In this document: positions 1 to 64,000 of the stretch, one piece after another
How the letters are laid out: each line of letters starts with the position of its first letter
Numbering within the stretch: the stretch's first letter is position 1
Virus genome (UHGV): UHGV-0090252
Source: a virus
Reading direction: 5' to 3' (one strand)
Length of the DNA stretch: 64,000 bases
Notes under the pieces: model-generated
What the model saw: only the letters and a program-made list of their open reading frames with translations
What the model was told of the DNA's origin: nothing
The model's database searches: none
Translations under genes and position numbers: made by a program

Positions 1-94
1 GGTAGTTAGTCTCAGCTACATTAAAATGAGACTTACCTTTTTAAAAGGTCTTTAAGAGGGTCTTTTAACAAGGTATTGTATGGTGTAGTTTGGT

Positions 95-135
95 TAGGTA
101 TGGTTAGGTGTGGTAAGGTAAGGTATGGAAGGATG
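95..135. repeat. GT-rich imperfect tandem repeat (GGTTAG/GGTATG/GGTAAG/GGAAGG units)
   Basis: Direct reading: ggttaggtatggttaggtgtggtaaggtaaggtatggaaggatgg, upstream of the promoter-like site. Confidence 0.4.
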
Positions 136-179
136 GCAGTAGCCTTATAAAAAATCTGCCAAATAAGCTATAAAATCTG

Positions 180-208
180 TTGACAAGTCAGGTGTTATAG
201 CTTATTTT
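180..208 (+). promoter_or_regulatory. sigma70-like promoter (TTGACA, 17 bp spacer, TATTTT)
   Basis: Perfect -35 hexamer at 180-185 and AT-rich -10 at 203-208, about 45 bp upstream of the first ORF. Confidence 0.4.
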
Positions 209-252
209 TATACTCAATGTAATACAAAATTTAATATAACTTTGAGGTCATT

Positions 253-636
253 ATGAAAAAGATTTTATTAGCTGCTGCAATGGTTATGACAATGAGTTTA
301 CCAGTTCATTCAACAGAACTACCAAATGTGAACTTATCAGGCGTCCCAGAGGATACTTGTCAGATTGTAAAGGGTGTTGCTCTAGCGAATGGTGAGCTAC
401 TTAAACCAATCTCTGAAGAGTCTTTAACAGAGATGACTGATAAGGTGACTGACTACCAGTATCGTGTTCTTGCAGAGTATTTCCTGCAATCTGCAAACAT
501 TAAAGAGAAACACCGTGATGATATTGATGTACAGGCTATGCTCAACCACCGTATCCAGTTTAAAGAAGATTTGATGCAAAAAGCTATGTATGGTGTTGAG
601 TATTTCTTAGAAAACAGAAGCTGCACAGGTATCTAA
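253..636 (+). CDS. hypothetical secreted protein (N-terminal signal peptide)
   Basis: ORF 127 aa; GAGGT RBS 6 nt upstream; N-terminus MKKILLAAAMVMTMSLPVHS is signal-peptide-like. Confidence 0.6.
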   Translation: MKKILLAAAMVMTMSLPVHSTELPNVNLSGVPEDTCQIVKGVALANGELLKPISEESLTEMTDKVTDYQYRVLAEYFLQSANIKEKHRDDIDVQAMLNHRIQFKEDLMQKAMYGVEYFLENRSCTGI

Positions 637-637
637 T

Positions 638-850
638 ATGGCTCTTAAAAAGTTACATCCCAGAAGCGGTTATGGTAAGATAATTGACGATACAGACGGC
701 TTTACGGTCTTTACAGTTATCTGTCAAGATGATTCACAGATTGAAAAGGCTCTTGATGATTATCTTAACGATGAACGTGAAAAGGTTAGGGCTACAAACA
801 TAGATTCATTGATTGACACTTCACGCAAACGGAAGAAGAAAGATGAATGA
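638..850 (+). CDS. hypothetical protein
   Basis: ORF 70 aa starting 1 nt after the previous stop; lysine-rich C-terminus. Confidence 0.45.
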   Translation: MALKKLHPRSGYGKIIDDTDGFTVFTVICQDDSQIEKALDDYLNDEREKVRATNIDSLIDTSRKRKKKDE

Positions 851-1142
851 GGTTTTTGACCCTTATGCTCCACAAGATGATTGGGAGGCTGATAGAGAGG
901 CTGAAATGGAGAGTTATATTTGTCCAATGGATGTAGACGAAATGAGAGACTTCGTTGCACATCGTTTTAAGAGAGAGATTAAATCCAGAGGTCTTTCTCA
1001 AGAGCAAGTCGCTAAAATTTGTGGTATCTCTCAGGCTCGTGTATCCAACATAATCCACCTCACTGGTAACGTCTCCCTTGAGTATATGTTGGAAGTATGC
1101 GAAAAATTTGGTGTTAATTTTAATTTAAGGTTGGCAGATTAA
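843..1142 (+). CDS. putative HTH DNA-binding protein
   Basis: Start moved to ATG at 843 (ATGAATGA overlap with upstream stop, AG-rich RBS); helix-turn-helix-like segment LSQEQVAKICGISQARVSNI. Confidence 0.5.
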   Translation: MNEVFDPYAPQDDWEADREAEMESYICPMDVDEMRDFVAHRFKREIKSRGLSQEQVAKICGISQARVSNIIHLTGNVSLEYMLEVCEKFGVNFNLRLAD

Positions 1143-1143
1143 T

Positions 1144-1503
1144 ATGAAACGTGAAAACATTATCCACTCTGAAAACTTCGCATTAGGGTTTTATGGTGTA
1201 CCTACTCACCTTGAAAAGTATTATGGTGTAAAGATTCTTTCCAATCTCATTATGGCTTACAAAGATGGTAAGATTAAGCATACTGAGAAGAAACGTGTCA
1301 TGGGTTATATGGCTGTAGGTTCAGCAATCTCGAACATTAAGTTGGAAACAACTAGCAGTCAGATTGTAAAAGACCACTTCATCAAAGAGCTTTACCAGAA
1401 TCTTGATGGTGTAGATGTTCAAGCTGTTTGGTTGGATGTTGATGGTCATAACTACACAAGTTTTGTTTTCAAAAACGATGACATTAAGTGCTTGTTCCCA
1501 TAA
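1144..1503 (+). CDS. hypothetical protein
   Basis: ORF 119 aa, tightly packed after previous gene. Confidence 0.5.
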   Translation: MKRENIIHSENFALGFYGVPTHLEKYYGVKILSNLIMAYKDGKIKHTEKKRVMGYMAVGSAISNIKLETTSSQIVKDHFIKELYQNLDGVDVQAVWLDVDGHNYTSFVFKNDDIKCLFP

Positions 1504-1516
1504 TAGGTGATTAACT

Positions 1517-2032
1517 ATGATTGATATCTTCTTACAAGATGCTCATGCAGATTTCCTTAAAGAGATGCTTAAAAAGTTTATGGCTTCACAGTATGAGAAT
1601 GAAGCATCTTTTAAAATAGTTACATGTGGCGATGAAGCTGGTTTTGTTGAGATTGAGCATGAAGGTACTGGAAAGACTGTTTGTAAGTTACCTGATAGTA
1701 TGTTCTCTAAAACGTTCTTAACAAAGACTAGTATAAATGTTAAGCTTGTACCACAGATTGAAACATACTCTGGTACAGATTATCCTAAAGGTTTCAAGTC
1801 ACTGATGAAGTACTTCTTAGATGACTTTGTGAGTAATCTTCTGAGGGAGGTAAAAGAAAGTCGTACAGTGTTAACTGTAGAGAACATAGGAGGAACTATC
1901 AGGGTCACTTCTGACTGTTTTGTTATGAGCCTCTTCGACTTCGTTCCTAAGAATTTTGATGGTATTCTGGATGAAGAAGATGACTGTGTAGACTTTATAT
2001 TGGTTCTTGAGCCAGTTTTTGAGGTTAAATAG
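1517..2032 (+). CDS. hypothetical protein
   Basis: ORF 171 aa. Confidence 0.5.
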   Translation: MIDIFLQDAHADFLKEMLKKFMASQYENEASFKIVTCGDEAGFVEIEHEGTGKTVCKLPDSMFSKTFLTKTSINVKLVPQIETYSGTDYPKGFKSLMKYFLDDFVSNLLREVKESRTVLTVENIGGTIRVTSDCFVMSLFDFVPKNFDGILDEEDDCVDFILVLEPVFEVK

Positions 2033-2293
2033 ATGAAAATTGAACACTGCTATGAGTCTGATGGAACACCTATCCGATGTCCACATTGTGGATGTACAGA
2101 CTTACAAGGTGAGGTAAGTGAAATAGTCAACGGTCATATTGCTGAAGAGAGTACAAGGTGTACAGGATGTAATGAAATCATTGCTTTCTGGGCTTATGGT
2201 TTATACCAACCTACACCACACTTAATCTACCATAGCAATAAAGCTGTGAAGAATGTTATCAACTGGTTTATTAAGAAAGGGTTTACAAAATGA
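2033..2293 (+). CDS. small zinc-ribbon-like protein
   Basis: ORF 86 aa with CPHCGC ... CTGC cysteine pairs; 4-nt overlap with the DHFR gene. Confidence 0.45.
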   Translation: MKIEHCYESDGTPIRCPHCGCTDLQGEVSEIVNGHIAEESTRCTGCNEIIAFWAYGLYQPTPHLIYHSNKAVKNVINWFIKKGFTK

Positions 2294-2835
2294 TTAAATT
2301 AATCTTTGCAAGTGGTGAAAATGGGGAGTTTGGTACTCCAACTGGTATGCCGTGGCCTCGACATAAGCAAGATATGCAAGAGTTTAAGAGACTCACTAAA
2401 AACAACTTAGTAGTTATGGGCAATGAGACTTTTAAGACTCTGGGTAGTAAGCCTTTACCTGAACGTGAAAACCTTATCTTAACAAACTCTGTACCTTATT
2501 ATGGTATAGATTTTGGTAAAGAAGATGTAATGTATGCTAAGGCCAGCAAAGAGTCCTTTGGAGCATTTTTGAAGTATCTTGATAGCTCTATTGATGAAGA
2601 TGTCTTTGTAATTGGTGGTGCAGGTGTTCTTGTCGATGCTTTACCATATGCTGGTGTAGTTTTCCATACAGTTTTCCATAAAGTTACTGAAGAGACCACT
2701 GTGTATTTACCTTTTGAAAACTTCTTTGATAAGCTGTATGATAACCGTGTATTTGCAAAGGTGCAGTCGAGACCTTCAGATGATGGTAAAGCAACCTTTG
2801 AAATCTATGTTCCACAAGTAAAAGGACACTTTTGA
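2290..2835 (+). CDS. frd: dihydrofolate reductase
   Basis: 181 aa; N-terminus LIFA..GxxxGMPW and overall length match the DHFR family; immediately upstream of thymidylate synthase. Confidence 0.8.
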   Translation: MIKLIFASGENGEFGTPTGMPWPRHKQDMQEFKRLTKNNLVVMGNETFKTLGSKPLPERENLILTNSVPYYGIDFGKEDVMYAKASKESFGAFLKYLDSSIDEDVFVIGGAGVLVDALPYAGVVFHTVFHKVTEETTVYLPFENFFDKLYDNRVFAKVQSRPSDDGKATFEIYVPQVKGHF

Positions 2836-2836
2836 T

Positions 2837-3736
2837 ATGTCACAAGCTGATTTGAGTTACAAAAATATCCTGAACCATGTTTTATCCGTTGGTGAACTGC
2901 GTACTACACGAACTGGAGATGTTATCTCTGCATTTGCTCCACCAAAATTTCGTTTTGATATGCGTACTGGTTTCCCACTCTTAACATCTAAACAGGTGTT
3001 TACACGGCAAGTTATTGGGGAAGCTTTATGGTTCCTGAATGGTGAGAATAAACTTGGTGAACTCCGTTACCGTACTTGGGGTGAAAATGATGGGGAACGT
3101 TGGACTATCTGGTCAGATGATTTTAAACGCTGGTTAAGCTCTAACTATTCTTCTGAGCAAGACTGGTTAGAAGATGCAGGTGGGAGAATCTACGGGGTTC
3201 AGTGGAGAAACTTTGAAGGTCATAACGGTTGTGTTGTAGACCAGTTAGAGACCTTAGTAACGAAGATGAAAGGTGATATCACAGACCGTTACATGCTTGT
3301 TAATGCTTGGAATGCAGCAGATATTGCAGCTAACTCAATGGCTTTAGCACCTTGTCATGTTCTGTTTCAGATTTATATCACTAACGAAGGTGAGGTTGAC
3401 TTACAATGGTATCAACGTTCTGTAGACACCTTTTTAGGTCTTCCATTTAACATTGCATCTTATGGTTTTATTCTGGAAGTACTTTGCAAGATGACTGGAT
3501 ATACTCCACGGTACTTGATAGGTGTCTTTGGGGATACTCAGATTTATCAGAACCATATGAAGCAGGTTTATGAACTGATGAACAATAAAGAGTTCCATGC
3601 GCCTACTTTTGAGATTGGTGTGCAGCTTAACACGCTAAGTGACCTAAAACACCTTACCGCAAGTGATTTTATTGGTGGTATTAGCAACTACCAACATGCA
3701 GGAAAGATTGAAGCACCTCTGTCAGTAGGTAAGTAA
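2837..3736 (+). CDS. thyA: thymidylate synthase
   Basis: 299 aa; catalytic-site region ALAPCH and LPFNIASYGFIL match ThyA signatures. Confidence 0.9.
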   Translation: MSQADLSYKNILNHVLSVGELRTTRTGDVISAFAPPKFRFDMRTGFPLLTSKQVFTRQVIGEALWFLNGENKLGELRYRTWGENDGERWTIWSDDFKRWLSSNYSSEQDWLEDAGGRIYGVQWRNFEGHNGCVVDQLETLVTKMKGDITDRYMLVNAWNAADIAANSMALAPCHVLFQIYITNEGEVDLQWYQRSVDTFLGLPFNIASYGFILEVLCKMTGYTPRYLIGVFGDTQIYQNHMKQVYELMNNKEFHAPTFEIGVQLNTLSDLKHLTASDFIGGISNYQHAGKIEAPLSVGK

Positions 3737-3739
3737 AAC

Positions 3740-3776
3740 AAAAAAAAAAAAAAAAAGGCTCCCGTAAAAAGGAGCC
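3740..3776. terminator. bidirectional rho-independent terminator with A17/T17 tract
   Basis: A17 homopolymer 3740-3756 followed by hairpin GGCTCC-cgtaaaaa-GGAGCC and a T-rich run; sits between convergent genes. Confidence 0.7.
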
Positions 3777-3783
3777 TTAAATT

Positions 3784-4155
3784 TTATTTTTCAGTATTCT
3801 TTGTGTTCTTTTCAGTAATAGCTTGGAGGGCTGATACTGATTGAGCCAGATTATTCACACTGTCAGAGAATTTATCAAGAGTTTTGGTAAGTTTTGCATT
3901 CTCACCCTTAACATTCTCTAACTGAACTTTCTGGTTCTCCATCCCTAACTGAATAAGTCTTATGTCAGACTGTAAATCACGAATAGCTGAGTAATTAGAT
4001 TTGCTATAATTATCTAGCTGCTGTAATTTTGTTGTGACAGACACCTCTTGCTTACCACTTGAAACTTGCATCGTGGTATACATCCCAATAACACTAAAAA
4101 TACCAACAACAATTGCACCAATATTATTTTTAAAAGCTTCCTCTATCCACTTCAT
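3784..4155 (-). CDS. membrane-anchored coiled-coil protein (function unknown)
   Basis: 123 aa; N-terminal hydrophobic helix IGAIVVGIFSVIGMY then heptad-rich region; downstream of the tail fiber genes. Confidence 0.45.
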   Translation of the reverse strand: MKWIEEAFKNNIGAIVVGIFSVIGMYTTMQVSSGKQEVSVTTKLQQLDNYSKSNYSAIRDLQSDIRLIQLGMENQKVQLENVKGENAKLTKTLDKFSDSVNNLAQSVSALQAITEKNTKNTEK

Positions 4156-4350
4156 TTATTTCTCCCCCTTAAAAGCTTTTTCTAAGTTATCTACGAATTC
4201 ATCATCAATAGGGGTGTCTGTCTTACCCGCAAGGTATCTTGCAAGCTTAAAGAACACTTTCTCAATCATGTATTCACTTAGAAGAGATAAAATGAGTTTC
4301 CAGAAGAAACTACCTAGATTTTTTAGGAGAATTGCTAGGATTGTAGGCAT
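4156..4350 (-). CDS. small membrane protein (holin-like, speculative)
   Basis: 64 aa with N-terminal hydrophobic segment; adjacent to the previous gene. Confidence 0.4.
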   Translation of the reverse strand: MPTILAILLKNLGSFFWKLILSLLSEYMIEKVFFKLARYLAGKTDTPIDDEFVDNLEKAFKGEK

Positions 4351-4429
4351 TTAATCACCTCATCAGCCAAGATGGTGAGAATACCTATAAAGAATATTAA
4401 CACCATCTTAACAATCAGTCAATAAGGGA

Positions 4430-6763
4430 TTAAGCAGTCCTCACCCAAGCCATTAACTTATAGAACTGGTTAGTAACACTAAATGCTGAACCAGAACCTG
4501 TACCACCAGTGTTACCACTAACTGTATGACTGTGAGCACCAATACCAACACTGTGAGCATGGTTACCAGCAGAAGCGGCAGTACCACTTACAGAGTGGGT
4601 GTGAGCACCGTTAGCATCGGTGTAACCCGGCCCTGTACCAATGTAACCACCACCACCACCGGAATAGTGCTGTGAGTTCTGACCAATCCACGAAATAGAG
4701 TGGCTGTGGTTACCAGCAGATGAAGTAGAACCACTTACAGAGTGGGTGTGAGCACCAGTCGTGTTAGTGTTTTTTGTTCCGTAGTCAAAAGACGAAGTAG
4801 TAGCAGAAAAACTGTGTGTGTGTGAAGGTAAGTTACCAACAGATAACGTTACAGAATCTGAACCACCAGTTGTAGCAACATCTGAACCGTTAGCTGCTGC
4901 AATCCTGATTGTTCTACCTACACCATTGTTAAGGTACGTCCAAGTTAGACCAGGCAGTGCTGTATTAGGGTTAACGTTACTGTTAAACCACGTTACAATA
5001 CCAACAGGGTAGATTTTATTAAGGTCTGTTGAATCACTTACTGCCTGTGCAATCTTCTGGTCAGTTTCTGCTTTAGTGTATGCACCAATATCTGAAGGGG
5101 TTGGCTTCTGTGCAGTTGTGTACACCATAGCCCAACTTTTCTCAAAGCCATCACCATCTCTTGATGTCCTATACCACATACCACCATTCGCCCATTTAAA
5201 TCTTAGCTGCGCAGACGGTGTAGATGACTCAGACCCCTGATATAACTGAAGTAAAAGATTTGATGATGTAGCTCCAGTCTTGACATTATACAGCCCTGTC
5301 TTAGCATCCCAAGCAATAGCAGCATCATTATCACCTTCACCAGTTTTTCCTGCATACATGTATCTGGCGTTTGATGCTGAACCGGTATAGTACCTTTTAT
5401 CTAGGTTAGTCCAGTCTGATGGTTGAACCTGCCCAGTGATTGTTACATTCTTATTAAACTGGATATAGTTCTCTCTAAGAGACAGTTCAGTACCTAACAC
5501 CATCTCCCTGATAGTAAAGTTTCCTGAAGCATTAGTACCCATAAACCACTTTTTAGCACCATCAGAAGTATAACCTTGCAAGAACAAACCACCAGTATCA
5601 TTTACCCCTTGAAGCCTAATACCCTCTCCATCAGCCTTAATAATCTGACCTTGAGAAAAAGTATTCTTAGCATTAATTTTTGCAAGAGTGCTTAATGTTG
5701 CTGCCGGAATATATCTAGAGTCAATGTTAGTCCAATCTGAAGGTTGAACTTGACCAGTTACAGTTAGTGTTTTATTGATATTAACACTTGTCCCTACAGT
5801 AATCTTGCCACTAGTTTTGTAGTTTTCTAGAGCTACGTTATCACCTTCGTTACTATTACCAATGTACCATCTGTTGACACCTGTGCTATCAATTGCTTTA
5901 ATGTACAATGGTTGTGCAGCATTGGCATTCTGTAGCCTAATTGCTTCACCATCTTTTTTGAAAACACTCAGTTGGTTGAATGTATTAGTGCCGTTAAAAG
6001 TGTTATTACCAGCCAACTTTGCAAATCTTTGATTAGCCAATGTTTGGGTAAAGTATCTATCATCTAGGTTAGACCAGTCTGAAGGTTTAACCTGACCAGT
6101 GATATTTAAATTCTTATTAGAATTAATACCTGCTGAATCCAATGTCAATGTCGTGCCAGAGGCTTCATTTGATAATCCAAGAACATTTGAAGTATTAAAT
6201 CCAACATACCATTTATTAGTTCCAGATGGGTCTTGACCTCTAACATAGAGAGAAGGGCTATCAGTTGCACTTCTTAACAACAGTGCTTGACCATCTGCTA
6301 CAATTGTCTGCCTAGACTTAAAAGTATTTAGTACTTCTAATCTAGCATATCTAGCATCATTCTCAGCATTAGTTCTCATCCCAAGTTCATTAGGGCTTGG
6401 CTTATTAAGAGTATGATAAACAGTTGCAGACCTTGAAGCATCTGCAATAGTTAGTTTAAGACCATTTGCATTAATTTTAAAAGTCTTTAAAACATCCCCC
6501 ATAGTAATCTCAGAAGAGCCTGTAGGGTCAAAGACTGCCTTACCACCATAAAGTAACTTAACAATCCCTAAGTCACCCGTCATAGTGCTACCAGCAATCT
6601 GAACAAATCTTTCTAGTTTAAAAGACGCTAAGAAGTCTTGATAGGTCATTCGACGGTCTTCATCACCCAGCATTTCAGGTCTCTTTTTAACCCTGACATG
6701 AAGGAGGTCGTCTGAACGAATTGTATCAATTGAGTTTAATTCACTCAACTTGTAATCTGCCAT
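4430..6763 (-). CDS. tail fiber protein (long) with internal tandem repeats and C-terminal HxH array
   Basis: 777 aa; three ~105-aa internal repeats (ITGQVxPSDW[ST]N[IL]DxRY); C-terminus rich in HTHS/HSHS/HAHS motifs like metal-binding fiber tips; C-terminal AFSV..W..RTA shared with the next gene. Confidence 0.8.
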
Positions 6764-6809
6764 TATAAATTTTCCTCTTAAAAGGGGCTATACAGCCCCT
6801 GTAAAGAAA

Positions 6810-7958
6810 TTAAGCTGTTCTCTGCCATACATACAATACGAAGGATGGCTGTTCAACGCTAAACGCTTGACCAGAACCAGTTGTGCCAGTTGTGCCAGAG
6901 TGCGAATGCTCACCTGCTCCGGTTACTGTTACTGTTGCTGAGTGGTTGTGGGAACCAATTGCAACAGAATGGCTGTGAGCACCAATCCCCACTGTGTGAT
7001 TATGCGCACCAATTGCTACAGAGTGAGTGTGGTTGTTAGCTGTTGTCAGCGTAGCTCTTGGGTCATAGCTTGCCCCCTCAACTGATAAACCTCTCCAACC
7101 ACCATCAGCATAACCACGATTAATGAATGTTGTTTGTGTTAAACCAGCAGCACTGGTTGTTCTGTTACCATAGTCATAAGTAGATACAGTCTTTGTTCCA
7201 TAGTCAAACGTTGTAGTCCCTTTAGTACCGTAGTCAAAAGCACTGATAGAGGCCGTTGCACCGTGTGTGTGACCACCACCAGTGACGTATACTGAGTGAG
7301 TATGTGCAGGAATGTTGTTAACTGTCAGTGCAGTAGTCTGCGAACCAAACGTTGAACCAACTGGCCTAGAAGCACTATCATAACCTACAAGTGCTCTTCC
7401 TTTTGAAACTAACTCCCAAGTACCTCCACAAATTAAATATGTAGAAGGGTTTGCAGGATTCATAGAGAGATGGATAGTACCTACTGGATAAGAAGCCTGA
7501 ACAGCCTTGTACAAGTTATTTACTGCTCTTGCTGTAGCATACTTATCTGCATCCTCATTATAAAGGTTAGATGTCACCCAGTTCTGAACATTGCTTAACC
7601 CAACCTGTGCCTTAGTAGTATTGTGTGGGTTGCTCTTATCATCAATATGCTGTTGAATAAGATTATTAACCTCTTCTGAAGACATAATCTGTAGATTCGC
7701 TCTTGCCTCAGCTACATTAACAATATCTGATAAGTTATTTTCAGCAACTAACTGGAGAGCATTAATAACGTTATCTAAACCAATTTGTGTCTTAGTAACA
7801 CCATGTGGGTTATTTCTTAGGCTTGAGTGTGGAGCAAGTAATTGCTCAAGAGTACATCTCTTATCCTCGATACCCTGTTTAAGATGGAAGATATCACTAA
7901 GGTCAATTGGTAAGGCTGCTTGAGGCAAGGCACTAATTTGAATTTCACCTACTGCCAT
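6810..7958 (-). CDS. tail fiber protein with C-terminal HxH array
   Basis: 382 aa; repeated HTHS/HNHT/HSHS motifs and the same C-terminal AFSVE..VWQRTA module as the long fiber. Confidence 0.75.
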   Translation of the reverse strand: MAVGEIQISALPQAALPIDLSDIFHLKQGIEDKRCTLEQLLAPHSSLRNNPHGVTKTQIGLDNVINALQLVAENNLSDIVNVAEARANLQIMSSEEVNNLIQQHIDDKSNPHNTTKAQVGLSNVQNWVTSNLYNEDADKYATARAVNNLYKAVQASYPVGTIHLSMNPANPSTYLICGGTWELVSKGRALVGYDSASRPVGSTFGSQTTALTVNNIPAHTHSVYVTGGGHTHGATASISAFDYGTKGTTTFDYGTKTVSTYDYGNRTTSAAGLTQTTFINRGYADGGWRGLSVEGASYDPRATLTTANNHTHSVAIGAHNHTVGIGAHSHSVAIGSHNHSATVTVTGAGEHSHSGTTGTTGSGQAFSVEQPSFVLYVWQRTA

Positions 7959-7960
7959 TA

Positions 7961-15982
<8,022 letters not shown>

Positions 15983-15983
<1 letters not shown>

Positions 15984-16222
15984 TACATTTTTCCTGCTCT
16001 TCTAAGTTCGTTGTAAGCAATTTCCTCTTTATACGACCTCTGAATCTCAAGAAATTGTCTCAATGATAATAAATCAGAGAATGTCATAGCAAAGAGTTGG
16101 TCAAGTGTTTCTTTACACCCTTCCATACCATAAATAGCAAGCACAAATTTCATCTCGTCTGCTTCTTCATAGGTTGCCTCTACAGCAGCATCAGTTAGTG
16201 GTGTCTGTAGAGTGTTACCCAT
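15983..16222 (-). CDS. tail assembly chaperone, -1 frameshift extension
   Basis: 79-aa ORF in the -1 frame relative to the upstream chaperone; the -1 frame is open from the slippery site to this ORF. Confidence 0.55.
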
Positions 16223-16224
16223 GT

Positions 16225-16623
16225 TTACTGAGAAGTTAGGCTTTTGAAAATGCTTGCTTCGAAAAAACTTCCGAAGTTTGCCTCCAGCGCAAATGCTAAG
16301 TAATCAATGAACTCACCGTAGTTTGCTTGGAAGTACGTATCAATATTAAGTGGGAAGTCGTCAACAGTTGCCCCTTGAAATAATAAGGTAGCCATCTCTT
16401 CAAGGTTAATTTCTTCAATTCTGTCAAAACAAGCTTCAACAAGTTCTTTAAATGGAACCATCGGAGCTTCCTTCTTACCCTTGTCAGTCAGACTTGATAG
16501 CATCTGTGCAAAGGTTGGAACAACAATTTTACCCAACTTCATAGACATCTTAATACCATCTCTTGCCCCAAGCAGAACGATATTTACTTTCTTACCATTA
16601 ATTACTCTAAATTCTGTTTTCAT
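16225..16623 (-). CDS. tail assembly chaperone
   Basis: 132 aa between tube and tape measure; contains slippery heptamer TTTTTTC near its 3' end. Confidence 0.6.
   Translation of the reverse strand: MKTEFRVINGKKVNIVLLGARDGIKMSMKLGKIVVPTFAQMLSSLTDKGKKEAPMVPFKELVEACFDRIEEINLEEMATLLFQGATVDDFPLNIDTYFQANYGEFIDYLAFALEANFGSFFEASIFKSLTSQ
16261..16267 (-). other. programmed -1 ribosomal frameshift slippery site (U UUU UUC)
   Basis: Minus-strand TTTTTTC about 40 nt before the stop of the chaperone ORF; the -1 frame reads through into ORF 15983-16222 with no stop. Confidence 0.5.
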
Positions 16624-16649
16624 TGTGATTCCTTAATACTTTTAAAAGA

Positions 16650-16686
16650 AACAAAAAAAGGGGAAGACCTTTTAAAGTCTCCCCCT
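16650..16686 (-). terminator. rho-independent terminator after tail tube gene
   Basis: Minus-strand hairpin GGGGGAGAC..GTCTTCCCC followed by a T8 run. Confidence 0.6.
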
Positions 16687-16697
16687 TATAGGATTTA

Positions 16698-17144
16698 TTA
16701 AACACTTGACGCTGGAATTGTAGAAGTGTAGTCTAACTTCTCACAACCAAAAATCCAAGTTTTAGAGTTCTGGTCACGACCAAGTTCAATCTGTGGTAAC
16801 TCCTGCAACCAAGCGTTAATACCAGTTGCCAGAACAGAGCCTGATGGGTCGTAGATTACGAAGTTAGAAGAGATATCTTCTTCAAGTTCCATATTGTCTT
16901 GTTTAGCTTGAATTGCAGAAAGCATCTGGTTAGAGAGAGAAGTCTGCATTAACTCAATCTCAATAGTACCTGTCTTGTCTGCATTTCGTGTCAGAGCAAC
17001 CTGACCACCTGCACCAACAACTGGTGTCACAAGTGGTGATGTTCTCTGTAGACGCAAGAATGAGTCTGGAGCAAAGCCTTCAATAGCAATGCCGTTCCAG
17101 CTACATACAACGTCTTTAGGGGAATATTGCTGATACATAGCCAT
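16698..17144 (-). CDS. tail tube protein
   Basis: 148 aa directly downstream of the sheath gene. Confidence 0.7.
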   Translation of the reverse strand: MAMYQQYSPKDVVCSWNGIAIEGFAPDSFLRLQRTSPLVTPVVGAGGQVALTRNADKTGTIEIELMQTSLSNQMLSAIQAKQDNMELEEDISSNFVIYDPSGSVLATGINAWLQELPQIELGRDQNSKTWIFGCEKLDYTSTIPASSV

Positions 17145-17159
17145 TCCAATTTACCTCTA

Positions 17160-18512
17160 TTATTCGTAAGCCACTGTACCTTTCAAGTCAACATCCAAGA
17201 TAGCCCCTGCTAAGATACCTGCGAAGGTAACGTCTTTCAGGATACGCGCTTTCTTGTCTGCTAAAGCAACTTGAGAGGCTTTAGGAACATTAACTGTGTA
17301 AGATGACAGGAAGTTTCTGTTGACTGCTCTTTGCAGAGAGGTTTCAATGACTTGACGAATACGGGTAATACCAGTATCATCATAAGTAATCTTACCACCC
17401 TTCTGGTTAATTAGCAAGTCTCTCAGAGAAGTTTTCAGGTCTGATTCTAACCAGTCAACACCACGGACGATATCAATCCATTCCCCACCAGAAGTAATCC
17501 CTCTACGAACCACTGGAACACCGCCATCAAGGTCAATAAAGTTACAGTGACGTACATCTAAAGCAGACTTCTGAATACTTGTCAGAGGTCTCTGATTAGA
17601 TGGTTGTAGAGAAGCTGCTACACCAGTTAACTGAGCATTACCCCAAGCAATTGAACCTGCATCATATGGAGCACCATAAGCAATGTATGCCATCTCTGGG
17701 TAATCTTCTGCTGCTGCGTGATGCCACAAGCAAACTGTACGAGTATACATACTCTTAGCAAGCTGTGCTGGAACATCATTTGCACTGTTTAATTCTGTAC
17801 CTTGTAGTGCTGATACATCAGAGTTGGCTGTAAAGAAGATTTTCTTACGAGCCTGAATCTCAGAAGCCATTGCTAAGACAAACTGTTGAGTTCTGTCTTC
17901 TGCTGCAATGAAATACCAGTCAGTAGAATAAGCTTCAATGGCTGCCAGAGCAGTTGCTGCTGTATCGGCAGTTGTACCTGCAATATATACAGTCTGTGCT
18001 GTGGTTGTTACTTTCACAAAGTCATTATCGCCAGCTTTGGTAATAATCATTGTGGCAGAAGCACCACTACCAGTTACGTTCACAGAAACCTTATCTTTGA
18101 TTGTTGGGTCAGCTTCAATCTGTGTTTTAAACTGTTGCAAAACTACCTCAGCAGTATCTGAGCTTTGTGCTGTATACTGGAATGGTTGAGAGATTCCACC
18201 GCCAACAGCGACAGTAATTGAGTAGTCTGTACTTTCGGTAACGGCATCAGGAATTGATACAGTGTACTGCATAGCACGTCTACCAATATAAAGCTGAGTT
18301 ACTTTAGGAGTCTGACTCCAAAGTTGTTTAGCAGCCTTATATGCAGCAGACCTCTCATCGAAATCTTCAGCAACTTCAGTTAAGGAAGTGTAGCCACGCA
18401 CTCTTTCTTCAAAGTTATCTGTTGAAGCTAAGAATAGTGGCAAACCAAAACCTTCTCTTGTAGTTCCTGCGGTGTTCAATGTAATATCTACATTAACAAT
18501 TGGATTCCACAT
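17160..18512 (-). CDS. tail sheath protein
   Basis: 450 aa; size and position in a contractile-tail module. Confidence 0.75.
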   Translation of the reverse strand: MWNPIVNVDITLNTAGTTREGFGLPLFLASTDNFEERVRGYTSLTEVAEDFDERSAAYKAAKQLWSQTPKVTQLYIGRRAMQYTVSIPDAVTESTDYSITVAVGGGISQPFQYTAQSSDTAEVVLQQFKTQIEADPTIKDKVSVNVTGSGASATMIITKAGDNDFVKVTTTAQTVYIAGTTADTAATALAAIEAYSTDWYFIAAEDRTQQFVLAMASEIQARKKIFFTANSDVSALQGTELNSANDVPAQLAKSMYTRTVCLWHHAAAEDYPEMAYIAYGAPYDAGSIAWGNAQLTGVAASLQPSNQRPLTSIQKSALDVRHCNFIDLDGGVPVVRRGITSGGEWIDIVRGVDWLESDLKTSLRDLLINQKGGKITYDDTGITRIRQVIETSLQRAVNRNFLSSYTVNVPKASQVALADKKARILKDVTFAGILAGAILDVDLKGTVAYE

Positions 18513-19112
18513 TTATTTTACCCCTTTGGAGTCTACATCTAGATGGATAGTATATTCTGGTGGCTCTTGTCCTTCTTCATAAACCAACTCACCATCAACA
18601 ATGACACGCTCAATAATACTTCCACGTTCATCCTTCAGGACTGAGTTTTTTACAAGAGTTACAACAAGAGGCGCAGAATTTTCGAAATCTGTATTGAGAT
18701 AAGTATAGTCATTCGGGATAGCTCCAGTGTCTAGTACTGTAGCTCCTGTTTCTTCAAGGATTAAATCTCTGACTGAACTCATCTCTAATCGTTGTTTAAG
18801 CTCAAGCATAATACTGTGAGCACCTTTACCATTTACCGTAATCAATACAGGAATCTGAAAAGCAATTCTGTAGCAAACTACATCATCCTCAACAAACTTA
18901 TCAAGAACCCAACCATAAGGTGTTGCAGCATCTTGACAATATACGGTAATAAATGGCTGGTCAGGTTTTAAACCTTTGTCATTTGAGTTATCAGAAGGGT
19001 AAGCTCTAATTACGTTTGGTCTATTATTTTTATCACGAGCTAGTCTGTGACCAATAACATCCACTAAGGTTCTAACTAGACCTTTTTCAAGTTCTGCTGT
19101 TTCTAACTGCAT
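18513..19112 (-). CDS. tail completion/neck protein
   Basis: 199 aa between the head and tail modules. Confidence 0.4.
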   Translation of the reverse strand: MQLETAELEKGLVRTLVDVIGHRLARDKNNRPNVIRAYPSDNSNDKGLKPDQPFITVYCQDAATPYGWVLDKFVEDDVVCYRIAFQIPVLITVNGKGAHSIMLELKQRLEMSSVRDLILEETGATVLDTGAIPNDYTYLNTDFENSAPLVVTLVKNSVLKDERGSIIERVIVDGELVYEEGQEPPEYTIHLDVDSKGVK

Positions 19113-19488
19113 TCATTTTATCCCTTCTAATAATGATATATTCATAATGGGACGTATGGGCTAATTGCTGTGACCAATCCATAGTCATAAATACTTCATA
19201 CTCATGACCATCAATCATAACAATATCAGACTCATTCCACTCTACATCATCTGAAGTTCTAAGTTTATATGCGGTATACAGGATTCTTGTATCGGTAAGC
19301 CTGATACCTTCCGGTAAAGCAATCTGTGTACCATTCTTTACAGAACCTTTGATATATGGCTGGGTATTACCTTTGCAGTTAACCTCTACAATATCTTGTG
19401 AAGCTACCCAATCACCATCATCATTATAATAACCGTCTTCAGAGACTTTACGCTTTACTACAAAGCTGTGTCTGTTTAAGAGTCTCAT
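19087..19488 (-). CDS. head-tail connector protein
   Basis: 133 aa. Confidence 0.4.
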   Translation of the reverse strand: MRLLNRHSFVVKRKVSEDGYYNDDGDWVASQDIVEVNCKGNTQPYIKGSVKNGTQIALPEGIRLTDTRILYTAYKLRTSDDVEWNESDIVMIDGHEYEVFMTMDWSQQLAHTSHYEYIIIRRDKMNAVRNSRT

Positions 19489-19967
19489 TTCTTAATACCC
19501 TTCTTAGTAGAAATTTTATAAGCAAGGTTATCTCTTAAGTCACCTGTCTCAACAAGAGGTGCGTTAAAGCCTTTTTTCTTGACTGTGGAAGGTGCGTTAG
19601 GAGGGAGGATAGCAGAATTACCAAAACCTCTTTTAATTGCCTTTTGAGCATTCTTTGCAAATGCTTCTAAGGTATTTGAAGGGTCTGTGTTGAGACTGCT
19701 AAGTTGCTTATATAGATTCTTCTTAGTCTGCTCTAACAAGGTCTGTTTGTTTAGCATCATAGTGATTTCAAACAACCTACGATATACTTTACCAGAAGCT
19801 GAAGGAACACCAATAACTTCTTGTAAATACATTAAAGCAGGATAAGAAAAACCAGAGCTATGTTGACCTTGTTCTTGAAAATACCCAACTTGAGCATTAG
19901 CCGTTTGCAAGTTCTTCATAGCCCCGACTAATTTTGCTCTAGCGGGGTGAATAACCCTTTTAACCAT
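19485..19967 (-). CDS. head-tail connector protein
   Basis: 160 aa. Confidence 0.4.
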   Translation of the reverse strand: MVKRVIHPARAKLVGAMKNLQTANAQVGYFQEQGQHSSGFSYPALMYLQEVIGVPSASGKVYRRLFEITMMLNKQTLLEQTKKNLYKQLSSLNTDPSNTLEAFAKNAQKAIKRGFGNSAILPPNAPSTVKKKGFNAPLVETGDLRDNLAYKISTKKGIKK

Positions 19968-20416
19968 TATTCATCTCGCTCGATAATAAATACGCCATTA
20001 ACACGGTTGCAGTAATCTCTGCCTTCGTATCTGGCAGCATCACCATATTCTGTGTATTTCTTGACAGAGCAAGGATTCTGACGACGCATGTCAATATCAC
20101 ACTGATTAATACCACCTGCATAGGGTAGTCCTGAAACAGAGCTTTTAACAAGGTCGTCATAAACAGCTTTCAGAGACTTGAATCTGGAAGAGTTACGTAA
20201 GTAAACACCACCAACCTTCTCATCTCCCATCTTGGCTACTTGAAAGAGTAAATATTTAAGAGCTTTGATGGCTGCTTTCTTTTCATCCTTTCCAGATTCT
20301 AGATAGAACCACTCTAGCACAGACTGCTCAATAAGAATTTCATCATTATTAGTGTCTGTGCAGAGGATTCTTACTCTATCAAGAGGGTTATTGGCTGGGT
20401 CGCCTGTATAACACAT
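19967..20416 (-). CDS. head completion protein
   Basis: 149 aa. Confidence 0.4.
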   Translation of the reverse strand: MCYTGDPANNPLDRVRILCTDTNNDEILIEQSVLEWFYLESGKDEKKAAIKALKYLLFQVAKMGDEKVGGVYLRNSSRFKSLKAVYDDLVKSSVSGLPYAGGINQCDIDMRRQNPCSVKKYTEYGDAARYEGRDYCNRVNGVFIIERDE

Positions 20417-20437
20417 TCATAACCCTCCTTAAGAATA

Positions 20438-21547
20438 TTATTCTTGAGCGTCAGAACGAACATCTACCAGCAACTGAGGACGTGTGCAGTATGGCAGCAT
20501 GTAAGAGTGAGCTTCAAAGTCAATACCTTCATCACGGTCTTTTTCGTATTCAAATACGTACAACTCCTGACCCAGAGTATTTGCGTAGCCCATCTTCGGA
20601 CATGGAGCGTAAGCTACTTCAAAGATGTTGTTTGCTTCACCAAGCATAGAAACGTTAGGGAAAGCGTGCCCTACACCTACAGTTCCATCCTGAGTAACAC
20701 CATCGATGCTAACCAGAGTATGGGTCTTGCCGCGCTTGTCTTTGAACTTACCGTTGTACTGGACAAACTTAACACCACCGTAGTAGAACGTGTTCATATG
20801 AGCCTGAACACCATCAGAACCACCAGTTCTCAGAGAGCCAGTAATCTGTTGCCATGCCAGCGGAGTCTGCTGTGCAAGGTATGCGTCACGAATCTTCGGA
20901 TGCTTGGTAAGTTTACTGAAGAAAGTTCTGTCAACAACTACGTGAATCTCTTCACCGTTGATTACAGTACCAGTCTTAGCTTCGTCTTCCATGTGCATAC
21001 GTAGGTCTTCGATGTGAGCATCAATATCAGAGTTCGGATTGTCAAGGTCGAAGTAGATAGTCTTCTTAGTTACATCGAACTGTTTGTACAGGTCTGCGTA
21101 CAGAACACCATTAGCGTCGATAACTTTACCCTTCAGAGCTTGCATGAACAAGAACTCACGAGTAATATCGAACTTGGTGCGAATCTTCATCAGCTTCTTA
21201 GCACGAACGATGGCTTCAGTGGTTAGTTCATTTGCAGTACCTGGCTGACGTACACCCTGAATCTCATCAGGAGTAATGCTTTCAACTTCCTTGAAGTACA
21301 TCATTGGGAAGCTGATTTGACGAACACGCTCAGGAGCACTTGTTTCAGCTTTACGGCTAGTGCGGTCTACAGCATCAAGCAAGCTGATATCCCAATCTGT
21401 CAAGTCCATCAGGAAGGTTGTCTGAGTTTGTGGTGCTGAACGGAACAGACCTAAGTTGGAAATATACCCATAAGTGTTTGGGATAGACTGGACTTCACGA
21501 GTCAGGTCAGCAAGTAAAAATCTGCTTTTTTCAGAATTAGTCAACAT
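20438..21547 (-). CDS. major capsid protein
   Basis: 369 aa downstream of the protease/scaffold and decoration-like genes. Confidence 0.75.
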   Translation of the reverse strand: MLTNSEKSRFLLADLTREVQSIPNTYGYISNLGLFRSAPQTQTTFLMDLTDWDISLLDAVDRTSRKAETSAPERVRQISFPMMYFKEVESITPDEIQGVRQPGTANELTTEAIVRAKKLMKIRTKFDITREFLFMQALKGKVIDANGVLYADLYKQFDVTKKTIYFDLDNPNSDIDAHIEDLRMHMEDEAKTGTVINGEEIHVVVDRTFFSKLTKHPKIRDAYLAQQTPLAWQQITGSLRTGGSDGVQAHMNTFYYGGVKFVQYNGKFKDKRGKTHTLVSIDGVTQDGTVGVGHAFPNVSMLGEANNIFEVAYAPCPKMGYANTLGQELYVFEYEKDRDEGIDFEAHSYMLPYCTRPQLLVDVRSDAQE

Positions 21548-21580
21548 TGTAAAATTCTCCAGAATGTCTTATTATTGTTA

Positions 21581-21958
21581 TTACAGGCCAGTTGGTACGA
21601 AATCAATACCTTTAGCAGCCAGAGCTTTCTTGACTTCAGCAGCATTAACGCTTGATTCAAGAGTCAGCAGGTCTTTTAGTTCTGCATCACGGTGGATACC
21701 TACCACTTTCAACTGACCATGATAAGACAGTTGCAGGTCTGCGTAGAAATTAACGATACATACAGAGTCTGCTTGGGCTTCTTCTCCAGCTTGTACCTTA
21801 GTACCATCTGCTTTCAGAACTTCACCTACACGGTATTCTGTTGAAGCAACCGGAGTGTACTCTTTACGAGAGTGGCCTGTTGGGGTAATCTGTTCCCAAA
21901 GAATGATATCATTCAGAGGTTCTCTGTTACCTAACTTAGTAAAACCTTGATATGCCAT
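21581..21958 (-). CDS. head decoration or scaffold-associated protein
   Basis: 125 aa between the protease and capsid genes. Confidence 0.4.
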   Translation of the reverse strand: MAYQGFTKLGNREPLNDIILWEQITPTGHSRKEYTPVASTEYRVGEVLKADGTKVQAGEEAQADSVCIVNFYADLQLSYHGQLKVVGIHRDAELKDLLTLESSVNAAEVKKALAAKGIDFVPTGL

Positions 21959-21969
21959 TATTGTGTTCC

Positions 21970-23316
21970 TTATTTGATAAGAGATTTTAGAGCATTCTGG
22001 AGAGCCAGTTTGCGTTGTTCAGCGGTGTCTTCGGAAGCATTCTTAGCTGGTTCTTTTTCTTCTTCAACCAAATCAGCTTCGCCGTCATTACCCACTTCTT
22101 CCATAGCGTTGGAATGTTCAAGAACAGCACCAGCGGTTTCTTTCAGCTTGGTGATTTCTGATTCTTTTTCTTCCATTGCAGAAGCATGGGACGCGATAGT
22201 TTCATTAAGTTTCTGGTTAGCACCTTCCATAGCATTCATAAACAGAACACTCAGAGGGTTATCAAGACCAGCACCTAAAATAGTCGTTGCAGCTTCTTTT
22301 GCATCAAATCCAAAAGCTTCAGCAGAAGCAGAAATCTTATTAGTCAAATCTGACAAAGCAGCTTCCTGTTCTTTAGCTTTCATTTGAGCAACCTGAAGAC
22401 GCAAAGCTTCTAGTTCTTGCTTTTCTTGTTCAGTCATTTCTTCACCTGAATTGTTAACGTTTAAACTTACAGGAGCCTCTTCAGAACCTTGTAAGTAATT
22501 TAAGAAATCATCTTGAGACATGATTGAGTTAATTAAACCAAGTTCAAGAGCTTCCTGAGCAGAATAAACATTCGCCTCAGTATTCTTTACAGCTTCTTCA
22601 GAGAGATTACGAGATTCAGCTACAAAACCTGTAAAGGTTGCGTAGGTATCATTAATTCTCTTTTGAAGTCTTTCTTTGCTTTCTTCTGAAAGTGCTTGGA
22701 ATGGTGAACCCATACCTTTAAACTCACCAGCCTTGATGACGTTAATTGTTACGCCATTCTTTTCAAATGCTTTAGTTAATTCCTGATGAACCATAATTAC
22801 ACCAATAGAACCAACATCTGCATCTGGTGATGCAATAATTTCTTCAGCAGAAGATGCAAGAGCGTATGCAGCGGAACAAGCGAACTCATCTACATAAGCA
22901 ATAATTTTCTTTTGGCCTCTTGAAGCCATGATGTGACGTGCTAATTCAAAGCAACCTGAAGCTTCACCGCCACCAGAATCAATGTGCAGAACAATAGTCT
23001 TGATTGACTCATCTGCTAAAGCTTCGTCAAAGCCTCTACGCAAACCTTCATAAGAGCTTAATCCACCTGTACACATTGCATCAATGAATGTCATACGATG
23101 GGTTAAACCGCCCATAATAGGGATAATAGCAATGTCATCTTTCACTTTTAAAAGACTTCTTGCTTCACCTTTGGGTTTATCAAAGTTTACTGCTGCTTGG
23201 ACATCACCCAGCAATCTGTTATTCACATAAGTTGCTGCTGAGTGAGCTAATGATTCAGTGGCTAGTAAAGGTTGGTTGAATAATCTATCAGCAAGTCTGA
23301 AGATATTCGAACTCAT
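21970..23316 (-). CDS. prohead protease (S49/SppA family) fused to scaffold-like coiled-coil region
   Basis: 448 aa; N-terminal half has S49 peptidase-like motifs (HIDSGGGE, AYVDEFACSAAYALAS); C-terminal half is Glu/Lys/Ala-rich coiled coil. Confidence 0.75.
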   Translation of the reverse strand: MSSNIFRLADRLFNQPLLATESLAHSAATYVNNRLLGDVQAAVNFDKPKGEARSLLKVKDDIAIIPIMGGLTHRMTFIDAMCTGGLSSYEGLRRGFDEALADESIKTIVLHIDSGGGEASGCFELARHIMASRGQKKIIAYVDEFACSAAYALASSAEEIIASPDADVGSIGVIMVHQELTKAFEKNGVTINVIKAGEFKGMGSPFQALSEESKERLQKRINDTYATFTGFVAESRNLSEEAVKNTEANVYSAQEALELGLINSIMSQDDFLNYLQGSEEAPVSLNVNNSGEEMTEQEKQELEALRLQVAQMKAKEQEAALSDLTNKISASAEAFGFDAKEAATTILGAGLDNPLSVLFMNAMEGANQKLNETIASHASAMEEKESEITKLKETAGAVLEHSNAMEEVGNDGEADLVEEEKEPAKNASEDTAEQRKLALQNALKSLIK

Positions 23317-23327
23317 TTTTACTCACC

Positions 23328-23660
23328 CTATTTGTTTAAATCTACAGAGACTGAAGAGATAACATAGATACCTTCTTCAGCAAAGAATTGAGGTTTGCTA
23401 AGAGCACCAGTTGCCACGCATTTATCGTTAGCATCCCACAAGCTATAGTGTGAGACCGTTGCAGAAGCTGGGACAGTAATGTTAACTGTGTCTTCTGAGG
23501 CAATTAAGCCATTATCCGGTTCAGAAAAATAAATAGCCACTGGCTGAGTAACCTTATTTGCTGTAGGGTCTGCCGTTGGGTCTACATTGTGTAAAATAAT
23601 AGTCGTTGGGGTTAGCGTGGCGAGGATTTTATTCTTACCATCAATAGTTAATGTTCCCAT
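23328..23660 (-). CDS. hypothetical head-associated protein
   Basis: 110 aa. Confidence 0.4.
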   Translation of the reverse strand: MGTLTIDGKNKILATLTPTTIILHNVDPTADPTANKVTQPVAIYFSEPDNGLIASEDTVNITVPASATVSHYSLWDANDKCVATGALSKPQFFAEEGIYVISSVSVDLNK

Positions 23661-24160
23661 TAATTAAACCTTACTTTTTGTTTAAGGACTGTTGAATGGT
23701 TACCAGATTCATCTACCACATTTACAATCATATCATATACTTTGCCTTTGACAAGTACTTTGTAATCATTTTGTGAAAAAATGTATTCAAGTCTGTTTGT
23801 TTCTTTATTAACTGTCATTGGAGATTGAAATGCAGTGTCAAGGGTAATGAAAGCGGCTTCAATGCTATTAACATTGATACGTTTATTCTCGCAGTTATAT
23901 AACTTTACACCCAAAAGGCATGAACTGTCAAATGGAATTTTAACAATTTCACTACAATTTCCTGAAATAAACGGTTTTCCACTCATTGGAGCATCAAGTA
24001 ACCTGCAAATAGTGAAAACGTCAGAGGTTCCACCATCACTTACATAACCTGAAAGGCTGACCCTTGAGCCAGCCTCTACAGATAATTTGTCAGTGATAAT
24101 AAGAACACCTCTATACGAATGCACCCGTGTAGCATTTGAAATAGAGATAACTTCAGCCAT
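23660..24160 (-). CDS. hypothetical head-associated protein
   Basis: 166 aa. Confidence 0.4.
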   Translation of the reverse strand: MAEVISISNATRVHSYRGVLIITDKLSVEAGSRVSLSGYVSDGGTSDVFTICRLLDAPMSGKPFISGNCSEIVKIPFDSSCLLGVKLYNCENKRINVNSIEAAFITLDTAFQSPMTVNKETNRLEYIFSQNDYKVLVKGKVYDMIVNVVDESGNHSTVLKQKVRFN

Positions 24161-25635
24161 TATTTATTTGCCTTATTTGCTGTGCTTGGGTCTTTCGCTG
24201 AAGGTGTCTTTGCAGTACCTTCTCCAGCGGTCTTATAACCATCTCCTGAACGGCTTTGGCTATTTGGAGAAAGCTTTTCAGATACTGGCTGAGACTCATC
24301 AGCAGGAGGAAGACCAATATGCTCTCTAAGCTTGTTAGATAGCTCTTTGTCAACTTCCAAAGCACCTACTGCAACAGTTTTCTGAATATAAGAACCAATT
24401 GCTTCAAGGTCTGGAGTTTCGATATCATCATAAGTGATTTGTACATGTTCTTCATCGTCCCACATATTAAGAGCATAAGTCTGTGCAACTAAATCACGGT
24501 TAATTACGTTCTTAATTTGCTTCAGCAGGATATCTACTGACATTGCTAGTAAGCTCGTCTTAGAATCTGCAAGAGAGAATGAACCGTATTTTGACTGACC
24601 CATAGCAAGAACATCTGACATAAATGCCATCATAATCTGCTTGGAATATCTGTCAATAATAGAACCTGTATCGTATGCTTTAGCACCCTGTCTAGAAACT
24701 AATGAGAACTCGAAAATATCCTCTTTAGTATCTGGGTCAATATATCTAGGCCAGATTAAACCTGCTCTGTCATTAGCAATCATATCGTTAACAACAGTTT
24801 TGCAGTATTGTACGAAAGCTTTCTTTTCAGGTTCTGCATTTTCATCCAGATAATCTGGTGGTAAACCAATTTTTGGCATACCTACCAAGTCTCTTGAAAC
24901 ACCAACAGCTTCATACTCTTCAATCTGTACTTTATATTTCCACGGTACATAAGCATTAAGTAATGGTGAACGACCTTCTGGGTTTCCATATTCATCGTCA
25001 TACTTAAACAGCATGAATTTAGCTCGTGGAAGTTTTCTTGTCAGTGGTCTTTCTCCGAGATTAATTGCTCCAGCAATATGTGAAACATTTCTCAGATTCT
25101 GTCTAACACCAGTAACTTTTCTAAAGTCTTCGTCAAAGTACCACTTATCAAGCGTTGACTGGTTTCTGATTGGCAATTTAGCCCATCCGATTAAACCATC
25201 ATCGAATTTCGATTGGTACTTCCCTTTCTTACCCTGACGCTTCTTATAAACTTTTTCATTAACACAGAACCCATAAGTGCAGAATGACATTACAGAATTA
25301 ATAAAATCTGCCCAATCATGCTCCATGTCATCCATTAAAGAATTAAAGAAGTCTGCTCTTTCAAGCATTTTAGGGTCTTGCTCTTTTCCCTTTGGAGGTA
25401 CGAATCTCCAGTTGACTTTTCTGACAAACATCTTAATAATATTTACAGATGCTGCTACAGCAGGGTCACGCATCATTAATTGGAAAGTTTTAATACTTTC
25501 AGGGAACCTTAGTGCCTGACGAGGTTCTTCATAGATTCTCCCATTCTTAACCTTCAGACCCAAAGAACCTACTTCACCCATTCTAAATGGTGGTAAGCTT
25601 TCTTGTGTTTCTGTAATATCTGCCATTCTTCTCAC
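24160..25635 (-). CDS. portal protein
   Basis: 491 aa immediately downstream of the large terminase gene. Confidence 0.75.
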   Translation of the reverse strand: MRRMADITETQESLPPFRMGEVGSLGLKVKNGRIYEEPRQALRFPESIKTFQLMMRDPAVAASVNIIKMFVRKVNWRFVPPKGKEQDPKMLERADFFNSLMDDMEHDWADFINSVMSFCTYGFCVNEKVYKKRQGKKGKYQSKFDDGLIGWAKLPIRNQSTLDKWYFDEDFRKVTGVRQNLRNVSHIAGAINLGERPLTRKLPRAKFMLFKYDDEYGNPEGRSPLLNAYVPWKYKVQIEEYEAVGVSRDLVGMPKIGLPPDYLDENAEPEKKAFVQYCKTVVNDMIANDRAGLIWPRYIDPDTKEDIFEFSLVSRQGAKAYDTGSIIDRYSKQIMMAFMSDVLAMGQSKYGSFSLADSKTSLLAMSVDILLKQIKNVINRDLVAQTYALNMWDDEEHVQITYDDIETPDLEAIGSYIQKTVAVGALEVDKELSNKLREHIGLPPADESQPVSEKLSPNSQSRSGDGYKTAGEGTAKTPSAKDPSTANKANK

Positions 25636-25642
25636 CTAGCTA

Positions 25643-27259
25643 TCAACGTCTAAGCCCCTCATATGGGTTTCCTCTCACTAAGTCTGTGTGAGCACCCATT
25701 GATGGTGGCTTGAATAATTTAACTTCGTTAAGACTGTTGAAAGCATCACTGGTAGCATCCACTTGGTCATCTTTAGTTTTGCCATCACCACAAAAGCCTT
25801 CAAGCTCTTGAAAGTAAGCTTCATTCCAACTACCTCTCAAGACTTTTACAAGTCCAGCTTCAGAAGCAGCAGAAAATCCCGCAAAGCGGGTAACTTTATC
25901 TTTATTTGTTGGTTTAGCTCTTGCACGATAGCCTTTCTCGGCAAGTTTCCTGATGAGGGATGTTGCGTAGGATTTACCAGCAGCGCCTGGGTCTTGAGGG
26001 ATAAAAATACCAGTTCGCTTACCGTCACTTTCAGCAGTCAAATTAATTTGTGTTTCGACTCCAGAGGGTCTATCTCTAAATCTTACTACATCAATGATAT
26101 AATAGCAACCGTCTTTTTTAGATTTACCCATCTTAACACCTGCTGTCCAGTCTGGATTAGGGTTAACCTCAGATGGTAAAGTTGCTGCTAAGTCCCATGC
26201 TCTAACATCAAATACATCTTCTGGGAGTGAATCAACAATCTCACACCATTGTCTTTGCCAATAGTTTGAACCTTCTGCACGAGCCTTCCAGTTACCGAAA
26301 CGAAGTCTTGCAACGTTTACAGGAGTGTTGTTTTCAAGCTTACCGCGATACTTTGGCTCTAAGAAGTCAAGAATTGGGTTATCATCAATCGTACCAGAGA
26401 TGAAGGTGTATGTTTGAGGAATCTCAAGAGGGAACATTTCAAGAATCTTGTCTCTCTCCCAATCAGAAACCATCACACCATCATTCATTACATACCAACG
26501 AATACGACCACACTTTTCAGGGTCTGGGTAACCTTCTTCATCTAAGAATGGTTCTACCCAATCGTAAATAAAGTGGTCTCTATCTGGGTTCATGGAAATC
26601 TTCATGTATGAATCACCTTCAGCACCAGAACGTAGACGAGTTTGTAGGTATGAAATCTGTGAAGCAGAGAAGTGTGTACCTTCGTCAAAGTAAATAGCTG
26701 AGTATTCAATACCCTGATGACCTTCAGCGTGCTTTTCAAGTTCTAGGTAGGTAAACTTGATAGTTGCCCCAGAAGGGAATGTGATAGTCATTTTCTGCTC
26801 GTGAGGAATCCCACCAAACTTACCAAATAGTTTCTTTGCAGCAGGCCATAAACCACCTTGTAACTGTGTTGTATTTCGACGGAAATATACAGCATTATAG
26901 TTAGGGTCTTCAATAAATCTTAAAGAGTCCATTAACAATGCGGCAGTTTTACCAGCACCAGCAGCACCACCATAGAGAACCAAGTCAGCATTAGTATTTA
27001 AAAAGACCTCTTGAGAACCCGGTTGAGGTGCTACATAGTTCTTATCAGTCATCAATTTAAAGATGAGGCGAACTTGGTCTGGTGTGTATCTTAATAAAGT
27101 CAGAATTTGAGTTGGAAGGAATTTAGAGGGGTCTTTACCGAATGATTTAATAATTTCTTTTACTTCATCAGAAAGCCCCAACTCTCCAGCTAGGACTTTC
27201 CTAACATCTTCCACTCGCTTCTGCTTAACAGCATTTAAGTCCATTAAGCGCCTCCGCAA
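25643..27259 (-). CDS. terL: terminase large subunit
   Basis: 538 aa; Walker A-like LYGGAAGAGKT plus nuclease-domain-length C-terminus. Confidence 0.9.
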   Translation of the reverse strand: MRRRLMDLNAVKQKRVEDVRKVLAGELGLSDEVKEIIKSFGKDPSKFLPTQILTLLRYTPDQVRLIFKLMTDKNYVAPQPGSQEVFLNTNADLVLYGGAAGAGKTAALLMDSLRFIEDPNYNAVYFRRNTTQLQGGLWPAAKKLFGKFGGIPHEQKMTITFPSGATIKFTYLELEKHAEGHQGIEYSAIYFDEGTHFSASQISYLQTRLRSGAEGDSYMKISMNPDRDHFIYDWVEPFLDEEGYPDPEKCGRIRWYVMNDGVMVSDWERDKILEMFPLEIPQTYTFISGTIDDNPILDFLEPKYRGKLENNTPVNVARLRFGNWKARAEGSNYWQRQWCEIVDSLPEDVFDVRAWDLAATLPSEVNPNPDWTAGVKMGKSKKDGCYYIIDVVRFRDRPSGVETQINLTAESDGKRTGIFIPQDPGAAGKSYATSLIRKLAEKGYRARAKPTNKDKVTRFAGFSAASEAGLVKVLRGSWNEAYFQELEGFCGDGKTKDDQVDATSDAFNSLNEVKLFKPPSMGAHTDLVRGNPYEGLRR

Positions 27260-27265
27260 ATAGAA

Positions 27266-27466
27266 TTATTCAGAGTCTGTAGCAGTCTCTTCTTTCTTAA
27301 CTTCGAACTTTGCATCAACAGCATCAAGAAGTGCATCCATAGATGCTTCTTTAATATCAATACCTGTTGCTACAGATAGTCTGTCTGCAATTGCCATGAT
27401 AGTATTCTGCATAAACTCTAACTTCTTGTTAGCTTCATAAAGTTCTTTATAAACGGTCTCGCTCAT
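27266..27466 (-). CDS. small protein upstream of terminase (function unknown)
   Basis: 66 aa; GGAGA RBS. Confidence 0.4.
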   Translation of the reverse strand: MSETVYKELYEANKKLEFMQNTIMAIADRLSVATGIDIKEASMDALLDAVDAKFEVKKEETATDSE

Positions 27467-27502
27467 TATGTTTTCTCCAAATAATTAACCATGTTTCCCC
27501 TT

Positions 27503-27526
27503 AAAAAAGACGGCACAGAGACCGTC
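27503..27526 (-). terminator. rho-independent terminator
   Basis: Minus-strand hairpin GACGG-8 nt-CCGTC followed by T6. Confidence 0.5.
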
Positions 27527-27591
27527 AAGGAGAAACCACAATGTACGTCAGAGACATACTGTATAAGTCTTCCTATAAAGTATAACTCTGT

Positions 27592-27650
27592 AAAAAAGCC
27601 CTGTCTAAAAATACTCTTCGGTAGCGAAAGGAAGAATACTTATAGCAGGG
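27592..27650 (-). terminator. rho-independent terminator closing the tRNA array
   Basis: Long imperfect minus-strand hairpin closed by GCCCTG/CAGGGC, followed by T6. Confidence 0.55.
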
Positions 27651-27688
27651 CATTATTATTATTTTAATTGAGAGAGAGTAAAATAAAT

Positions 27689-27764
27689 TGGAGAATCCGA
27701 AGGGACTCGAACCCTTATAAACCTGTTTTGCAGACAGGCGCATATCCATTTCTGTCACGGATTC
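27689..27764 (-). tRNA. tRNA-Cys (anticodon GCA)
   Basis: Hand-folded cloverleaf; 7-bp acceptor, T-loop TTCGAGT, encoded CCA. Confidence 0.8.
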
Positions 27765-27768
27765 AAAT

Positions 27769-27861
27769 TGGAGGAAGATACCAGACTTGAACTGGTACAC
27801 CGATTTCTCAGCTACTGGCAGTTTAGCAAACTGCTCCCTTACCTTTTAGGGTTAATCTTCC
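27769..27861 (-). tRNA. tRNA-Ser (anticodon GCT), long variable arm
   Basis: 93 nt, type II structure, encoded CCA. Confidence 0.75.
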
Positions 27862-27862
27862 G

Positions 27863-35238: not shown

Positions 35239-35822
35239 CAGTAAGTTTTAATTACAATAGTGATGGCTCTGTATCAATTAACTCACCATATGCAAATGAC
35301 CTACTTAAAGAGCTAGTCAGTCAGTGTGAGCGGGGTCTTCACTATGTTCAAAATTCTTTTAAACAGAAGACTATTGCTAATAACTTGATGCGTGTAACAG
35401 TGACGGCATCGAATCCAAACTATGACTTTGATAGTGAAAGTCCATACTCATTAGTTGCGCTTGGAGAGTCCAGCCAATTCAAACTTGTTTGCCACGACTC
35501 AGAAACATTCCTTAAGGTATTTTCCAACCTTATCCATAATAATAAGTACAGCTACGTTGATGGTAGTGTAAACTTCTATCCAGCAAACTATACATGTTTG
35601 TTGACTGATAATATGAGAAAAAGTAAGCAAGAACCTACAGAAATTTCATTTGATGTGAACTCTAGTCCAGACGCAGAAACAAGTAAGAACTTTGATATGA
35701 GTTACGCATTGTCACTTAGTAAGAAATCCGAGTTCATTGATTATGTCAATGGATTTGGTTTTAAGTTTGATGAGAGTATGAATCTTAAAAAACTTAAGAA
35801 CCTACTTAAGACTAAAGCTTAA
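35232..35822 (+). CDS. hypothetical protein
   Basis: 196 aa ORF. Confidence 0.5.
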   Translation: MLTVSFNYNSDGSVSINSPYANDLLKELVSQCERGLHYVQNSFKQKTIANNLMRVTVTASNPNYDFDSESPYSLVALGESSQFKLVCHDSETFLKVFSNLIHNNKYSYVDGSVNFYPANYTCLLTDNMRKSKQEPTEISFDVNSSPDAETSKNFDMSYALSLSKKSEFIDYVNGFGFKFDESMNLKKLKNLLKTKA

Positions 35823-35830
35823 GTGTGAAT

Positions 35831-35850
35831 AGGGGCTGATGCCCCTTTAA
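35831..35850 (+). terminator. hairpin AGGGGC-TGAT-GCCCCT (weak terminator)
   Basis: GC hairpin followed by T-rich stretch. Confidence 0.4.
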
Positions 35851-35869
35851 CTATTTATAAGGATATTTA

Positions 35870-36241
35870 ATGAAAGCTAAGAGTGCAAAAGACTTTTATT
35901 GCTTCCTACAATCCTATATCAATTCCGTGCAAAATGGTGAAAGGTACAACCTTAATGATGTTATCCCAACACCTTTGACATGGAGACTCAGCAAATGGCC
36001 TGAAGAAGATATTACACCAACAAGCGAACAACGCACCTACAAACCTGAAATCAATATTCCAGATTCTGAGAATCTACTATATCCAATGTTCCATATTGTT
36101 GGTCTTGGAAGATTCCTTATGGATATCCAGTATGTAATTGGTAAGGGTTATAAGGTTAAAGGTATTGTTGTTGGTGATGTATCTCCACATCACAAAGGTT
36201 ATTTTAGACTAAACGCACATTTAGAGGCTAAAAAGAAATGA
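35870..36241 (+). CDS. hypothetical protein, paralog of N-terminal domain of next gene
   Basis: 123 aa; shares motifs with the N-terminus of the Ig-repeat protein (KxKxxxDFxxF..., FxMDxQYxIxxGK). Confidence 0.5.
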   Translation: MKAKSAKDFYCFLQSYINSVQNGERYNLNDVIPTPLTWRLSKWPEEDITPTSEQRTYKPEINIPDSENLLYPMFHIVGLGRFLMDIQYVIGKGYKVKGIVVGDVSPHHKGYFRLNAHLEAKKK

Positions 36242-37623
36242 TTAAAGCAAAGACTTACCCAGACTTCAAAGAGTTTGTGAAGGGCTTCATTGCAAACGTA
36301 AAAGCTGGTAAGAGATATGATTTTAGAGCATATCAAGAGGCTATTTTACCGCTTACCTATAGTTCGTATTGGCCTGAAGCTGATATTGCAGAAGTTGAGG
36401 AGTTTGACTACAAACCAGACTACAAAGTTCCATTTAGTGATGAGTTGCTTTACAGCATTGGTGCTCAAATGAGAACTTCTGACTTCTTCATGGACTTACA
36501 ATATGCAATTATCAATGGTAAAGATGTTGATACAATTTATTGTGAATGGCTGGCAAGAGTTAAACCATTCTCAATGTTGAATGCTAAGTTGAAGGATGCT
36601 GTCAATCCACCAGCAATCACTCAGCAGCCAACCAATCAAACAGTAAATGAAGGTGACACACTTACCCTAAGTGTTATTGCAACTAATGCCACTGGATATC
36701 AATGGAAAAAGGGTGGTGAGGATATCACTAGCGCCACATCTGCAACCTACACAAAACAGTCTGTAGCACCTTCTGATGCAGGTTCATACACTTGTGTTGT
36801 ATCTGGAGAGGCTGGAACAAGTGTTACCTCAGATGCGGCAACAGTTACTGTCAACGCACTGCCTGTGATTACACAGCAACCTTCTAGCCAGACCATCAAT
36901 GAGGGTGGAAACATTAACTTGGAAGTGACTGCAACAGGTGCAACAGGTTATCAGTGGAAGAAAGATGGCTCTGACATCCCTTCAGCTACAGAGGCTACCT
37001 ATAGCAAGTCTGGTGCGCTGCCAGCAGATGCAGGTTCATACACTTGCGTTGTAACAGGTGCAGGTGGTTCTGTTACTTCTAGCCCTGCAACTGTCACGGT
37101 AAATGCTTTGCCAGTTATTACCAAGCAGCCAACCAATCAGGTAGTTAATGAGGGTAGCTCTTTGACACTGAGTGTTGAGGCGACAGGTGCGGAAGGTTAT
37201 CAGTGGAAAAAGGACGATGTGAACATCCCTAGTGCAACTGGTGCGACTTACACGAAAGCTAACGCAGTTCCTGACGATGCTGGTTCATATACCTGTGTAG
37301 TTACTGGTGCTGGTGGTACAACAGTCACATCTAATGCTGCAACAGTTACTGTGAATGCACTTCCGGTAATCACTCAACAGCCAACCAATCAAGAAATCAA
37401 TGAAGGTGAGACCTTAACGCTGAATGTTGTAGCAACAGGTGCAACAGGTTACCAGTGGAAGAAAGGTGAGGAAGACATCCTCGATGCAACTACTGCAACT
37501 TACACCAAAGAAGGTGCAACCGCTGCTGATTCAGGAAGCTACACCTGTGTAGTTACTGGTGCAGGTGGCTCTGTAACATCTAATGCAGCAACAGTTACTG
37601 TTAACCCAGCAGGGGAGGCATAA
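36238..37623 (+). CDS. Ig-like repeat protein (four tandem ~82-aa Ig-like domains), coupled to endolysin
   Basis: 461 aa; repeats of LPVITQQPTNQ..GYQWKK..AGSYTCVVTGAGG; stop overlaps the endolysin start (TAATG). Confidence 0.6.
   Translation: MIKAKTYPDFKEFVKGFIANVKAGKRYDFRAYQEAILPLTYSSYWPEADIAEVEEFDYKPDYKVPFSDELLYSIGAQMRTSDFFMDLQYAIINGKDVDTIYCEWLARVKPFSMLNAKLKDAVNPPAITQQPTNQTVNEGDTLTLSVIATNATGYQWKKGGEDITSATSATYTKQSVAPSDAGSYTCVVSGEAGTSVTSDAATVTVNALPVITQQPSSQTINEGGNINLEVTATGATGYQWKKDGSDIPSATEATYSKSGALPADAGSYTCVVTGAGGSVTSSPATVTVNALPVITKQPTNQVVNEGSSLTLSVEATGAEGYQWKKDDVNIPSATGATYTKANAVPDDAGSYTCVVTGAGGTTVTSNAATVTVNALPVITQQPTNQEINEGETLTLNVVATGATGYQWKKGEEDILDATTATYTKEGATAADSGSYTCVVTGAGGSVTSNAATVTVNPAGEA
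36598..37620 (+). repeat. four tandem ~246-bp coding repeats (Ig-like domain units)
   Basis: Near-identical DNA/protein repeats inside CDS 36238-37623. Confidence 0.7.
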
Positions 37624-38087
37624 TGCAACTCTCAAGAAAAGGCTTAGATACTATTAAGTTCTTTGAAGGTCTGAAGTTAGAGGCTTACGAAGACTCTGCC
37701 GGAATCCCAACAATCGGGTATGGTACAATCCGTATTGACGGAAAACCTGTTAAGATGGGTATGAAAATTACTGCTGAACAAGCTGAACAGTATCTTCTCG
37801 CAGATGTTGAAAAGTTCGTTGCAGCAGTGAACAAATCCATCAAGGTTCCAACTTCCCAGAATGAGTTTGACGCACTTGTAAGTGAAACATACAACATTGG
37901 CATCACAGCTATGCAGGACTCTACATTTATTAAGCGCCACAACGATGGTAATAAGGTAGGTTGTGCAGAAGCTATGCAATGGTGGAACAAGGTTACAGTC
38001 AAAGGTAAGAAGGTCACTTCAAACGGTCTTAAAAACAGACGTAGAATGGAAGCTGACATTTATCTTGACAGTGTATATCCAAAGTAA
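37623..38087 (+). CDS. endolysin, GH24 lysozyme family
   Basis: 154 aa; FEGLKLEAYEDSAGIPTIGYGT matches the catalytic region of lambda-R/T4-type lysozymes. Confidence 0.85.
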   Translation: MQLSRKGLDTIKFFEGLKLEAYEDSAGIPTIGYGTIRIDGKPVKMGMKITAEQAEQYLLADVEKFVAAVNKSIKVPTSQNEFDALVSETYNIGITAMQDSTFIKRHNDGNKVGCAEAMQWWNKVTVKGKKVTSNGLKNRRRMEADIYLDSVYPK

Positions 38088-38096
38088 TATCTTCAT

Positions 38097-38124
38097 AGGC
38101 TCCTTCGGGAGCCTTTTTTATTTT
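38097..38124 (+). terminator. rho-independent terminator after endolysin
   Basis: AGGCTCC-TTCG-GGAGCCT followed by T6. Confidence 0.6.
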
Positions 38125-38138
38125 CTAAGGAGAAAACT

Positions 38139-38537
38139 ATGAAACTTTGGGCTAGTGACTTTGGAACTTTTAAGTACACCCGTAATGGTTCGCTTGTACG
38201 CATTGTAGGTAACAATGTGGTTTCAAGAGGCGACAAGGTGTATACACGGTTTACTGTAGAACTTGTTGAACTGTCACCTATTGAGTCTGTGAACAATGGT
38301 CTGTTCAAGTTTGAGACTTACCATGTAAATGAACACGGACAGTTTAACACTCTAGGTGAAAGTGGCCTTGATATTATTTCAGAACACCCCTTGACAAGAG
38401 AGCAGCTTGCGAGTTACTATAAAACCGTTCTTGAAAGGACTTTGGCAACACATGAGCATGAGGCCAGATATCACATAGAACGTTGTGAAGTTTTAAGAGC
38501 AAAAATCGAACAAGCAGAGAGAGGTTTTTATGAATAA
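38139..38537 (+). CDS. hypothetical protein
   Basis: 132 aa; AAGGAGA RBS. Confidence 0.5.
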   Translation: MKLWASDFGTFKYTRNGSLVRIVGNNVVSRGDKVYTRFTVELVELSPIESVNNGLFKFETYHVNEHGQFNTLGESGLDIISEHPLTREQLASYYKTVLERTLATHEHEARYHIERCEVLRAKIEQAERGFYE

Positions 38538-38934
38538 TATCAGTCAGATTAAAGTTAAAGTCGATGTTAGCCGTTACAGTGGAGATGAAGAATTAGACCT
38601 GCGAGATGCGATTCTCTATGAGAAGGGTGGCAATCTGCATTTACATTTTGAAGGTACAAACACATATCTACACAGATGTCGAGATGATGTAGATGGTTGT
38701 CCTGTTTTTGCTTGGTATAATTTAGAGTTTCCTCTTTATGCAATCCACTATCCAGATGGTGGGGAAGACTGGACAACGCAGTCAATCTTTGATGAGCTTA
38801 ATGGTATTCCAGTTGAGCAAGAAGAGCAAGAAGAGCAAGAACCTGTTGAACTCACCTTCACTTTTATCAAAGAAGAGAAAGTAGGTGACTTGTCAGTAAC
38901 TGAAGCAATTCAAGTCTCACAGGTTATTCGTTAA
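38530..38934 (+). CDS. hypothetical protein
   Basis: 134 aa. Confidence 0.5.
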   Translation: MNNISQIKVKVDVSRYSGDEELDLRDAILYEKGGNLHLHFEGTNTYLHRCRDDVDGCPVFAWYNLEFPLYAIHYPDGGEDWTTQSIFDELNGIPVEQEEQEEQEPVELTFTFIKEEKVGDLSVTEAIQVSQVIR

Positions 38935-39227
38935 TGAGTAAAGTACAGGTTGTTTTCCCTATTTGTGACTTCTCACTAGAGCGTGAACTTGACCTGTACG
39001 AAGAAATTACTGACGAAATTATCTTGTCTGTTGTAGAAGAGGCTATCAAGAAACTATATGGTGGCCTCTTAAACCCATCAAGTAAAAAGCTCAATACTAA
39101 ACAAGTAGCTGATACATATACTTCTTATGATGCCTACAACAAACCTTTTGAAAATACCTGCTTTGACCTTATGGTAGGCAATAACAAAGTCAACTATTTC
39201 TTCGTCAGAGAGTTTAACGATGAGTAA
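38934..39227 (+). CDS. hypothetical protein
   Basis: 97 aa. Confidence 0.5.
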   Translation: MSKVQVVFPICDFSLERELDLYEEITDEIILSVVEEAIKKLYGGLLNPSSKKLNTKQVADTYTSYDAYNKPFENTCFDLMVGNNKVNYFFVREFNDE

Positions 39228-39564
39228 GCTCCATGTAACAGTTTACAAAAACTTCTCAGATATTAAAGAGTCTTTAACAAATAAGCTTGACTTACAACGT
39301 AAAAGACTCTTTTTAATGTATGACATAGACAACTACAACCATCCTAAAGAGTTCAACTACAAAGATGGTACAAAGGTTGTCGAATTTGAAGATTCTGTGA
39401 CGGTGTATGTCAAATATGACTTACCAGCAAAGTACATAGGGATGTTAGAGTATTACATATTCAAACATACAGGTATGCGTGGTGAAGCTGTCAAGATATC
39501 TTCTATAGAAGTTTTTGAGAAACCTAACACACAACTTAAAAAATATTTAATGAGGAAACTATAA
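39220..39564 (+). CDS. hypothetical protein
   Basis: 114 aa. Confidence 0.5.
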   Translation: MSKLHVTVYKNFSDIKESLTNKLDLQRKRLFLMYDIDNYNHPKEFNYKDGTKVVEFEDSVTVYVKYDLPAKYIGMLEYYIFKHTGMRGEAVKISSIEVFEKPNTQLKKYLMRKL

Positions 39565-40145
39565 TGTCCGAAGAGCAACAGGATATCATTCCACAAGTAA
39601 CGCTTGTACAACACTTTGGAAATATTGAAGGGTGTGTTGCACTTTTTCAACCAAGCATCAACTCTCCTGCAAAAGTTTGCAAACTGACTATGAATGTTAA
39701 CAACATCAGTGTTTGCCTTGTTGATGAAGTTCAATATTTCAAGTTTAATGACAGAGAGGTTGATGCTGCACTATTGAAGTACCGAGCAAGCCTCGAAAAA
39801 GACATCGACCACAAAGAACTTGTAACACTGTTTGGTGACCTTCACAAGCTTCTTGAAAAGGTTATGAAGCGCACATATTACATGAACAATGGTTCAATCA
39901 TCACCACTTTGATTTCACCATGTATTTCAGAGCCAATTTTAACTGATGACGGTGGATACTACGTGGTAGCATCAGCAGATTCTGATTGGTGGATGAAGAA
40001 CACAGCACTTAAAACAGTGATTGAGGCTATCCGCGAACATATCCCTTCGTTCAGCCCGTGGAAAGGTAAAAGTGATGATTTCATTGCACTATTGAGTGAA
40101 GAGAGTAACAAGCGTAGTGCATTACTGCCTAAAAAATACTCTTGA
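39564..40145 (+). CDS. hypothetical protein
   Basis: 193 aa. Confidence 0.5.
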   Translation: MSEEQQDIIPQVTLVQHFGNIEGCVALFQPSINSPAKVCKLTMNVNNISVCLVDEVQYFKFNDREVDAALLKYRASLEKDIDHKELVTLFGDLHKLLEKVMKRTYYMNNGSIITTLISPCISEPILTDDGGYYVVASADSDWWMKNTALKTVIEAIREHIPSFSPWKGKSDDFIALLSEESNKRSALLPKKYS

Positions 40146-40170
40146 CCGAGTATACAAAACTGATTATGAT

Positions 40171-40199
40171 GGGAGCTATCGAGAGGTAGTTCCCTTTTT
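40171..40199 (+). terminator. hairpin plus T5 (terminator-like)
   Basis: GGGAGCTA..TAGTTCCC followed by TTTTT. Confidence 0.4.
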
Positions 40200-40228
40200 A
40201 GTTTCTAGAGAAGAGACATGGTAAAAGA

Positions 40229-40447
40229 ATGAAAAAGTTAACTACAGTTGAAGATTACTACAAACTTTCCCTGTTAGAACAGTATCGCAGAAGCCATAAT
40301 ATCAGAAAATGTTATGGTAAGTACGCTGAAGGCGATTTTTACCATTGCTATGATGCAGATTTAAAAGGCGTAACACCTAGAGGGAAAGTTCTGCAAAGAT
40401 TTGTTAACCTTGAATGGAACAAACGATTGAGAGGGGTTGGAAAATGA
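40229..40447 (+). CDS. hypothetical protein
   Basis: 72 aa. Confidence 0.45.
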   Translation: MKKLTTVEDYYKLSLLEQYRRSHNIRKCYGKYAEGDFYHCYDADLKGVTPRGKVLQRFVNLEWNKRLRGVGK

Positions 40448-40947
40448 TTTACGAAGAAAGATATAAGATAGATTACCAGAAGACTGGTCATCATGTCTCC
40501 CTAAGAGTAACAAAACCAAATGGAGATACCGGTATCATAGCACATTTTGGTGGTGATTACTGGTACGGTACAGGTTGCTTTGAAGGCTACAGTCAAGAAT
40601 ACTTGAAAGCTTTCTACAGAGACTTTACAAACGACTACAACATGGTTGTTGATGAAAAGAACAAGTGTATTAAGCATGAACACCATGCCAGAGGATGCCT
40701 AAGTATTGTTATGGTATTGGCGTTCTTCTTAGCAATGTTACTGGTAGTATCAGCAATCAGTTGTATAGCTCAAGACTTGACCATTACACAGATTACTGCA
40801 AAGTTGCATGATGTCTGGTACTTGTATGTTGTTCCTTTAGCTGGTATCATCATCTCACTAATGAGGTTCAGAGTTTATAAGAAACGACTTAAGGATTCTG
40901 AGGTTAAACTTGAAGAGGTAAGTAAAGAATGCAACCTACAATTATAG
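40444..40947 (+). CDS. hypothetical membrane protein (two C-terminal hydrophobic helices)
   Basis: Start placed at ATG 40444 (ATGA overlap with upstream stop; ORF track starts at 40414); hydrophobic helices LSIVMVLAFFLAMLLVV and LYVVPLAGIIISL. Confidence 0.45.
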   Translation: MIYEERYKIDYQKTGHHVSLRVTKPNGDTGIIAHFGGDYWYGTGCFEGYSQEYLKAFYRDFTNDYNMVVDEKNKCIKHEHHARGCLSIVMVLAFFLAMLLVVSAISCIAQDLTITQITAKLHDVWYLYVVPLAGIIISLMRFRVYKKRLKDSEVKLEEVSKECNLQL

Positions 40948-41023
40948 CTGTATGTGTTCGTTTTGCAATCGCTGAAATGATTAACAAGGCAATCTTGAAA
41001 GATGCTTATGGAGAGACTAAGTA

Positions 41024-41248
41024 ATGATTAAAACACCTGTACCAATTTTTGGATTTCCTTCTATAGAAGAGTTTAAAGTTTATCTTGACAAAAACTTCTA
41101 CAACGAGCAGCCTGTTACTTTGCTGAAGAGTGACTTATCAGAGCTTCTTGATATGGTTATCAAGGCAACTCCTGAGAAGGAACCTGAGCAGAAAGCTGAG
41201 GAGAAGACTAGTAAGAAATCCGATAAGAAGACTGAAAAGTCTGAGTAA
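41024..41248 (+). CDS. hypothetical protein
   Basis: 74 aa. Confidence 0.45.
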   Translation: MIKTPVPIFGFPSIEEFKVYLDKNFYNEQPVTLLKSDLSELLDMVIKATPEKEPEQKAEEKTSKKSDKKTEKSE

Positions 41249-41300
41249 TAACTTAGGGGTTACTAGATAGCCCCTTTGTAGAAACTTAGAAGGTAGCGAA

Positions 41301-41723
41301 ATGAAAGAGCTTATTGGTAAAAGATTGACAGTTTACTGCTCTAAAACAAAGAAACCACTCACTTCTGTGAAGGTTTTTGATGTTGACACCACTGGTGTAG
41401 AGTATCCAATCCAATGCACAATAATTACTCCATTCAATGCAGATGATATGGATTTTAAAGAGTGTGAAGTGATATCTTTTAATGCTGATGGGTATTGGAG
41501 AGGTAAGTTAAACAAGCAATCAGAAGATTTTGATATGCAAATCATTATCAATGAAGGCTATATCGGTGTAAAAGATATCCTCGTAGAAGCCTATGAAGAA
41601 GGTATAATTGATATTGTGCATGATGTTGAAAAAGCTTTAAAGCTTGTTATGCCGCATTTAGAATCTGGAAAGCTGACTTTAGAGATGCTTAATAGGGTTA
41701 TTCGGAGAGCTTATGAAAATTAA
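41301..41723 (+). CDS. hypothetical protein
   Basis: 140 aa. Confidence 0.5.
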   Translation: MKELIGKRLTVYCSKTKKPLTSVKVFDVDTTGVEYPIQCTIITPFNADDMDFKECEVISFNADGYWRGKLNKQSEDFDMQIIINEGYIGVKDILVEAYEEGIIDIVHDVEKALKLVMPHLESGKLTLEMLNRVIRRAYEN

Positions 41724-42162
41724 AGAAGTAGTGCAAAGAGCAATGCTTGACAATTCTACTAAAGATGAGATGTACACAGAAATTTGTGATAAGTTGAATT
41801 GCTCAAGACATGCTGCTAAGGTTCTCGTACATTGTTTTATCTGGGAATGCTCAGAACGATACATGGAGCATATGCTTAAGAAAGAGATGGGTGTACAGGA
41901 GCCTATTGTCAAGAAGCATCCTTTACTTACTGGTTGGCAGTATGATATAAGAGAAGTTGAGACAGGTCTTTTAGTAGGTAATGGTACAGTCGGTACAATC
42001 TTTAGTGATGGCTCTTATACAATCTTGCTGAAGAATCCTACTAAGGAGTTTGCAAGACTCGACATGTATCTGTTTAAGGTTGCTGAAGATGACTTTATAT
42101 ATTCTCCAGAGAATGCTTATAAACCAATTTTCAGGGTCTGTAGAGAGGAAGGTGCAAAGTGA
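41713..42162 (+). CDS. hypothetical protein
   Basis: 149 aa. Confidence 0.5.
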   Translation: MKIKEVVQRAMLDNSTKDEMYTEICDKLNCSRHAAKVLVHCFIWECSERYMEHMLKKEMGVQEPIVKKHPLLTGWQYDIREVETGLLVGNGTVGTIFSDGSYTILLKNPTKEFARLDMYLFKVAEDDFIYSPENAYKPIFRVCREEGAK

Positions 42163-42731
42163 TTAAAAGAGACTTGAGAGTTATGGAAAAGGGTGATGTA
42201 AAAGAAGTTGAAGGTAACTACCTAGTACTTGACTGGAGTGATGTTCGAGAAGCATTATCCAAAGAAAGCCTTGACATACTAGAGCAGCTTGTCTTCTCAG
42301 TACGGCATATCAGAGAAGTTAAGAATGGTAAAGAGCCATTAGAAGGAATCTTTGTAGAGAAGTCTTATCCGTTCTATGAAGACACTTTACAGAAAGTTAA
42401 GATGTACTTTAAACAGAAGAACCGTAAAGTGGTCACTATGACATCTCTTGGTGGACAGAATATGTCTATTATGGAAGATATCAACCCTAAGAGACCGAGC
42501 AAAGGTGTCTGTATAAAAATCACAGGGCATGAAGAGTATATCTCAGTGGATGATTTTAGTGTGTTCTGTAATGGTTCTGCTGTCTTTAATGGGTTTCACT
42601 ATGATATCCGAGTGTACCCAATCAAGGGAGATGCTGTTATGATGCAGATATTCGATAACAACAATGGATTCACTCATTTTTATCAGACAACCAAGTCATC
42701 ACTGAAGACAGTTCTGGAAACACTGATTTAA
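42159..42731 (+). CDS. hypothetical protein
   Basis: 190 aa. Confidence 0.5.
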   Translation: MIKRDLRVMEKGDVKEVEGNYLVLDWSDVREALSKESLDILEQLVFSVRHIREVKNGKEPLEGIFVEKSYPFYEDTLQKVKMYFKQKNRKVVTMTSLGGQNMSIMEDINPKRPSKGVCIKITGHEEYISVDDFSVFCNGSAVFNGFHYDIRVYPIKGDAVMMQIFDNNNGFTHFYQTTKSSLKTVLETLI

Positions 42732-42742
42732 AATATCTTAAG

Positions 42743-42773
42743 AGCCTCCTTAATTGGGGGCTTTTTATTTTTT
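42743..42773 (+). terminator. rho-independent terminator ending the plus-strand block
   Basis: AGCCTCC-TTAATTG-GGGGGCT followed by TTTTTATTTTTT. Confidence 0.65.
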
Positions 42774-42789
42774 ATAAAATTTTATCGGT

Positions 42790-44300
42790 TGTACCAACCT
42801 CTGGGTCACCATCATATGTGAATAAAATATCTATCCTTCTTAACAGCCTTCTTAATCTTACTCTCTATATAGTTATATAGTACTATATAGTATCTTAGTA
42901 ACTATCTAGTGGTCTTAATAGCCCTCTGTATAACCCTTCTAACAAGCCCTCTAACAAGCCTTCTAAACAACCTATACAATCACCTTAACCATCTCTCTAT
43001 ACTCTCTTAGAAGCTCCCATACACCTCTTAATCTCTAGGTTAGCTATGACACTCTCTATAGGTGTTCACTAGGTATTACTAAGCCTCTATATAGACTGTT
43101 TTAACAAACTTAACAGGAATATCTTCACAGACCTTATCTCACAAGGTCTAACACGGTACTAACAAGGTATCTTATAAGCCTGTTTCCACCTGTATTTTTA
43201 AAAGACTGTATAGGTAATTATTCAGAATTTTAAAATTTTTATAAAATAGGACTATCAAGTCATTTTTTTAGGGTCTTTGAAGGAACTGAAAAATATCTGT
43301 AGAAGATGTATATCTGCTTGGTAGCCCTTAACAGCTCCCTTACAAGTACTTTGCAGAATTTTAAAATATCATTAACAGTTTCTTAACAGTTCTCACATCT
43401 TCTTAACAACTCTTCAAAGGTCTTAACAGTTTCTTAACAGAACTAACAAGGGTTTAACAGTTTTCTAGGGATTGGTAACAATACCAATTAACAAGTGCTG
43501 AATAGGCTTTACAGAGGCTTAACAGATGACTAACAAGAGCTAACAAGTTAATTTTTAAGAGTTATTTTGTTAAGATAATTAACAAGTCCCTAACAAGTGT
43601 TTAATCTTTTTAACAAGCTATTAACATGGTCACTACTCTTTTCTTATCGTTCCCTTTCCTTTCTTAGTGACTTCTTAAACATACCTCTTAAAAGCTCTTA
43701 AAAGCTCTTTATAGGCTCTTTTAAGTCCCTCCCTAGTATTTACCCCTCAACTGTATGGATAGCTCTTTATAGGGCTTTACAGGAGCTTTTAAGGCTATGC
43801 CAAAGGTTCTTACAAGGTTTTTACGTGGTCTTAACAGAGATTTAACAAGGTGCTAACAAGAATAACTATGTAGGGTTTGTTAAGAAAATGTTAAAAAAAT
43901 GTTAAGGGGGCTAGCATTTACGTAACTTTTAAGCTACTTCAAAGTAACTTTATAACCCCTATAACATACTTTTTAATAGCTATCAAGGGGTTTGTTTAAT
44001 CATTCACAAGATACTAGCCAGCCTATAAGCTTTCACCCTTATAAGGTTCTTTTAAGGCTCTCAGAAGCTTTATAAAGGGCTTTTTAGGGTGGGTTAATAT
44101 GATTGCTTAAGTTAGGGTGATAAGGCTGTTATAGGGCGTTATAGAGCGTTTAAGGGGTTGCCCTTCCCTTTCGGGTTATGGGCTTATATTTAAGTTGATT
44201 TGATAAGAGGTTATAGAGTAGACTATAGAGTTATTGCTTTTTAAGGTCTAGTAAGATTCTGGAAAGGAAAGGGAAAGGGTTTGTATAAGGATTCGATAGA
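42790..44300. repeat. 1.5-kb non-coding region dense in short motif repeats (TAACAG/TAACAAG more than 25 copies; TATAGRG; CTTTTAAG), with a strand-composition switch
   Basis: No ORF of 60 aa or more; left part almost G-free on the plus strand, right part C-poor; lies between convergent terminators. Confidence 0.6.
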
Positions 44301-44303
44301 CGT

Positions 44304-44328
44304 AAAAAAGCCCCTTTGAGTAGGGGCT
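44304..44328 (-). terminator. rho-independent terminator ending the minus-strand small-gene array
   Basis: Minus-strand AGCCCCT-ACTCAA-AGGGGCT followed by T6. Confidence 0.65.
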
Positions 44329-44366
44329 GTTCAGGTATCTGGGGCTAAATAGCCCCGCTGCGTCGA

Positions 44367-44615
44367 TTAGTTAGTGCCTTCTTTGTCGTAGTACAGGGAG
44401 ACAATTTTTTCACCCCAATAGTGAAAAGAATAACCCTCTTTAAGAACTTCCTGTTTTGTTTCCTCCCAGAACTCATTAGAAGGATTATAGTCGCTGATGG
44501 TCTGACTGATAAGACCTTTCACCATTTCAAAGGCGTTATCAGTGCCTGCAATGTCAAATTTAACATCCAGAGAGTAAAAACCAAATTCGTTAACAGTAGC
44601 GCGGATAGTTGCCAT
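44367..44615 (-). CDS. small protein, array gene A
   Basis: 82 aa; ATG immediately follows conserved leader ...AGGAGATTCAAAAATG. Confidence 0.55.
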   Translation of the reverse strand: MATIRATVNEFGFYSLDVKFDIAGTDNAFEMVKGLISQTISDYNPSNEFWEETKQEVLKEGYSFHYWGEKIVSLYYDKEGTN

Positions 44616-44683
44616 TTTTGAATCTCCTAGTTTAAGGGTTTTATTTAGTGGGGAAGGTCATTCCCTCTCCGTTGATTGACAAT
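44616..44683 (-). promoter_or_regulatory. conserved leader type 1 (GC hairpin GGGAAGG/CCTTCCC-like plus SD)
   Basis: Fills the whole intergenic gap; near-identical copies before 6 other genes of the array. Confidence 0.55.
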
Positions 44684-45214
44684 TTACAGATTTTTGATTG
44701 TCTCATCAATATCTTTTTCAATATCTCTCAAAGTTTTTTCTAAGTTCTTGATATTGAAAGATAAGCCTTCTCCCAGTGTCTTAGCGTAACCATTGGGGCG
44801 CAAGTCATGCAGTTCGATTCCTTCCACTTCGAAGAGACTAACCAGCTCACCGCTTACAGTGTAAGCCATTGAAACAGTATTTACAGGGGCTTTATAGAAC
44901 TTGTTTAAGAACTTGATTGAACGCTCATAAGCCATTTTATAGCTATTTAAAAGGTTTTTAACTTGGCTATGAACGTTTTTGCACTCATCCAAGTAAATCC
45001 CTAAGAATAGCGGTAATAATTCTGCTACAGCTTGCATAAAGTGAGAGACTACAACGGTTGCAGCATTACGACGATGAACGTAATAAGCCCCGTTTTCTGA
45101 TTTGGTGATGGTTGCAAAGTGTACCCCATTGCAGCGAAATTCGTAGGTATCTTTGACAGGCTTTGACATTACAGCATTTGAACGAATATAGTTGATGGCT
45201 TTGAACTTGTTCAT
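44684..45214 (-). CDS. hypothetical protein, array gene B
   Basis: 176 aa; conserved leader upstream. Confidence 0.55.
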   Translation of the reverse strand: MNKFKAINYIRSNAVMSKPVKDTYEFRCNGVHFATITKSENGAYYVHRRNAATVVVSHFMQAVAELLPLFLGIYLDECKNVHSQVKNLLNSYKMAYERSIKFLNKFYKAPVNTVSMAYTVSGELVSLFEVEGIELHDLRPNGYAKTLGEGLSFNIKNLEKTLRDIEKDIDETIKNL

Positions 45215-45300
45215 TTTTGAATCTCCTAGTTTAAGGATTTTATTTAGTGGGGGAGGTCATTCCCTCCCGTTGATTAGTAATTTACTTGTTTTGATAGCTG
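45215..45300 (-). promoter_or_regulatory. conserved leader type 1 (hairpin GGGGAGG-6 nt-CCTCCCC plus SD)
   Basis: Perfect 7-bp GC stem about 45 nt before the ATG; followed by a further 140 nt non-coding gap. Confidence 0.55.
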
Positions 45301-45437
45301 ATTGCAAGCAATTTTTTAAGCTTATCTATAAAGAACCTTTTAAGTGAATCCCTTTTAGATAAACCCCCCTCGAACAACATTACCAATGTCAAGGGGTATT
45401 GTCAACACTTTTTTGAAAGTTTTTTGTAAGTTGTTGA

Positions 45438-45779
45438 TTAACTGATGAATATTTTTTCAGGTTTTACATAGCTGATACGTTGGATTTTTAGCAGGTCATC
45501 CCAGATTAGTGCGGCAATATGAGCATAACCGGATTCACGTAGAAGCTTCATTGCTTTACTTCTCGTTTCAAATCGGTTTGCATAGTACTCGCTGCTCAGG
45601 GTTGTTTTCTTCCCTTCATTGTCTACATGAATAATCTGCATTACTTGGAAGGGGCTTACATCCTCGCCTTTATTCCATTGCTCAAAGTATTTTAGGCACT
45701 GCATAGGTGTCATCTTATCACTTACTTGGGTTGACCAAGATGAATCCGGTTTATTGGTGATTACAGTTACATAAGCCAT
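45438..45779 (-). CDS. hypothetical protein, array gene C
   Basis: 113 aa. Confidence 0.55.
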   Translation of the reverse strand: MAYVTVITNKPDSSWSTQVSDKMTPMQCLKYFEQWNKGEDVSPFQVMQIIHVDNEGKKTTLSSEYYANRFETRSKAMKLLRESGYAHIAALIWDDLLKIQRISYVKPEKIFIS

Positions 45780-45870
45780 TTTTGAATCTCCTAGTTTAAG
45801 GATTTTATTTAGTGGGGGAGGTCATTCCCTCCCCGTTGATTGACAATTTACAGACTTTTATCAGGCTTGT
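45780..45870 (-). promoter_or_regulatory. conserved leader type 1
   Basis: Same sequence family as 44616-44683. Confidence 0.55.
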
Positions 45871-46104
45871 CTAGTCTTTTTCAATGATAATTTCATATTG
45901 ACCATCAACACTATCAAAATAAATGCCGTCGTCGTCTTCTGTCTTAAAGTAGCATTGAATATCATCACTTGCGGGGTAGTCTTGCCTTGCTATCTGGCAA
46001 ACTTGAATAGCATTTTCTTTACTTCCTGTAAACTCCTCAAGCCCTTTAAAATCGCATGAATGACCATTACAGATGGAAAGGATGAGATAAATGGTTGTAA
46101 GCAT
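45871..46104 (-). CDS. small Cys-containing protein, array gene D
   Basis: 77 aa. Confidence 0.5.
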   Translation of the reverse strand: MLTTIYLILSICNGHSCDFKGLEEFTGSKENAIQVCQIARQDYPASDDIQCYFKTEDDDGIYFDSVDGQYEIIIEKD

Positions 46105-46111
46105 GATTTAA

Positions 46112-46138
46112 GCCCTCTAAAAGCCCCTACAAGGGGCT
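46112..46138 (-). terminator. hairpin plus U-run (terminator or attenuator inside the array)
   Basis: Minus-strand AGCCCCT-TGT-AGGGGCT followed by TTTTAG; replaces the conserved leader before gene D. Confidence 0.45.
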
Positions 46139-46169
46139 AATTAGTGTTTATAAGGTGATTATATAGATT

Positions 46170-46712
46170 TTAGAAAAAGCTCTTTAAATCTTTCTCTGTG
46201 ATGTTTCCTGTCAGTGTGTCCATGATGTCACAAAAAACCTGAATACTGTCCGACTGTTGAACGCTTTTAGCAAGAAGTTCCAGAGACTCATCAAGATAGT
46301 TTAAATTTGGGTTATCCAGTGAAGGAAGACAAAAAGGCGAAAACATCGCATTAAACTCGGTTACGTAAACCTTTTTAATCCAACTTGCATCAAAGTACTC
46401 TGTAAAACTTGCCACGCCAGACATATTATCACAAGAATAATCATCATTCAGCTCATCCTCTGGAATATCAAGTTCCAAGATAACAATATTTTGAGTTTTC
46501 ATCTGGAAAGCGGCTGTAATAGTGGCATTACCTAATGCTTGCTGAATGCCTTCGGCTGTCATCTCTTCTTCATCGTCGCCATAGATTTTATTTTCTGGAT
46601 ACACGTAAAAATTACCGTCCATGTCCGAACAATTCCATGCGCCTGATGGTTTATCGCCGTTATTAATCAGGTTGAGGAAGTTTTCTTGAGTAGTACCGTG
46701 AAAGCATTTCAT
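46170..46712 (-). CDS. hypothetical acidic protein, array gene E
   Basis: 180 aa. Confidence 0.55.
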   Translation of the reverse strand: MKCFHGTTQENFLNLINNGDKPSGAWNCSDMDGNFYVYPENKIYGDDEEEMTAEGIQQALGNATITAAFQMKTQNIVILELDIPEDELNDDYSCDNMSGVASFTEYFDASWIKKVYVTEFNAMFSPFCLPSLDNPNLNYLDESLELLAKSVQQSDSIQVFCDIMDTLTGNITEKDLKSFF

Positions 46713-46797
46713 TTTTGAATCTCCAGTCTAGGATTTAGTGGTAAAGCTCTTTATCTGGAGCTTAAGATATCAACTTTTAAGCCCCCTGTAAAGTACT
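46713..46797 (-). promoter_or_regulatory. conserved leader type 2 (hairpin GGGGCTTAA-loop-TTAAGCCCC plus SD)
   Basis: Near-identical copies before array genes G, J, K (and hybrid before L). Confidence 0.55.
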
Positions 46798-47001
46798 TTA
46801 TCGGTTATTTTTGACAACTTTTAAAACAGCACGGTAACCTAAGCAATAGGAATCACCGAAGAGCGACCGACCCATGAAGGAGTCCTCTGTAATATCTTTC
46901 GCCGTGACGGTTTTTTCTACGCCGTGAAAAAGAACTACATCCCCGGCTTTAATGTCTTTGATGTGTGTGGTTTCAATGGTTAAGCCGTTAATAATAGCCA
47001 T
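46798..47001 (-). CDS. small protein, array gene F
   Basis: 67 aa. Confidence 0.5.
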   Translation of the reverse strand: MAIINGLTIETTHIKDIKAGDVVLFHGVEKTVTAKDITEDSFMGRSLFGDSYCLGYRAVLKVVKNNR

Positions 47002-47111
47002 TTTAGAATCTCCTAGTTTAAGGGCTTTATGTAGTGGGGGGGATGGTCATTCCCTCCCCGTTGATGTGTAATTTAATATATATATATAAAAACCAGTGTC
47101 AACAAAAATTT
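47002..47111 (-). promoter_or_regulatory. conserved leader type 1 plus (TA)5 tract
   Basis: Type 1 hairpin and SD; atatatatata at about 47078-47089. Confidence 0.5.
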
Positions 47112-47516
47112 TTAAAGTTCTGCATAAATTGCATCACAGATATTACGGAAGTCGTGATTTGACAAATTACGCTGCAACCAAGTGGCGAAAAAGTCAGCGA
47201 TTGCATAATTAGCATCATACTCGACGGATAGCCATACTTTTACGGCGAATCTGAACATTTTTAAATCAAGCTCTTTATTCATTACCTTAGATTTGCCCAA
47301 CATGTCAGCCATTTCATATTGCGCACCGTCTAGCGTGATACCTGCTGCAACGTCAGTTAATGAGTTTTTCACGTTTTCAACGTCTAAGATAACACTTTGA
47401 ATCTTCCCAATAATGTTGTGCAATGTTTCATCAGGTGCTGATGATGTCAGAACATTAATCCGGTTAACTGTCAAACGTGCTTTTAAGATTGATAACTCAC
47501 GGTTATTAATAGCCAT
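47112..47516 (-). CDS. hypothetical protein, array gene G
   Basis: 134 aa. Confidence 0.55.
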   Translation of the reverse strand: MAINNRELSILKARLTVNRINVLTSSAPDETLHNIIGKIQSVILDVENVKNSLTDVAAGITLDGAQYEMADMLGKSKVMNKELDLKMFRFAVKVWLSVEYDANYAIADFFATWLQRNLSNHDFRNICDAIYAEL

Positions 47517-47603
47517 TTTTGAATCTCCAATTTAGGATTTAGTGGTAAAGCTCTTTATCTGGGGCTTACTTTATCGAACTATAAGCCCCCTGTAAAGTAC
47601 TTT
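47517..47603 (-). promoter_or_regulatory. conserved leader type 2
   Basis: Hairpin GGGGCTTA-13 nt-TAAGCCCC. Confidence 0.55.
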
Positions 47604-47876
47604 TTATACTAAATGCAGTTTTTTACCTTTTACTATGATGTAACTTGATGCGCTATTACTTTGCACATCTTGATAAATTCTACGCAAACGGCCTTCGTAG
47701 TATACTTTCCAACTGGTTGGAATCTTTTTCCCGTATCCTGTAGCAGTTTTTTGCAGTCCTGCAAGTTGCCAATCAAGAATATGTTGTTCAGCTTGTAAAT
47801 CCTCGAAGTGCATTACGCCGTTCACATAGTGGCGCAGGGTTACGTTTAAGGTGCGACCGTTGTTAGTAGTATACAT
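47604..47876 (-). CDS. hypothetical protein, array gene H
   Basis: 90 aa. Confidence 0.5.
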   Translation of the reverse strand: MYTTNNGRTLNVTLRHYVNGVMHFEDLQAEQHILDWQLAGLQKTATGYGKKIPTSWKVYYEGRLRRIYQDVQSNSASSYIIVKGKKLHLV

Positions 47877-47966
47877 TTTAGAATCTCCTAGTTTAAGGGC
47901 TTTATGTAGTGGGGAAGGTCATTCCCTCCCCGTTGATTAGTAATTTACTTGTTTTTAAAATCAAAA
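47877..47966 (-). promoter_or_regulatory. conserved leader type 1
   Basis: Type 1 hairpin and SD. Confidence 0.55.
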
Positions 47967-48299
47967 TCAAGATAAATTTTTTCGTTTGCTCAGTTCTTGA
48001 ACAATTACAGCGTAGTAGTCTTTTAAGTCACTGATATTTAAAGCATTTATCAGAGAGTTATAATCATCGACTAACTGAAAATCATCTTTAAAGATGTCGC
48101 TGATTTGATAAGTTCTCGATTGAAATCTGAAACTCATTTCTAACCGTTTTATTTGTTCATCACTTAAACGCTCCAGAAAGCTCATTACAAGGCTATTATT
48201 GACCTGTTGCGTGATTGCCTTACTTGCCAGAGTATAGGCGCTGTACGCCTTATATAGCGCCATAATAGCAATGATTGCAGTGATGCCAGTCATTAGCAT
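47967..48299 (-). CDS. membrane-associated protein, array gene I (translationally coupled to J)
   Basis: 110 aa; N-terminal hydrophobic helix; 7-nt overlap with upstream gene, no leader of its own. Confidence 0.5.
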   Translation of the reverse strand: MLMTGITAIIAIMALYKAYSAYTLASKAITQQVNNSLVMSFLERLSDEQIKRLEMSFRFQSRTYQISDIFKDDFQLVDDYNSLINALNISDLKDYYAVIVQELSKRKNLS

Positions 48300-48589
48300 G
48301 GTGATTCCTCTTTACGTGATACTTTGCCGCTTACAGTTATCTCATAAGATTCTAATAAATCACTTTTAGACTTTACAGGGCTTTTAAAAGTATTATCGTA
48401 AATATTGACTTGCAATACAGGGTTTTTATACTCCCTGCAACTATTCCATAAGCAAATCACTACACGACGGCCTTTAATTTTGCCGTGTAACCATTCCATA
48501 ACATCATGATTATTTCTTGATGTTTCAATGAAATCAATTTTATTAAGTAACTTGCTCAGATTTTCACGAACTTTATTTGATAATTTCAT
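48293..48589 (-). CDS. hypothetical protein, array gene J
   Basis: 98 aa. Confidence 0.5.
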   Translation of the reverse strand: MKLSNKVRENLSKLLNKIDFIETSRNNHDVMEWLHGKIKGRRVVICLWNSCREYKNPVLQVNIYDNTFKSPVKSKSDLLESYEITVSGKVSRKEESPC

Positions 48590-48677
48590 TTTAGAATCTC
48601 CAATTTAGGATTTAGTGGTAAAGCTCTTTATCTGGGGCTTACTTTATCGAACTATAAGCCCCCTGTAAAGTACTTTA
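48590..48677 (-). promoter_or_regulatory. conserved leader type 2
   Basis: Identical over about 80 nt to 47517-47603. Confidence 0.55.
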
Positions 48678-48968
48678 TTAGTTAATTTTCAGCTTTGCAT
48701 GACCTCTCATTGTACGAATGGGGGAGGTTAAGGCTACGCGTCTAATATATGCCTTTTTCGTGTATATATTTGTCTTCCCGATAGTGTTTACACATGTAAA
48801 AAGGTTTATTGGTGAATTTTTTAACTTCAACTGTTTATCAACCTTCACGCCCCACCTTACAGCAGACTGTTTTCCGTTGTCAACAACTTTACCGCATAAC
48901 TTTTTAGCCATAATGCGAGCATCATCACGAGTTTTTGCAGTAATTACAACGTTTTTGATAATAGCCAT
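48678..48968 (-). CDS. small basic protein, array gene K
   Basis: Start set to the leader-aligned ATG at 48968 (ORF track extends to 48983 into the leader). Confidence 0.5.
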   Translation of the reverse strand: MAIIKNVVITAKTRDDARIMAKKLCGKVVDNGKQSAVRWGVKVDKQLKLKNSPINLFTCVNTIGKTNIYTKKAYIRRVALTSPIRTMRGHAKLKIN

Positions 48969-49054
48969 TTTTAAGTTCTCCAATTTAGGATTTAGTGGTA
49001 AAGCTCTTTATCTGGGGCTTAAGATATCAACTTTTAAGCCCCCTGTAAAGTACT
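48969..49054 (-). promoter_or_regulatory. conserved leader type 2
   Basis: Hairpin GGGGCTTAA-11 nt-TTAAGCCCC. Confidence 0.55.
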
Positions 49055-49438
49055 TTATTTGTTAATTTTGAAGATAGTTACATAACCATCGCTACCAATG
49101 ATTTGCGGCACTCCAACTTTTTCTACTGAATAGCCCATATTTTCAAGATGATAAATGGCATCATCATAACCATATGCGCCACCCTGATAACGTCTCTTAT
49201 TGCATTTTATCAGGTTTTTTCCACGTCCTGCAAGTGCATTCAGTATGGTTTTTTCGCTTGAGAGTGTACCATCTATCATGGTTGCCGTGTAATGGTTGAT
49301 TTTATTCCCGTTGATGTCATATTTAAAATTAAATGAGTGAACAACAATTTTATTGCCTTTGAAATTCTCATCAAGTGACTTCTCCAGTACGTTGCGAAAG
49401 TTGTCTTTGTTGATGAATTTCGGTGCACGATAAGCCAT
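49055..49438 (-). CDS. hypothetical protein, array gene L
   Basis: 127 aa. Confidence 0.55.
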   Translation of the reverse strand: MAYRAPKFINKDNFRNVLEKSLDENFKGNKIVVHSFNFKYDINGNKINHYTATMIDGTLSSEKTILNALAGRGKNLIKCNKRRYQGGAYGYDDAIYHLENMGYSVEKVGVPQIIGSDGYVTIFKINK

Positions 49439-49529
49439 TTCTGAATCTCCTAGTTTAAGGGTTAATGTGGTAAAGCTCTTTATCTGGGGCTTAAGATATC
49501 AACTTTTAAGCCCCCTGTAAAGTACTTTA
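49439..49529 (-). promoter_or_regulatory. conserved leader, type 1/type 2 hybrid
   Basis: Type 1 SD-proximal part joined to type 2 hairpin. Confidence 0.5.
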
Positions 49530-49736
49530 TTAGATATCGTAGTAATAAACTGCTGTCTGTCTTATGTGCTTTCTTGTATTTCTTGTAAGGTAGCAATCAG
49601 AGTTGATTGCTGTTTCTACATAGTTGCAATAGTCAGCTTCTGATATTCTAGACCATACGCCACAGATTTGCATGTAAAAACGTTTTACCTTTGTGTTAAC
49701 GTTAGTTGTAACCATCAATTCACGACCGTATAGCAT
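49530..49736 (-). CDS. small protein, array gene M (first gene of array)
   Basis: 68 aa. Confidence 0.5.
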   Translation of the reverse strand: MLYGRELMVTTNVNTKVKRFYMQICGVWSRISEADYCNYVETAINSDCYLTRNTRKHIRQTAVYYYDI

Positions 49737-49790
49737 TTTTAAGTTCTCCTAGTTTAAGGCTGTCGGGCTTGTCGCCCCGTCTGATGCAAA

Positions 49791-49818
49791 TACTATAAAA
49801 ACCCGTTCAAGGAGTCAA
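49791..49818 (-). promoter_or_regulatory. candidate sigma70-like promoter for the small-gene array (TTGACT ... TATAGT)
   Basis: Minus-strand TTGACT and TATAGT with 15-16 bp spacer, AT-rich upstream. Confidence 0.35.
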
Positions 49819-49979
49819 TGAAAATTTTTAAAAATATTTTTGGCAAAAATGTAATGAAACGGGTGCGCGCGATTACCACAAAACAGAACTACAATCAAGA
49901 ATTATTTTTCAATCCGCTACAAATTTTTCTGTTGACTTTTATTTTCAGATGTGGTAGCCTTGTGAGAAATGGCGACAGC

Positions 49980-50200
49980 CCCACCTACACCCACCTACCT
50001 GCACAATTCTCAAATGATTTTTCTTGCCCGACCTGATTTTTCTCTGCACGTTTTGAAAATGAAAAAGCTCTTTGGAGATTACCTGCACAGTTTGAAAATG
50101 AATTTTCTCTTTGGAGTTCAAAATTCTCTCTACAGATTTCTCTATAGAAATATACCTGCACAATTCTGAAATGAAAAAGCCCTCCTTACCTGAAAAATTT
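49980..50200. repeat. four imperfect direct repeats of CCTGCACARTT..AAATGA(AAAAGC) in a non-coding region
   Basis: Direct reading; only short overlapping ORFs on both strands. Confidence 0.5.
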
Positions 50201-50247
50201 ACCAGATAAGAAAGGCTTAGTCTATTGTGAATATCCTACGAAGTTTC

Positions 50248-51033
50248 TTAGTTCTTTGCGTCTAAGAAGGTAACTTCTGGCGAAGAGAAAACTGTCTCGA
50301 TATCCTCATCAGTTCTTGCATAGATGTAGGTGTCTGCATCGCTACCAAATGTCACGGCAATTCTATGATTGCTCTTCGACAGGTGGGTAACTAGAGCGTT
50401 ACTTAGAGACATCTTTTCAACCGGAGGGTTACTTTGATGTATCTTACCTTTTCTTCGTCTGAAGAGGGTAACTGCATTATCCGTGAACACAACTACACCT
50501 GCAAAGTATTCTGGTTCACAGTAGTTCTTCCAACCTGAGCGTAACTTGTGGTACATCTCTCCTTCATAGACATACAGATAAACATCCACACTCTTCATCA
50601 CCTGATTGATGATAACTGTGACAGCTTGAGGGTCAAGTCCACCAATACCTGCACCAATCATAGGTAAACCAACTTTCTTCAACTGATTGACTTCACAGTA
50701 TCTGTTAAGCTGTTTCAAAGATGACTCTAAAGCACTGTATCGTGCATCTTTACCAGTATGAAGTTGGGTGTAAAGGTTAGCTATACGACCTTGTTTTAAA
50801 CGTGCTACAGATAAATTACCTAGTAAATTTTCACAGGGTTTGTGACGAATGCCACCTGCAAACAGGTAAACTTCTGTGTCAGTATCATACACTTTTGGAT
50901 AACGCTTAGAAATAGTTGCTGCAATACCTGCACCCATGAAATTCATACAGTTGCAACCATGACCAATGATATCAAATTTACCTTTATCAAATGCTTCAAA
51001 GATATCACCTTTGATGATTTTTACAATACCCAT
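50248..51033 (-). CDS. macro-domain protein (ADP-ribose binding/processing) with C-terminal extension
   Basis: 261 aa; macro-domain-like motifs GDI..DIIGHGCNCMNFMGAGIAATI and VGLPMIGAGIGGLDP. Confidence 0.65.
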   Translation of the reverse strand: MGIVKIIKGDIFEAFDKGKFDIIGHGCNCMNFMGAGIAATISKRYPKVYDTDTEVYLFAGGIRHKPCENLLGNLSVARLKQGRIANLYTQLHTGKDARYSALESSLKQLNRYCEVNQLKKVGLPMIGAGIGGLDPQAVTVIINQVMKSVDVYLYVYEGEMYHKLRSGWKNYCEPEYFAGVVVFTDNAVTLFRRRKGKIHQSNPPVEKMSLSNALVTHLSKSNHRIAVTFGSDADTYIYARTDEDIETVFSSPEVTFLDAKN

Positions 51034-51234
51034 TTAACATCTCTCCCAAGATTCTTTATCTTCTGAAGGTTTTACACGCTGTCCTTCGTGGTCTACCCAG
51101 ATGCACCCACAACCTTCACAGATTACTGGCATTGCATAGCCAGCCTTAAAGTCATCTTCAGTGATGAGACCTTTTAAGTCACCTGTATCACGTCCGAACA
51201 TTTCGATAGAACAATCTTTGCAGAAGTCAGCCAT
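51034..51234 (-). CDS. small zinc-ribbon protein
   Basis: Start placed at ATG 51234 (MADFCKDC...; ORF track extends to 51312); CKDC and CEGCGC cysteine pairs. Confidence 0.4.
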   Translation of the reverse strand: MADFCKDCSIEMFGRDTGDLKGLITEDDFKAGYAMPVICEGCGCIWVDHEGQRVKPSEDKESWERC

Positions 51235-51454
51235 GAATAATTGCCTCTTGAATGATAATACCTTTACCACAACGACTTTTAAAGTCTTCCAATGGTTCAG
51301 AGATGAAGCCACGTAAGCAGTCAGTGAATACTAAGTTTTTCCTGTAAGCTATCACATCATTTGCTGTAAATGGGATGACCTCATTTCGTCCAATGAACAC
51401 TGCTGACCTGATAAGTTTTCGTGTCTTTTTATCTCTGGCTAGTATTACTTTCAT
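51227..51454 (-). CDS. hypothetical protein
   Basis: 75 aa. Confidence 0.4.
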   Translation of the reverse strand: MKVILARDKKTRKLIRSAVFIGRNEVIPFTANDVIAYRKNLVFTDCLRGFISEPLEDFKSRCGKGIIIQEAIIHG

Positions 51455-51755
51455 AGTTTACCTTCTCAGTTAGCTCATATAAATCAACATGCTCAATACT
51501 GTCAATGTTGATATTAATCTTTTTGAAACGTTCTATCACTTCGTTATCAGTCATCCATATCAGACACCAATGATTCTGGATGGATTCTTCAAGAAGGTCA
51601 ACACAATCTTTAAAAGTTTTTGTATCACTTCTTGTTCCTACTACTGCGATTGTTCCATACAGCCACTTACCATTGCCATAAGTTACTTGTGCTACACCAA
51701 CCTCTTTACCTTTCTCGTAGTAAACGGCTACAAAGTCTCTTCCATTAATCTGCAT
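51429..51755 (-). CDS. hypothetical protein
   Basis: 108 aa. Confidence 0.45.
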   Translation of the reverse strand: MQINGRDFVAVYYEKGKEVGVAQVTYGNGKWLYGTIAVVGTRSDTKTFKDCVDLLEESIQNHWCLIWMTDNEVIERFKKININIDSIEHVDLYELTEKVNYESNTSQR

Positions 51756-51757
51756 AG

Positions 51758-52027
51758 TTACTTCCTCGTTTTGAGAACTGCTAAGATTTCTTTAGAGTCT
51801 GGTAAGAACCATGTGTAGTGATTCTCTTTGATTTCTGGATGAGTGTCAACCTTTATTTTGCAGTCTTTACCGACATGCTTAAGCTGTGCTGTGACACCTT
51901 GCATAAAGATATGACACATCACATTATCCATAATGGTTGGTATGAAGTCAATTCGCATATAAGTTTCTTTTGGTCGTGGTAACAGTAAGTAACCTTCTAC
52001 ATAGAAAGTATCTTCATTCTCTGTCAT
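51758..52027 (-). CDS. hypothetical protein
   Basis: 89 aa. Confidence 0.45.
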   Translation of the reverse strand: MTENEDTFYVEGYLLLPRPKETYMRIDFIPTIMDNVMCHIFMQGVTAQLKHVGKDCKIKVDTHPEIKENHYTWFLPDSKEILAVLKTRK

Positions 52028-52293
52028 TGCTGCTTATTCCCTAATAAAATCATGTCAATAAGGTTGTTAGCTTTGATTGTGCACTGGTAAAAGCCGTCAC
52101 GATAGAACTCAAGGGCTGCTGCTACATCACTGCCTGTGTTGCCTTTGATGATATACCGTGATTCTTCTTGAGTGTACTTATCACTCTCACTTACTTGGGA
52201 GTTTTTGAATGTACTGCTCACTTTGTTCGTTGAACACCCTGACATAGTTATCAGTAACACAAACATTATAAAACTCTGGCTTAGTTTTTTCAT
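52024..52293 (-). CDS. o-spanin-like outer-membrane lipoprotein (overlaps i-spanin-like gene)
   Basis: 89 aa; signal peptide with lipobox-like ITMSGC; starts inside the upstream gene in another frame. Confidence 0.5.
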   Translation of the reverse strand: MKKLSQSFIMFVLLITMSGCSTNKVSSTFKNSQVSESDKYTQEESRYIIKGNTGSDVAAALEFYRDGFYQCTIKANNLIDMILLGNKQQ

Positions 52294-52534
52294 ATGTTAG
52301 TACCTCTTTTGTATGCTTATTCTTAGCAAGCACATCCTTCAAATCATTTTTGTAATTGGTGCTCAATGTTACTAATCCTTCCTGATAAGCATCTTTAGCA
52401 ACACTTATGAGCTTTTGATTGTTTAGCTCAGTTTCAGCAACTTGATAGTCTCTGTAAGAGTATCCTCCCCAGACACCTGCCCCAACTAAGAAAACAATTA
52501 TGAAAGTAGCTTGACAGAACTCTTTAAATGTCAT
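52187..52534 (-). CDS. i-spanin-like protein (N-terminal TM, periplasmic coiled coil)
   Basis: 115 aa; hydrophobic helix ATFIIVFLVGAGVWGGY followed by charged helical region. Confidence 0.5.
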   Translation of the reverse strand: MTFKEFCQATFIIVFLVGAGVWGGYSYRDYQVAETELNNQKLISVAKDAYQEGLVTLSTNYKNDLKDVLAKNKHTKEVLTYEKTKPEFYNVCVTDNYVRVFNEQSEQYIQKLPSK

Positions 52535-52586
52535 TTAACAATCTCCTGAAATGAAAAAGGCTCCCGAAGGAGCCTGTATCTTAACC

Positions 52587-53051
52587 TTAACCGAGGACTT
52601 TAGCAAGGACATTTGCAGCCATCGAAGAAGCTTTTGCAGCAGCAGCTACCCCAGCTTTGACAGTGCTATCCTTGATAGCAGATACCGTTGCAGCATCAGT
52701 AAAGAGGTAAGTAGTTGTTTTAGAACCACTTGTGAAGGAAAGCATAAGAGCAGTTTCCAGATTGAAAGAGCGATACGGAGCACCTTCTTTAACGATACCT
52801 TCAGCACCTAACTCTGAAGCCATACCCATATCATAGATAGTCATCAGGTTTTCTTTGTGTGCAGTCGTTGAACCAGCACCTTTGACGTGTTTCTTAACAT
52901 TCAGAAGAGCACGATACTCTCGGATGTTACCGTCTGCTTTTACATTGACAGCACGGAAGATTTTACCCTCAAAGTTGCTTTTGATAATGTTACGAACTAC
53001 TTCAGATTTGTTTGCTGTAACGTCCAGTGCTACCGTAATGATATTGTTCAT
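52587..53051 (-). CDS. hypothetical protein
   Basis: 154 aa; terminator-like hairpin GGCTCC-cgaa-GGAGCC downstream at about 52557-52574. Confidence 0.45.
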   Translation of the reverse strand: MNNIITVALDVTANKSEVVRNIIKSNFEGKIFRAVNVKADGNIREYRALLNVKKHVKGAGSTTAHKENLMTIYDMGMASELGAEGIVKEGAPYRSFNLETALMLSFTSGSKTTTYLFTDAATVSAIKDSTVKAGVAAAAKASSMAANVLAKVLG

Positions 53052-53061
53052 AAGTTTTCTC

Positions 53062-53757
53062 TCAATGTTTTACTAACATAGTTTTAATGTGTGGAAGGAT
53101 TCTGTTCACCTTCTGCACATTCTTCTCTGTATCTTCTATAAAACATACTATATCAAAGTAAGGCAGAATGCAAGACTGAATCATCCTCACTTTCAAACTT
53201 TCTGCACTTATAGAGTTAGTCCCAAAACCACGCATAAAAAGCATGTAATCATGCTCTATGTAATGCCTTAAAAACATCTCAGTAGGTATTCTCTGAGATT
53301 CACCTCTCGCTGTCAAGAGTCCAATGGCGGCATGATTAGCAATTGCGTCAATGATGTTGAAAACATACGTTGGTTTTGCTCTTACAGAGTCAAGCAAATT
53401 AGTGTACTGTGAAAATGACCCATCAATCAATTCCATTGAGCAATCTTCGTGATTAAAATTTGTAAGAACACCATCAATGTCTGCTAAGATAAGGTTACCT
53501 TTTTCTACAAGGTCTTTATTGACTATGACTAAGCTATCACGACTTACACCTATAGTTTGTCCAGTCTCTTTATCTACAACATTCACAATTGGCTCTGATG
53601 TGTGGAACTCTTCGAGTGAACATACGACTTCTCTTGCGGTGTCTTCAAAATCCCTACACTGTTCTGGAGTACATACACAGGAATCAAGACCTAACTCATG
53701 AGGATGTAAGTCGTAAGCATGACACAGTACTTCATCAGACTTTTTTAATTTTTTCAT
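53062..53757 (-). CDS. HAD-superfamily hydrolase-like protein (putative nucleotidase) with Cys-rich N-terminus
   Basis: 231 aa; LILADIDGVLT resembles HAD motif I (DxDG). Confidence 0.45.
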   Translation of the reverse strand: MKKLKKSDEVLCHAYDLHPHELGLDSCVCTPEQCRDFEDTAREVVCSLEEFHTSEPIVNVVDKETGQTIGVSRDSLVIVNKDLVEKGNLILADIDGVLTNFNHEDCSMELIDGSFSQYTNLLDSVRAKPTYVFNIIDAIANHAAIGLLTARGESQRIPTEMFLRHYIEHDYMLFMRGFGTNSISAESLKVRMIQSCILPYFDIVCFIEDTEKNVQKVNRILPHIKTMLVKH

Positions 53758-54283
53758 GGTTTACCTTAGAAATGTTTGTTGCAAATTCACATTGAGCAAT
53801 AACTTTCATGTTGTTATAGACATCTTGAGAATATTTCTTAGCTTTAGGGATTCTGTACGAATACCCAGCATTATATGATGCTAAAACTTTTTGTAAAGTC
53901 TTCTTTGACTTTGGCTGACCATGCACCTTTGTCCAAAACTCAAGTTCTTTGTGCGTTTCCTTCGCAGCATAGTTAAAGTCTTTTAAGAGTTTCTTTTTAG
54001 CCACATTAGGACTAATTTTGTTACGCTTTACAACAGTCTTCAAGTGATTCTGGAAAATACCATAATCATGTGTCTTTTTATTCTCTACCTTCAGACCTAA
54101 CTCTGACTCTTGTAAGGCTATAGCAGCTAGAGTGATACCCCAACCTTTACCCATGTTGTTCTCACCATACTGGTAAGCTTTTAACATGTTTACTTTTTGG
54201 CTAATTGATAGCTCTGGGCAGTCAACTGCATAAGATAAGTGTGCTGTAAACATTAAGCACAAACCTAGAATCAATTTCTTCAT
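53735..54283 (-). CDS. secreted lytic transglycosylase (SLT domain)
   Basis: 182 aa; signal peptide; SLT-like motifs ALQESELG, YGIFQ, AYNAGYSY. Confidence 0.65.
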   Translation of the reverse strand: MKKLILGLCLMFTAHLSYAVDCPELSISQKVNMLKAYQYGENNMGKGWGITLAAIALQESELGLKVENKKTHDYGIFQNHLKTVVKRNKISPNVAKKKLLKDFNYAAKETHKELEFWTKVHGQPKSKKTLQKVLASYNAGYSYRIPKAKKYSQDVYNNMKVIAQCEFATNISKVNHEKIKKV

Positions 54284-54383
54284 TGGTTCTCCTGTTTAGT
54301 TTATCGTGACAACAATTATACAGCACTCTGCACAAAATACAAATAAAAAAGGCCGCCGAAGCAGCCTTTTAAGAAATTACTTA

Positions 54384-55493
54384 TTAGATTTCACGTTTAC
54401 GCTGAGAGATGAGTTCACCAGCAGTACCAACGATGACATGTAAAGCTTCAGTCTTGCCATCCCATGCTTTCAACACTTTACGTTGATTATCAACGATTGC
54501 TGCAACTTCATAACGAGATGAGCGCATCTTCATATCGTTGTAATCAGTTGGAACAGATACAACATCTCGTGGATGGACACGAACCTTCAGAATTGTATCA
54601 CCTGAGAAACAACGAACATAATCCCAAGCACCAACGTGAAGACCTTGAGAGCAAGTCACGTTACGGTTATTATCAACCATCCAACGTGGCATTTCTACAA
54701 CGTTGCCCAAATCATTAGGCACTCTGTAGGTGTGAGAATCAACCAGCTTGCCTTCACGAGTAGAGACTTTCTTCCAACCAATGATGTAGCCTTCTTCATC
54801 AATTTCAACATCAAGGTGAGATACGAAGCCCCAAAGTTGTTCTACAGAGTCTTTAGATGGGTTTTCCATCAGTTTTTCGAAGAACATCACAAGGCGTTCA
54901 AAGCCTTTATCCCCAGTCTTCATCATGTGAAGAATACGGTCAACCAGAGTAGAACGCATCTCAACAGCACCGTAGAACAGCTTGTCACCTTTGATTGTGA
55001 TAGCACCCTGAGTGAAGTTCTCGATAGACTTACGAATGTTCATCAGTTCAAAGGCTTTCTTAAACTCACCTTTCACAACATGAACTACAATCTCTTGATA
55101 GTTCGGATGAGTAGACTCAACAATTTCAGATTCTGAACCGTAAGTCATAATTACAGAGTCACCAGTAATCATGTACTCTATCTTGTCATCTTTCTGCATA
55201 GCTTCATGCAGTTTATTTACTGGAGCTTTCTGTACAGACTCTTTAACGACCTTTTCAACTTGTTTGCCAGATTTCTTTTTAAAAGTCTTAGCAACTTGTT
55301 TCAAAGTCTTCGTAGCTGGTGTAGAAGTCGCCTTCTTATTACCTTTTAAGGTTGCTTCATGACGCTCTACAGCACGACCAACTGAACGGGTTGAAGTATT
55401 AAATTTCTGTGCAATAGCTGTTTTAGTCAGCTTACCTTCTTTAACCAGTTTGTAAATTTCTGCGTCAATCTGTGCTTTAGTTTTAGTAGTCAT
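54384..55493 (-). CDS. rIIB: rIIB-like protein
   Basis: 369 aa immediately downstream of the rIIA-like gene; assignment by synteny only. Confidence 0.45.
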   Translation of the reverse strand: MTTKTKAQIDAEIYKLVKEGKLTKTAIAQKFNTSTRSVGRAVERHEATLKGNKKATSTPATKTLKQVAKTFKKKSGKQVEKVVKESVQKAPVNKLHEAMQKDDKIEYMITGDSVIMTYGSESEIVESTHPNYQEIVVHVVKGEFKKAFELMNIRKSIENFTQGAITIKGDKLFYGAVEMRSTLVDRILHMMKTGDKGFERLVMFFEKLMENPSKDSVEQLWGFVSHLDVEIDEEGYIIGWKKVSTREGKLVDSHTYRVPNDLGNVVEMPRWMVDNNRNVTCSQGLHVGAWDYVRCFSGDTILKVRVHPRDVVSVPTDYNDMKMRSSRYEVAAIVDNQRKVLKAWDGKTEALHVIVGTAGELISQRKREI

Positions 55494-55572
55494 CTTATTA
55501 CTCTCTCTTGTTAGTTAATAAATCATTTTGTGAGGTTATTCTAAGGGGCTTCAAAGCCCCTTGTCAAACACT

Positions 55573-57939
55573 TTAATCGTAAACTGTTGTACCTTCTGGA
55601 ACACATTTTACATCAAAGCCTAAGAACTTACTCACTTCGATGGGGGACACTTTATTCCAATCTAAATGAGAAAGCAAGAAGTTTTCTTGTTTTCTTTTTG
55701 AAAGGTAGTTTGTCACCTTAATGACCATGCGGTCACCAGCTTTCTTAATTTTCTTGTACAGCTTTGTATCATTGTCAAGGCATTCTTTCAAAGTTTGCAA
55801 TCTACTAATAGTGTAAGTGTATGCAAACGGTGCAGCAACGTATTGGATTTTACCAAACATTGCCTCAACAGCATCTTCATTACCTTCTAAGAAGATAGTT
55901 TTGTTTGTGTCTCGTGAATAGCAATAGCCACGAGAAATCTTCCTGTTATTGAACGTAAAGTTTCTGGCAATAATCCAGCTACTTGTAAGGTCAAGAACAC
56001 CATTCATGTAGATGCGTGTCATATACCTGTTATGATTAATCCAATGAACATCAGTTAAGCTGTCGTTCAAGAGCTTCTCATCTACTTCAATCCAGTCTTC
56101 TGGTATCTTTTTCCAATTTGCTTTTCGGAAAACATAGACTGTCTTTCCAATAACATTAGCAACTGACTTAGCTACATCTTCTGGGGATGAGCAAAAACAT
56201 TCACCATCAACTGTGTCACCAATTGCCTTAATGTAAAGCTGAGGTTCTTCAATTGTGTCTAAGTCCTCTGAAACCTCTTTATAGGAAGCTACACCTTCTG
56301 CTGGAACAGCTTTCCAGAGTTTTACAACACCCCTTACAGCTTCTTTGCGCTGGTAATGGTGCTCCTTATCAGACATTTTCACAATCTTTAACAAGCTTTT
56401 ATCAAGTTTGTGTAGATTGATTAAATCATCTAACTCTTTTTCAGTCGAGAATACAAACACAATACCATTGTATCTGTGGAACAAACTTGACTCGTTGGCG
56501 TAGTCTCGACATGCACCACGCAGAATCTGATTGCGGCCTACAGTCTTCTCAGTACCATTTTTATTGCGACGGTCATTAATAACAAACAAAAACTGTTCAA
56601 TTTGACTTTTACGCATTGCACCAAAGATATTGAACATGCTTGCTTCTTGAGTGTAGGAAAGTGCTGTTGCACGAATCTTACTCTCTAAAGAGTTAAACTT
56701 AACATAAGCAACTGGATTGTATAGGTAGTCAACTTTAGGGATATTGTTTCCTTTGCTGTCAACCTTAATATTGCCTTTGCCGTCACGTTCATAGATGACT
56801 GAGCCGTCTTCTGCGTAGATAATTCCACGACGAATGTTTAGCAATTCTTCTTCCAGAGAATCAAGCTTAACACCTCCCCACTCTAGCTTTGGACACACAG
56901 CATTAAACATTTCTCGTGAGTTCAAACGTAATTCTGCATAAGCCTGTGCAGCATCCATGAGTGTAGGTTGGCTATTAACCCCCTTAATAACATCCCTTGT
57001 AATTGCTTCAGTTATCTTTTTGGTAGCCTCAATGATGACATTTTTTGTCGTATCATTCATCTGCAATGCTTCACGAGAAGCTGCAATAGCCACTGAACCA
57101 ATAGGCATGTAGATGTTTACAAGGTCTACGCTCCTACGGAAAAATTCTGGCAAGACTTTGAAGAAATCATCACCAAGTAATGCTTCCATATTAACTGGGT
57201 AGGCAATATTACCCATTACCACATTAAAATCTGTCCTGTTGCCACTAGAACGCCAGCTTTGCTTATGAATCATAGCATCATAAACACCTTCTTCACGGGC
57301 AATGACGTTCATATCTGCTAACACGTCATCATACACAATGTTACTTTCTGGTTTTACAGCAAAGTATGAGTATACGTGACCAGCCTCTTCAAAGAACTTT
57401 GAAATACGGTGGTCAGCAACTGCCACACGTACAGCTAAGCCATTAGGTTCATTTGTTGGGTTAGTAGTAAGCTTAGTCACTTGAGGGATACCATTCTCAA
57501 GGTAAACAGAGTATTTATTAACAACACCATCAACATAGCTAGACACCGTGAATGACTGAGCAATTGCAAACGGTGACTTTGAGCCGATACCCATTGCACC
57601 AATGTAGTCATTAGAGTCGTTCTTCGTAGAAGCCCCGTAGTTCAGGTACAAACTCATTACTTTGTCATGGGTTAAACCAGTTCCAAAGTCACGGACTTCA
57701 AAGTAAGGCTCAAATCGAGTAGGCAAATGCACATGGAATGGGATGTTCTCTTTTCCAGCTTCTTTCTGAGCATCTACTGCATTACATGACAGTTCACGAA
57801 TCACTGCCCTTTCTTTGAAAGTGTATACACCAGAACTCAGAAGGCTGAACATTTCAGGTGTCATTGTAATCTGTGCTTGAGATGTCTCCAAAGAAGTTGA
57901 ACTCTTAATCACTTCTGCGTGGTCGTTTACCATGCGCAT
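55573..57939 (-). CDS. rIIA: rIIA-like protein (N-terminal GHKL-type ATPase domain)
   Basis: 788 aa; histidine-kinase-like ATPase boxes ELSCNAVDA, DFGTGL, GAMGIGSKS. Confidence 0.65.
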   Translation of the reverse strand: MRMVNDHAEVIKSSTSLETSQAQITMTPEMFSLLSSGVYTFKERAVIRELSCNAVDAQKEAGKENIPFHVHLPTRFEPYFEVRDFGTGLTHDKVMSLYLNYGASTKNDSNDYIGAMGIGSKSPFAIAQSFTVSSYVDGVVNKYSVYLENGIPQVTKLTTNPTNEPNGLAVRVAVADHRISKFFEEAGHVYSYFAVKPESNIVYDDVLADMNVIAREEGVYDAMIHKQSWRSSGNRTDFNVVMGNIAYPVNMEALLGDDFFKVLPEFFRRSVDLVNIYMPIGSVAIAASREALQMNDTTKNVIIEATKKITEAITRDVIKGVNSQPTLMDAAQAYAELRLNSREMFNAVCPKLEWGGVKLDSLEEELLNIRRGIIYAEDGSVIYERDGKGNIKVDSKGNNIPKVDYLYNPVAYVKFNSLESKIRATALSYTQEASMFNIFGAMRKSQIEQFLFVINDRRNKNGTEKTVGRNQILRGACRDYANESSLFHRYNGIVFVFSTEKELDDLINLHKLDKSLLKIVKMSDKEHHYQRKEAVRGVVKLWKAVPAEGVASYKEVSEDLDTIEEPQLYIKAIGDTVDGECFCSSPEDVAKSVANVIGKTVYVFRKANWKKIPEDWIEVDEKLLNDSLTDVHWINHNRYMTRIYMNGVLDLTSSWIIARNFTFNNRKISRGYCYSRDTNKTIFLEGNEDAVEAMFGKIQYVAAPFAYTYTISRLQTLKECLDNDTKLYKKIKKAGDRMVIKVTNYLSKRKQENFLLSHLDWNKVSPIEVSKFLGFDVKCVPEGTTVYD

Positions 57940-57967
57940 AATACTTTCCTCTTAGTTTGCTGTTAAA

Positions 57968-58144
57968 TCACTTATTAAACATTTTACCAGAACCACCACA
58001 CATAGGGCAACAGCCTGCTCTTGTATACCCTTCCCCGTTGCAGCAGTCGCACTTCTTGTGCTCTGCATAGTAATTGCAAAGAAGGTAAACAAATACTGCT
58101 ACACTACCAAGTGACAGTAAAATTTCTATCCAATATGCTTGCAT
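57968..58144 (-). CDS. small membrane protein with C-terminal zinc ribbon (not in ORF track, 58 aa)
   Basis: Own translation: MQAYWIEILLSLGSVAVFVYLLCNYYAEHKKCDCCNGEGYTRAGCCPMCGGSGKMFNK; GAGGTGA RBS. Confidence 0.4.
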   Translation of the reverse strand: MQAYWIEILLSLGSVAVFVYLLCNYYAEHKKCDCCNGEGYTRAGCCPMCGGSGKMFNK

Positions 58145-58473
58145 GACTCACCTCTCATATTTTTGTAAAGGATAAAGCTTCTGTCATGGACGATACTTGT
58201 AGACACTGCAAAGTTACTTTCAAGCATCTGTTTATTTGGATTGTAGAAGTTTTCTTTAAACTCATCAAGAGCAAATTGGTGATGTTGTGGAAGACCTTTT
58301 ACACAGACTTTTATTGTGATTGCTGCTGCAACCTTACCCGTAAGTTCTTCTTTAGCTGCTACTAAAATTTTGTTAAGAAACTTTTTACCATCTTCAGGTT
58401 TCTTAATGTTTTCCCAACGTTCTTCTAGGACAACGTTGATGTTCATCTCTTTGATTTTCATAACTTTTACCAA
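58126..58473 (-). CDS. hypothetical protein
   Basis: 115 aa. Confidence 0.45.
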   Translation of the reverse strand: MVKVMKIKEMNINVVLEERWENIKKPEDGKKFLNKILVAAKEELTGKVAAAITIKVCVKGLPQHHQFALDEFKENFYNPNKQMLESNFAVSTSIVHDRSFILYKNMRGESCKHIG

Positions 58474-58811
58474 GTCCAGTTAACAAGTATACCATCAAAA
58501 CCTTTTGCTAAAGGTACACCCTCATGTTCATAAAATTCAGGATTAACTTCGAATCCACGATTCTCAATATACTCTATCATGTATTCCATTACAAAGCTAA
58601 TCTCTTCATAGTCATCTGGGTCTCTGCCAAAGAACTGTTCTATGACAAACATACCCTCTTTCGTAGCAAACTGACAATGGTGATTATAGATACCTTCACA
58701 GAACTTTTCAAACTTTTCCTTACCGAGAACTTCAAGGATGTCTGTATAGGCAACTTGTAAGTATTTAGGTTGTACAGGTTTCTTGTTAAACCATATAGAA
58801 AGGCTATCCAT
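58467..58811 (-). CDS. hypothetical protein
   Basis: 114 aa. Confidence 0.45.
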   Translation of the reverse strand: MDSLSIWFNKKPVQPKYLQVAYTDILEVLGKEKFEKFCEGIYNHHCQFATKEGMFVIEQFFGRDPDDYEEISFVMEYMIEYIENRGFEVNPEFYEHEGVPLAKGFDGILVNWTW

Positions 58812-58864
58812 AGTTTTCTCCAGAAATTAAAAAGGCTCCCGTAGGAGCCTCTTATCATATACTT

Positions 58865-60646
58865 TTAAAGCTGCTTGTCAATATTGTTTCGAATATCACC
58901 AAGAGTTGTGTAACCGAACTGCTCAGAGTCACTAAAGACTAAACGTAAAGCACAAGCTGGATGTTCAAGTGCATCTGCAAAGCTCTGGAATCCATAGCCA
59001 TCTACAGCTTTCAACTTATCACCATCCCACATAGGTGCTACACCACCAAAAGCAGACTTCTTAACACCACTATCTGTTTTAGGGTCTTTTGCAAGCATAA
59101 TCTCTTTACCACCAATGCTTGCAAGAGTTGCTTTAACAGCAAATGCAAAGGTGTCACGAGTCATGTACTGGTAAGTGTAAGAGCCTACGCCAAACACTAC
59201 GTTAGAGCTTGCAAAACCCATTTCATACAGACGCTTCAGTATTTCGTTTGCACGTTCCAGCGTGATAGAGTCGCCATAGATAAGACCGATATGCTCATCC
59301 AGTACCTTAAACCCTTTAGAGTTGATAGTCCCACCAAAGATGTTGTACAGTGTCTTAATAGCTCCATCAATTTCAGCTACAGGACGTGTTACAACGTTTG
59401 CAGAGCCGTTGATGTAAGCATCTTTCAGCAACACTGTATCGGCTACTTCAAAGTCTTCTCTGTCAACCACCATTTCATAGCCTTCTGCACGTAACCACCC
59501 AGCCATAACATAGTTAATATCTTCAAGCTTCATGTTCAGGACGGTGCTCAACATTGTGTCACTGGCATTCTGCTTGATAAGGTGCTCGTAATAAGCCTTC
59601 TTAGCACACTCTAAGTGGATTGCTTTATAACCTGTGACAATATGTACAGGGTCTCCAGAGTCAGGGCGAATTACCAGCTTACCATCACGTTCCATAATTT
59701 CTTTACGAAGTGCTGGTAAGATTTCTGACACAGTTCTCCAGAAGTTATAAGTATCTGAAACAATACTTGCAATACCAGTTGGGTAAGTTTCTGTTAAGAA
59801 ACGACGGAAGGTTTGTAACTCACCGTTAAAGCGTCTTTCCTCTTCAATCAATTCATTACCACCTTCCCAAGCGATGTTTGCACACATCACAGAGTGTTCA
59901 GTAGCTGGTACAGAACTACCAATGTCAGAGATTGGGTAAGACTGTCCATAGATACGTTTAGCTGTGTATACAGCAGGGAAGCTATCAGTCCCTTTAAAGC
60001 TGGTTAAGTGACCTACAGCGTTAAATGCGTCATCAGTAAAGCCGGACATACCACGCATAGCAAAGTCATGGCACTGATAAGGTAAATGTAAGTCATTGTC
60101 GCAAGTAAGGTCAGCCAACTTCTTACAGATGCGTTTGTAATGTAATGCAATAGTTGCAATGGTGCAAGCCTTCCAAATCTCAGCAGAGAAAGCATCTTCC
60201 AGATACCCTGCTACCCAATGGAAACCTGAAACAGTGTTCTGGAAGACAATCATTGGGACACGCATAGGAACAACTGTACCTTCTTCTACAGCGTATACTT
60301 CAACTGGTAGATAGCCTAAGTCGTGAAGTGCTTCCCAATGCTCTCGACCGATAGCATCTTTACCCAGAACACCATTCATGACTTCTAAGATTTCATCAAT
60401 TGCTTCTTTCTTATCACGTTCAAAGAAAGTGGCGTTCCAGTGGTCTATCAAGTAATCTTTAACAAAACGTTGAATACCAAAAGCCACTACACCGTCAATT
60501 GCTAAAGGACTGTTAAACCATTTATCACTACGTGGTGTCAGGTTGAACATCAAGTATTCTGTTGCACTAGGGTACTGGTAAACATGACCAGATTTGTAAG
60601 CATCTGCGTTTAAACCTGCTGGTACTGCATAAAGTGATTTAGTCAT
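58865..60646 (-). CDS. nicotinamide phosphoribosyltransferase-family enzyme (NAMPT/NadV-like; candidate NARP1 Namat)
   Basis: 593 aa; NAMPT-like motifs DAYKSGH, CHDFAMRGMSG, SFKGTDS, VPATEHS, VSDTYN, IRPDSGDP; longer than canonical NAMPT. Confidence 0.8.
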   Translation of the reverse strand: MTKSLYAVPAGLNADAYKSGHVYQYPSATEYLMFNLTPRSDKWFNSPLAIDGVVAFGIQRFVKDYLIDHWNATFFERDKKEAIDEILEVMNGVLGKDAIGREHWEALHDLGYLPVEVYAVEEGTVVPMRVPMIVFQNTVSGFHWVAGYLEDAFSAEIWKACTIATIALHYKRICKKLADLTCDNDLHLPYQCHDFAMRGMSGFTDDAFNAVGHLTSFKGTDSFPAVYTAKRIYGQSYPISDIGSSVPATEHSVMCANIAWEGGNELIEEERRFNGELQTFRRFLTETYPTGIASIVSDTYNFWRTVSEILPALRKEIMERDGKLVIRPDSGDPVHIVTGYKAIHLECAKKAYYEHLIKQNASDTMLSTVLNMKLEDINYVMAGWLRAEGYEMVVDREDFEVADTVLLKDAYINGSANVVTRPVAEIDGAIKTLYNIFGGTINSKGFKVLDEHIGLIYGDSITLERANEILKRLYEMGFASSNVVFGVGSYTYQYMTRDTFAFAVKATLASIGGKEIMLAKDPKTDSGVKKSAFGGVAPMWDGDKLKAVDGYGFQSFADALEHPACALRLVFSDSEQFGYTTLGDIRNNIDKQL

Positions 60647-60691
60647 CTTTTAATCTCTCTCAAAATGGGGCTTTCAAGCCCCTATAAAGTT

Positions 60692-61573
60692 TCAATCAAT
60701 GGTTGCTACAGTAACTTGGGCGTAATGTGTTAAGCCACGGTCTTTAGCTTCACCTAAAGTGTTTGTAGTGTAGATATGGTCAATACCATTGTCAAGTAAG
60801 TTTTCAACACCTTTAGAGAAAATACCATGAGTTACATAGAGTTCCACACGTTTTGCACCTGCTTCACGTAGGTGTTTAGCTGCCTCTACGAAGGTTCGAC
60901 CACCATCACAGATATCATCAAGAATCATGACAGTTTTATCGGTCAAATCAACATCGTCAAGGATTCGCATACCAGTGATTTCTCCAGTCTTAAGATTGCG
61001 CACCTTAGACATTGTGATATACGGTTTATCCACCTCTTTAGCGGTATCTTCAGTCTTCTTAGCTGCACCTGCATCTGGGGCTACCAAGAAATCAATGCGT
61101 GGGTCACTTGCAAAGTGTACTGCCACATCTTTTTGCTTCATGCTCTGAAAGCACTTAAATAAGTTTTCTGCAACATTACTGTGAGGGTCAAGAGCACATA
61201 CTGCATCAAAGCCCATTGCATTAACTAGGTTGGCAAAGACTTTCAGTGCTGCTGCATCACCTTTGAACATGTGGCGGTCATATCGAGCATTTGGTAAGAA
61301 CCCGAAAACAACGGTTTTCATCGCTGATTTCTGGGGAACAAGACTGTCAACGGCATCCTTAGCCAAAGCTAATGCAAACAGTGTATCCTTGTCATATCCC
61401 TGTACAGTAATTATAACATTATCAATCTTACCAGCATTACGCTCAGTAAACTTAACAAAATCTTCAGAGAAGTTTCCACCAATTTCTCCAGATGGGAATT
61501 GAATGATATTAAATTTTTCTGTGTGGAAGAATTTCTCTTGTGCGGTGACGACGGCTTCAATAACAGTTTTCAT
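60692..61573 (-). CDS. ribose-phosphate pyrophosphokinase-family enzyme (PRPP synthetase-like; candidate NARP1 Adps)
   Basis: 293 aa; PRPP-binding loop VMILDDICDGGRT and Prs-like N-terminal domain; adjacent to the NAMPT-family gene. Confidence 0.8.
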   Translation of the reverse strand: MKTVIEAVVTAQEKFFHTEKFNIIQFPSGEIGGNFSEDFVKFTERNAGKIDNVIITVQGYDKDTLFALALAKDAVDSLVPQKSAMKTVVFGFLPNARYDRHMFKGDAAALKVFANLVNAMGFDAVCALDPHSNVAENLFKCFQSMKQKDVAVHFASDPRIDFLVAPDAGAAKKTEDTAKEVDKPYITMSKVRNLKTGEITGMRILDDVDLTDKTVMILDDICDGGRTFVEAAKHLREAGAKRVELYVTHGIFSKGVENLLDNGIDHIYTTNTLGEAKDRGLTHYAQVTVATID

Positions 61574-61584
61574 AGTTTTCTCTC

Positions 61585-61863
61585 TCAGTCAAAAGTTACG
61601 TTTGTTACTGCCATTGCAGATTTGCATTTTGCAGGGTCTACAACGTGATAAAGTACACTACAGTTACCTGTGCTGTCTGGTACAGGCTTTACCCATTGCT
61701 GCTTTATAGTTGGCTCCCCTAAGTCTTTGTAAGAGCCATCTGTAAAGTTGTTTACCATCTCAAGTGCAATTGGTTCTGGAACATGGCCACGTATCATGTA
61801 CATTTCACAACCATTACCGCCTTCACTGACTAATGGTAAAATCTCCCACTTCTCTTTAGCCAT
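61585..61863 (-). CDS. hypothetical protein
   Basis: 92 aa. Confidence 0.45.
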   Translation of the reverse strand: MAKEKWEILPLVSEGGNGCEMYMIRGHVPEPIALEMVNNFTDGSYKDLGEPTIKQQWVKPVPDSTGNCSVLYHVVDPAKCKSAMAVTNVTFD

Positions 61864-62371
61864 TATAAGTTGCCCTATAAACTGTCTCGAACTTCAACAG
61901 GAGAGATATTGCCAAATCTGTATAGTTGTTGTCAAGCACATCTGGCATATTATTTTTGATATATTTCTCTTGCTCTTCATAGGTCATCTTAGGTGTGCTT
62001 AGAAGGTTGTCCCCTTGCTTCTGGTTATCAAGTTTAGTCTGGATAAACCAGTTTGCACAGTGATGCTCACCACCCTTTGTAACAGGTTTGTGGTGGCCTA
62101 ATGTAAATGTTTGCTTACCTGTATACCTGCAAAGATTGTTCAGTGTTGCAATAGTGTTCTTCACAACACACCATTCATACAGGTTATCTATTGTGTAGTG
62201 TGGGTAATAACGGACAAGTACTCTTTCACGGAAGTTATCACGATTCCAAAGAACCATGTGATTCGAGTTAGAAGGGTCGTATTGGTGGGAGTCAATGAAC
62301 TCTTGACGTTCCTCAAAGCTGAGTCTTAGAACTGACATTGCAGCCGAACGTTTCAGGTTTGACAGATACAT
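61856..62371 (-). CDS. HNH endonuclease (putative homing endonuclease)
   Basis: 171 aa; HNH-like motif GHHKPVTKGGEHHCANW...N. Confidence 0.5.
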   Translation of the reverse strand: MYLSNLKRSAAMSVLRLSFEERQEFIDSHQYDPSNSNHMVLWNRDNFRERVLVRYYPHYTIDNLYEWCVVKNTIATLNNLCRYTGKQTFTLGHHKPVTKGGEHHCANWFIQTKLDNQKQGDNLLSTPKMTYEEQEKYIKNNMPDVLDNNYTDLAISLLLKFETVYRATYNG

Positions 62372-62422
62372 ATCATCTCCAAAATAAAAAGGGAACCTTT
62401 ACAGTTCCCTTATAGTATCTGT

Positions 62423-62743
62423 TTACTGAACTACTTTCAAGATGCTTGTGAATGAAATCTCACTCTCATCCATAAACTCTTTTGCTTCTCCAGTAACTTT
62501 TACAAAGTTATCTAGGCAGATAATCTTCTTATCTTTCTTGCTATAGGTTAGCTTGACCTTTTCGATATCTTTCTTAGAGTTTTTCTCTTCATTAAAGAGC
62601 TTCACAGCTTCTTTAAATGGTAGGTATGAGCCATCATCATCGCTAATAAAACCTGTACCACAATAGTAGAAGTTGTATTCTTTAGCCATAAACTGACACA
62701 GTACGAAAATCTGTAATTTGCGAGTGTTATAGATTTTGCTCAT
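62423..62743 (-). CDS. hypothetical protein
   Basis: 106 aa. Confidence 0.45.
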   Translation of the reverse strand: MSKIYNTRKLQIFVLCQFMAKEYNFYYCGTGFISDDDGSYLPFKEAVKLFNEEKNSKKDIEKVKLTYSKKDKKIICLDNFVKVTGEAKEFMDESEISFTSILKVVQ

Positions 62744-62745
62744 GA

Positions 62746-63003
62746 TTATTTAGCCTTCTTATTACGTTTACGGTTACGAGCTTTCTTAGCTGCTCGTTTA
62801 ATAGCTGCTGCACCAGACGGACGATGGGCTTGTTTCTTACCACCTTTGCCACGGCCTACATAGATACTTTTCATAATCTCATTAGCCAGCTTCTCATCCA
62901 TCTTGAAGTTCTGCATAAGATGAGTCACATCAACTCCAGTGAGCATACCTAATGAAGCTAGTGCTGCTTTTACTTTTGATTTAAAACTATTCCAGATTCC
63001 CAT
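62746..63003 (-). CDS. small protein with highly basic C-terminus
   Basis: 85 aa; C-terminal KRAAKKARNRKRNKKAK. Confidence 0.45.
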   Translation of the reverse strand: MGIWNSFKSKVKAALASLGMLTGVDVTHLMQNFKMDEKLANEIMKSIYVGRGKGGKKQAHRPSGAAAIKRAAKKARNRKRNKKAK

Positions 63004-63347
63004 TTCGTATCTCTCTCAATCTTTTCACAAAATGTTTTAAGTTCTTCTTCAGTGACACCAACAATACTGTCTCCGACGTTTAAATTTGTTTTGTAGAACA
63101 TTGTGTAGTGACCTTTACCGACAACTTCAAATGTTCCAGCCTTCTCAATCTCTGCTAAGGCTTCCATTCCAACATTACCGAAAAGTGAGTTTGTATACTT
63201 TCTCCATTCATCAAGGAGTTCGGTCTTAACTTTGTAAGTACCTAATAAAGCACTGTTAAAAGAAAGAACCATTATTTCACCTTTTCCGTAACCCACTTTA
63301 CGACGAGACTTACTCGGCTCTCCACTGACAATCACCTTGCCACCCAT
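62970..63347 (-). CDS. hypothetical protein (start uncertain)
   Basis: ORF track start 63428 overlaps nrdG by 119 nt; internal ATG at 63347 (GGAG RBS) or 63272 is more plausible. Confidence 0.35.
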   Translation of the reverse strand: MGGKVIVSGEPSKSRRKVGYGKGEIMVLSFNSALLGTYKVKTELLDEWRKYTNSLFGNVGMEALAEIEKAGTFEVVGKGHYTMFYKTNLNVGDSIVGVTEEELKTFCEKIERDTKWESGIVLNQK

Positions 63348-63795
63348 ACTCTTTTCTCCATAGGTTTTGGTTATCAGAACCACGATATGGCTTAACTGTT
63401 GGTTTAGATGAATCATACTTACCATCAATCACCACGTCAACATATTTCATCACATCTAGGTGAATTTTTTCGTGTAGTTGAAAACCTGTCCAGAGCCATA
63501 TAGTCTTCTCTGGGTAAACAGTTTTAACACGTTTGCATATGTCGGTAACCTCTTGAATATTTCTATCATCCAGAGGTTCTCCACCAAGTATTGACAGCCC
63601 ACTGACAGCATCGTCACCCATTAACTGGATGATTCCGTATAGGTTTGCATAAGTGAACACTTTACCAGCATTAAACTTCCAAGACTCCCTGTTAAAACAG
63701 CCTTCACAGTGATGTTTACAGCCAGCTACGAAGAGGCTTACACGAACCCCTTCACCATTAGCTGTATCAAATGGTCGAATCTCCATGTAATTCAT
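63310..63795 (-). CDS. nrdG: anaerobic ribonucleotide reductase activating protein (radical SAM)
   Basis: 161 aa; cysteine cluster CKHHCEGC (Cx3Cx2C) near the N-terminus. Confidence 0.7.
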   Translation of the reverse strand: MNYMEIRPFDTANGEGVRVSLFVAGCKHHCEGCFNRESWKFNAGKVFTYANLYGIIQLMGDDAVSGLSILGGEPLDDRNIQEVTDICKRVKTVYPEKTIWLWTGFQLHEKIHLDVMKYVDVVIDGKYDSSKPTVKPYRGSDNQNLWRKEYGWQGDCQWRAE

Positions 63796-63804
63796 CTAGT
63801 TACC

Positions 63805-63993
63805 TCACCAATACATATAAGTGCTCTGAGCAGCTTTCTTTGGAGACTTGCTATCAATGTCAAAGTCTTCATCTAAGTAGGATGTCTTAGAAAGCTGCCT
63901 TATTTGTGTTCTTGTAAGACGTTTAGTAGCCTTCTTAATCTCTCTACAAGGCTGGCTTGTGAAGTCGTAAGAGCCACCTTTTCTAGACATCAT
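63805..63993 (-). CDS. hypothetical protein at window edge (may be truncated)
   Basis: 62-aa ORF ending 7 nt from the window end; true start may lie outside. Confidence 0.3.
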   Translation of the reverse strand: MMSRKGGSYDFTSQPCREIKKATKRLTRTQIRQLSKTSYLDEDFDIDSKSPKKAAQSTYMYW

Positions 63994-64000
63994 ATCAGAG

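Follow-up and report, generated by a model that had tools for sequence, protein, structure and literature searches.

The two tail fibres of a Felixounavirus genome: a shared T4 gp37-type C-terminal module and a mosaic long-fibre shaft

The metal-stapled receptor-binding tip of a tail fibre was first solved for phage T4, in the long-fibre protein gp37. This protein contains seven HxH sites with one iron atom each, and replacing the histidines by alanine abolishes plaque formation (PMC6957217). The collar domain D10 of gp37 is formed by residues 811-881 and 1010-1026, with the needle as an insertion, and the last 17 residues of the protein belong to this domain (PMC6957217). Whereas the T4 long fibre is assembled from four proteins, gp34-gp37, that of Felixounavirus is one polypeptide (PMC12609058; PMC5537660). 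Within this genus the fibres of Bas63 (Escherichia phage JohannRWettstein; Sci Adv 2025, PMC12609058) have been modelled. In the short tail fibre (STF, gp26) as in the long tail fibre (LTF, gp27), the tip is made up of collar, HxH needle and head; the STF contains seven di-histidine motifs and the LTF six. The LTF has five beta-helix repeat domains that resemble T4 gp34, and it attaches to gp25, a trimeric platform. The density of the Bas63 fibres was too poor for side chains, so AlphaFold predictions were fitted and the metal sites were not seen experimentally. As fitted, the STF chain turns back at the head, and its C-terminal end forms the remaining part of the collar (PMC12609058).

Here we analyzed a 64,000-nucleotide stretch of viral DNA (the window), which is 100% identical in nucleotide sequence to vB_Eco_Tribble, an Escherichia phage of the genus Felixounavirus, and 99.9% identical to Alf5. 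The genes run in the order wedge 2, wedge 1, LTF platform, STF, LTF, two small genes and a convergent thyA-frd. Bas63, a member of the same genus, has the same gene order, and the products of its gp23-gp29 match those of the window with 96-99.6% amino acid identity, except for the long fibre (67%). Both fibres are orthologous, by sequence and position, to those of Bas63 (gp26/gp27) and Felix O1 (gp76/gp77). On this basis we identify them as the receptor-binding fibres of a myovirus in the genus Felixounavirus, a relative of Felix O1. The preliminary description of this locus had placed two fibres at 4430-7958, and the two minus-strand open reading frames sit exactly there (Table 1). Promoter-like sites occurred at chance level in the promoter scan (15 against 12.5 expected), and the sole convincing terminator in the terminator scan was a bidirectional hairpin at 3755-3778.

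The finding on these fibres is correct, and it was already known. That both Felix O1-type fibres have gp37-like C-termini was on record in 2010 and 2015. In 2025 the study of the congeneric Bas63 described the tips (collar, HxH needle and head) with their 7 and 6 di-histidine motifs, as well as a shaft of five domains and a repeat number that stays constant. A PhageMaP preprint on Bas63 and a 2026 receptor-prediction preprint contained nothing specific on these fibres.

Table 1. Features of the tail-fibre locus, in window coordinates
Feature	Coordinates	Strand	Basis or remark
100-aa gene upstream of the fibres	7961..8263	-	97% identity to Bas63 gp25
STF, 382 aa	6810..7958	-	ORF; Bas63 gp26 orthologue; phrog_2097 tail fibre, E=1e-127
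STF aa 1-142, N-terminal baseplate-binding part, then helix-and-turn motifs (NPHxxTKxQxGLxNV repeats)	7533..7958	-	Role from PMC12609058
STF aa 143-218, collar (T4 gp10/gp11/gp12/gp37 fold)	7305..7532	-	Gp10_C; T4 gp10 2FKK/5HX2
STF aa 219-355, needle with 7 HxH (2 before, 5 after head), head about aa 263-305	6894..7304	-	HxH; 2XGF alignment
STF aa 356-382, GSGQAFSV...YVWQRTA strand, putatively completing the collar	6813..6893	-	AF2 strand; T4 topology
LTF, 777 aa	4430..6763	-	ORF; Bas63 gp27 and Felix O1 gp77 orthologue; phrog_4277 full-length
LTF aa 1-142, baseplate-binding N-terminus, first beta-domain, first KPxPxxxG...E.D helix linker	6338..6763	-	Homologue conservation
LTF repeat 1, aa 143-254, gp37_trimer unit: variable beta core and conserved ITGQVxPSDWxNxDxRY linker	6002..6337	-	Pfam; self-similarity
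LTF repeat 2, aa 257-367	5663..5995	-	Pfam; self-similarity
LTF repeat 3, aa 364-474	5342..5674	-	Pfam; self-similarity
LTF aa 475-579, fifth beta-domain, Pfam gp37_C, homologous to part of Mu tail fibre S	5027..5341	-	PF12604; 8JU3
LTF aa 580-647, collar	4823..5026	-	Aligns to STF collar; Gp10_C
LTF aa 648-750, needle with 6 HxH (3 descending, 3 ascending), Gly-rich head aa ~689-719	4514..4822	-	HxH; 2XGF; Phage_fiber PF03335
LTF aa 751-777, GSGSAFSV...MAWVRTA strand	4433..4513	-	Terminal conservation in homologues
64-aa downstream gene	4156-4350		Hydrophobic N-terminus; PHROG of unknown function; no Pfam chaperone match
123-aa downstream gene	3784-4155		Hydrophobic N-terminus; PHROG of unknown function; no Pfam chaperone match; annotated holin in radambza and skuden

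The C-terminal module of the two fibres

The preliminary description had noted HxH arrays in both fibres, together with a common AFSV...W.RTA end, and both are present. The long fibre has six HxH motifs (aa 648 HTH, 672 HTH, 686 HSH, 721 HTH, 735 HAH and 744 HSH) and the short fibre seven (aa 219 HTH, 230 HTH, 310 HTH, 319 HNH, 328 HSH, 337 HNH and 351 HSH). Composition-preserving shuffles contained on average 0.27 motifs for the long fibre and 1.0 for the short fibre, and none of 20,000 reached the observed number in either. The C-terminal regions (residues 558-777 of the long fibre and 136-382 of the short fibre) align in BLASTP with 35% identity (E=4e-29), and the short fibre ends in ...GSGQAFSVEQPSFVLYVWQRTA. 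The histidines of the motifs, whose lack of conservation had been named among the grounds for refuting the proposal, are indeed conserved: at 96-100% in 57 aligned long-fibre homologues, and in the short fibre at 98-100% for four motifs and 74-80% for the other three. Six motifs occur in 115 out of 120 long-fibre homologues, AWVRTA forms the terminus in 119 of the 120, and hardly any of the long-fibre residues 760-777 varies.

Searches with the two C-termini hit the crystal structure of the T4 gp37 tip, 2XGF (residues 785-1026), both by phmmer (E=5e-18 for the long fibre, E=3e-14 for the short) and with family profiles (E=2e-21 and E=9e-27, respectively). All six long-fibre motifs align with T4 counterparts (six of the seven in T4), as do five of the seven short-fibre motifs. 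In the window fibres as in the gp37 tip, an HxH needle follows a collar, FDYGTK occurs on the descending strand and IGAHxHxV recurs with a 9-residue period on the ascending strand; in the STF gene this period appears as a 27-nt (9-aa) array at 6940-7031. They also differ from it. The long fibre has six HxH sites where T4 has seven, and the short fibre, with two descending and five ascending motifs, is without the second and third motifs of T4. The heads are unrelated in sequence to that of T4, and the C-terminal strand is not alignable. The Bas63 STF is 98.2% identical to the window short fibre and carries its seven motifs at identical positions, and the long-fibre tip of Felix O1 is 78.6% identical to that of the window. 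The long fibres of Bas63 and the window both have six motifs, although in Bas63 an extra histidine (HHxH) stands next to the third motif, where the window fibre has NHSH.

The collar assignment is based on profile searches and structure predictions. The short fibre scores 65.2 bits against Pfam Gp10_C (cut-off 27) and matches T4 gp10 in the PDB (2FKK/5HX2, E=7e-6 to 3e-9), and its collar is modelled by AF2 with the highest confidence (pLDDT 85-88). The long fibre reaches 23.5 bits at full length and 29.8 bits (cut-off 27) once the needle is deleted, and homologues are on average 96% identical in pairwise comparison over aa 556-650. Because the fibres are expected to be obligate intertwined trimers, the needle cannot be judged from AF2 monomer models, for which the family alignment gave a mean pLDDT of 61.8 (short fibre) and 52.9 (long fibre, with aa 578-777 below 50). 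When the short-fibre monomer was compared with the PDB using Foldseek, nothing fell below E=0.06; gp10 entries ranked at the top but were not significant. The monomer model also predicts helices at aa 67-106 of the short fibre, whose N-terminal profile matches repeated motifs of the short tail fibre in PDB 9ZD7, and a strand at aa 372-380 (pLDDT 78-88). We assigned AFSV...RTA as the probable final collar strand from the T4 topology. The Gp10_C match of the needle-deleted construct spans profile positions 3-83 of 139, not reaching the C-terminus, and HMMER does not align AFSV...RTA to the T4 C-terminus.

From the T4 structures and the Bas63 cryo-EM/AlphaFold models we infer that the window fibres are trimers whose chains turn back, bind metal and contact the receptor. 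Each fibre would be a homotrimer with its N-terminus on the baseplate and a T4 gp37-type tip at the far end. The tip would begin with a collar of the gp10/gp11/gp12 fold, from which the chain would run down a thin needle, turn in a small receptor-contacting head (the receptor being LPS in this genus) and run back up, the last ~20 residues (AFSV...W.RTA) returning to the collar. At each HxH level, the three chains would place six histidines octahedrally around one metal ion on the needle axis; this ion is iron in T4 and could be a different metal in the window fibres. We would expect about six such sites in the long fibre and about seven in the short fibre. They would keep the intertwined needle together, a structural role and not one in receptor binding. 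The heads of the two fibres are unrelated in sequence, so the fibres probably recognize different features at the surface of the cell, and the short-fibre head region has an identity of only 0.14-0.25 to homologues. The earlier proposal of a metal-coordinating tip on two different shafts thus gains support from the 2XGF homology and from the aligned, conserved HxH motifs, metal binding being likely by homology.

Repeats and cores of the long-fibre shaft

The long fibre has a longer shaft than the short fibre, made of five beta-domains joined by short helix-turn linkers, with the three repeats as domains 2-4 and a Mu-related fifth domain. A shaft of five domains is common to the LTFs of Bas63 and the window, and the AF2 monomer likewise shows five beta blocks with helices between them. 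The preliminary description had recognized three repeats of ~105 aa at 5350-6320, which is essentially right: we measured ~110 aa at 5342-6337. The repeats are 36-41% identical to each other in protein sequence (E=1e-25 to 3e-30) and are covered by three stretches of PF20744 gp37_trimer with 171.9 bits in total (cut-off 21.7). Tandem Repeats Finder detected no DNA array across the ~330-nt repeats, which are therefore repeats at the protein level only. The best DNA similarity between repeats lies in an 82-nt linker stretch (65-82% identity). We rejected slippage as a mechanism because there is no DNA array, only the linker stretch is conserved and the repeats are too diverged at the nucleotide level.

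Several shaft domains have counterparts in other phages. For instance, residues 326-426 of the Mu tail fibre S (8JU3) are homologous to LTF aa 470-571 (E=7e-21), including the KPxxxDxGAYT linker that follows, and the fifth domain scores 58.4 bits against PF12604 (cut-off 22.5). Past this Mu-like domain, the window fibre continues with the gp37-type collar and HxH needle. Repeat 3 matches the T7 gp17 fibre (4A0T/4A0U) in profile searches with E=2e-5. Within the long fibre itself, the first linker (aa 113-141) is similar to aa 545-573 (45%, E=2e-6). Foldseek searches with the long-fibre AF2 model retrieved Mu 8JU3 (E=5e-9), T4 gp34 (4UXG/5NXH, E=3e-6 to 4e-5) and T7 gp17 (4A0U, E=9e-4), the latter two together spanning E=3e-6 to 9e-4 with a probability of ~1.0. 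The T4 gp34 rod (4UXE/4UXG/5NXF/5NXH) and T7 gp17 (4A0T/4A0U) likewise have trimeric beta-domains with short helix-and-turn connectors, but their sequence identity to the window fibre is 12-19%, the number and order of domains differ, and the TM-scores are low because the query is a low-confidence monomer model.

The long fibres of Bas63 and the window are 84-100% identical in the N-terminus and tip, whereas their shaft cores are 34-48% identical and thus belong to different cassette types. The same contrast holds among homologues: mean pairwise identity is 42% in the cores, 68-88% in the linkers and 96-97% in the N-terminus and collar (97% for aa 1-142, among 119 homologues). At 80% identity, the cores fall into 15 types for repeat 1, 14 for repeat 2, 20 for repeat 3 and 18 for the fifth domain, and every combination of the top types of repeats 1 and 2 was observed. 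The repeat 2 core is 92-100% identical in nucleotide sequence to that of phage radambza, while the neighbouring cores go down to 33-45% at their lowest; compared with radambza and skuden, identity drops at the core edges from 92-100% to as low as 30-45%. One core type sits at different positions in two phages, third in one and first in the other (87% over 70 aa, E=4e-45), and two similar cassettes within one fibre were found in no fibre. The pattern of shaft cores is a mosaic. On our reading, the beta cores are swapped as cassettes through recombination in the conserved linkers, each slot drawing on a common pool of at least 14-20 very divergent beta-domain types, and cores are exchanged between phages and between slots and apparently also across genera. 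This typing of the cores refines a variability that was already noted in 2015 and 2025.

Alternative explanations for the tip, the repeats and the cores

We give a probability of about 0.88 to the reading that these are Felixounavirus receptor-binding fibres with gp37-type metal-stapled tips, a fixed number of three repeats and exchanged beta-core cassettes. An alternative for the tip, raised in part by the preliminary description, is that the common C-terminal module serves chiefly for recognition by a chaperone, or as an intramolecular chaperone removed after assembly, and not as a permanent metal-stapled tip. The folding of T4 gp37 does require gp38 and gp57A (PMC5537660; PMC6957217), and no part of either fibre is more conserved than the extreme C-terminus. 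However, by Pfam and PHROG searches no gp38- or Tfa-like gene adjoins the window fibres, and in contrast to Mu S, which was crystallised with its chaperone (PDB 5YVQ title), they have no equivalent chaperone gene next to them. Nor is a chaperone annotated over the initial 45 kb of the Bas63 record, a part that contains the structural module. Pfam detected no peptidase or auto-cleaving chaperone domain in the fibres, and the T4-equivalent C-terminal residues sit in the mature collar (PMC6957217). Within the range of these searches the chaperone proposal is left unsupported, and we regard it as very improbable.

The same reading would have the repeat number fixed at three in the genus, while the preliminary description had suggested that it could change. 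If the repeats were a device for length variation, copy number would shift readily and reset fibre length and host range. We found exactly three copies in 120 out of 120 of the closest long-fibre homologues, whose lengths are 775-795 aa for all but two, and the Bas63 study reports no variation among 18 Felixounavirus species (PMC12609058). Change in copy number does occur at greater distance: syntenic contigs with ~72% nucleotide identity in the baseplate genes (P0241) encode a fibre of 1015 aa with five copies, and another syntenic contig of 87 kb (P0242) one of 901 aa with four. Across other proteins in the representative library, the number of stretches that match the gp37_trimer unit ranges from 1 to 8, and the linkers behind repeats 1 and 3 have 82% identity across 82 nt. 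Against ready change speak the divergence of the window repeats, described above, and the age of the extra copies in the five-copy fibre, of which the closest pair is 56% identical. A tblastn search for an isolated phage with a five-repeat fibre found none, the best match being 49% identical. The suggestion thus largely fails among close homologues and stands for distant relatives, and a readily shifting length device is unlikely. Relaxed constraint, that is, missense drift at tolerant surface positions with neither recombination nor function, is as unlikely an account of the core variability. The cores are structural spacer domains, and the Bas63 authors give relaxed constraint as one of three options (PMC12609058). 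Yet the variation is discrete, with 14-20 types per position that differ down to 14-21% identity, nucleotide identity drops at the core edges, and neighbouring cores have different histories. For instance, repeat 2 of the window long fibre is shared with radambza, whereas repeats 1 and 3 and domain 5 are not. The reassortment of core types and the move of one type between positions also favour exchange of cassettes over drift.

Implications for Felixounavirus biology

The practical value of these results lies in a correct annotation and in a guide to host-range engineering of Felixounavirus for the diagnostics and therapy of Salmonella and E. coli. In this guide, tip and collar provide a scaffold that is conserved, the short fibre varies most in its head region, and the natural variation of the long fibre is located in exchangeable shaft cassettes. 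Cassette typing turns an earlier remark on 'unexpected variability' into a testable recombination model.

It is conceivable, and we put it forward only tentatively, that the shaft, instead of being a passive spacer, is a four-slot cassette system (repeats 1-3 and the Mu-like domain) whose diversity is selected through lateral contacts with surface glycans or through escape from host defence. In a Salmonella challenge, long-fibre variants rose in frequency at aa 497 and 534 (PMC6669636); by position in the window protein, these residues fall in the fifth domain and not in the tip, a weak hint of selection. If the proposal is true, glycan contacts would adjust host range without involvement of the conserved tip or, in the defence version, the shaft domains would be a target of host defence that is swapped for escape.

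Fibre genes and their locus

Two tail fibres with a common HxH-rich C-terminus, the longer of which contains three repeats, had been proposed in the preliminary description of this region, and we confirmed both almost to the base. The shared tip and the repeats are an already known feature of these fibres. In the Felix O1 genome paper, the C-termini of both gp76 and gp77 were described as similar to T4 gp37 (PMC3185647), and the VpaE1 paper described the same likeness together with conserved N-termini and a highly variable middle part of the long fibre (PMC4690856). The 2025 cryo-EM study of Bas63 (Escherichia phage JohannRWettstein, a congeneric Felixounavirus) gave lengths of 430 Å for the short fibre (gp26) and 630 Å for the long fibre (gp27), the latter with five beta-helix repeat domains that alternate with triple-helix-and-turn motifs in the manner of T4 gp34 (PMC12609058). 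Across 18 Felixounavirus species repeat number was without variation, and repeat domains 2-5 showed unexpected sequence variability (PMC12609058). Our own contribution is limited to an analysis of cassettes in the shaft of the long fibre.

The two fibre genes are separated by 46 nt. The 3.5-kb fibre region shares 100% identity with Escherichia phage vB_Eco_Tribble and 99.9% with vB_EcoM_Alf5, and is matched by 237 phage records, nearly all of them Felix O1-like and from E. coli and Salmonella. The Tribble record (OX016465.1 40190-43718, 100% identical to 4430-7958) carries within the fibre region a feature named 'E. furg BREX site', the depositor's mark of a BREX recognition motif. One Staphylococcus-named record is among the matches, a tip of 81% identity is present in MG065664.1 (named Campylobacter phage A132), and a 71%-identical long fibre (P0035) lies on an 88-kb contig with the NCBI label Methanobrevibacter gottschalkii. 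These records are probably Felixounavirus contamination or mislabelling.

The minus-strand gene order is that of Bas63 genes 23-29: wedge 2 (489 aa), wedge 1 (285 aa), a 100-aa protein, short fibre, long fibre, a 64-aa gene and a 123-aa gene, past which thyA and frd converge from the other strand. Identity to Bas63 is 99.6% for wedge 1, 97% for the 100-aa long-fibre platform, 98.2% for the short fibre, 67% for the long fibre and 96-97% for the two small downstream proteins. In all relatives examined, among them contigs with four and five repeats, these two small genes lie downstream of the long fibre. Both match PHROGs of unknown function; the 123-aa protein also has weak Pfam matches to coiled-coil families and is labelled holin in some records. 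The Bas63 GenBank record (MZ501086.1, locus L002) names the two fibres the other way round from the cryo-EM paper, with 'long tail fiber protein' for the 382-aa gene (bas63_0026, 2054-3202) and 'tail fiber protein' for the 784-aa gene.

Features of the fibre locus (nucleotide positions in the window, residues in the fibre proteins)
Feature	Position (nt)	Strand	Residues (aa)	Remarks
Bidirectional terminator hairpin	3755-3778			Strong; end of the operon, between the two small genes and thyA
Two small genes	3784-4350	-	64 and 123 in length	3' of long fibre; hydrophobic N-termini
Long fibre gene	4430-6763	-	777 in length	ORF
Needle segment pair, long fibre	4560-4609 and 4707-4756			50 nt each
HxH motifs, long fibre			648, 672, 686, 721, 735, 744	Six
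Domain 5, long fibre			475-579	Pfam gp37_C; homologous to phage Mu fibre S (PDB 8JU3, E=7e-21)
Repeats 1, 2 and 3, long fibre	5342-6337		143-254, 257-367, 364-474	Shaft domains 2-4
Four variable shaft domains	5027-6337		143-579	
Short fibre gene	6810-7958	-	382 in length	ORF
IGAHxHxV array, short fibre	6940-7031		~310-340	27-nt (nine-residue) period
HxH motifs, short fibre			219, 230, 310, 319, 328, 337, 351	Seven

The shared HxH needle

The C-terminal regions of the two fibres are 35% identical over ~220-250 residues (E=4e-29); the long fibre ends in a 22-residue stretch (not shown) and the short fibre in ...GSGQAFSVEQPSFVLYVWQRTA. Shuffled proteins contained a mean of 0.27 (long) and 1.0 (short) HxH motifs, and none of 20,000 shuffles attained the observed counts. 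Both fibres matched the T4 gp37 receptor-binding tip (PDB 2XGF), with E=5e-18 for the long and E=3e-14 for the short fibre (2e-21 and 9e-27, respectively, with family profiles). In these alignments each of the six long-fibre motifs has its own counterpart among the seven of T4, and short-fibre motifs 230, 310, 319, 328 and 337 pair with T4 motifs 1, 4, 5, 6 and 7. Two further features are shared with the T4 tip: on the descending strand the FDYGTK motif, and on the ascending strand the IGAHxHxV period of nine residues. In both fibres the needle is preceded by the collar fold of T4 gp10/gp11/gp12. The short-fibre collar is matched by Pfam Gp10_C (65 bits) and by T4 gp10 structures; the long-fibre collar is weaker (23.5 bits with the whole protein, 29.8 bits with the needle removed) and aligns with that of the short fibre.

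In T4 gp37 the collar, D10, consists of residues 811-881 and the last 17 residues, with the needle and head (D11) inserted in it; the needle contains a row of seven iron atoms, each held by histidines of the three chains, and no plaques form when such histidines are replaced by alanine (PMC6957217). This homology supports the suggestion that the fibres carry a metal-coordinating tip on different shafts; the long and short fibres would have six and seven structural metal sites, respectively. By analogy with T4, the common AFSV...W.RTA end would be the strand returning to the collar; HMMER did not align the T4 C-terminus with this end, and in a construct lacking the needle the Gp10_C match stopped short of it. 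The other proposed role of the module, as a chaperone-recognition domain, found no support, and no dedicated chaperone gene was found adjacent to the fibres.

The arrays were expected to be conserved among relatives, and they are. The twelve HxH histidines of the long fibre are 96-100% conserved in 57 aligned homologues; six motifs occur in 115 of 120 homologues and the AWVRTA end in 119 of 120. For the short fibre (61 homologues), four motifs are 98-100% and three 74-80% conserved. The number of motifs spans 6-10 in 74 short-fibre sequences, most commonly nine, and the spacing in this phage (11, 80, 9, 9, 9, 14) is rare (3 of the 74). The arrays are thus conserved, and short-fibre lineages differ in needle length (number of sites). 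The 2+5 arrangement of short-fibre motifs, shared by this phage and Bas63, is rare (3 of 74), with extra (F/Y)DYG(T/N)(K/R) units in place of two descending HxH motifs. Within the long-fibre needle, two 50-nt segments are 90% identical and encode 20-residue stretches (not shown) of the descending and ascending strands that match at 16 of 20 residues. The corresponding segments of Bas63 differ more from each other, suggesting a recent event in this phage, either internal duplication or gene conversion.

Based on T4 and Bas63, both fibres are presumably trimeric. Their N-termini would attach to the baseplate, that of the long fibre through the 100-aa platform protein and that of the short fibre through wedge 2. 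The tips would be rigid needles stapled by axial metal ions, and receptor contact would be made by the heads at the chain turn. The two heads are unrelated in sequence (~30 Gly-rich residues in the long fibre, ~43 residues in the short fibre). As they differ in both sequence and size, they likely differ in specificity. Receptors reported for the genus are LPS structures, not proteins (PMC8594841, PMC4690856).

Repeat number and cassettes in the long-fibre shaft

The three long-fibre repeats are 36-41% identical to each other (E=1e-25 to 3e-30). They are visible at the protein level only: no tandem array was found in the DNA across them, and the best DNA likeness between units is an 82-nt linker stretch (65-82% identity). 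Domain 1 of the shaft lies within the conserved N-terminus. The AF2 monomer model shows five beta blocks with helices between them; Foldseek with this model found the Mu fibre, T4 gp34 and T7 gp17, and the long-fibre family profile matches T7 gp17 via repeat 3.

It had been proposed that repeat number could vary. This does not hold for close relatives: all 120 closest homologues (67-100% identity; 775-795 aa except two) have exactly three units. It holds only at long range. Searching 1.8 billion representative proteins with a repeat-unit profile retrieved full-length relatives that carry five (P0241, 1015 aa) or four (P0242, 901 aa) units; it also matched unrelated fibre proteins, in one to eight stretches. 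P0241 and P0242 are encoded at the same locus, in the same gene order, on 77-kb and 87-kb phage contigs, and the five-unit contig has ~72% nucleotide identity to the window in the baseplate genes. The five-unit protein was not found in any isolated phage of the searched collection. The additional units are of old origin, with 56% identity in the most similar pair. Repeat copy number thus differs among distant lineages and is constant in the genus.

We cut 119 long-fibre sequences into segments, computed the mean pairwise identity of each segment and grouped the variants into types by single linkage at 80% identity.

Variation of long-fibre segments among 119 sequences
Segment	Mean identity (minimum)	Types
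N-terminus	97%	1
Repeat 1 beta core	42% (21%)	15
Repeat 2 beta core	42% (19%)	14
Repeat 3 beta core	42% (14%)	20
Three helix linkers	68-88%	1-4
Fifth domain	59%	18
Collar	96%	1
Needle and head	76%	9 (91 of 119 sequences in one type)

The four variable shaft domains thus occur as 14-20 discrete types each, flanked by conserved linkers. The types reassort: all pairings of the three commonest repeat 1 and repeat 2 types were seen. Compared with the related phage radambza, the window is 92-100% identical at the nucleotide level in the repeat 2 core and the N-terminal part, with identity falling to minima of 33-45% in repeats 1 and 3 and in domain 5; compared with skuden and Bas63, repeat 2 is also divergent. 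The long-fibre tips of this phage and radambza are 96% identical. The steps in identity at the borders of the cores point to recombination within the linkers. Types are also found in more than one slot. One cassette type occurs in slot 3 of the homologue P0030 and slot 1 of P0075 (87% over 70 aa, E=4e-45), and for 46 of 357 cores the best cross-slot match has at least 70% identity. The three cores of any one fibre are never more than 52% alike. By eye, the P0030/P0075 type (…QYIEGVNxDGSARWWVGIGSNG…) is also seen in repeat 4 of P0241 (contig L001, 6001-9048).

Three explanations for the variability of the shaft were put forward in the Bas63 paper. The cassette pattern argues against the first of these, simple drift, and is compatible with the two others, namely variability in host recognition and evasion of a defence system (PMC12609058).

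Follow-up and report, generated by a model that had tools for sequence, protein, structure and literature searches.

The short tail assembly chaperone gene of the virus genome UHGV-0090252 very probably ends in a programmed −1 ribosomal frameshift site, the heptamer U UUU UUC, at which a long chaperone of 213 aa would be produced. Both frames are open around this heptamer, which lies in slippery phase and is conserved among diverged relatives, in several of which the downstream ORF appears to depend on the upstream ORF for its expression. The initial annotation had postulated such a frameshift joining the two chaperone ORFs, and the comparison of related loci lends support to this proposal on the sequence level. 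It is this comparison, and not the statistics of the single genome, which provides the decisive support.

The chaperone locus and its gene neighbourhood

The window, i.e., the whole stretch of 64,000 nucleotides analysed here, is assigned to Felixounavirus (Ounavirinae, family Andersonviridae) by sequence similarity. The searched segment shows 97.8% identity to Salmonella phage Felix O1, and approximately 300 Felix O1-like records match. When the first 25 kb of the window are compared, the Escherichia phages Tribble, pinkbiff, and Alf5 are among the top matches, with 98-99% identity. A chaperone region of the Felix O1 type was also found at 74284-75082 of GU169904.1, the 147-kb record of 'Staphylococcus phage SA1', with 96% identity, which suggests that this record is a mixed or chimeric assembly.

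All genes of the region are encoded on the minus strand, in the order sheath, tube, chaperone, T ORF, and tape measure (Table 1). The position of both ORFs is canonical for a chaperone pair of the G/GT type. Thus, gene order as well as Pfam and PHROG families agree with the earlier statement that a canonical chaperone pair is located upstream of the tape measure gene. The 132-aa chaperone ORF matches PF21822 Phage_TAC_15 with E=1.7e-19 and 71 bits, where the curated gathering threshold is 22, and the alignment places chaperone residues 9-124 on profile positions 1-124 of 127. Against phrog_3840, the predicted fused protein scores 164 bits over residues 1-151, compared with 148 bits for the short protein (G) alone. 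The higher score of the fusion is due to the −1-frame residues 132-151, which suggests, as far as profile similarity goes, that the phrog_3840 family includes products read through the junction. No informative match was obtained for the fused protein among solved structures and NCBIfam. The ATG of the tape measure gene overlaps the stop of the T ORF (TAATG).

Table 1. Features of the chaperone region in the window, and slippery heptamers of Vequintavirinae loci.
Feature	Coordinates	Strand	Description
Tail sheath gene	17160-18512	minus	450 aa; phrog_205 'tail sheath', E=2.2e-122; RefSeq Felix O1 homologue is tail sheath
Putative tail tube gene	16698-17144	minus	148 aa; phrog_280 (virion structural protein) and PF11681; between sheath and chaperone genes
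Intrinsic terminator-like hairpin with T-run	16650-16687	minus	13-bp stem with 6 GC pairs, then TTTTTGTTTC; between tube and chaperone genes
Short tail assembly chaperone gene (G-like, TAC-N)	16225-16623	minus	132 aa, zero frame, stop TAA 16227-16225; PF21822 Phage_TAC_15; phrog_1613 and phrog_3840 'tail assembly chaperone'
Overlap of zero and −1 frame, both open	16228-16303	minus	76 nt; a frame change must fall here
SD-like GGAGG	16281-16285	minus	13 nt upstream of heptamer; candidate upstream stimulator
Slippery heptamer T TTT TTC	16267-16261	minus	codons AGT TTT TTC, X XXY YYZ phase
−1 frame extension (T part, TAC-C)	15983-16261	minus	93 codons, from the re-read C of TTC to TAA 15985-15983
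79-aa ORF (T ORF)	16222-15983	minus	within the −1 extension; phrog_4963, tail assembly chaperone, E=2.8e-55
Tape measure protein gene	13749-15983	minus	744 aa; PF20155 TMP_3 and phrog_4036
Heptamer of Cronobacter phage CR8 (L039)	1848-1854		Vequintavirinae
Heptamer of LTH01 (L040)	1848-1854		Vequintavirinae
Heptamer of Avunavirus 24-2-1 (L041)	1773-1779		Vequintavirinae

The terminator-like hairpin between the tube and chaperone genes occupies a position whose homologue is labelled 'terminator' in the record of phage Michonne. With this strong hairpin in place, the chaperone and tape measure genes would be transcribed at a lower level than the sheath and tube genes.

Near its end, the zero frame of the chaperone ORF reads GGA AGT TTT TTC GAA GCA ... 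CAG TAA, and T TTT TTC is the sole in-phase heptamer in the whole ORF. Its last base precedes the zero-frame stop by 33 nt and its first base by 40 nt, which reproduces the distance of about 40 nt given in the initial annotation. A TGA at 16306-16304 closes the −1 frame, which is then open from 16303 to 15986, running via the heptamer and the ATG at 16222. Hence, as had also been claimed, it can be read from the heptamer into the ORF 15983-16222 and through to its TAA. A −1 slip would produce a 213-aa fusion in which ANFGSFF is followed by RSKHFQKPNFSVNMGNTLQTP... (also written as ANFGSFF followed by RSKHFQKPNFSVNMGNTLQ...). The junction segment of this predicted protein would read ...ANFGSFFRSKHFQ..., with ANFGSFFRSKHFQKPNF... 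as junction peptide, and a T protein begun at its own ATG would read MGNTLQ... (Met-Gly-Asn...).

According to the proposed mechanism, most ribosomes would terminate at TAA 16227-16225 and yield the short chaperone of 132 aa. A smaller fraction would slip back by one base with tRNA-Phe on UUU in the P site and on UUC in the A site, both tRNAs would re-pair with UUU in the −1 frame, and reading would go on with CGA AGC AAG... up to the stop at 15985-15983, giving the 213-aa long chaperone. The N-terminal 120 residues would be common to the short and the long form. By analogy to gpG/gpGT of phage lambda, both forms may coat the tape measure protein, while the C-terminal extension may recruit the tail tube protein, and the efficiency of the slip would fix the ratio of short to long product. 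In this scheme, it is the ribosomal nature of the slip, its efficiency, and the role of both proteins in assembly which we infer.

The heptamer itself is in good agreement with the rules established for E. coli by Sharma et al., who measured the full set of such motifs (PMC4066793). UUN and AAN codons were the most shift-prone, A-site tetramers were ranked A_AA.G >> U_UU.C > U_UU.U, and motifs performed better with X and Z both pyrimidines or both purines. In bacteria, the principal rule was cognate re-pairing in the A site. U UUU UUC complies with each of these findings.

Slip site and downstream frame in related phages

The comparative study covered 30 loci taken from viral contigs, together with a dozen GenBank regions that carry annotation. 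Every intact Ounavirinae locus examined has TTTTTTC in phase within the overlap, and its −1 frame is open for 75-80 codons past the stop of the short gene. The lineages covered are Felixounavirus, Mooglevirus-type loci (73-80% aa identity), Hafnia-like phages (49%), Erwinia Kolesnikvirus (approximately 40%), and Pectobacterium Wc4. Moving to the Vequintavirinae, three rV5-like phages with a chaperone identity of about 27-30% contain the same in-phase TTTTTTC (Table 1). Here, the heptamer is found within the homologous motif VNYGCFF, corresponding to ANFGSFF in the window, so that both share the pattern N-[FY]-G-x-F-F. The −1 extensions of these three phages comprise 88-92 codons and cover ORFs recorded as separate hypothetical proteins.

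In the loci L023 and L024, the −1 frame opens just 9 nt upstream of the heptamer, and therefore the place of the frame change is bounded narrowly. From the first codon after the heptamer onward, the −1 peptide RSKHFQKP-F is conserved across genera, and the 13 codons that separate the heptamer from the ATG of the window are conserved as −1-frame protein (RSKHFQKPNFS). Among five lineages, the pairwise identity at third codon positions amounts to 0.84-0.89 in two 9-codon windows centred on the site, compared with 0.3-0.45 elsewhere in both ORFs.

A block of 26 nt following the heptamer is identical in Felix-like and Erwinia phages and was considered as an RNA element. This was rejected, since two conserved peptides with overlapping codons, EASIFK in frame 0 and RSKHFQKP in frame −1, account better for the identity. 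In the Vequintavirinae, other nucleotides encode the same −1 peptide pattern, and in Wc4 both frames deviate.

Two records deviate in the length of the T-run. Escherichia phage CL1 (OK040806.1, L037) has T7 instead of T6 at 654-663 (AAGTTTTTTTCGA), homologous to window positions 16261-16270. Its chaperone is a continuous ORF of 213 aa with the layout of the predicted fusion, and the record names it as one 'tape measure chaperone'. Either the homopolymer was misread in sequencing, or this phage produces the long form exclusively. The UNVERIFIED record MG969406.1 of Salmonella phage GE_vB_B3 (L038) shows T5 at the slip site, and its chaperone gene is disrupted by several further indels that break the frame, as would fit sequencing errors in homopolymers.

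Alternative explanations and stimulatory elements

As a background for the heptamer, 69 ORFs of the window with 100 aa or more and no mutual overlap were used, comprising 16,278 codons. They contain 58 in-phase X XXY YYZ heptamers (0.0036 per codon), which corresponds to a chance expectation of about 0.09 for the 25-codon overlap. On single-genome statistics, the slip site is thus only mildly unlikely. Across all 69 ORFs, in-phase TTTTTTC occurs this one time alone, and among the heptamers in the last 25 codons of ORFs, only this one is followed by a long −1 extension, which reaches 80 aa past the stop compared with −21 to 21 for the other ORF-end heptamers. One further ORF, 47969-48299 (minus strand), contains in-phase A AAA AAT and A AAT TTA, 6 and 3 nt before its stop, and its −1 frame is open for 21 codons past the stop.

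An identical 213-aa fusion would result from normal translation if RNA polymerase added an extra U at the T6 run, but we regard such transcriptional slippage as very unlikely. The site is a homopolymer run, the protein would be the same as, and indistinguishable from, the ribosomal product, and the T7 of the CL1 record implies that the run length can vary, at least in sequence data. In addition, a terminator-like hairpin, CTGGAG-GCAAA-CTTCGG, is located 3 nt upstream of the T-run and loosely recalls the hairpin-dependent slippage of a Roseiflexus IS element (PMC5009743). However, efficient slippage in vivo is described for runs of 9 A or T, while shorter motifs need a strong GC-rich hairpin directly adjacent (PMC5009743). 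The locus provides neither a run of about 9 or more nor a strong preceding hairpin: the run has only 6 residues and is kept at this length, the last codon being TTC in every lineage and never TTT, and the hairpin has little stability (−6.5 kcal/mol, z=−0.5) and is not conserved in Erwinia, Hafnia-like, and Wc4 phages. For the latter two reasons, the hairpin was rejected as a terminator-like trigger of polymerase slippage.

Expression of the 79-aa ORF on its own from ATG 16222, perhaps by termination-reinitiation, would require no fusion at all, and many GenBank and RefSeq records do give two separate CDS. The in-frame ATG follows the TAA of the short gene at 2 nt, and because of this distance some independent T protein may be made by reinitiation in this phage. 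As a general explanation, two independent genes are nevertheless highly improbable, as the start codons of the relatives argue, at the sequence level, against dependence on ATG 16222. It lacks a Shine-Dalgarno sequence in the window, and in a near-identical Felixounavirus (L010, IMGVR_UViG_3300045988_004167) it is replaced by ATA at approximately 1902-1904. L025 and L029 carry a Met at a different position. No ATG, GTG, or TTG was found near the 5′ end of the −1 ORF in the Erwinia phages (L032, L033, L035), the Hafnia-like L031, and Pectobacterium Wc4 (L034); the first possible −1-frame start past the end of the short gene follows after 39 codons in Erwinia and 6 codons in Wc4, and lies well inside the ORF in L031 as in Wc4. 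Moreover, the heptamer does not vary, and the −1-frame codons ahead of the ATG show conservation at the protein level. A chance heptamer, in which TTTTTTC does no more than specify a conserved Phe-Phe and takes no part in recoding, is exceedingly unlikely. In its favour are the chance expectation given above and the conservation of Phe-Phe as protein, by which part of the nucleotide conservation stems from coding. Against it, synonymous choices are fixed in all lineages, namely AGT or TGT and not AGC or TGC ahead of the run, then TTT, then TTC. In addition, the −1 ORF is open for 75-92 codons in every lineage despite a protein identity of 27-40%, and several lineages lack any alternative route for expressing the conserved T part.

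For the programmed −1 ribosomal frameshift, a search for a downstream stimulatory structure had been proposed in the initial annotation, and folds in five lineages as well as an 8-lineage consensus revealed none. In the window, no stable structure of the dnaX or IS type begins about 5-9 nt downstream of the heptamer; the 65 nt following it fold with −3.4 kcal/mol at z=+1.41, worse than shuffled sequences. The corresponding 65 nt of four other lineages gave z values from −1.33 to +0.68. For the 108 nt from the heptamer onward z=−1.89 was obtained, and the only clear hairpin begins approximately 37 nt downstream. RNAalifold on the 8-lineage alignment predicted no downstream pairs and no compensatory changes. 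A downstream stimulatory hairpin was therefore rejected as a conserved feature on the basis of pseudoknot-free single-sequence and consensus folds.

Upstream of the heptamer, the SD-like GGAGG forms a predicted duplex of −9.3 kcal/mol with the 16S 3′ end, which places it in the top 1% of all 9-mers of the ORF by strength, and no other site in the ORF matches the anti-SD more strongly. The motif is found at equal spacing in Felixounavirus, Mooglevirus-type loci, Wc4, and the Avunavirus examined. The Erwinia, Hafnia-like, and CR8 phages lack it and use other codons for the same or similar residues. Its function as an upstream stimulator, only partly conserved, is purely hypothetical.

tRNA-Phe(GAA) reads UUC as well as UUU. 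The window contains a cluster of 25 phage tRNA genes at 27689-32580 (minus strand), including a tRNA-Phe(GAA) gene at 28614-28689 (minus strand) that decodes both codons of the slippery site. A more far-reaching scenario appears rather unlikely to us as a whole: the frameshift would operate independently of downstream RNA structure, its rate would be set by the dnaX-like GGAGG where present and perhaps by the phage tRNA-Phe(GAA), the genera would tune their short-to-long ratios differently, and the slip site would have been frozen since before the split of Ounavirinae and Vequintavirinae.

Prior annotation and known systems

Joined CDS of this type already exist in GenBank for Salmonella phage Mushroom (KP143762) and Citrobacter phage Michonne (KT001916), with 213 or 212 aa. 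The note 'ribosomal slippage (47149)' in the Michonne record corresponds to locus position 1233 and thus falls inside the heptamer at 1230-1236. The frameshift is also mentioned in the genome announcements of Moogle and Mijalis (PMC4319497, PMC5543628). In all four phages, the genes are homologous to those of the window and carry the identical heptamer at homologous codons; nothing of substance differs. A literature search for experimental proof in Felix O1 or rV5 phages, such as a junction peptide or a reporter assay, yielded computational annotations only.

RefSeq Felix O1, pinkbiff, and heid, the records nearest to the window, list two separate CDS. Many Felixounavirus records split the chaperone in this way, where the correct product is the joined 213-aa protein. 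In rV5-like records, the downstream part is listed as hypothetical and the join is missing. The present findings are therefore of value for annotation.

In E. coli dnaX, a Shine-Dalgarno-like element is located approximately 10 nt upstream of the slip site. The GGAGG of the window, 13 nt 5′ of the heptamer, resembles this upstream stimulator, but is missing in several lineages. dnaX furthermore combines A AAA AAG with a strong downstream hairpin, whereas no downstream structure was found at the present heptamer. Among myoviruses, Xu et al. 2004 and earlier work on phage P2 reportedly describe the pair gpE/gpE+E' as chaperones encoded between the tube and tape measure genes. The P2 heptamer is reportedly T-rich as well, T TTT TTG, while the protein family differs from that of the window.

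The slip site of phage lambda is G GGA AAG. Lambda is a siphovirus, whereas the phage of the window is contractile-tailed and uses U UUU UUC. Both systems would share the scheme of an abundant short and a rare long form, at a ratio of about 30:1 in lambda according to the account of this phage in PMC5009743. As described there, many short and few long copies form a coat on the tape measure protein, and the tube protein is recruited through the extension; the underlying work is that of Levin et al. 1993 and Xu, Hendrix and Duda 2004, 2013, 2014, cited via PMC5009743.

A related virion module is formed by TAC-N/TAC-NC of the Pakpunavirus/Vandenendeviridae, a different family, compared here on the basis of the 2025 paper on Pseudomonas phage Adele (PMC12846349). 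In 159 Vandenendeviridae genomes, its authors found the short chaperone gene to carry an invariant GTTTTT at its 3′ end, and they report the same motif from 231 Andersonviridae, where a frameshift had been suspected earlier in Mooglevirus annotations (PMC12846349). The downstream ORF of the Vandenendeviridae is routinely mis-annotated as a separate hypothetical gene (PMC12846349).

By its gene position, the −1 frame overlap, the in-phase heptamer, and the conservation in diverged relatives, the feature belongs to the G/GT class (Xu, Hendrix and Duda 2004), of which it is an ordinary and previously described case. Our additions are small and consist of the heptamer at homologous codons in rV5-like Vequintavirinae, the result that no downstream structure was found, and the partly conserved SD-like motif. 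No new question is raised by them. Along this line, the locus represents one more well-conserved G/GT case in contractile-tailed phages, with U UUU UUC common to the subfamilies.

Follow-up and report, generated by a model that had tools for sequence, protein, structure and literature searches.

The locus examined here raises the question of why a protein composed largely of Ig-like domains should be encoded immediately upstream of, and overlapping with, the gene for a phage endolysin. A first-pass annotation had offered two answers: either the Ig-repeat protein is a cell-wall-binding or lysis-associated partner of the lysin, or it is a decoration protein that shares expression with it. The window analysed (the whole 64-kb stretch of DNA) is a Felixounavirus genome that is 96.5% identical in DNA sequence to Escherichia phage pinkbiff and matches 238 Felix-like records. 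Its Ig-repeat gene, ORF 36238-37623, encodes a protein of 461 amino acids and is preceded by a small gene encoding a relative of the N-terminal domain of that protein (Table 1). A single explanation very probably accounts for all three genes: the Ig-repeat protein decorates the capsid, its overlap with the lysin gene reflects no partnership between the two products and the small upstream gene encodes an accessory duplicate of the capsid-binding domain (CapBD).

Table 1 Features of the paralogue, Hex-Dec and lysin region (positions are those of the window)
Feature	Position	Strand	Evidence or remarks
Conserved GC hairpin GGGGCTGATGCCCC followed by TTT	35833..35850 (approximate)	+	Between the 196-aa ORF and the paralogue
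Stand-alone CapBD paralogue, 123 aa, pI 9.1, no Ig units	35870..36241	+	Orthologue of Felix O1 ORF37
Capsid-binding domain (CapBD) at the N terminus of Hex-Dec	36238..36606	+	Match to 9NCF_S and 9C2D/9C3A_S; Arg79 and Arg107 present; dN/dS 0.045
Ig-like unit R1 (84 aa)	36607..36858	+	Pfam Ig_3 / I-set; almost all analysed relatives have it, by orthologue mapping
Ig-like unit R2 (83 aa), optional internal module	36859..37107	+	Missing from one- and two-Ig forms
Ig-like unit R3 (84 aa), rare internal module giving the four-Ig allele	37108..37359	+	
Ig-like unit R4 (82 aa) with 5-aa tail (PAGEA) and stop codon	37360..37623 (unit itself 37360-37605)	+	
GH24 (T4/lambda-type) soluble endolysin, 154 aa	37623..38087	+	PF00959 E 2.5e-40; phrog_7 endolysin
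Intrinsic-terminator-like hairpin AGGCTCCTTCGGGAGCCT followed by a T run	38097..38124	+	Closes the paralogue / Hex-Dec / lysin unit

Identity of the Ig-repeat protein and its place on the head

Judged by its sequence, the product of ORF 36238-37623 is the already known Felixounavirus hexamer decoration protein Hex-Dec, which belongs with Sf14 gp20 among the decoration proteins of the Ounavirinae. Residues 1-459 are matched by phmmer to chain S of PDB entry 9NCF, from phage Bas63 (E 1.7e-269), and the protein also matches Sf14 gp20 (chain S of 9C2D and 9C3A, E 6.5e-173), with residues 1-198 aligning end to end with the portions of 9NCF_S and 9C2D_S that have been modelled. ORF36 of phage Felix O1 is a further orthologue, the product of which has been detected in virions by mass spectrometry, and the Felix O1 gene order ORF37-36-35 corresponds to the trio of paralogue, Hex-Dec and lysin genes in the window. 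This trio is retained in all 25 loci compared and in a divergent phage as well. In this Felix O1-like genome, the Hex-Dec gene is not part of the structural module; its neighbours on either side are the 123-aa gene and the lysin gene. The protein is known as Hex-Dec in Bas63, as gp20 in Sf14 and, under the label 'tail protein', as Gp36 in Felix O1.

The structure of Hex-Dec on the Felix O1-type capsid was published in 2025 (PMC11821841, PMC12609058). The 118 residues at the N terminus form the binding domain, and cryo-EM and virion mass spectrometry place the proteins at hexamer centres (PMC11821841, PMC12609058). In the Bas63 and Sf14 cryo-EM structures, the T=9 capsid carries the decoration protein at the centres of its 60 facet-edge (quasi-3-fold) hexamers; the other class, the 20 true-3-fold hexamers, shows no density in either Bas63 (PMC12609058) or Sf14 (PMC11821841). 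The centre of the Sf14 hexamer is described as Asp-lined, and Arg79 and Arg107 of gp20 are joined by salt bridges to Asp221 in the major capsid protein (PMC11821841). Both arginines are present in the Hex-Dec protein of the window and are invariant in 26 of 26 orthologues. A search of the 64-kb window with the N-terminal motif of the Felix O1 major capsid protein, made in order to check Asp221, did not find that protein, so that either its gene lies beyond the window or its motif differs from that of Felix O1. With cryo-EM models of the Bas63 (9NCF_S) and Sf14 (9C2D_S) proteins and Felix O1 virion mass spectrometry in agreement, the second of the two original suggestions, that of a decoration protein sharing its expression with the lysin, was essentially right.

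From its near-identity to the Bas63 protein, we infer that the Hex-Dec of the window is bound at the centres of the facet-edge hexamers. As has been shown in relatives, each of the 60 hexamers would take up one monomer, whose N-terminal CapBD of ~120 amino acids plugs the acidic centre and is anchored there by contacts between Arg79 and Arg107 and Asp221 of the major capsid protein. By analogy with T4 Hoc, the four Ig-like domains would project from the head as a flexible acidic fibre (pI 4.2) that probably lets the phage adhere weakly to mucus, to cell surfaces or to other virions and that would not be required for capsid integrity.

Ig-like units and other decoration systems

The presence of four tandem Ig-like units, of 82-84 amino acids each, is borne out by Pfam (Ig_3, E 1.4e-44, four stretches). 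The units had also been described as near-identical, but pairwise identities are only 68-72% at the amino acid level and 64-70% at the nucleotide level, and Tandem Repeats Finder reports no array between positions 36000 and 38200. Recent amplification of the repeats was considered and rejected, the units being too diverged for that program. Among relatives, the number of units ranges from one to four with positional orthology, a variability that the first-pass annotation had itself regarded as telling against a link with lysis. An R2-like unit is found in 143 phage records (92 full length) and is missing from the one- and two-Ig forms, and an R3-like unit is found in just 13. The units are old, interchangeable and positionally orthologous modules, with R1 and R4 near-universal and R2 and R3 optional, the latter probably being gained and lost by in-register recombination. 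The four-unit allele found in the window is rare.

The closest characterised counterpart, from Bas63 (Escherichia phage JohannRWettstein), is a protein of 460 amino acids, compared with 461 in the window. The two are near-identical outside Ig unit 3, which is a different allele in each phage, most substitutions falling at residues 291-374; in both phages, the gene lies outside the structural module. The gp20 protein of Sf14, a Shigella phage of the Mooglevirus group, has three Ig domains rather than four, but shares a homologous CapBD with both Arg79 and Arg107; it sits, as a monomer, at the centres of quasi-3-fold hexamers and has been detected in virions by mass spectrometry (PMC11821841). 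Mooglevirus loci also have the same order of paralogue, decoration and lysin genes as the window.

T4 Hoc, too, is a monomer at hexamer centres with an acidic Ig-like string pointing outwards, is dispensable and varies in Ig number. However, Hoc binds through its C-terminal domain, whereas the binding domain of Hex-Dec is N-terminal, giving a reversed order, and T4 has no counterpart of the CapBD-only paralogue. The capsid-binding domains of the two proteins are topologically distinct and have minimal sequence in common (PMC12609058). Matches to Hoc-like decoration PHROGs (E 1e-56 and 2e-50) are limited to the Ig units of Hex-Dec (residues 290-459 and 294-372). Hex-Dec therefore works like Hoc, yet is not a member of the T4 Hoc family. 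Much the same can be said of T5 pb10, the single Ig domain of which (against four in the window) is detectably homologous to that of Hex-Dec (5lxk_A, E 2.7e-12): pb10 (5LXK, 8ZVI) aligns with the Ig part only (query residues 299-374), leaving the binding domain unmatched. Without a pb10-type N-terminal capsid-binding domain, Hex-Dec would appear to fall outside the pb10 family.

The upstream CapBD paralogue

The relationship between the N-terminal ~120 amino acids of Hex-Dec and the preceding gene, also proposed at the outset, is well supported (BLASTP, 36% identity over 121 amino acids, E 4e-18). The TGA stop codon of the paralogue overlaps the Hex-Dec start codon as ATGA. The protein belongs to phrog_4463, annotated as of 'unknown function', but is matched to 9ncf_S by phmmer (E 1.2e-11), and Foldseek comparison of an AF2 model of moderate confidence (pLDDT 68.6) identifies 9ncf_S (TM 0.65) and 9c2d_S (TM 0.62) with a probability of 1.00, no PDB fold being matched beyond these two. 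A search with an HMM derived from alignment A2 shows CapBD copies in these two genes only within the 64-kb window and a single copy in each of three distant loci (L033, L034 and L036); in L033, the protein encoded upstream of the distant CapBD-Big_2 gene is not a paralogue. Word-index protein searches retrieve close relatives only and are biased to 210-aa forms, and it was the exhaustive HMM search that revealed the true, very narrow extent of the family.

The paralogue is conserved between genera and evolves under purifying selection (dN/dS 0.13). Of 253 Felix-like GenBank records, 233 hold a full-length copy and about 19 a decayed one, and in the REP11/Z31 lineage the gene is a pseudogene. 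Taken together, these observations suggest an ancient duplicate of CapBD alone that encodes a functional but dispensable accessory protein. Among 17 representatives, position 79, which is arginine in Hex-Dec, is always glycine, and position 107 is histidine, glutamine or, once, arginine. The paralogue is also basic, whereas the CapBD of Hex-Dec is acidic. The virion proteins identified by mass spectrometry in Felix O1 do not include ORF37, and the main text of the VpaE1 proteomics paper implies that the VpaE1 orthologue is likewise missing from virion proteins. Neither the Bas63 nor the Sf14 capsid map has the paralogue modelled, and the gene is mentioned in neither structure paper (PMC11821841, PMC12609058).

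What, then, might the protein do? Our best guess is that it could make transient or low-occupancy contact with capsid hexamers during head assembly and would not be a stable component of the virion. More specifically, and only tentatively, it might be a head-assembly or decoration factor that acts as a basic 'blank plug', either passing through hexamer centres in the procapsid or occupying the 20 true-3-fold hexamers in a labile or low-occupancy manner. More doubtful still is the idea that it is an overlooked second decoration protein, stably filling the true-3-fold hexamers or competing with Hex-Dec over occupancy. That exactly one hexamer class is empty in both structures invites this reading, as do the shared CapBD fold, late co-transcription with Hex-Dec, purifying selection across genera and a basic charge that could suit the Asp-lined hexamer centre seen in Sf14. 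However, those hexamers are without density in Bas63 and Sf14 alike, the protein does not feature in the Felix O1 virion list (nor, it would appear, in that of VpaE1), both anchoring arginines have been lost and the gene has decayed in some records, all of which argue against a stable place on the capsid.

The junction with the lysin gene

The lysin is the orthologue of Felix O1 ORF35, with a catalytic motif E15-(8)-D24-(5)-T30 and no N-terminal hydrophobic segment. The reported overlap between the Hex-Dec stop codon and the lysin start codon is confirmed, TAA and ATG being combined as ATAATG at 37620-37625. The overlap itself stands, whereas the translational coupling originally proposed is no more than a deduction from it. 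A GGAGG Shine-Dalgarno sequence is present at 37614-37618, inside the 3' end of the Hex-Dec gene, and the lysin can initiate independently because this strong site lies 5 nt upstream of its ATG. At the lysin start, RNA folding predicts only a weak local hairpin (-9.9 to -14.9 kcal/mol), in which part of the Shine-Dalgarno sequence is paired; this makes no convincing case that coupling is obligatory.

The CapBD paralogue, Hex-Dec, the GH24 lysin and the terminator form a small unit. In the Felix O1 paper, a terminator named t35 is tabulated on the complement strand at the place that matches the lysin, though the sequence is not displayed. At the other end, the GC hairpin upstream of the paralogue is nearly invariant in REP11 and Z31 and is followed by an AAGGA ribosome-binding site; it falls below the T-run threshold of the terminator scan. 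The 185/196-aa ORF lying further upstream was considered as a T4 Inh-like protein and rejected, since a faint Pfam hint was not reproduced even at E <= 10; in T4, the Inh gene presumably adjoins hoc.

If the Ig-repeat protein were a partner in lysis, it would bind peptidoglycan or LPS as a detached wall-binding module for the GH24 lysin, with stoichiometry set by translational coupling. Endolysins of phages with Gram-negative hosts seldom require binding modules, however, and this reading, now largely refuted, is very improbable. In its favour, the ATAATG overlap is kept in 20 of 20 Felixounavirus loci analysed, and adjacency of CapBD and lysozyme genes persists even in distant relatives; against this, the overlap gives way to a 1-2 nt spacer in several Mooglevirus-like loci and, in a distant lineage, to a gap of 50 nt, and the lysin has a ribosome-binding site of its own. 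In Hex-Dec, Pfam detects only Ig-type families, with no LysM, SH3 or PG_binding domain, and the protein has no membrane or signal segment (maximum Kyte-Doolittle hydropathy over 19 residues, 1.04). Nor do related phages fuse the Ig repeats to the lysin, as had been proposed as a check: in 25 relatives, the lysin is always separate and 154 amino acids long. Furthermore, Felix O1 lysin transcripts peak at 25 min and those of ORF36 and ORF37 at 60 min, and the Hex-Dec orthologues sit physically on the capsid. The overlap is a matter of compact-operon architecture and conserved synteny, without functional partnership.

It is equally hard to sustain the view that Hex-Dec is a tail protein, which follows phrog_3995 ('tail protein', E 4e-242), GenBank annotations ('putative tail protein') and the Felix O1 paper ('major tail protein' for Gp36), given that cryo-EM models locate the protein on capsid hexamers, that PHROG major-tail matches span the Ig units only and that no tail density for it has been reported in Bas63 or Sf14.

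The value of the main feature lies chiefly in annotation: most GenBank records label the gene 'tail protein' where Hoc-like capsid decoration protein is correct, and its adjacency to the lysin gene invites a mistaken lysis reading. Beyond this, Ig-bearing decoration proteins matter for phage adherence to mucus and as scaffolds for phage display and vaccines, and the modular map, with R1 and R4 constant and R2 and R3 optional, indicates positions that tolerate insertion. The CapBD-only paralogue poses a small and tractable question, modest rather than a major open problem, concerning the control of site-selective decoration on a T=9 capsid. Were the plug idea true, the paralogue could govern both the sites at which the Ig-bearing Hex-Dec is displayed and its amount, and the ATGA overlap would fix the ratio in which the two proteins are expressed.

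The 461-aa decoration protein and its surroundings

The window is a Felixounavirus genome; this region shares 96.5% DNA identity with Escherichia phage pinkbiff, and matches were obtained to 238 Felix O1-like records. The three open reading frames placed here by the first-pass annotation were all recovered in position, joined by the overlaps AAATGA (paralogue stop, Hex-Dec start) and ATAATG (Hex-Dec stop, lysin start). The middle product, the 461-aa Hex-Dec (hexamer decoration protein), aligns across residues 1-459 with PDB 9NCF chain S (‘Immunoglobulin-like domain protein’, 460 aa; E 1.7e-269) and also matches 9C2D/9C3A chain S (‘tail protein’, 372 aa; E 6.5e-173). These entries come from icosahedral reconstructions of the Bas63 and Shigella phage Sf14 capsids, respectively (PMC12609058, PMC11821841).

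Called Hex-Dec in Bas63 and gp20 in Sf14, this Hoc-like decoration protein is a monomer. Its N-terminal ~118-122 aa, the capsid-binding domain (CapBD), occupy the middle of each facet-edge (quasi-3-fold) hexamer in a T=9 head, with a single copy in every asymmetric unit and hence 60 on the whole capsid (PMC12609058, PMC11821841). The 20 true-3-fold hexamers are empty in both phages and the flexible Ig domains are unresolved in both maps (PMC12609058, PMC11821841). Arg79 and Arg107 anchor Sf14 gp20 by pairing with Asp221 on the capsid protein (PMC11821841), and both arginines are kept in the Hex-Dec studied here and in 26/26 extracted orthologues. A decoration protein was among the alternatives offered at first pass, and the near-identical Bas63 and homologous Sf14 structures bear that reading out; Hex-Dec is already known, the structure of a near-identical protein having been published in 2025.

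Most genomes wrongly annotate Hex-Dec as ‘tail protein’ (PMC12609058). The error appears to trace to Felix O1, where the orthologue, ORF36, lying between lysin ORF35 and ORF37, was detected by virion mass spectrometry and named ‘tail protein’ in the Felix O1 paper. The Shigella phage Z31 record gives the gene as two CDS, one of 134 aa and one of 55 aa, suggesting either a truncated or frameshifted gene that keeps little beyond CapBD or a sequencing error.

Features of the decoration/lysin locus and of compared relatives
Feature	Sequence	Coordinates	Strand	Detail
tRNA cluster	window	27689-32580	minus	25 genes
DUF2828 + DUF7788 protein	window	32746-34161	minus	471 aa
DUF5681 protein	window	34241-34612	minus	
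phrog_4034 ORF	window	35232-35822		196 aa, unknown function
Paralogue ORF	window	35870-36241		123 aa, precedes Hex-Dec
Hex-Dec ORF	window	36238-37623		461 aa
R1	window	36607-36858		Ig unit
R2	window	36859-37107		Ig unit
R3	window	37108-37359		Ig unit
R4	window	37360-37605		Ig unit
Lysin ORF	window	37623-38087		154 aa, follows Hex-Dec
Terminator-like hairpin	window	38097-38124		3' of lysin
Carboxypeptidase-labelled ORF	window	38530-38934		134 aa
Paralogue pseudogene	L029 (Z31), L030 (REP11)	about 2806-2997		
Hex-Dec as two CDS	L029 (Z31)	2998-3570		
Distant CapBD member	L033	869-1489		
Distant CapBD member	L034	2179-2868		
Distant CapBD member	L036	6001-6462		

A divergently transcribed tRNA cluster, of a kind typical for Felix O1-like genomes, lies ~3 kb upstream. 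Between it and the decoration/lysin unit sits a DUF2828 + DUF7788 / DUF5681 pair (the former annotated ‘RNA-binding protein’ in Felix O1) that is syntenic even in L036, a distant CapBD-bearing phage. The 196-aa ORF is likewise syntenic there with the genes for the CapBD protein and lysozyme, at 25% identity (E 2e-13); a faint precomputed resemblance of its L036 homologue to T4 Inh_N was not reproducible. Beyond the lysin, pinkbiff and other records label the orthologue of the 134-aa protein ‘D-alanyl-D-alanine carboxypeptidase’, a label that looks unsupported, since the protein has no Pfam match at E <= 0.01.

Modular Ig-like units

Pfam recovers four Ig_3 / I-set stretches in Hex-Dec (E 1.4e-44), designated R1 to R4 from the N-terminus. 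The first-pass annotation had described four near-identical ~82-aa repeats: the number holds, but at 82-84 aa each the units share only 68-72% protein and 64-70% DNA identity and no tandem array over them was detected by Tandem Repeats Finder, so ‘near-identical’ is wrong, although the first-pass observation is otherwise largely correct. Placing every unit from 27 orthologues onto R1-R4 showed orthology by position, not recent amplification. Proteins with two Ig units, such as Felix O1 Gp36, have R1+R4, those with three mostly R1+R2+R4 and those with four R1+R2+R3+R4, whilst one-Ig proteins resemble R1/R4 hybrids; R2/R4 chimeras are seen among the terminal units (in Felix O1 and the relative locus L007, for example). 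In-register recombination between units fits this pattern.

The window carries a rare four-Ig allele, R3-like DNA being found in only 13 phage records against 143 for R2-like DNA, and its R3 differs on alignment from that of Bas63. Unit number in the genus ranges from one to four, with four in Bas63 (PMC12609058), and the same variability in our comparison, named in advance by the first-pass annotation as refuting, counts against a fixed role in structure or wall binding. Bacterial surface fibres also carry this Ig subtype; the best non-phage PDB match for the units (36607-37605) is 9flp_A (E 1.4e-88, 14 stretches), the grappling-hook protein GhpA from Aureispira, a predatory bacterium.

Adjacency to the lysin

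The downstream protein has a Phage_lysozyme (GH24) domain (Pfam, E 2.5e-40) with the catalytic motif E15-(8)-D24-(5)-T30; no hydrophobic N-terminus was found in it. The order paralogue, Hex-Dec, lysin is kept in 25/25 loci from IMG/VR and GenBank, and also in L031, a divergent 87-kb metagenomic phage. The first-pass suggestion of a lysis-associated partner found no support. The ATAATG overlap is invariant in 20/20 Felixounavirus loci analysed, but Mooglevirus-like loci have a 1-2 nt spacer instead, and in a more distant lineage 50 nt separate the lysozyme from a single 153-aa CapBD gene with a Lys-rich tail and no Ig domain. In nearly all cases the lysin has its own GGAGG-type Shine-Dalgarno 5 nt ahead of its ATG, and no Ig-lysin fusion occurs among the 25 loci. 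By RT-PCR in Felix O1, lysin ORF35 peaks at 25 min, whereas ORF36 and ORF37 are of the late class (60 min), as are further structural genes, among them ORFs 53, 63, 64, 73 and 77. A search of Hex-Dec for wall-binding, membrane or signal features yielded none. Together these observations disfavour a functional partnership; the adjacency reflects old synteny and compact operon packing.

The CapBD-only paralogue

Paralogy with the preceding gene, noted at first pass, is confirmed: the first 120 aa of Hex-Dec share 36% identity with the product of that gene (E 4e-18). This protein (PHROG 4463, ‘unknown function’) goes unmentioned in the Bas63 and Sf14 structure papers, where ‘Paralog’, ‘gp19’ and ‘gp21’ gave no relevant matches (PMC12609058, PMC11821841). 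It is nevertheless a real, conserved gene, 122-124 aa long in every relative and full-length in 233/253 Felix-like GenBank records (Felixounavirus, Mooglevirus and CHB7-like phages), and is under purifying selection (dN/dS 0.13; the Hex-Dec CapBD has 0.045 and the lysin 0.08). Yet in one Felixounavirus sublineage (Escherichia phage REP11, Z31 and others; about 19/253 records) it is a pseudogene that has lost its start codon and ~220 bp internally, with the flanking hairpin and Hex-Dec start context retained in Z31 and REP11. The paralogue is thus a functional gene that the phage can do without.

Across 1.84 billion cluster representatives, an exhaustive HMM search recovered just 12 members of the entire CapBD superfamily, some of them fused to Big_2 or Ig domains or bearing a disordered tail. 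Distant members differ in their display parts, which are Big_2, a lone Ig_3 domain or a disordered, Lys-rich tail. Because distant lineages carry one CapBD copy each, the duplication is confined to the Felix O1 / Moogle / L031 clade.

An AlphaFold2 model of the paralogue, of moderate confidence (pLDDT 68.6, pTM 0.70), has 9ncf_S (TM 0.65) and 9c2d_S (TM 0.62) as its only PDB matches (probability 1.00), which supports a shared CapBD fold. In behaviour, however, it is unlike CapBD. Arg79 is replaced by an invariant Gly and Arg107 by His or Gln; the protein is basic (pI 9.1) where CapBD is acidic (pI 5.0); a sublineage has let it decay; density was absent at the unoccupied hexamers in both cryo-EM studies (PMC12609058, PMC11821841); and ORF37 is missing from the virion mass spectrometry list in the Felix O1 paper, its VpaE1 orthologue ORF40 seeming likewise absent from the virion to judge by the text of the VpaE1 paper. 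Our best guess is that the paralogue might make transient or low-occupancy contact with capsid hexamers during assembly. Residual interest at the locus is confined to this CapBD-only protein and to the modular arrangement mapped for the Ig units.

Follow-up and report, generated by a model that had tools for sequence, protein, structure and literature searches.

Why would a phage genome carry some 1.5 kb of DNA with no evident gene and a dense set of short, regularly spaced repeats? The question was raised by a locus in the window analyzed here, a 64,000-nucleotide stretch of a viral genome (UHGV-0090252) that belongs to a Felix O1-like myovirus of the genus Felixounavirus, whose closest relative is phage Tribble (96.7% identical). 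Between positions 42732 and 44366 the longest open reading frame in any frame is 34 aa, and the autocorrelation of the island sequence showed no 3-bp coding periodicity. The island itself (42776-44303) is bounded by two convergent Rho-independent terminators. The left one (42740-42775, + strand) closes the + strand gene block to its left with a 10-pair stem (hairpin at 42740-42765) followed by a T-tail, and it is kept among Felixounavirus relatives. The right one (44299-44328, - strand) closes the - strand gene block to its right with a 7-pair stem (hairpin at 44328-44309), again followed by a T-tail, and is labelled as a terminator in the annotation of both Tribble and Moogle. A preliminary description of the sequence had proposed a non-coding island between convergent terminators at 42743-42773 and 44304-44328, and the hairpins identified here match both of these. 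When the region was used as a query (42700-44400), 257 phage records matched, 203 of them covering at least 80% of the query, and nearly all were Felix O1-like. The counterpart in Felix O1 lies at 12272-13959, between convergent blocks of small genes annotated without functions; the paper on the Felix O1 genome describes repeats elsewhere, and this region is absent from its discussion.

The most conspicuous feature of the island is its repeats. TAACAG and TAACAAG occur 22 times on its + strand (10 and 12 copies, respectively) and once on its - strand, compared to about 0.5 occurrences expected in the island from the composition of the window outside it (per 7-mer, the expectations derived from the rest of the window were 0.28 for TTAACAG and 0.21 for TAACAAG). 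The count of more than 25 copies in the preliminary description is correct for the shorter core TAACA, which is present 28 times on the + strand versus five times on the - strand, but not for the two exact words; the tandem string quoted there corresponds to 43422-43460. Neighboring copies of TAACAG/TAACAAG are 9-12 bp apart in 10 pairs, and no pair phased in this manner was found outside the island in the 64-kb window. TAACA(A)G copies elsewhere in the window are isolated, and two apparent clusters, at 10.5-12 kb and 27-28.5 kb, were considered and set aside, as they are without phased pairs. The autocorrelation of the island has its maxima at lag 10 (z = 8.7) and lag 11 (z = 8.2), with harmonics near 21 and 32, relative to a baseline of other 1.5-kb pieces of the same window. 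Base composition also changes along the island, from 12% G and a GC skew of -0.27 on the left (42774-43319; local minimum -0.50) to 13% C and a skew of +0.26 on the right (43912-44303; local maximum +0.55), where TATAGG is found five times and CTTTTAAG four times. This bears out the strand-composition switch, and the C-poor right part with TATAGRG-type repeats, that had been described; the left part is indeed G-poor, but to call it almost G-free was an overstatement.

Of the three readings that had been offered for these features (an iteron-containing replication origin, a packaging site and an array bound by protein), it is the packaging reading that agrees with the ends of related genomes. 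In a wider search, several GenBank records were found to open or close within the island, and to do so at the same two places. The record of phage D4, the termini of which were called by its authors with PhageTerm (PMC11737134), carries at each end an exact repeat of 581 bp, the first base of which is equivalent to window position 43911 and the last to 43320. The record of NBEco004, from a different laboratory, has an exact 628-bp repeat at both ends, which begins with GGTAGCCCTTAACA (window 43320) and finishes with TGTTAAAGGGGC (window 43911). Supporting the same two boundaries, one or the other is where the records of H12, SeKF_63, ECP2307, Ro111lw, pEP20, NBSal004 and GE_vB_7A (the last within 2 bases) open or close. 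At least nine records, originating from different laboratories, thus share one of the same two terminal bases, which argues that the ends of these phages are fixed and not permuted. The published direct terminal repeat of H12 is also based on PhageTerm, as are the 581-bp repeats of Pr103Blw, and TerL proteins of the Felix O1 type are reported to cluster as a direct terminal repeat (DTR) group (PMC4837284).

Evidence from experiments on virion DNA is available for UAB_Phi87, for which a terminal repeat of 608 bp was determined by Bal31 digestion and run-off sequencing (PMC4837284). In the UAB_Phi87 record the same two boundary motifs are 614 bp apart, versus the 608 bp measured, and the terminal fragments expected from the only SpeI sites in the vicinity are 4431 and 2751 bp, compared to Bal31-sensitive fragments reported at 4322 and 2819 bp (PMC4837284); prediction and report thus correspond to the same SpeI interval, with sizes that are off by 70-110 bp. 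The start of the UAB_Phi87 record falls in a tRNA cluster and was rejected as a physical end; the boundary motifs and the SpeI sites served to locate the true ends.

By homology to the relatives with determined ends, the virion DNA of the phage studied here is predicted to start at 43320 and to end at 43911. We assigned its DTR to 43320-43911, a predicted length of 592 bp, because the exact end repeats of the relatives share these boundaries. With the virion ends at these positions, the 592 bp would therefore be present at both ends of the packaged genome and once per concatemer unit. The assembled window has a single copy of the DTR, which is consistent with its duplication during packaging. 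The location within the island of the physical ends of this phage group, and of its direct terminal repeat, agrees with published work (PMC4837284, PMC8303462, PMC11737134), and in our view the island is probably the region of the genome terminus, or concatemer junction, of a myovirus with a short DTR in the subfamily Ounavirinae. Other modes of end formation fit less well. Precise ends that do not differ from phage to phage argue against a headful pac site of the P22, P1 or SPP1 type, and a cos site is not what the long, blunt-type direct repeats in the records suggest, nor what was seen for UAB_Phi87, in which heating left the restriction pattern of the digests unchanged, indicating that there are no cohesive ends (PMC4837284). 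The presence of the same sequence at both ends of the close relatives D4 and NBEco004 instead points to a short, exact DTR terminus and to packaging of the T7-type class.

The placement of the ends gives the repeats of the island an anatomy. The left boundary block, TGTATATCTGCTT|GGTAGCCCTTAACA (43307-43333, + strand), has the genome end between 43319 and 43320, where the NBEco004 and pEP20 records start and the D4 record ends. The right boundary block, AATGTTAAGGGGGC|TAGCATTTACG (43898-43922, + strand), has the genome end between 43911 and 43912, and here the D4, H12, SeKF_63 and Ro111lw records start and those of NBEco004 and ECP2307 end. The DTR between them begins with GGTAGCCCTTAACA, finishes with TGTTAAGGGGGC and contains, exclusively on the + strand, 17 of the 22 TAACA(A)G copies. 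Its densest iteron-like array, at 43372-43460 (+ strand), comprises seven exact TAACAG/TAACAAG words and a TAACAA variant at 43404, spaced at multiples of ~11 bp. Abutting the right end of the DTR is an inverted motif triplet on the - strand (TGTTAAG, TGTTAAA and TGTTAAG at 43878-43906, period 11), which is kept in all of the relatives aligned. As these copies at the right end are in the opposite orientation, the DTR has a 9-bp terminal inverted repeat, in which CCCTTAACA at 43325-43333, as read from the sequence, pairs with the triplet. Hairpins were also sought at the two cut sites, and folding there was no better than that of shuffled sequences (z = +0.65 and +0.38).

On either side of the DTR the flanks have arrays of their own. 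The left flank (42776-43319, + strand) is G-poor and carries five of the TAACA(A)G copies along with phased arrays of short motifs; these include, from the motif list and tandem repeats, CTTCTTAACAG and CTCTATATAG/TATATAGTA at 42865-42910 (+ strand) and, from a tandem-repeat scan, a 12-bp tandem of CCTTCTAACAAG at 42935-42966 (+ strand). The right flank (43912-44303, + strand) is C-poor, with phased arrays of TATAGGG/TATAGAG, CTTTTAAG and GGAAAG and a lag-11 periodicity. The arrays of the two flanks are related, those on the left being of CTTCTAACAAG and CTCTATA and those on the right of TATAGRG and CTTTTAAG, and from their repeat families and inverted pairs the flanks are approximately reverse complements of one another in both composition and motifs. 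Because the flanks are mirror-like, the DNA beyond the repeat looks alike when read inward from either end of the virion DNA. The mirror-image composition of the flanks is not something that a packaging model predicts.

This symmetry has a bearing on one alternative, in which the arrays act on the injected linear DNA, as sites near both ends for protection from exonuclease, for DNA entry or for the joining of ends into concatemers. The motifs are within ~1 kb of both virion ends, and flanks that mirror each other inward would suit a function that sees both ends alike; in addition, the Felixounavirus Bas63 is without a RecBCD inhibitor, according to the PhageMaP preprint, and no Chi site was found near the genome ends. 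However, recognition of a concatemer junction fits these same features, and the three inverted copies and the invariant blocks located exactly at the cut sites speak for a cutting reaction. We thus regard a role on injected DNA as quite unlikely to be the explanation of the arrays.

The conservation of the island also supports its reading as a genome-terminus region. In an alignment of 14 genomes (11 Felixounavirus and three Mooglevirus-type), the left boundary block TGTATATCTGCTT|GGTAGCCCTTAACA is invariant and the right one, AATGTTAAGGGGGC|TAGCWTTTACG, is nearly so. Conservation per 30-bp bin is mostly 0.85-0.98 in the island, versus 0.72-0.78 in the adjoining gene ends, with a dip to 0.5-0.6 at a variable 22-bp insert (43466-43488). 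For the left flank, 92-100% of the length can be aligned to Felix O1, UAB_Phi87 and Mooglevirus, with 78-96% identity, and the right flank aligns to relatives over 70-100% of its length. In Mooglevirus each of the three parts of the island can be aligned over 70-100% of its length, compared to only 15-40% for the flanking genes. Within the island, conservation is higher at the TAACA cores than at other positions (0.94 versus 0.87), and core positions are more often invariant (79% versus 53%; permutation p = 0.002); in the array at 43372-43460 the cores are invariant across the 14 genomes and the spacers variable, and M719 has an insertion of one 11-bp unit. Insertions and deletions in the island are in 11-bp or 22-bp steps, such that helical phase is kept.

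The same organization was found further afield. SUSP2, a member of Suspvirus, has the same boundary blocks, a predicted repeat of 591 bp and 35% GC in the region. In Erwinia phage M7 (Kolesnikvirus), in which the match to the query spans only ~80 bases, an exact 444-bp terminal repeat is situated mid-way in a 1447-bp gap that is free of ORFs and has a lag-11 periodicity; one strand of this gap has 12 copies of TGTTAAG and 16 of GTTAAGA, which is the same core with the same polarity once the orientation is matched, and a CTTCTAA array is present in one flank. The core and the polarity of the motif lattice thus appear to be common to four genera of the Ounavirinae. In the comparison with related genomes, which had been proposed in the preliminary description, the island is conserved across genera and the terminus of the relatives maps inside it. 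Its third reading, a protein-binding array, is also plausible, since the motifs are phased, polar and present in several genera and their cores are conserved above the spacers; the motifs are accordingly referred to here as putative sites.

The stepwise changes in length invite a neutral explanation, namely that the repeats are products of replication slippage in a spacer that separates the ends from the genes. Copy number does shift between genomes by 11-bp units, and a genome announcement that mentions a 'noncoding region containing repeat sequences' reported a difference of a 33-bp repeat unit between VSe11 and VSe102, apparently in this same region. Nevertheless, neutral slippage is very unlikely to account for the island, given that it is better conserved than the neighboring genes across genera, that its cores are conserved above its spacers, that 35% GC is kept in SUSP2 although mistaenkt, a close Suspvirus relative, was reported at 47% GC, and that the core motif and its polarity recur in M7 despite a match of ~80 bases. 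From these comparisons, the phased and polar motif lattice is selectively maintained.

A long, conserved stretch that is rich in repeats and has no ORFs could also be expected of a long non-coding RNA, the repeated motifs of which would sequester an RNA-binding protein. This is the least probable of the explanations that we weighed: terminators face the island from both sides, the physical genome ends cut through it, promoter-like matches within it are weak (no better than 9/12) and most of them arise because TTAACA resembles TTGACA, and there was no Rfam match inside it at E values up to 1. The single weak Rfam match, Phe_leader (E = 0.071, below the gathering score), is at 42710-42770 and overlaps the left terminator.

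A further alternative, and the first of the readings offered in the preliminary description, is that the island is, or contains, a replication origin, with TAACA(A)G as iterons and the AT-rich DNA at 43196-43270 as an unwinding element. Phased direct repeats do resemble iterons, and the AT-rich segment includes a conserved imperfect palindrome in the left flank (43196-43235, 85-125 bp beyond the left end of the DTR; conservation 0.88-0.95), the single-strand DNA fold of which has a z of -3.07 and was equaled by none of 200 shuffled sequences. T7 has secondary origins that adjoin its ends, and a combined role therefore has precedent. The cumulative GC-skew analysis that had been suggested as a check does have a local maximum at 42-46 kb, but the inflection coincides exactly with the switch from + to - strand genes, and it is therefore not independent evidence for an origin. 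Against an origin there are also the lack of exact DnaA boxes in the region (one with a single mismatch, versus 18 across the whole window), the absence of an adjacent or known initiator gene, and the exact coincidence of the arrays with the terminal repeat and its surroundings, which already accounts for their position. We found no specific support for an origin, and consider it unlikely that the island is, or contains, one.

As a concatemer junction the island can be compared with systems that are better characterized, and the closest analogue is the junction of T7 and T3, which likewise has a short direct terminal repeat that is exact, defined by its sequence and located in non-coding DNA. 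In the T7 sequence, which we checked, there are 13 copies of CCTAAAG with a period of 12-13 bp in and beside the 160-bp repeat, and these provide a clear precedent in design for a short motif that is repeated on one strand near the helical period, as are the 22 TAACA(A)G copies here at 10-11 bp. What these arrays do in T7 is itself, to our knowledge, not settled. The two systems also differ: the repeat is 160 bp in T7 versus ~590 bp here and the motif is not the same; promoters (phiOL; A0-A3) adjoin the left end of T7, whereas here there are convergent terminators and no strong promoter; the flanks of the island mirror each other in strand composition; and, in contrast to T7 with its small subunit gp18, the phage here is a myovirus with a TerL of the T4-type fold and no recognizable small subunit. 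The DTRs published for the felixounaviruses UAB_Phi87, Pr103Blw, D4 and H12 (581-628 bp) are the same element as that described here, with identical boundary sequences.

More distant likenesses are found in the hexamers of P1 pac, the R sites of lambda cosB and the pacL and pacR sites of SPP1, in which several short boxes flank the site of the terminase cut and are thought to assemble a complex on bent DNA. Those phages have cohesive ends or headful, circularly permuted ends, whereas the ends here are fixed and directly repeated and the boxes are far more numerous (~28 cores over 1.5 kb). The iteron arrays at plasmid origins, and those with 11-bp units in the R1 parC centromere, are also direct repeats with 11-bp phasing whose copy number varies by whole units; unlike these, the island has no Rep, Par or initiator gene, belongs to a lytic phage and has arrays that coincide with the genome ends.

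With the island read as a concatemer junction, the likeliest role of the arrays is in the assembly and positioning of the machinery that packages the DNA and cuts its ends. We speculate that the TAACA(A)G lattice and the arrays of the flanks provide sites, all facing the same side of the helix, that are bound by packaging-recognition machinery, which would consist of the terminase and a putative recognition or architectural protein. The assembled complex would position a nuclease at the two invariant boundary blocks, and, on the T7 paradigm, two cuts or nicks ~590 bp apart followed by strand-displacement synthesis would give each genome a full repeat; after infection, on the same paradigm, the repeats would let the ends join by recombination or annealing. 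The two flanking terminators would keep transcription out of the junction. In T7 the terminase acts at specific sites of the concatemer, with gp18 recognizing PacB and gp19 cleaving PacC (PMC9860248).

The candidates for such machinery in the window are few. TerL is encoded at 25643-27259 and matches the Pfam families Terminase_6N and Terminase_6C. No small terminase subunit could be recognized in the window with Pfam or PHROG; a 66-aa ORF just upstream of TerL (27266-27466) was considered as a candidate, and it has no Pfam match and belongs to a PHROG of unknown function. Sites for IHF (WATCAANNNNTTR) were also searched for in the region, with no exact match and only an approximately twofold enrichment at one mismatch. 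The helix-turn-helix protein at 843-1142, which had been suggested as a binder, is a generic regulator (HTH_3) with no known link to the island. A more tentative proposal, which goes beyond the role of the arrays in packaging and which we think may well be wrong, is that the TAACA lattice is a docking track for a novel packaging-recognition or end-handling protein that replaces a conventional TerS, with the mirror-image flanks allowing it to act identically on both sides of the junction, and that the region may in addition be a start of replication.

Some of this was already published, in that the existence and the length of the terminal repeat of felixounaviruses had been reported and several GenBank records already open there. 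In the literature that we located, neither the lattice of motifs nor the invariant blocks at the cut sites are described, nor the symmetry of the flanks or the conservation of these features across four genera. By analogy to T7, the island appears to be a short-DTR concatemer junction with repeat arrays, of a known kind but not dissected before in this phage group. For annotation, the assignment fixes the true ends of the genome. Most of the ~260 related GenBank records open elsewhere, and in these the stretch carries no label or is annotated with tiny, spurious ORFs. Salmonella typing, biocontrol and therapy all make use of Felix O1-like phages. For their engineering, the island would be the cis-acting packaging region that is needed for transducing particles, for the rebooting of synthetic genomes and for contained phages, as has been done for T7. 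The conserved lattice would also provide a testable handle on how a myovirus without a recognizable small terminase finds its own DNA.

Just outside the terminal repeat (43320-43911), 85-125 bp beyond its left end, lies a conserved AT-rich imperfect palindrome (43196-43235), for which folding as single-stranded DNA gave a z value of -3.07. This element might serve as the binding site of a dimeric protein or as an easily melted segment. Palindromic mini-insertions of 22-26 bp were also observed in the terminus regions, at positions that differ among the genomes and in both orientations; they were located at 43466-43488 in the window and in seven sequences from relatives (L001, L009, L010, L015, L016, L017 and L026, the last from the Suspvirus SUSP2). 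Examples include GGGATTGGTAACAATACCAATTA as well as CTAGTTGATTCGGTAGAATCTACCTCAT, which is situated just outside the left boundary of the repeat, and TATGAGATAGATTCTATCGAATCCAT, which lies within the loop of the right terminator (44299-44328 in the window, minus strand). In appearance, these insertions resemble small units that are mobile or carried by recombination.

In the block of minus-strand genes to the right of the island, a conserved upstream element of ~80 nt occurs at least eight times, in two types. The first type (44611-44695, 45212-45292, 45775-45885, 46991-47075 and 47874-47981) combines the G+C-rich stem-loop GGGGAGGGAATGACCTTCCCC with a downstream ACTAAATAAAAYCCTTAAACTAGGAGATTCAAAAATG. 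The second (48583-48689, 48959-49071 and 49433-49530) has the form CTTTACAGGGGGCTTAAAAGT...AAGCCCCAGATAAAGAGCTTTACCAC and matches the 57-bp repeats given in the Felix O1 paper. Both types are probably shared early regulatory, terminator or leader modules.

A 66-aa ORF (27266-27466, minus strand) is located immediately upstream of the gene for the large subunit of terminase (25643-27259); it had no match in Pfam and is a member of phrog_4397, a family with no assigned function in PHROG. Given where it lies, this ORF is a candidate to encode the small terminase or recognition subunit that is missing. The tRNA cluster (27689-32580, minus strand) comprises 25 genes, including two for tRNA-Met, and, judging from the gene order of the relative H12, should be adjoined by the gene for the large vWFA/Ro60-like RNA-binding protein of related phages, a protein that has been discussed as a counter-defence factor (PhageMaP preprint).

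In many GenBank records of relatives, spurious ORFs of 25-50 aa have been called in the non-coding terminus region or the genome has been opened at an arbitrary point (e.g., OQ845957, PP952733, JN225449 and SME50). The record for UAB_Phi87 starts within the tRNA cluster, despite the ends of this phage having been mapped experimentally, and its length is 87,603 bp versus 87,669 bp in the paper (PMC4837284).

The terminus region of SUSP2 (NC_028935.2, 70740-72406) has a GC content of 35%, and its boundary blocks are nearly identical to those of Felixounavirus, whereas the overall GC content reported for mistaenkt, a close relative of SUSP2 within Suspvirus, is 47%. The SUSP2 terminus region has thus withstood the compositional drift that affected the remaining genome.

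Follow-up and report, generated by a model that had tools for sequence, protein, structure and literature searches.

The early region of a Felix O1-like phage is probably organised as a hyperplastic array of 11 self-contained expression cassettes, in which composite leaders would work like the promoter-early stem-loop (PeSL) elements of T4-like phages. The window, i.e. the whole stretch of 64,000 nucleotides that we analysed, belongs to Felixounavirus, with 253 related records and best matches that are 91-95% identical. Each leader would combine three elements: a promoter recognised by sigma-70 RNA polymerase of the host, an RNA hairpin rich in GC, and an A-rich leader that carries a GGAG ribosome site. 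Promoter-plus-hairpin cassettes have already been described in T4-like phages, not previously in the Felix O1-like group. We describe the anatomy of the leaders, their pattern of conservation across the family, the covariation of their stems on the sense strand, and the crossovers that occurred within them, from which we infer promoter activity, start sites, and the effects of the hairpins on RNA.

An array of unrelated genes behind two families of leaders

The array (44367-49736) comprises 13 minus-strand orphan ORFs of 67-180 aa (Table 1). They are mutually unrelated, as the initial annotation had proposed: the best E-value of an all-against-all BLASTP is 0.59, the genes fall into 13 different PHROGs, all of unknown function, and a Pfam search with the 13 proteins returned no match. 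One of the proteins, the product of gene 5, has a predicted ADP-ribosyltransferase-like fold, which is compatible with a role in host takeover as envisaged by the initial annotation. The start of gene 11 was corrected to the ATG at 48968 (96 aa), instead of the TTG of the ORF list.

One of two repeated leader families precedes 11 of the 13 genes, a count that includes gene 13 because its upstream region is type-1-like with a different stem sequence. The remaining two are the second genes of two-gene cassettes, hence nine single genes and two gene pairs. Among the 12 intergenic gaps, 10 hold a conserved leader, not 11 as first counted: genes 10 and 9 share an overlap of 7 nt and lack an intervening leader, and the 65-nt gap between genes 5 and 4 has a different GC hairpin (46122-46138), followed by four T and a weak ribosome site. 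Of 12 relatives inspected, 11 have genes 10 and 9 side by side, and SP2 has gene 9 without gene 10; genes 5 and 4 are either both present or both absent in relatives.

The division into two families and one hybrid is confirmed. The common leader ending TAGGAGATTCAAAAATG is present in nine copies (with at most 3 mismatches) where 0.5 are expected, all within the array, and GGGGCTTA-N13-TAAGCCCC in five copies where none is expected. The type-1 core has three copies at a stringent setting, and five when taken as an 85-nt repeat family. The hybrid is the leader of gene 12, with a 5' part of type 2 and a type-1-like 3' part. The array is enclosed by two true terminators, corresponding to t13 and t23 of Felix O1 (PMC3185647 Table 2), the upstream one lying after a macro-domain phosphatase gene (50248-51033; Phosphatase and Macro domain identified). 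None of the leader hairpins has a U-tract, as already noted by the initial annotation, and they are thus not canonical intrinsic terminators.

Table 1. Features of the array and its boundaries, in the direction of transcription. All lie on the minus strand; promoter elements are putative.
Feature	Coordinates	Promoter elements	Hairpins and remarks
Intrinsic terminator, upstream boundary	50177..50218		17-pair stem, then T-run
Gene 13 leader, type-1-like	49737..49830	-35 TTGACT 49818-49813; -10 TAGTAT 49795-49790	ATCAGAC 49785-49779; hairpin GGGC-GACAA-GCCC ~49777-49765; then CCTTAAACTAGGAGAACTTAAAAATG
Gene 13	49530..49736		68 aa, orphan, phrog_5293
Gene 12 leader, hybrid	49439..49529	-35 TTTACA 49521-49516; -10 TATCTT 49498-49493, TGn before	long hairpin 49529-49471, upper stem 49514-49486; -21.9 kcal/mol, z -3.7
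Gene 12	49055..49438		127 aa, orphan, phrog_4495; missing from phage Alf5
Gene 11 leader, type 2	48969..49054	-35 49049-49044; -10 TATCTT 49026-49021	long hairpin 49057-48999, begins with gene 12 stop codon; z -4.6
Gene 11	48678..48968		96 aa, orphan, phrog_5089; missing from Alf5
Cassette 10-9 leader, type 2	48590..48677	-35 48669-48664; -10 TAAAGT 48646-48641	long hairpin 48677-48619; z -4.5
Genes 10-9, one cassette	47967..48589		gene 10, 48293-48589, 98 aa; gene 9, 47967-48299, 110 aa
Gene 8 leader, type 1	47877..47970	-35 TTGATT 47970-47965; -10 TAAATT 47947-47942	ATCAAC 47937-47932; hairpin 47931-47911; -15.2 kcal/mol, z -3.2
Gene 8	47604..47876		90 aa, orphan, phrog_3436
Gene 7 leader, type 2	47517..47604	-35 47596-47591; -10 TAAAGT 47573-47568	long hairpin 47604-47546; z -4.4
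Gene 7	47112..47516		134 aa, orphan, phrog_4327
Gene 6 leader, type 1	47002..47111	TTGACA 47102-47097; -10 TATATT 47080-47075 or TAAATT 47075-47070; 11/12 consensus matches	TA microsatellite fills spacer; ATCAAC 47065-47060; hairpin ~47059-47036
Gene 6	46798..47001		67 aa, orphan, phrog_3623; missing from Felix O1
Cassette 5-4 leader, type 2	46713..46800	-35 46792-46787; -10 TATCTT 46769-46764	long hairpin 46800-46742; one upper-stem G·U pair (GCTCC); z -3.0
Genes 5-4, one cassette	45871..46712		gene 5, 46170-46712, 180 aa, ADP-ribosyltransferase-like predicted fold; gene 4, 45871-46104, 77 aa
Gene 3 leader, type 1	45780..45873	-35 TAGACA 45873-45868, including gene 4 stop codon; -10 TAAATT 45850-45845	ATCAAC 45840-45835; hairpin 45834-45815; -15.9 kcal/mol, z -2.7
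Gene 3	45438..45779		113 aa, orphan, phrog_4318
Gene 2 long leader	45215..45437		extra promoter/hairpin unit, then type 1
Extra unit		TTGACA 45405-45400; -10 TAATGT 45382-45377	arms 45396-45389 and 45373-45366
Type-1 unit		-35 TTGCAA 45307-45302; -10 TAAATT 45284-45279	ATCAAC 45274-45269; hairpin 45268-45251
Gene 2	44684..45214		176 aa, orphan, phrog_4725
Gene 1 leader, type 1	44616..44709	-35 TTGATG 44709-44704, within gene 2; -10 TAAATT 44686-44681, overlaps gene 2 stop codon	ATCAAC 44676-44671; hairpin 44670-44650, weakened (GGAGAGG); -8.3 kcal/mol, z -0.7
Gene 1	44367..44615		82 aa, orphan, phrog_4559; last array gene
Array end region	44301..44356		relic hairpin, then true terminator
Type-2-like relic hairpin	44356-44341		GGGGCT-ATTT-AGCCCC, then AGATA
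Intrinsic terminator, downstream boundary	44328-44309		with T-run

Composite leaders with a constant geometry

We compared the leaders with those of 13 relatives from four Ounavirinae genera. The type-1 set holds 72 copies (67 distinct) and the type-2 set 69 copies (47 distinct) from 14 phages (Felixounavirus, Mooglevirus, Suspvirus, and Kolesnikvirus), figures that are not counts of independent events because copies within a phage share descent and gene conversion.

Type-1 leaders are ordered as an AT-rich tract, TTGnnn-N17-TAAATT, ATCAAC, and a GC hairpin a few bases past the predicted transcript start. The -10 hexamer has T, A, and T positions that never vary, at a constant distance from ATCAAC. 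Exactly 17 bp upstream, a TTGACA-like hexamer (4-6 of 6 matches) is found in 13 of 15 mutually dissimilar upstream contexts, and the two exceptions are TA-microsatellite shifts that retain a perfect TTGACA. The hairpin begins 6 nt past the A of ATCAAC for 59 of the 67 distinct copies, its stem measures 6-8 bp in 56 of them, and its mean energy is -13 kcal/mol. This same place is filled by at least four stem sequences unrelated to one another, and folding favours the sense strand over the antisense in 46 cases versus 18. Transcription is predicted to start within ATCAAC, so that some 3-5 nt would separate the hairpin from the mRNA 5' end. In that position it may act as a 5' stabiliser; 5'-terminal stem-loops shield mRNA from 5'-end-dependent decay. 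The degraded hairpin of the gene 1 leader in the window (z -0.7) speaks against the cassette reading.

In type-2 leaders, the putative promoter TTTACA-N17-TAnnnT lies within a hairpin, with the -35 element in the lower stem and the -10 element in the loop. The initial annotation rightly recognised a GC stem, but its 9 bp are only part of an interrupted hairpin of ~59 nt, which begins with the upstream stop codon or right beside it (included in the lower stem in three of the five window copies) and is recovered by minimum-free-energy folding at -19 to -22 kcal/mol (z -3.0 to -4.6). All 47 distinct copies have TTTACA, a 17-bp spacer, and T, A, and T at positions 1, 2, and 6 of the -10 hexamer, and 26 have TGn before it. 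Positions 3-5 carry 0.34, 0.07, and 0.25 bits across 11 different hexamers, and the rest of the loop varies freely. The sole length change (nine distinct copies, seven phages) is located 3' of the -10 hexamer, so that the 17-bp spacing is kept.

The alignment of the type-2 stems revealed changes on both sides of three pairs (1-59, 5-55, and 18-42), the latter two from G-C to U-A in four sequences each. In this alignment 97% of cells are paired, versus at most 59% with partners slid, and none of the 500 shuffles reaches the observed covariation score or number of paired cells. On the sense strand, 30 cells are G·U and one is A·C, and the sense energy is -21 to -23 kcal/mol in all genera, while the antisense is weaker, down to -16. 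These patterns indicate that the type-2 hairpin is under selection as sense-strand RNA. Since the predicted start is 3' of the upper stem, the leader's own transcript would lack the hairpin, which would fold only in read-through RNA from upstream. There it would mark the 3' side of the upstream gene and insulate neighbouring cassettes, possibly by blocking exonucleases, by attenuation, or as a processing site of the RNase III type; attenuation and processing, both suggested initially, are live options.

The initial annotation missed the putative host sigma-70-type promoter that occurs with constant geometry in every leader. An independent promoter scan gave 28 promoter-like sites versus 18.3 +/- 4.2 expected by chance, including all five type-2 copies of the window, which score only 9 of 12; as this DNA is AT-rich, consensus matches alone are weak evidence. 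Moreover, the conservation of the type-2 promoter is largely confounded with the hairpin, since CTTTA in the -35 region and the final T of the -10 are paired; its specific signal comes down to four unpaired bases that never vary, the spacing of 17 bp, and the TGn seen in many copies.

Leaders as sites of cassette exchange

The idea of a portable regulatory cassette placed before diverse accessory genes fits the comparative data well. Leaders are conserved across the four genera and are mosaic modules: phages differ in content by whole cassettes only, and the crossovers of these insertions and deletions fall inside the leaders. The junction between genes 13 and 10 in Alf5 is made of two leaders of the window, 13|12 (5' half) and 11|10 (3' half), and the junction between genes 7 and 3 in Felix O1 is likewise made of the window's 7|6 (5' half) and 4|3 (3' half). 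Because the leaders are near-identical direct repeats of 60-100 bp, homologous recombination could delete, insert, and swap whole genes, and a swapped gene would always arrive behind a working promoter and ribosome site.

PeSLs of T4-like phages have the same layout as these leaders: an upstream stop codon, an AT-rich tract, -35 and -10 boxes, a stem-loop, then the ribosome site and start (PMC2839356). Their stem-loop lies between the boxes, on top of them, or past the -10; they precede orphan genes in plastic regions; and their promoter and terminator activities were demonstrated with reporters (PMC2839356). The promoter consensus of the T4/PST set is TTTACW-N17-TAYWAT (PMC4122927). For Felix O1-like phages, the literature searched holds no mapped transcription start, 3' end, or processing site. 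RT-PCR placed the Felix O1 array ORFs 16, 20, 21, and 22 in the 5-minute class, which speaks for the cassette reading; that ORFs 17, 19, and 23 peak in a later class counts against it (PMC3185647).

Alternative explanations

The array could instead be one T7-like early operon read from a single strong promoter before gene 13, its leaders being RNA elements with no active promoters: the long type-2 hairpin would be a site where RNase III or another nuclease cuts polycistronic RNA into stable single-gene mRNAs, and the type-1 hairpin a stability or translation element. The structure agrees with this, being an interrupted helix of ~18-20 bp with 2x2 and 3x3 internal loops immediately behind each stop codon, which matches in size and shape the RNase III sites of the phage T7 early region. 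The covariation and sense-strand G·U pairs show selection as RNA, base pairing accounts for part of the apparent promoter conservation, and real terminators bound the array, whose interior has just a weak one, ahead of gene 4. Yet the T and A of the -10 and the C and A of TTTACA are unpaired and nonetheless invariant in 47 of 47 copies at exactly 17 bp, a spacing that the single indel respects. Nor does a model of RNA elements alone predict a TTG-type hexamer at 17 bp in the 13 of 15 unrelated type-1 upstream regions, some of them coding, and T4-like phages offer a proven case of promoter activity from this architecture. We regard the operon without leader promoters as unlikely; processing of read-through RNA is in any case compatible with promoters. 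Another reading takes the inverted repeats, TAAAGnnCTTTA (present twice) and GGGGCTTA-N13-TAAGCCCC, for DNA operators rather than RNA structures, by which a dimeric phage or host regulator would turn early promoters off; it seems highly improbable. Shut-off of early genes is common in lytic phages, some two helical turns separate the GC arms, and the -35 element is overlapped by a perfect palindrome of 12 bp, TAAAGTACTTTA, with a second copy just downstream of the predicted start. However, the GAGAT/TAAAT...ATTTA variants (pair 5-55, four sequences) break each palindrome and keep the pairing between the 5' and 3' copies, and the excess of G·U over A·C, with an antisense strand destabilised in divergent genera, points to sense RNA rather than duplex. 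No candidate regulator was identified.

Highly conserved, repeated, hairpin-bearing sequences without U-tracts before early genes might also suggest promoters for phage-specific machinery, be it a phage RNA polymerase or N4-type hairpin promoters. The initial annotation had raised phage-specific promoters, a notion we find barely credible: conservation falls exactly on the positions of the host -35/-10 consensus, which suggests promoters of the host sigma-70 type. N4 hairpin promoters have 3-nt loops, whereas those found here are of 5-6 nt and 11-13 nt. Furthermore, the Felix O1 genome paper reports neither a phage RNA polymerase nor known polymerase-modifying genes (PMC3185647). Finally, the array has small unrelated ORFs with a conserved imperfect hairpin of ~60 nt behind each, and its cassette content varies among relatives, which recalls an integron-like system with attC-like sites of site-specific recombination after promoterless ORFs. 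The chances of this are minimal, as the elements bear promoter and ribosome-site signals that are absent from attC sites, the Felix O1 genome paper mentions no integrase (PMC3185647), and Felix O1-like phages have a strictly lytic life cycle. The crossovers fall within long tracts of plain identity, the outcome that homologous recombination would give.

Layout of the array

A megablast search with positions 44300-50300 matched 253 phage records, nearly all of them Escherichia, Salmonella, Shigella and Citrobacter phages of the Felix O1 type (Ounavirinae), with LinBro (91% identity over the full length) and Alf5 (95%) as top matches. On this basis, the window covers some three quarters of a Felixounavirus genome. 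The array, which ends on either side at a genuine intrinsic terminator (t13 and t23 of Felix O1), consists of 13 ORFs encoding 67-180 aa on the minus strand, numbered here from 13 (first transcribed) to 1 (last). The initial annotation had described these genes as small and unrelated, and they are: the lowest E-value in an all-against-all BLASTP comparison was 0.59, the proteins belong to 13 separate PHROGs with no function assigned there, and a Pfam search of all 13 gave no match. It had also placed a conserved leader in 11 of the 12 intergenic gaps. The repeated leaders are real, but their number in the 12 gaps is ten: genes 9 and 10 overlap, with no leader between them, and upstream of gene 4 there is another kind of hairpin, directly followed by a weak ribosome site. 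A type-1-like leader with another stem sequence lies upstream of gene 13. Genes 5 and 4 are gained or lost jointly in every relative compared, and genes 10 and 9 are adjacent in the relatives, with the one exception of SP2, which lacks gene 10. Given the overlap, the leaderless gap and this joint inheritance, the array is best described as 11 cassettes with one leader each, i.e., nine single genes and the pairs 10-9 and 5-4.

Two leader families and their distribution

The leaders fall into two types: type 2 has TTTACA-N17-TAnnnT inside a hairpin of about 59 nt, and type 1 has TTGnnn-N17-TAAATT, then ATCAAC and a GC hairpin. Their repetition, which had been noticed from the outset, is far beyond chance: the common 3' end TAGGAGATTCAAAAATG occurs nine times vs 0.5 expected, the type-2 stem pattern five times vs none expected in the window, and the type-1 core forms an 85-nt repeat family of five copies; all leader copies in the window are confined to the array. 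Sensitive blastn against 50,697 phage records found the two leaders in 288 and 245 records, with 1,422-1,436 occurrences. Judged by organism name, all but two oddly named records belong to Felix O1-type phages of enterobacteria and Erwinia, and there was no T4-like phage among the matching records for either leader. The exceptions are Staphylococcus phage SA1 (GU169904, 147 kb) and one Campylobacter phage; as such hosts are implausible for the element, these records are possibly chimeric or mislabelled. An Rfam 15 search of positions 43000-51000 gave no family at gathering score and only two sub-threshold chance matches. GenBank marks fragments of the leaders only, as a 14-nt repeat_region in Mordin and as opposite-strand "terminators" at the type-1 hairpins in KhF2.

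The elements had been seen before in another guise. The genome paper of Felix O1 lists a 57-bp direct repeat, CTTTACATGGGGCTTAAAAGTCTGTAAAGTAAGCCCCAGATAAAGAGCTTTACCACT, and a 39-bp direct repeat, TTGACACTGGTTTTTAGATAGATTAAATTACACATCAAC, both as unexplained repeats only, and names no promoter or structure for either (Whichard et al. 2010, PMC3185647); the former is our type 2 and the latter the type-1 promoter. We found no mapped transcription starts or 3' ends of Felix O1-like phages in the searchable literature, and nothing on promoters in the paper on wV8.

For comparison, we gathered leader copies by anchoring on GATAAAGA and ATCAAC in the window and 13 relatives: ten further Felixounavirus genomes, Mordin (Mooglevirus), SUSP1 (Suspvirus) and phiEa104 (Kolesnikvirus). 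This gave 69 type-2 copies (47 distinct), aligned on TTTACA, and 72 type-1 copies (67 distinct), anchored on ATCAAC; copies within one genome are not independent. The Erwinia relative phiEa104 also has further kinds of leader built on the same logic (see the table of features).

Features of the array, its surroundings and its relatives
Feature	Genome	Position	Strand	Description
Array	window	44367-49736	-	genes 13 to 1
Hairpin after last gene	window	44341-44356	-	GGGGCT-ATTT-AGCCCC then AGATA, just before the true terminator; resembles a decayed type-2 core
Third promoter/hairpin unit	window	45366-45405	-	in the 223-nt gap before gene 2; TTGACA-N17-TAATGT; arms CCCCTTGA and TCGAGGGG enclose the -10; then about 100 nt of conserved non-coding sequence (GGTTTATCTAAAAGGGATTCACTTAAAAGG...), kept as far as Mordin and SUSP1
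TA microsatellite	window	47075-47096	-	spacer of the putative gene-6 promoter; length differs among window, Alf5 and pinkbiff; other relatives have AGATAGAT instead
Four-copy repeat	window	50040-50220	read on -	TTTTCATTT(T)CA(G/A)AA(T/C)(T/G)GTGCAGGTA, copies spaced 39-73 nt
Short repeats	window	43370-43615 and 44040-44300		TTAACA-rich and CTTATA/CCTATAAC-like repeats
Further leader kinds	phiEa104	5690-5766 and 7287-7655		TTGCAA-N17-GACTAT, hairpin GGGGTTA...TAACCCC around the -10, then GTCAAC; GAGGGG-TTAAAAT-CCCCTC, TAAAAT in the loop, then ATCAAC
Tandem type-2 cores	Mordin	4140-4260		pair of cores before one gene

Type 2: a putative promoter inside a long hairpin

In all 47 distinct type-2 copies, TTTACA is invariant, the spacer to the next hexamer is 17 bp, and positions 1, 2 and 6 of that hexamer are T, A and T. 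Its positions 3-5 are near random (0.34, 0.07 and 0.25 bits), giving eleven different hexamers, and TGn precedes it in 26 of the 47. This conservation, although partly confounded with base pairing, has the pattern of a sigma-70 promoter, which we take as a prediction. The copies vary in length at one place only, downstream of the -10 hexamer, which shifts the register of the stem and leaves the promoter spacing intact.

Minimum free energy folding gives, for each of the five copies in the window, an interrupted hairpin of about 59 nt (-19 to -22 kcal/mol, z -3.0 to -4.6). From the base upwards it consists of a lower stem UAAAG/CUUUA, a 2x2 loop, CUUUA/UAAAG, a 3x3 loop, an upper stem GGGGCUUA(A)/(U)UAAGCCCC and a loop of 11-13 nt, i.e., a helix of 18-20 bp with two internal loops. 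The stem proposed in the initial annotation is thus real, while its extent had been underestimated. Across the 47 aligned sequences, 97% of the cells pair, vs at most 59% with slid partners. The covariation that the initial annotation had suggested looking for is present: three pairs changed on both sides, including 5-55 and 18-42 (each from G-C to U-A, in four sequences), and both the number of paired cells and the covariation score lie above all 500 shuffles. The cells contain 30 G·U on the sense strand vs one A·C, and folding energies of the sense strand are -21 to -23 kcal/mol throughout the genera, vs -16 to -18 kcal/mol for the antisense strand of the divergent ones. The excess of G·U and the stability of the sense strand therefore indicate that the structure was selected in sense RNA.

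Promoter and hairpin are interlocked. The lower stem includes the -35, the spacer includes the 5' arm, and the loop carries the -10, with the 3' arm following. Of the five window copies, three open the lower stem with the stop codon of the preceding gene, and two have this codon 1-3 nt upstream of the stem. Transcription is predicted to start at AGATAAAG, some 7 nt downstream of the -10 and beyond the upper stem on its 3' side. A transcript starting there would lack the 5' half of the hairpin, so that only RNA reading through from upstream could fold it.

Type 1: a putative promoter followed by a 5' hairpin

The type-1 -10 is TAAATT, TAAAGT or TAGTAT, with T, A and T invariant, and ends 4 nt before ATCAAC. 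A TTGACA-like hexamer is found exactly 17 bp upstream in 13 of 15 contexts sharing less than 70% identity, in the forms TTGACA, TTGACT, TTGCAA, TTGACG, TTGATT and TAGACA, several of them inside the preceding coding sequence. The other two contexts have a perfect TTGACA that a TA microsatellite has shifted out of place; the window's gene 6 leader is one of these two, and it has a scan score of 11 of 12 with an alternative -10. Slippage of this microsatellite would alter the spacing between -35 and -10 and hence the strength of the gene-6 promoter. PeSLs, the elements of T4-like phages compared below, have an AT-rich tract before the -35; type 1 has such a tract there, with the consensus AAAAATTT, and type 2 has only TAAAGTAC, which belongs to the lower stem.

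Transcription of type-1 units is predicted, by the usual 7-nt rule from the -10, to begin within ATCAAC. Counted from the A of this motif, the hairpin starts 6 nt further on in 59 of the 67 distinct copies; it averages -13 kcal/mol and has 6-8 bp in 56 of them. The stems at this position are of at least four unrelated sequences (GGGGAGG, GGGGC, GGGC and GGGA types), and folding is better for the sense strand in 46 cases and for the antisense strand in 18. In the window, type-1 hairpins reach z -2.7 and -3.2, and the one before gene 1 is degraded (z -0.7). RNAalifold gave no consensus structure for 45 type-1 leaders, whose stems are misaligned by indels, and sequences were folded singly.

Several other readings of this element were discarded. 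The opposite-strand terminators of KhF2 are at odds with the G·U asymmetry, which shows selection on the sense strand. A mini-ORF in the loop (MTSPTK-stop) was rejected as a leader peptide because its ATG is absent from many variants. ORFs starting at this ATG had joined genes 8 and 6 in one family, which direct BLASTP and PHROGs show to be unrelated.

The gap before gene 2 contains a third kind of promoter/hairpin unit, and the conserved non-coding sequence after it may be a small RNA or a long leader.

Cassettes are exchanged at the leaders

Ten Felixounavirus phages, compared for the order of their gene families, differ by whole cassettes only. Alf5 lacks genes 12 and 11; in Felix O1 another gene, of 170 aa, replaces these two, and genes 6, 5 and 4 are absent. 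Two junctions could be resolved, both to shared leader cores. The junction between genes 13 and 10 in Alf5 is identical to the window leader between genes 13 and 12 through the hairpin loop and to the one between genes 11 and 10 from CACTAAATCC on, and the crossover therefore took place in the common TAAGCCCCAGATAAAGAGCTTTACCAC. The junction between genes 7 and 3 in Felix O1 joins the 5' half of the window leader between genes 7 and 6 to the 3' half of the window leader between genes 4 and 3. The shuffling of cassettes at the leaders, which the initial annotation had proposed to look for in related genomes, is thus observed. The 3' modules with the ribosome site, CCTTAAACTAGGAG and CCTAAATTGGAG, occur in free combination with both 5' types, which explains the leader once described as a hybrid. 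The tandem cores in Mordin are what unequal recombination between leaders would give.

Relation to the PeSLs of T4-like phages

Promoter-early stem-loop elements (PeSLs) are known from T4-like phages (RB49/phi1, T4/PST and KVP40/nt-1). Each runs from the stop codon of the preceding gene through a sigma-70 promoter to a ribosome site, with a G/C stem-loop that lies between the boxes, over them or downstream of the -10. PeSLs precede orphan genes in hyperplastic regions, mediate modular exchange, and have promoter and terminator or attenuator activity in reporter assays (Arbiol et al. 2010, PMC2839356; Comeau et al. 2014, PMC4122927). The array leaders resemble them in 1) being short intergenic repeats from the upstream stop codon to the start codon; 2) having -35 and -10 boxes at 17 bp and a stem-loop of a G-run and a C-run; 3) being clustered before the orphan genes of a plastic early region; 4) bounding the indels and swaps between close relatives; and 5) the type-2 TTTACA, which fits the T4/PST consensus TTTACW-N17-TAYWAT (PMC4122927). 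There are also differences. The array phage belongs to another subfamily, the Ounavirinae, and the blastn searches found no sequence match of its leaders in T4-like phages; in type 2 the stem-loop grows into an interrupted hairpin of about 59 nt, which surrounds the entire promoter as far as the stop codon; in type 1 the hairpin is part of the 5' untranslated region, downstream of the predicted start, and its distance of 16 nt from the -10 places it slightly further downstream than in the published PeSL classes; and about 11 copies lie in one block vs at least 50 dispersed ones. Promoter and terminator activity and mini-circles are known for PeSLs; the promoters of the array leaders are predicted from sequence. 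The relation is one of kind and architecture, not of homology or descent, and what is particular to the array leaders is the long promoter-enclosing hairpin backed by covariation together with the hairpin in the 5' untranslated region. We found no paper linking PeSLs with Felix O1-like phages.

Proposed function and alternatives

Because the combined features of the leaders match those of PeSLs, we read the array as eleven autonomous early expression units, which the host polymerase would drive from the putative promoters. A promoter scan of this AT-rich DNA is unconvincing by itself (28 promoter-like sites vs 18 expected), and the case for predicted promoters is one of comparative conservation. 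In type 1, the hairpin would form the 5' end of the unit's own mRNA and, judging from mRNA decay in E. coli, shield it from RNase E. A 5'-terminal stem-loop with few unpaired bases, as in the ompA leader, protects E. coli mRNA against this enzyme, and the type-1 hairpin lies within a few unpaired nucleotides of a 5' end predicted from the position of the -10. In type 2, the hairpin would arise solely in read-through RNA and affect the message upstream of it, as a barrier to 3' exonucleases, an attenuator or an RNase III-type processing site, the last being considered because the helix is about two turns long and has internal loops; we prefer none of these. The genome paper of Felix O1 fits such host-driven units: it reports no phage RNA polymerase and lists these very sequences as repeats, it describes transcription past the region, promoters after terminators and temporal control as unexplained, and by RT-PCR it assigns ORFs 16, 20, 21 and 22 (its own numbering) to a 5-minute class, though ORFs 17, 19 and 23 belong to a later one (PMC3185647).

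A further step, which we take tentatively and hold to be doubtful rather than probable, is that the leaders are a true gene-cassette system of lytic phages, serving jointly as promoter, ribosome site, RNA insulator and recombination handle. Each orphan gene, a candidate for host takeover or anti-defence, would travel with its own promoter, ribosome site and insulator, and every cassette would be transcriptionally independent of its neighbours. Type 2 would have a dual use, as a promoter in DNA and, in read-through RNA, as a structure cut by RNase III or blocking exonucleases. The repeats would be the handles by which cassettes are exchanged across at least four Ounavirinae genera, possibly via packaged mini-circles.

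The main alternative is a single operon in which the leaders work as RNA only. In the early region of T7, interrupted hairpins of about two helical turns stand between consecutive genes as RNase III sites; these sites have no promoters, and the T7 early promoters are found at the left end only. The type-2 hairpin is likewise interrupted, about two turns long and of conserved sequence, and after cleavage the upstream mRNA would end in a hairpin. This likeness is one of shape, with no sequence similarity claimed, and the conserved promoter pattern within the leaders sets them apart from the T7 sites. We consider a single operon of this kind improbable, although it may be partly true beside the promoters. 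The hairpins could also be taken for intrinsic terminators, being GC-rich and placed directly after stop codons, but they have no U-tract on the sense strand; the initial annotation had for this reason held that they are not simple terminators, and the scans agree, as ours called none of the leader hairpins and was passed only by the terminators at both ends of the array and the hairpin upstream of gene 4, while TransTerm in Felix O1 did not call them either (PMC3185647, Table 2). The inverted repeats could be operators in DNA, but the change at pair 5-55 breaks each palindrome TAAAGnnCTTTA singly and keeps the pairing between the two, which argues for one long RNA helix and leaves two operator sites with a low probability. 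A phage-specific promoter, one of the options raised at first, fares no better: Felix O1 has no phage RNA polymerase (PMC3185647), the pattern is that of sigma-70, and the leader loops have 5-6 or 11-13 nt vs the 3-nt loop of N4-type hairpin promoters. We give equally little credit to the leaders being attC sites of the integron type.

The reading as host-driven units provides the first concrete hypothesis for a transcription map of the accessory early region of Felix O1-like phages, which are widely used in Salmonella typing, biocontrol and therapy. It would extend the PeSL principle beyond T4-like phages and suggests that promoter-plus-hairpin repeats could be a general means by which lytic phages keep swappable accessory genes expressed. 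The leaders would mark safe, self-expressing insertion points for engineering, and they delimit a pool of orphan genes for host-takeover and anti-defence screening, one of which is already ADP-ribosyltransferase-like.

Gene 5 and the neighbouring repeats

The predicted fold of the gene 5 product, a protein of 180 aa, looks like that of an ADP-ribosyltransferase. A knockout screen reported g107 of Bas63, with a noted resemblance to RNA 2'-phosphotransferase, as more essential on strain S17-1 (PMC11482910). If the numbering of that paper follows the bas63 locus tags, g107 is bas63_0107, the homologue of gene 5. These resemblances lend limited support to the early suggestion that the array holds host-takeover genes.

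Repeats of other kinds flank the array. The four-copy repeat with TTTTCATTT and GTGCAGGTA sits in a gene-free gap of about 510 nt, from the phosphatase terminator to the first array promoter; its copies are at the same offsets in nine Felixounavirus relatives checked, and VpaE1 has three of the four. They could be a set of binding sites for a regulator or another class of promoter. On the other side, some 1.6 kb without genes separate convergent gene blocks; the short repeats are found here, and the stretch may be an origin or a genome-end region. Pinkbiff has repeat_regions annotated at the equivalent place.

Follow-up and report, generated by a model that had tools for sequence, protein, structure and literature searches.

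Genomic setting of the gap

The window, i.e. the whole 64-kb stretch of DNA that was analysed, is by its sequence a Felixounavirus (Ounavirinae, Felix O1-like). A 1-kb query around the gap described here was 99.7% identical to Escherichia phage vB_Eco_Tribble and matched 248 phage records, nearly all of them Felix O1-like. The genes near the gap are all encoded on the minus strand, so the gap lies downstream of a macro-domain gene and upstream of an array of small genes:

50248-51033, minus strand: macro-domain gene (Pfam Macro; homologue of T4 Tk.4)
49737-50247: the gap, 508 bp, between the macro-domain gene and the first small gene
49530-49736, minus strand: first small gene of the array, with its ATG at 49736

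A sequence-only reading of this DNA had described a non-coding gap of about 500 bp between the macro-domain gene and the array. The description holds, as the gap measures 508 bp and no conserved ORF was found between the two genes. In transcription order, it contains the terminator t13, four direct repeats of about 26 bp, a cassette of about 54 bp, a block of about 70 bp, a promoter with an UP element, and a hairpin with a ribosome-binding site (RBS). The gap is a conserved non-coding control region where one transcription unit of a Felix O1-like phage ends and the next begins.

A coding function on either strand was rejected, as the repeat spacings (37/39/41) and the indels between genera (2, 4 and 6 nt) do not keep a frame and the starts are not conserved. 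ORFs have been annotated on both strands within 49945-50209 (TRIB_125, Phi87_49, Phi87_50, Sf15_gp10, Silverhawkium gp124 and ORF31-34 of AF320576). The hypothetical proteins annotated over the repeat region are very likely spurious, and the overlapping ORFs of AF320576, which occupy both strands, were dropped in RefSeq.

The macro-domain protein is 261 aa long, and its C-terminal ~110 residues have no Pfam match. Full-length homologues occur in 258 records only; other phage matches, such as T4 Tk.4, cover the macro domain alone. Phage finno carries a 39%-identical macro allele at the same position, with a different terminator hairpin and the same repeats. A Pfam search of the neighbouring proteins for a DNA-binding domain returned the Macro domain only, with nothing for the small flanking proteins.

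The terminator and the four direct repeats

The upstream part of the gap holds a terminator and, directly abutting it, the repeats. For each repeat, the score against a PWM is given:

50167-50218, minus strand: Rho-independent terminator t13, at the end of the macro-domain transcription unit (terminator scan, fold and Whichard 2010)
50153-50178, minus strand: repeat R4, TTTTTCATTTCAGAATTGTGCAGGTA, 33.6 bits; its T-rich half is the U-tract of t13
50080-50105, minus strand: repeat R3, AAATTCATTTTCAAACTGTGCAGGTA, 35.3 bits; an exact match to the motif
50041-50066, minus strand: repeat R2, TTTTTCATTTTCAAAACGTGCAGAGA, 33.4 bits
49996-50021, minus strand: repeat R1, AAAATCATTTGAGAATTGTGCAGGTA, 28.0 bits; orthologous to repeat Rc of Erwinia phage Ea_Tu10

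The terminator consists of a 17-bp stem-loop (50218-50177) followed by the T-tract TTTCATTTCA, with a fold energy of -25.8 kcal/mol (z = -6.6). A hairpin and T-tract occupy this position in five genomes, including those of a Mooglevirus, phage finno with its divergent macro allele and an Erwinia phage; the 5′ arms differ or the hairpin is entirely different, and the conserved 3′ arm of t13 pairs with three non-homologous 5′ arms. A GC-containing hairpin with an immediate U-tract, as expected of an intrinsic terminator, is thus present, and it is the structure rather than the sequence that is kept in relatives. The retention of hairpin and T-tract despite different 5′ arms indicates that t13 is probably a functional terminator. 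It was listed as a Felix O1 terminator in Table 2 of Whichard 2010, and the Tribble record annotates a terminator at the same position.

The four repeats of about 26 bp lie on the minus strand and share the core TCATTTTCAA-N3-GTGCAGG, with R4 starting within the T-tract of t13. The motif TTCATTTTCAANNNGTGCAGG, with 18 specified bases, has three copies in the window at ≤3 mismatches where 0.09 are expected, and none of 100 shuffled sequences reached three. The PWM was trained on 23 copies from six relatives only, with the copies of the window left out. It scores the four window copies at 28.0-35.3 bits; nothing else in the 64 kb exceeds 13.4 bits on either strand, two sites of 13.3-13.4 bits coming next after the repeats. 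The 25 kb of the genome that lie outside the window lack the motif. From these scans, the repeats are real, exactly four in number and confined to one locus. The four imperfect direct repeats of the sequence-only reading are therefore upheld, chance being excluded by the motif counts and the PWM scores. Its further remark that some copies are followed by a second motif holds for one copy only, where AAAAAGCCCTCC is the 3′ arm of the t13 stem read on the plus strand; after a second copy stands the similar AAAAAGCTCTTTGG.

Conserved positions form a TCATTTT(CAA) block and a GTGCA(GG) block with three unconstrained bases in between, and internal symmetry is absent. The GTGCA core is invariant in all 23 copies of the relatives and in the four of the window, while the three bases before it vary freely. 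A dispersed class of phage-specific promoters was rejected as an identity for the motif, which is confined to one locus. A cluster of DnaA boxes (TTATNCACA) was likewise rejected: the window copies match at 6/9 positions (ACCTGCACA), and the part conserved between genera is not DnaA-specific. The Erwinia copies reach 8/9 (cTATGCACA, TTATGCACg). Comparison by eye with the consensus sites of DnaA, IHF, Fis, CRP, Fur, marbox, sigma-54 and sigma-E gave none that evidently fits all copies.

The T-rich half of the repeat is also the generic terminator tail of this phage. Terminator t5 (52575-52558) ends in the identical tail TTTTTCATTTCAG, and in t2 (54370-54347) the tail is followed by TTGTGCAGAG, the PWM match of 13.3 bits. 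The tails shared with t5 and t2, together with the fusion of R4 to t13, tie the repeat unit to transcription termination. Terminator t2 (window 54300-54370, minus strand) is directly followed by TTTTGTGCAGAGTGCTGTATAAT, i.e. a repeat-like tail, and then by a perfect TATAAT. This region is a terminator-promoter composite resembling a single copy of the repeat unit of the gap.

Conservation of the repeat array

The 508-bp gap matches 258 phage records, and the repeat array is the sole part of it that can be aligned to an Erwinia Kolesnikvirus. The array is kept in Felixounavirus, Mooglevirus and Erwinia Kolesnikvirus, with copy-specific flanks, the same orientation and near-constant start-to-start spacing:

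Felixounavirus: 73/39/45 bp
Mooglevirus: 75/41/45 bp
Three-copy variants: 75/45 bp
Erwinia phages: 37/37/39 bp

In the Erwinia phage, four copies (TTTTTCATTTTnnAnnnGTGCATAG) lie between the macro homologue and a TTGACT promoter and are unique in the 85-kb genome; the array is a single locus in both genomes checked, one of the Felix type and that of the Erwinia phage. Taken together with the flank upstream of it (AGGTCGGGCAAG, minus strand), R1 matches the third Erwinia copy at 31/35 aligned positions. This copy-by-copy orthology between genera implies that the array is older than these genera and that each copy has been kept separately.

Diversity (pi) over the terminator and repeats is 0.045. 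In the adjacent macro gene it is 0.139 at third codon positions and 0.02-0.03 at first and second positions, so that the diversity of the array is one third of that of synonymous sites. Scans with a two-copy pattern of IMG/VR, of GTDB (one genome per prokaryotic species) and of metagenomes found the array only on Ounavirinae-like contigs of 80-94 kb or on short fragments of such contigs; the remaining matches were unrelated tandem repeats. A single-copy pattern is too degenerate for a database scan and gave noise.

The variable cassette and the near-invariant block

Between the repeats and the promoter lie two segments of opposite character, with a further promoter-like site across their junction:

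49941-49994: variable cassette of ~54 bp, with two non-homologous alleles of equal length (pi = 0.34)
49870-49940: near-invariant block of ~70 bp (pi = 0.038), conserved in Mooglevirus
49932-49960, plus strand: candidate divergent promoter TTGACT-17-TAGCCT, uncertain, pointing through the repeats to the macro gene

On the minus strand, allele A of the cassette, the one in the window, is rich in G and allele B is rich in C. An invertible cassette, with allele A as the inverse of allele B, was rejected for want of support, the score lying within that of shuffled sequences. Allele B (in L003) contains GGGGAGAGGGGGAGTAAGAGGGGGAGAGGGG on the plus strand, a textbook G-quadruplex motif, and allele A has shorter G-runs on the other strand.

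Several sequence records end in or near this segment. At about 49950-49962 of the window (L016, L017, L021, L002), two metagenomic contigs stop at the same base in the C/G-rich cassette allele. A third turns chimeric in the repeats, and the LMP34 ‘partial genome’ also stops at the cassette. The sequence that continues one contig past the cassette end is presumably Nextera adapter. Given their position in the G/C-rich cassette and the apparent adapter at one of them, these ends inside the gap are taken as assembly breaks, and the cassette seems to break assemblies.

Within the block, 16 distinct sequences do not differ over 49923-49894 (pi = 0.0). An inverted repeat in the block, AGTCAACAG (49937-49929) and TCTTGATT (49900-49893), carries a TTGAyT hexamer facing outwards on each arm; the arms are predicted to pair, and compensatory changes are absent. 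The candidate plus-strand promoter fits the pattern TTGAC-N18-TAnnnT, which is over-represented in the window (see below). Its -10 element sits in the variable cassette, and in allele B genomes it reads TAAGAG, without the T at -7.

The early promoter and its leader

The downstream end of the gap holds the signals that would drive the small-gene array:

49821-49841, minus strand: UP-element-like A/T block AAAAATATTTTTAAAAATTTT, at about -58 to -38 of the early promoter
49790-49818, minus strand: sigma-70 early promoter, with -35 TTGACT (49818-49813), a 17-nt spacer and -10 TAGTAT (49795-49790)
49737-49786, minus strand: 5′ leader, with a GC hairpin at ~49777-49765, the consensus Shine-Dalgarno AGGAG at 49750-49746 and the ATG at 49736

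The sequence-only reading had proposed a promoter TTGACT...TATAGT. The TTGACT and the promoter itself are well supported, being conserved in 25 relatives, and the -10 element is to be read 2 nt further on as TAGTAT. The TATAGT register would shorten the spacer to 15 nt, and relatives do not share the first two bases of TATAGT. Among 25 distinct promoter sequences of relatives, the -35 is invariant, the -10 is TAGTAT or TAATAT, and the spacer varies in sequence with its length fixed. Transcription is predicted to start near 49783 on the minus strand. Downstream of the promoter, TTGCATCA is near-invariant, TTACATCA taking its place in one of the 25.

The A/T block is nearly invariant in the same 25 relatives and is the sole such site in the window. 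The UP consensus AAAWWTWTTTTnnAAAA, reportedly that of Estrem et al. from 1998, is matched by AAAAATATTTTTAAAAA (49841-49825) at all specified positions with a 1-nt offset. The region thus has hexamers at a distance of 17 ± 1 bp and an A/T block at about -59 to -38, the sequence features of a sigma-70 promoter with an UP element. In the Erwinia phage, TTGACT-17-TATATT stands behind a similar A/T block. Intrinsic curvature of the DNA upstream of the promoter was rejected, as the A-tracts lack helical phasing. In the window as a whole, TTGAC-N18-TAnnnT occurs 18 times where 4.1 are expected, a 4-fold over-representation that fits a reliance of the phage on host polymerase. Felix O1 has no polymerase of its own and relies on that of the host (Whichard 2010).

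Judged on these sequence features and their conservation, both the promoter and the terminator are very probably functional. The terminator has been published; the repeat array and the promoter architecture are apparently new, as far as the searchable literature shows. That literature yielded no transcription start sites for Ounavirinae, and no termination efficiency, protein binding, transcript map or origin for the group, and the main text of the Bas63 knockout study contains nothing on the gap.

The small-gene array and a second non-coding region

Seven genes of the array have the same leader in front of them, with hairpin and RBS, and each has a promoter-like sequence of its own. The sequence-only reading had suggested that the gap controls the timing of the array. 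As every small gene has its own cassette of promoter, 5′ hairpin and RBS, the gap cannot alone time the whole array, and a role of the repeats in its timing is made less likely.

Over 44600-49760 of the window (minus strand), a cassette of either 107 nt (five copies) or 85 nt (five copies) stands before every small gene. Each carries the RBS CCTTAAACTAGGAGATTCAAAAATG together with a promoter-like sequence and, where the 5′ end is predicted, a GC hairpin. Relatives have different genes behind a given cassette, which makes the array mosaic. Two of the repeat families had already been noted (Whichard 2010).

Further along the window, a 1.6-kb non-coding region (42731-44367) separates convergent transcription units at a switch in GC skew. 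It contains more than 20 copies of (C/T)TAACA(A/G), at spacings of ~10 and 20 nt and densest at 43100-43860. Erwinia phage Ea_Tu10 has a similar TAACA cluster at a distance of ~7 kb from its repeat array. This region is a candidate origin or large protein-binding array.

Proposed function of the gap

The repeats are bipartite and asymmetric, which gives them the look of an asymmetric protein-DNA site, and on balance they are more likely than not protein-binding DNA sites. As a whole, the gap is best explained as an insulated transcription boundary with protein-bound repeats, an explanation that falls a little short of being probable. Terminator t13 would end the transcription unit that contains the macro-domain gene. 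The repeats would be DNA sites for one sequence-specific protein, encoded by the phage itself or else conserved in Enterobacterales. In a multi-site complex immediately after t13, it would strengthen or tune the arrest of transcription that arrives from upstream and set the following unit apart, with effects on read-through, on the early promoter further down, or on both. Past a spacer constrained in length and the invariant block, a strong promoter for host RNA polymerase would then start the array of small early genes. Its transcript would carry a stabilising 5′ hairpin and a strong RBS, this being the first and best of the similar promoter-hairpin-RBS cassettes.

A multi-site protein complex is favoured because of the bipartite, asymmetric site and the tie to termination. 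Against the boundary model, the distance of 180-390 bp between the repeats and the promoter downstream of them is large for a classical operator, and a unique cis element kept throughout the subfamily is more typical of an origin or packaging site. In work on Felix O1, the RT-PCR product of ‘ORF14’ peaked at 25 min and those of the neighbouring ORF13 (the macro gene) and ORF16 at 5 min (Whichard 2010). By its numbering between ORF13 and ORF15, ‘ORF14’ probably lies in the gap, and the repeats may accordingly be transcribed and might act as RNA. That the repeats serve a transcriptional boundary or the control of the early promoter, rather than replication, can be proposed only with considerable doubt.

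A packaging site or genome end would be one use of a unique cis element. A genome end, direct terminal repeat (DTR) or pac site was rejected here, since the DTR of UAB_Phi87 maps to 28840-29381 of the window, 20 kb away. The terminal repeat of UAB_Phi87 has been mapped experimentally, at 608 bp (PMC4837284). In NC_027360 (UAB_Phi87), 542 bp are duplicated at both ends and correspond to 28840-29381, within the tRNA region; the window probably includes the physical ends of the genome in phages of this type.

Alternative explanations

A replication origin, for which lambda ori, T4 oriE and the promoter-dependent primary origin of T7 are the models, would treat the four repeats as iterons for an initiator or helicase loader, with the A/T-rich block and UP region melting and the promoter activating or priming synthesis. 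The array does consist of several repeats in the same orientation at one locus; it occurs once per genome in a fixed orientation and is conserved across genera more than most coding DNA. Between the array and the invariant block, the spacer is constant in length though its sequence is replaced, a strong promoter adjoins the array, and the phage has a T7-like polymerase and a primase-helicase (with Pfam matches to Toprim and DnaB-like helicase/ATPase only) and no annotated initiator. This last point cuts both ways, as no initiator was seen among the annotated genes or neighbouring ORFs. For iterons, the spacings (37-75 bp) are wide and irregular; the region has an A+T content of only 65% and no 13-mer-like repeats, and GC skew does not switch at 50 kb. 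The TAACA region at 42.7-44.4 kb, which has over 20 heptamers and the skew switch and is also found in the Erwinia phage, is at least as good a candidate, and an origin in the gap is unlikely. It is quite unlikely that the repeats act as RNA, transcribed by read-through of t13 or antisense from the promoter at 49932-49960 into an unstructured sponge or decoy for an RNA-binding protein or nuclease. CsrB-type sponges and pseudo-ToxI are precedents for multi-site RNAs, and the repeat period of 37-45 nt resembles that of type III antitoxin arrays. The plus-strand promoter-like site fits the over-represented class, and the kinetics of ‘ORF14’, probably in the gap, differ from those of its neighbours. 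Opposed to this are a plus-strand -10 that is lost in allele B genomes and has no equivalent seen in the Erwinia phage, a hairpin without a U-tract on the plus strand, and the absence of a toxin-like partner gene. A known RNA family was rejected, as the six weak Rfam matches all lay far below threshold, with none to ToxI. A structured RNA was rejected as well: the consensus folds reach just -3.7 and -2.2 kcal/mol, and neither strand has conserved secondary structure or meaningful covariation. A ToxI-like antitoxin was discarded for the missing Rfam ToxI match, the lack of conserved structure and of a toxin-like neighbour, and the allele-specific plus-strand promoter.

The repeats might instead have no function of their own and be decayed tandem duplications of the terminator tail, homogenised by frequent recombination among co-infecting relatives. 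Their T-rich half does equal the generic tail, and the neighbouring gene array is highly mosaic, with repeated cassettes prone to recombination. This is nevertheless distinctly improbable: individual copies retain their particular flanks across genera whose non-coding DNA at the locus cannot otherwise be aligned, the GTGCA core stays fixed beside three freely varying bases, diversity is one third of that at synonymous sites, and the adjacent cassette illustrates how readily unconstrained sequence is replaced here. Tandem weak sigma-70 promoters, each repeat providing a -35-like TTTTCA, a 17-nt spacer and TAnnnT and adding to early transcription, would have a parallel in the three tandem early promoters of T7. 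A promoter scan does call R4 (TTTTCA-17-TATATT), TAATCT stands after R3, and in some relatives TAGGTT stands after R1. Even so, the spacer would then contain the conserved GTGCAGG, conservation is lowest at the putative -10, R2 lacks a -10 in every genome, and the Erwinia copies fit only a 15-nt spacer, mostly without TAnnnT, all of which leaves these promoters very improbable. There is also a low probability that the array is a new, Ounavirinae-specific cis element, either a decoy for a host factor or defence or a hairpin-less device for termination or insulation. As a decoy, for which the DNA-based aba element and the pseudo-ToxI repeats would be parallels, the DNA, or the RNA if transcribed, could titrate a conserved host defence or host factor, and the adjacent macro-domain gene is a probable counter-defence gene. 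As a termination device, it could be protein-dependent, hairpin-less and built from terminator tails.

Comparison with known systems

The early promoter resembles sigma-70 promoters with UP elements, such as E. coli rrnB P1 and the strong early promoters of T-even phages and T5, in its near-consensus -35, 17-bp spacer, TAnnnT -10 and UP-matching A/T block. It differs in that its -10, TAGTAT, matches the consensus at only 4/6 positions. Arbiol et al. reportedly described, in 2010, promoter-early stem-loop (PeSL) cassettes of T4-type phages, found in hyperplastic arrays of small early genes. The arrangement is similar here, with an early promoter, stem-loop and RBS repeated between small early genes and the promoter of the gap forming the first cassette. 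However, the phage family is another, there is no sequence relationship, and the four-repeat array has no PeSL counterpart.

With iteron arrays (lambda ori, T4 oriE, P4 ori/crr), the repeats share their orientation, asymmetry, a unit length of ~20 bp, a single locus and the vicinity of A/T-rich DNA and a promoter, but they are more widely and irregularly spaced, lack a skew signal and have a terminator fused to the first copy. ToxI and pseudo-ToxI are likewise tandem units of ~36-45 nt in a non-coding stretch beside a terminator; the gap has no Rfam match, conserved fold or toxin gene, and its promoter and terminator are not convincingly on the right strand. A precedent for a short non-coding phage element that has direct repeats and acts as DNA is aba, the 63-bp anti-BstA element of Salmonella prophage BTP1, which acts as DNA and not as RNA or peptide and requires its direct repeats (PMC8585504). 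Unlike the array of the gap, to which it has no sequence similarity, aba lies inside a defence gene of a temperate phage. Felix O1 was reported to be insensitive to BstA (PMC8585504), with no link to the gap region.

Significance

Felix O1-type phages are widely used in Salmonella typing, biocontrol and therapy, and are now being engineered (e.g. Bas63). On the practical side, several GenBank records carry spurious ORFs over the gap, and assemblies tend to break in the G/C-rich cassette. For annotation and engineering, the gap gives a well-defined pair of a strong early promoter and a terminator. A binding partner of the repeats could reveal how early and later transcription are separated, or where replication starts, in these phages.
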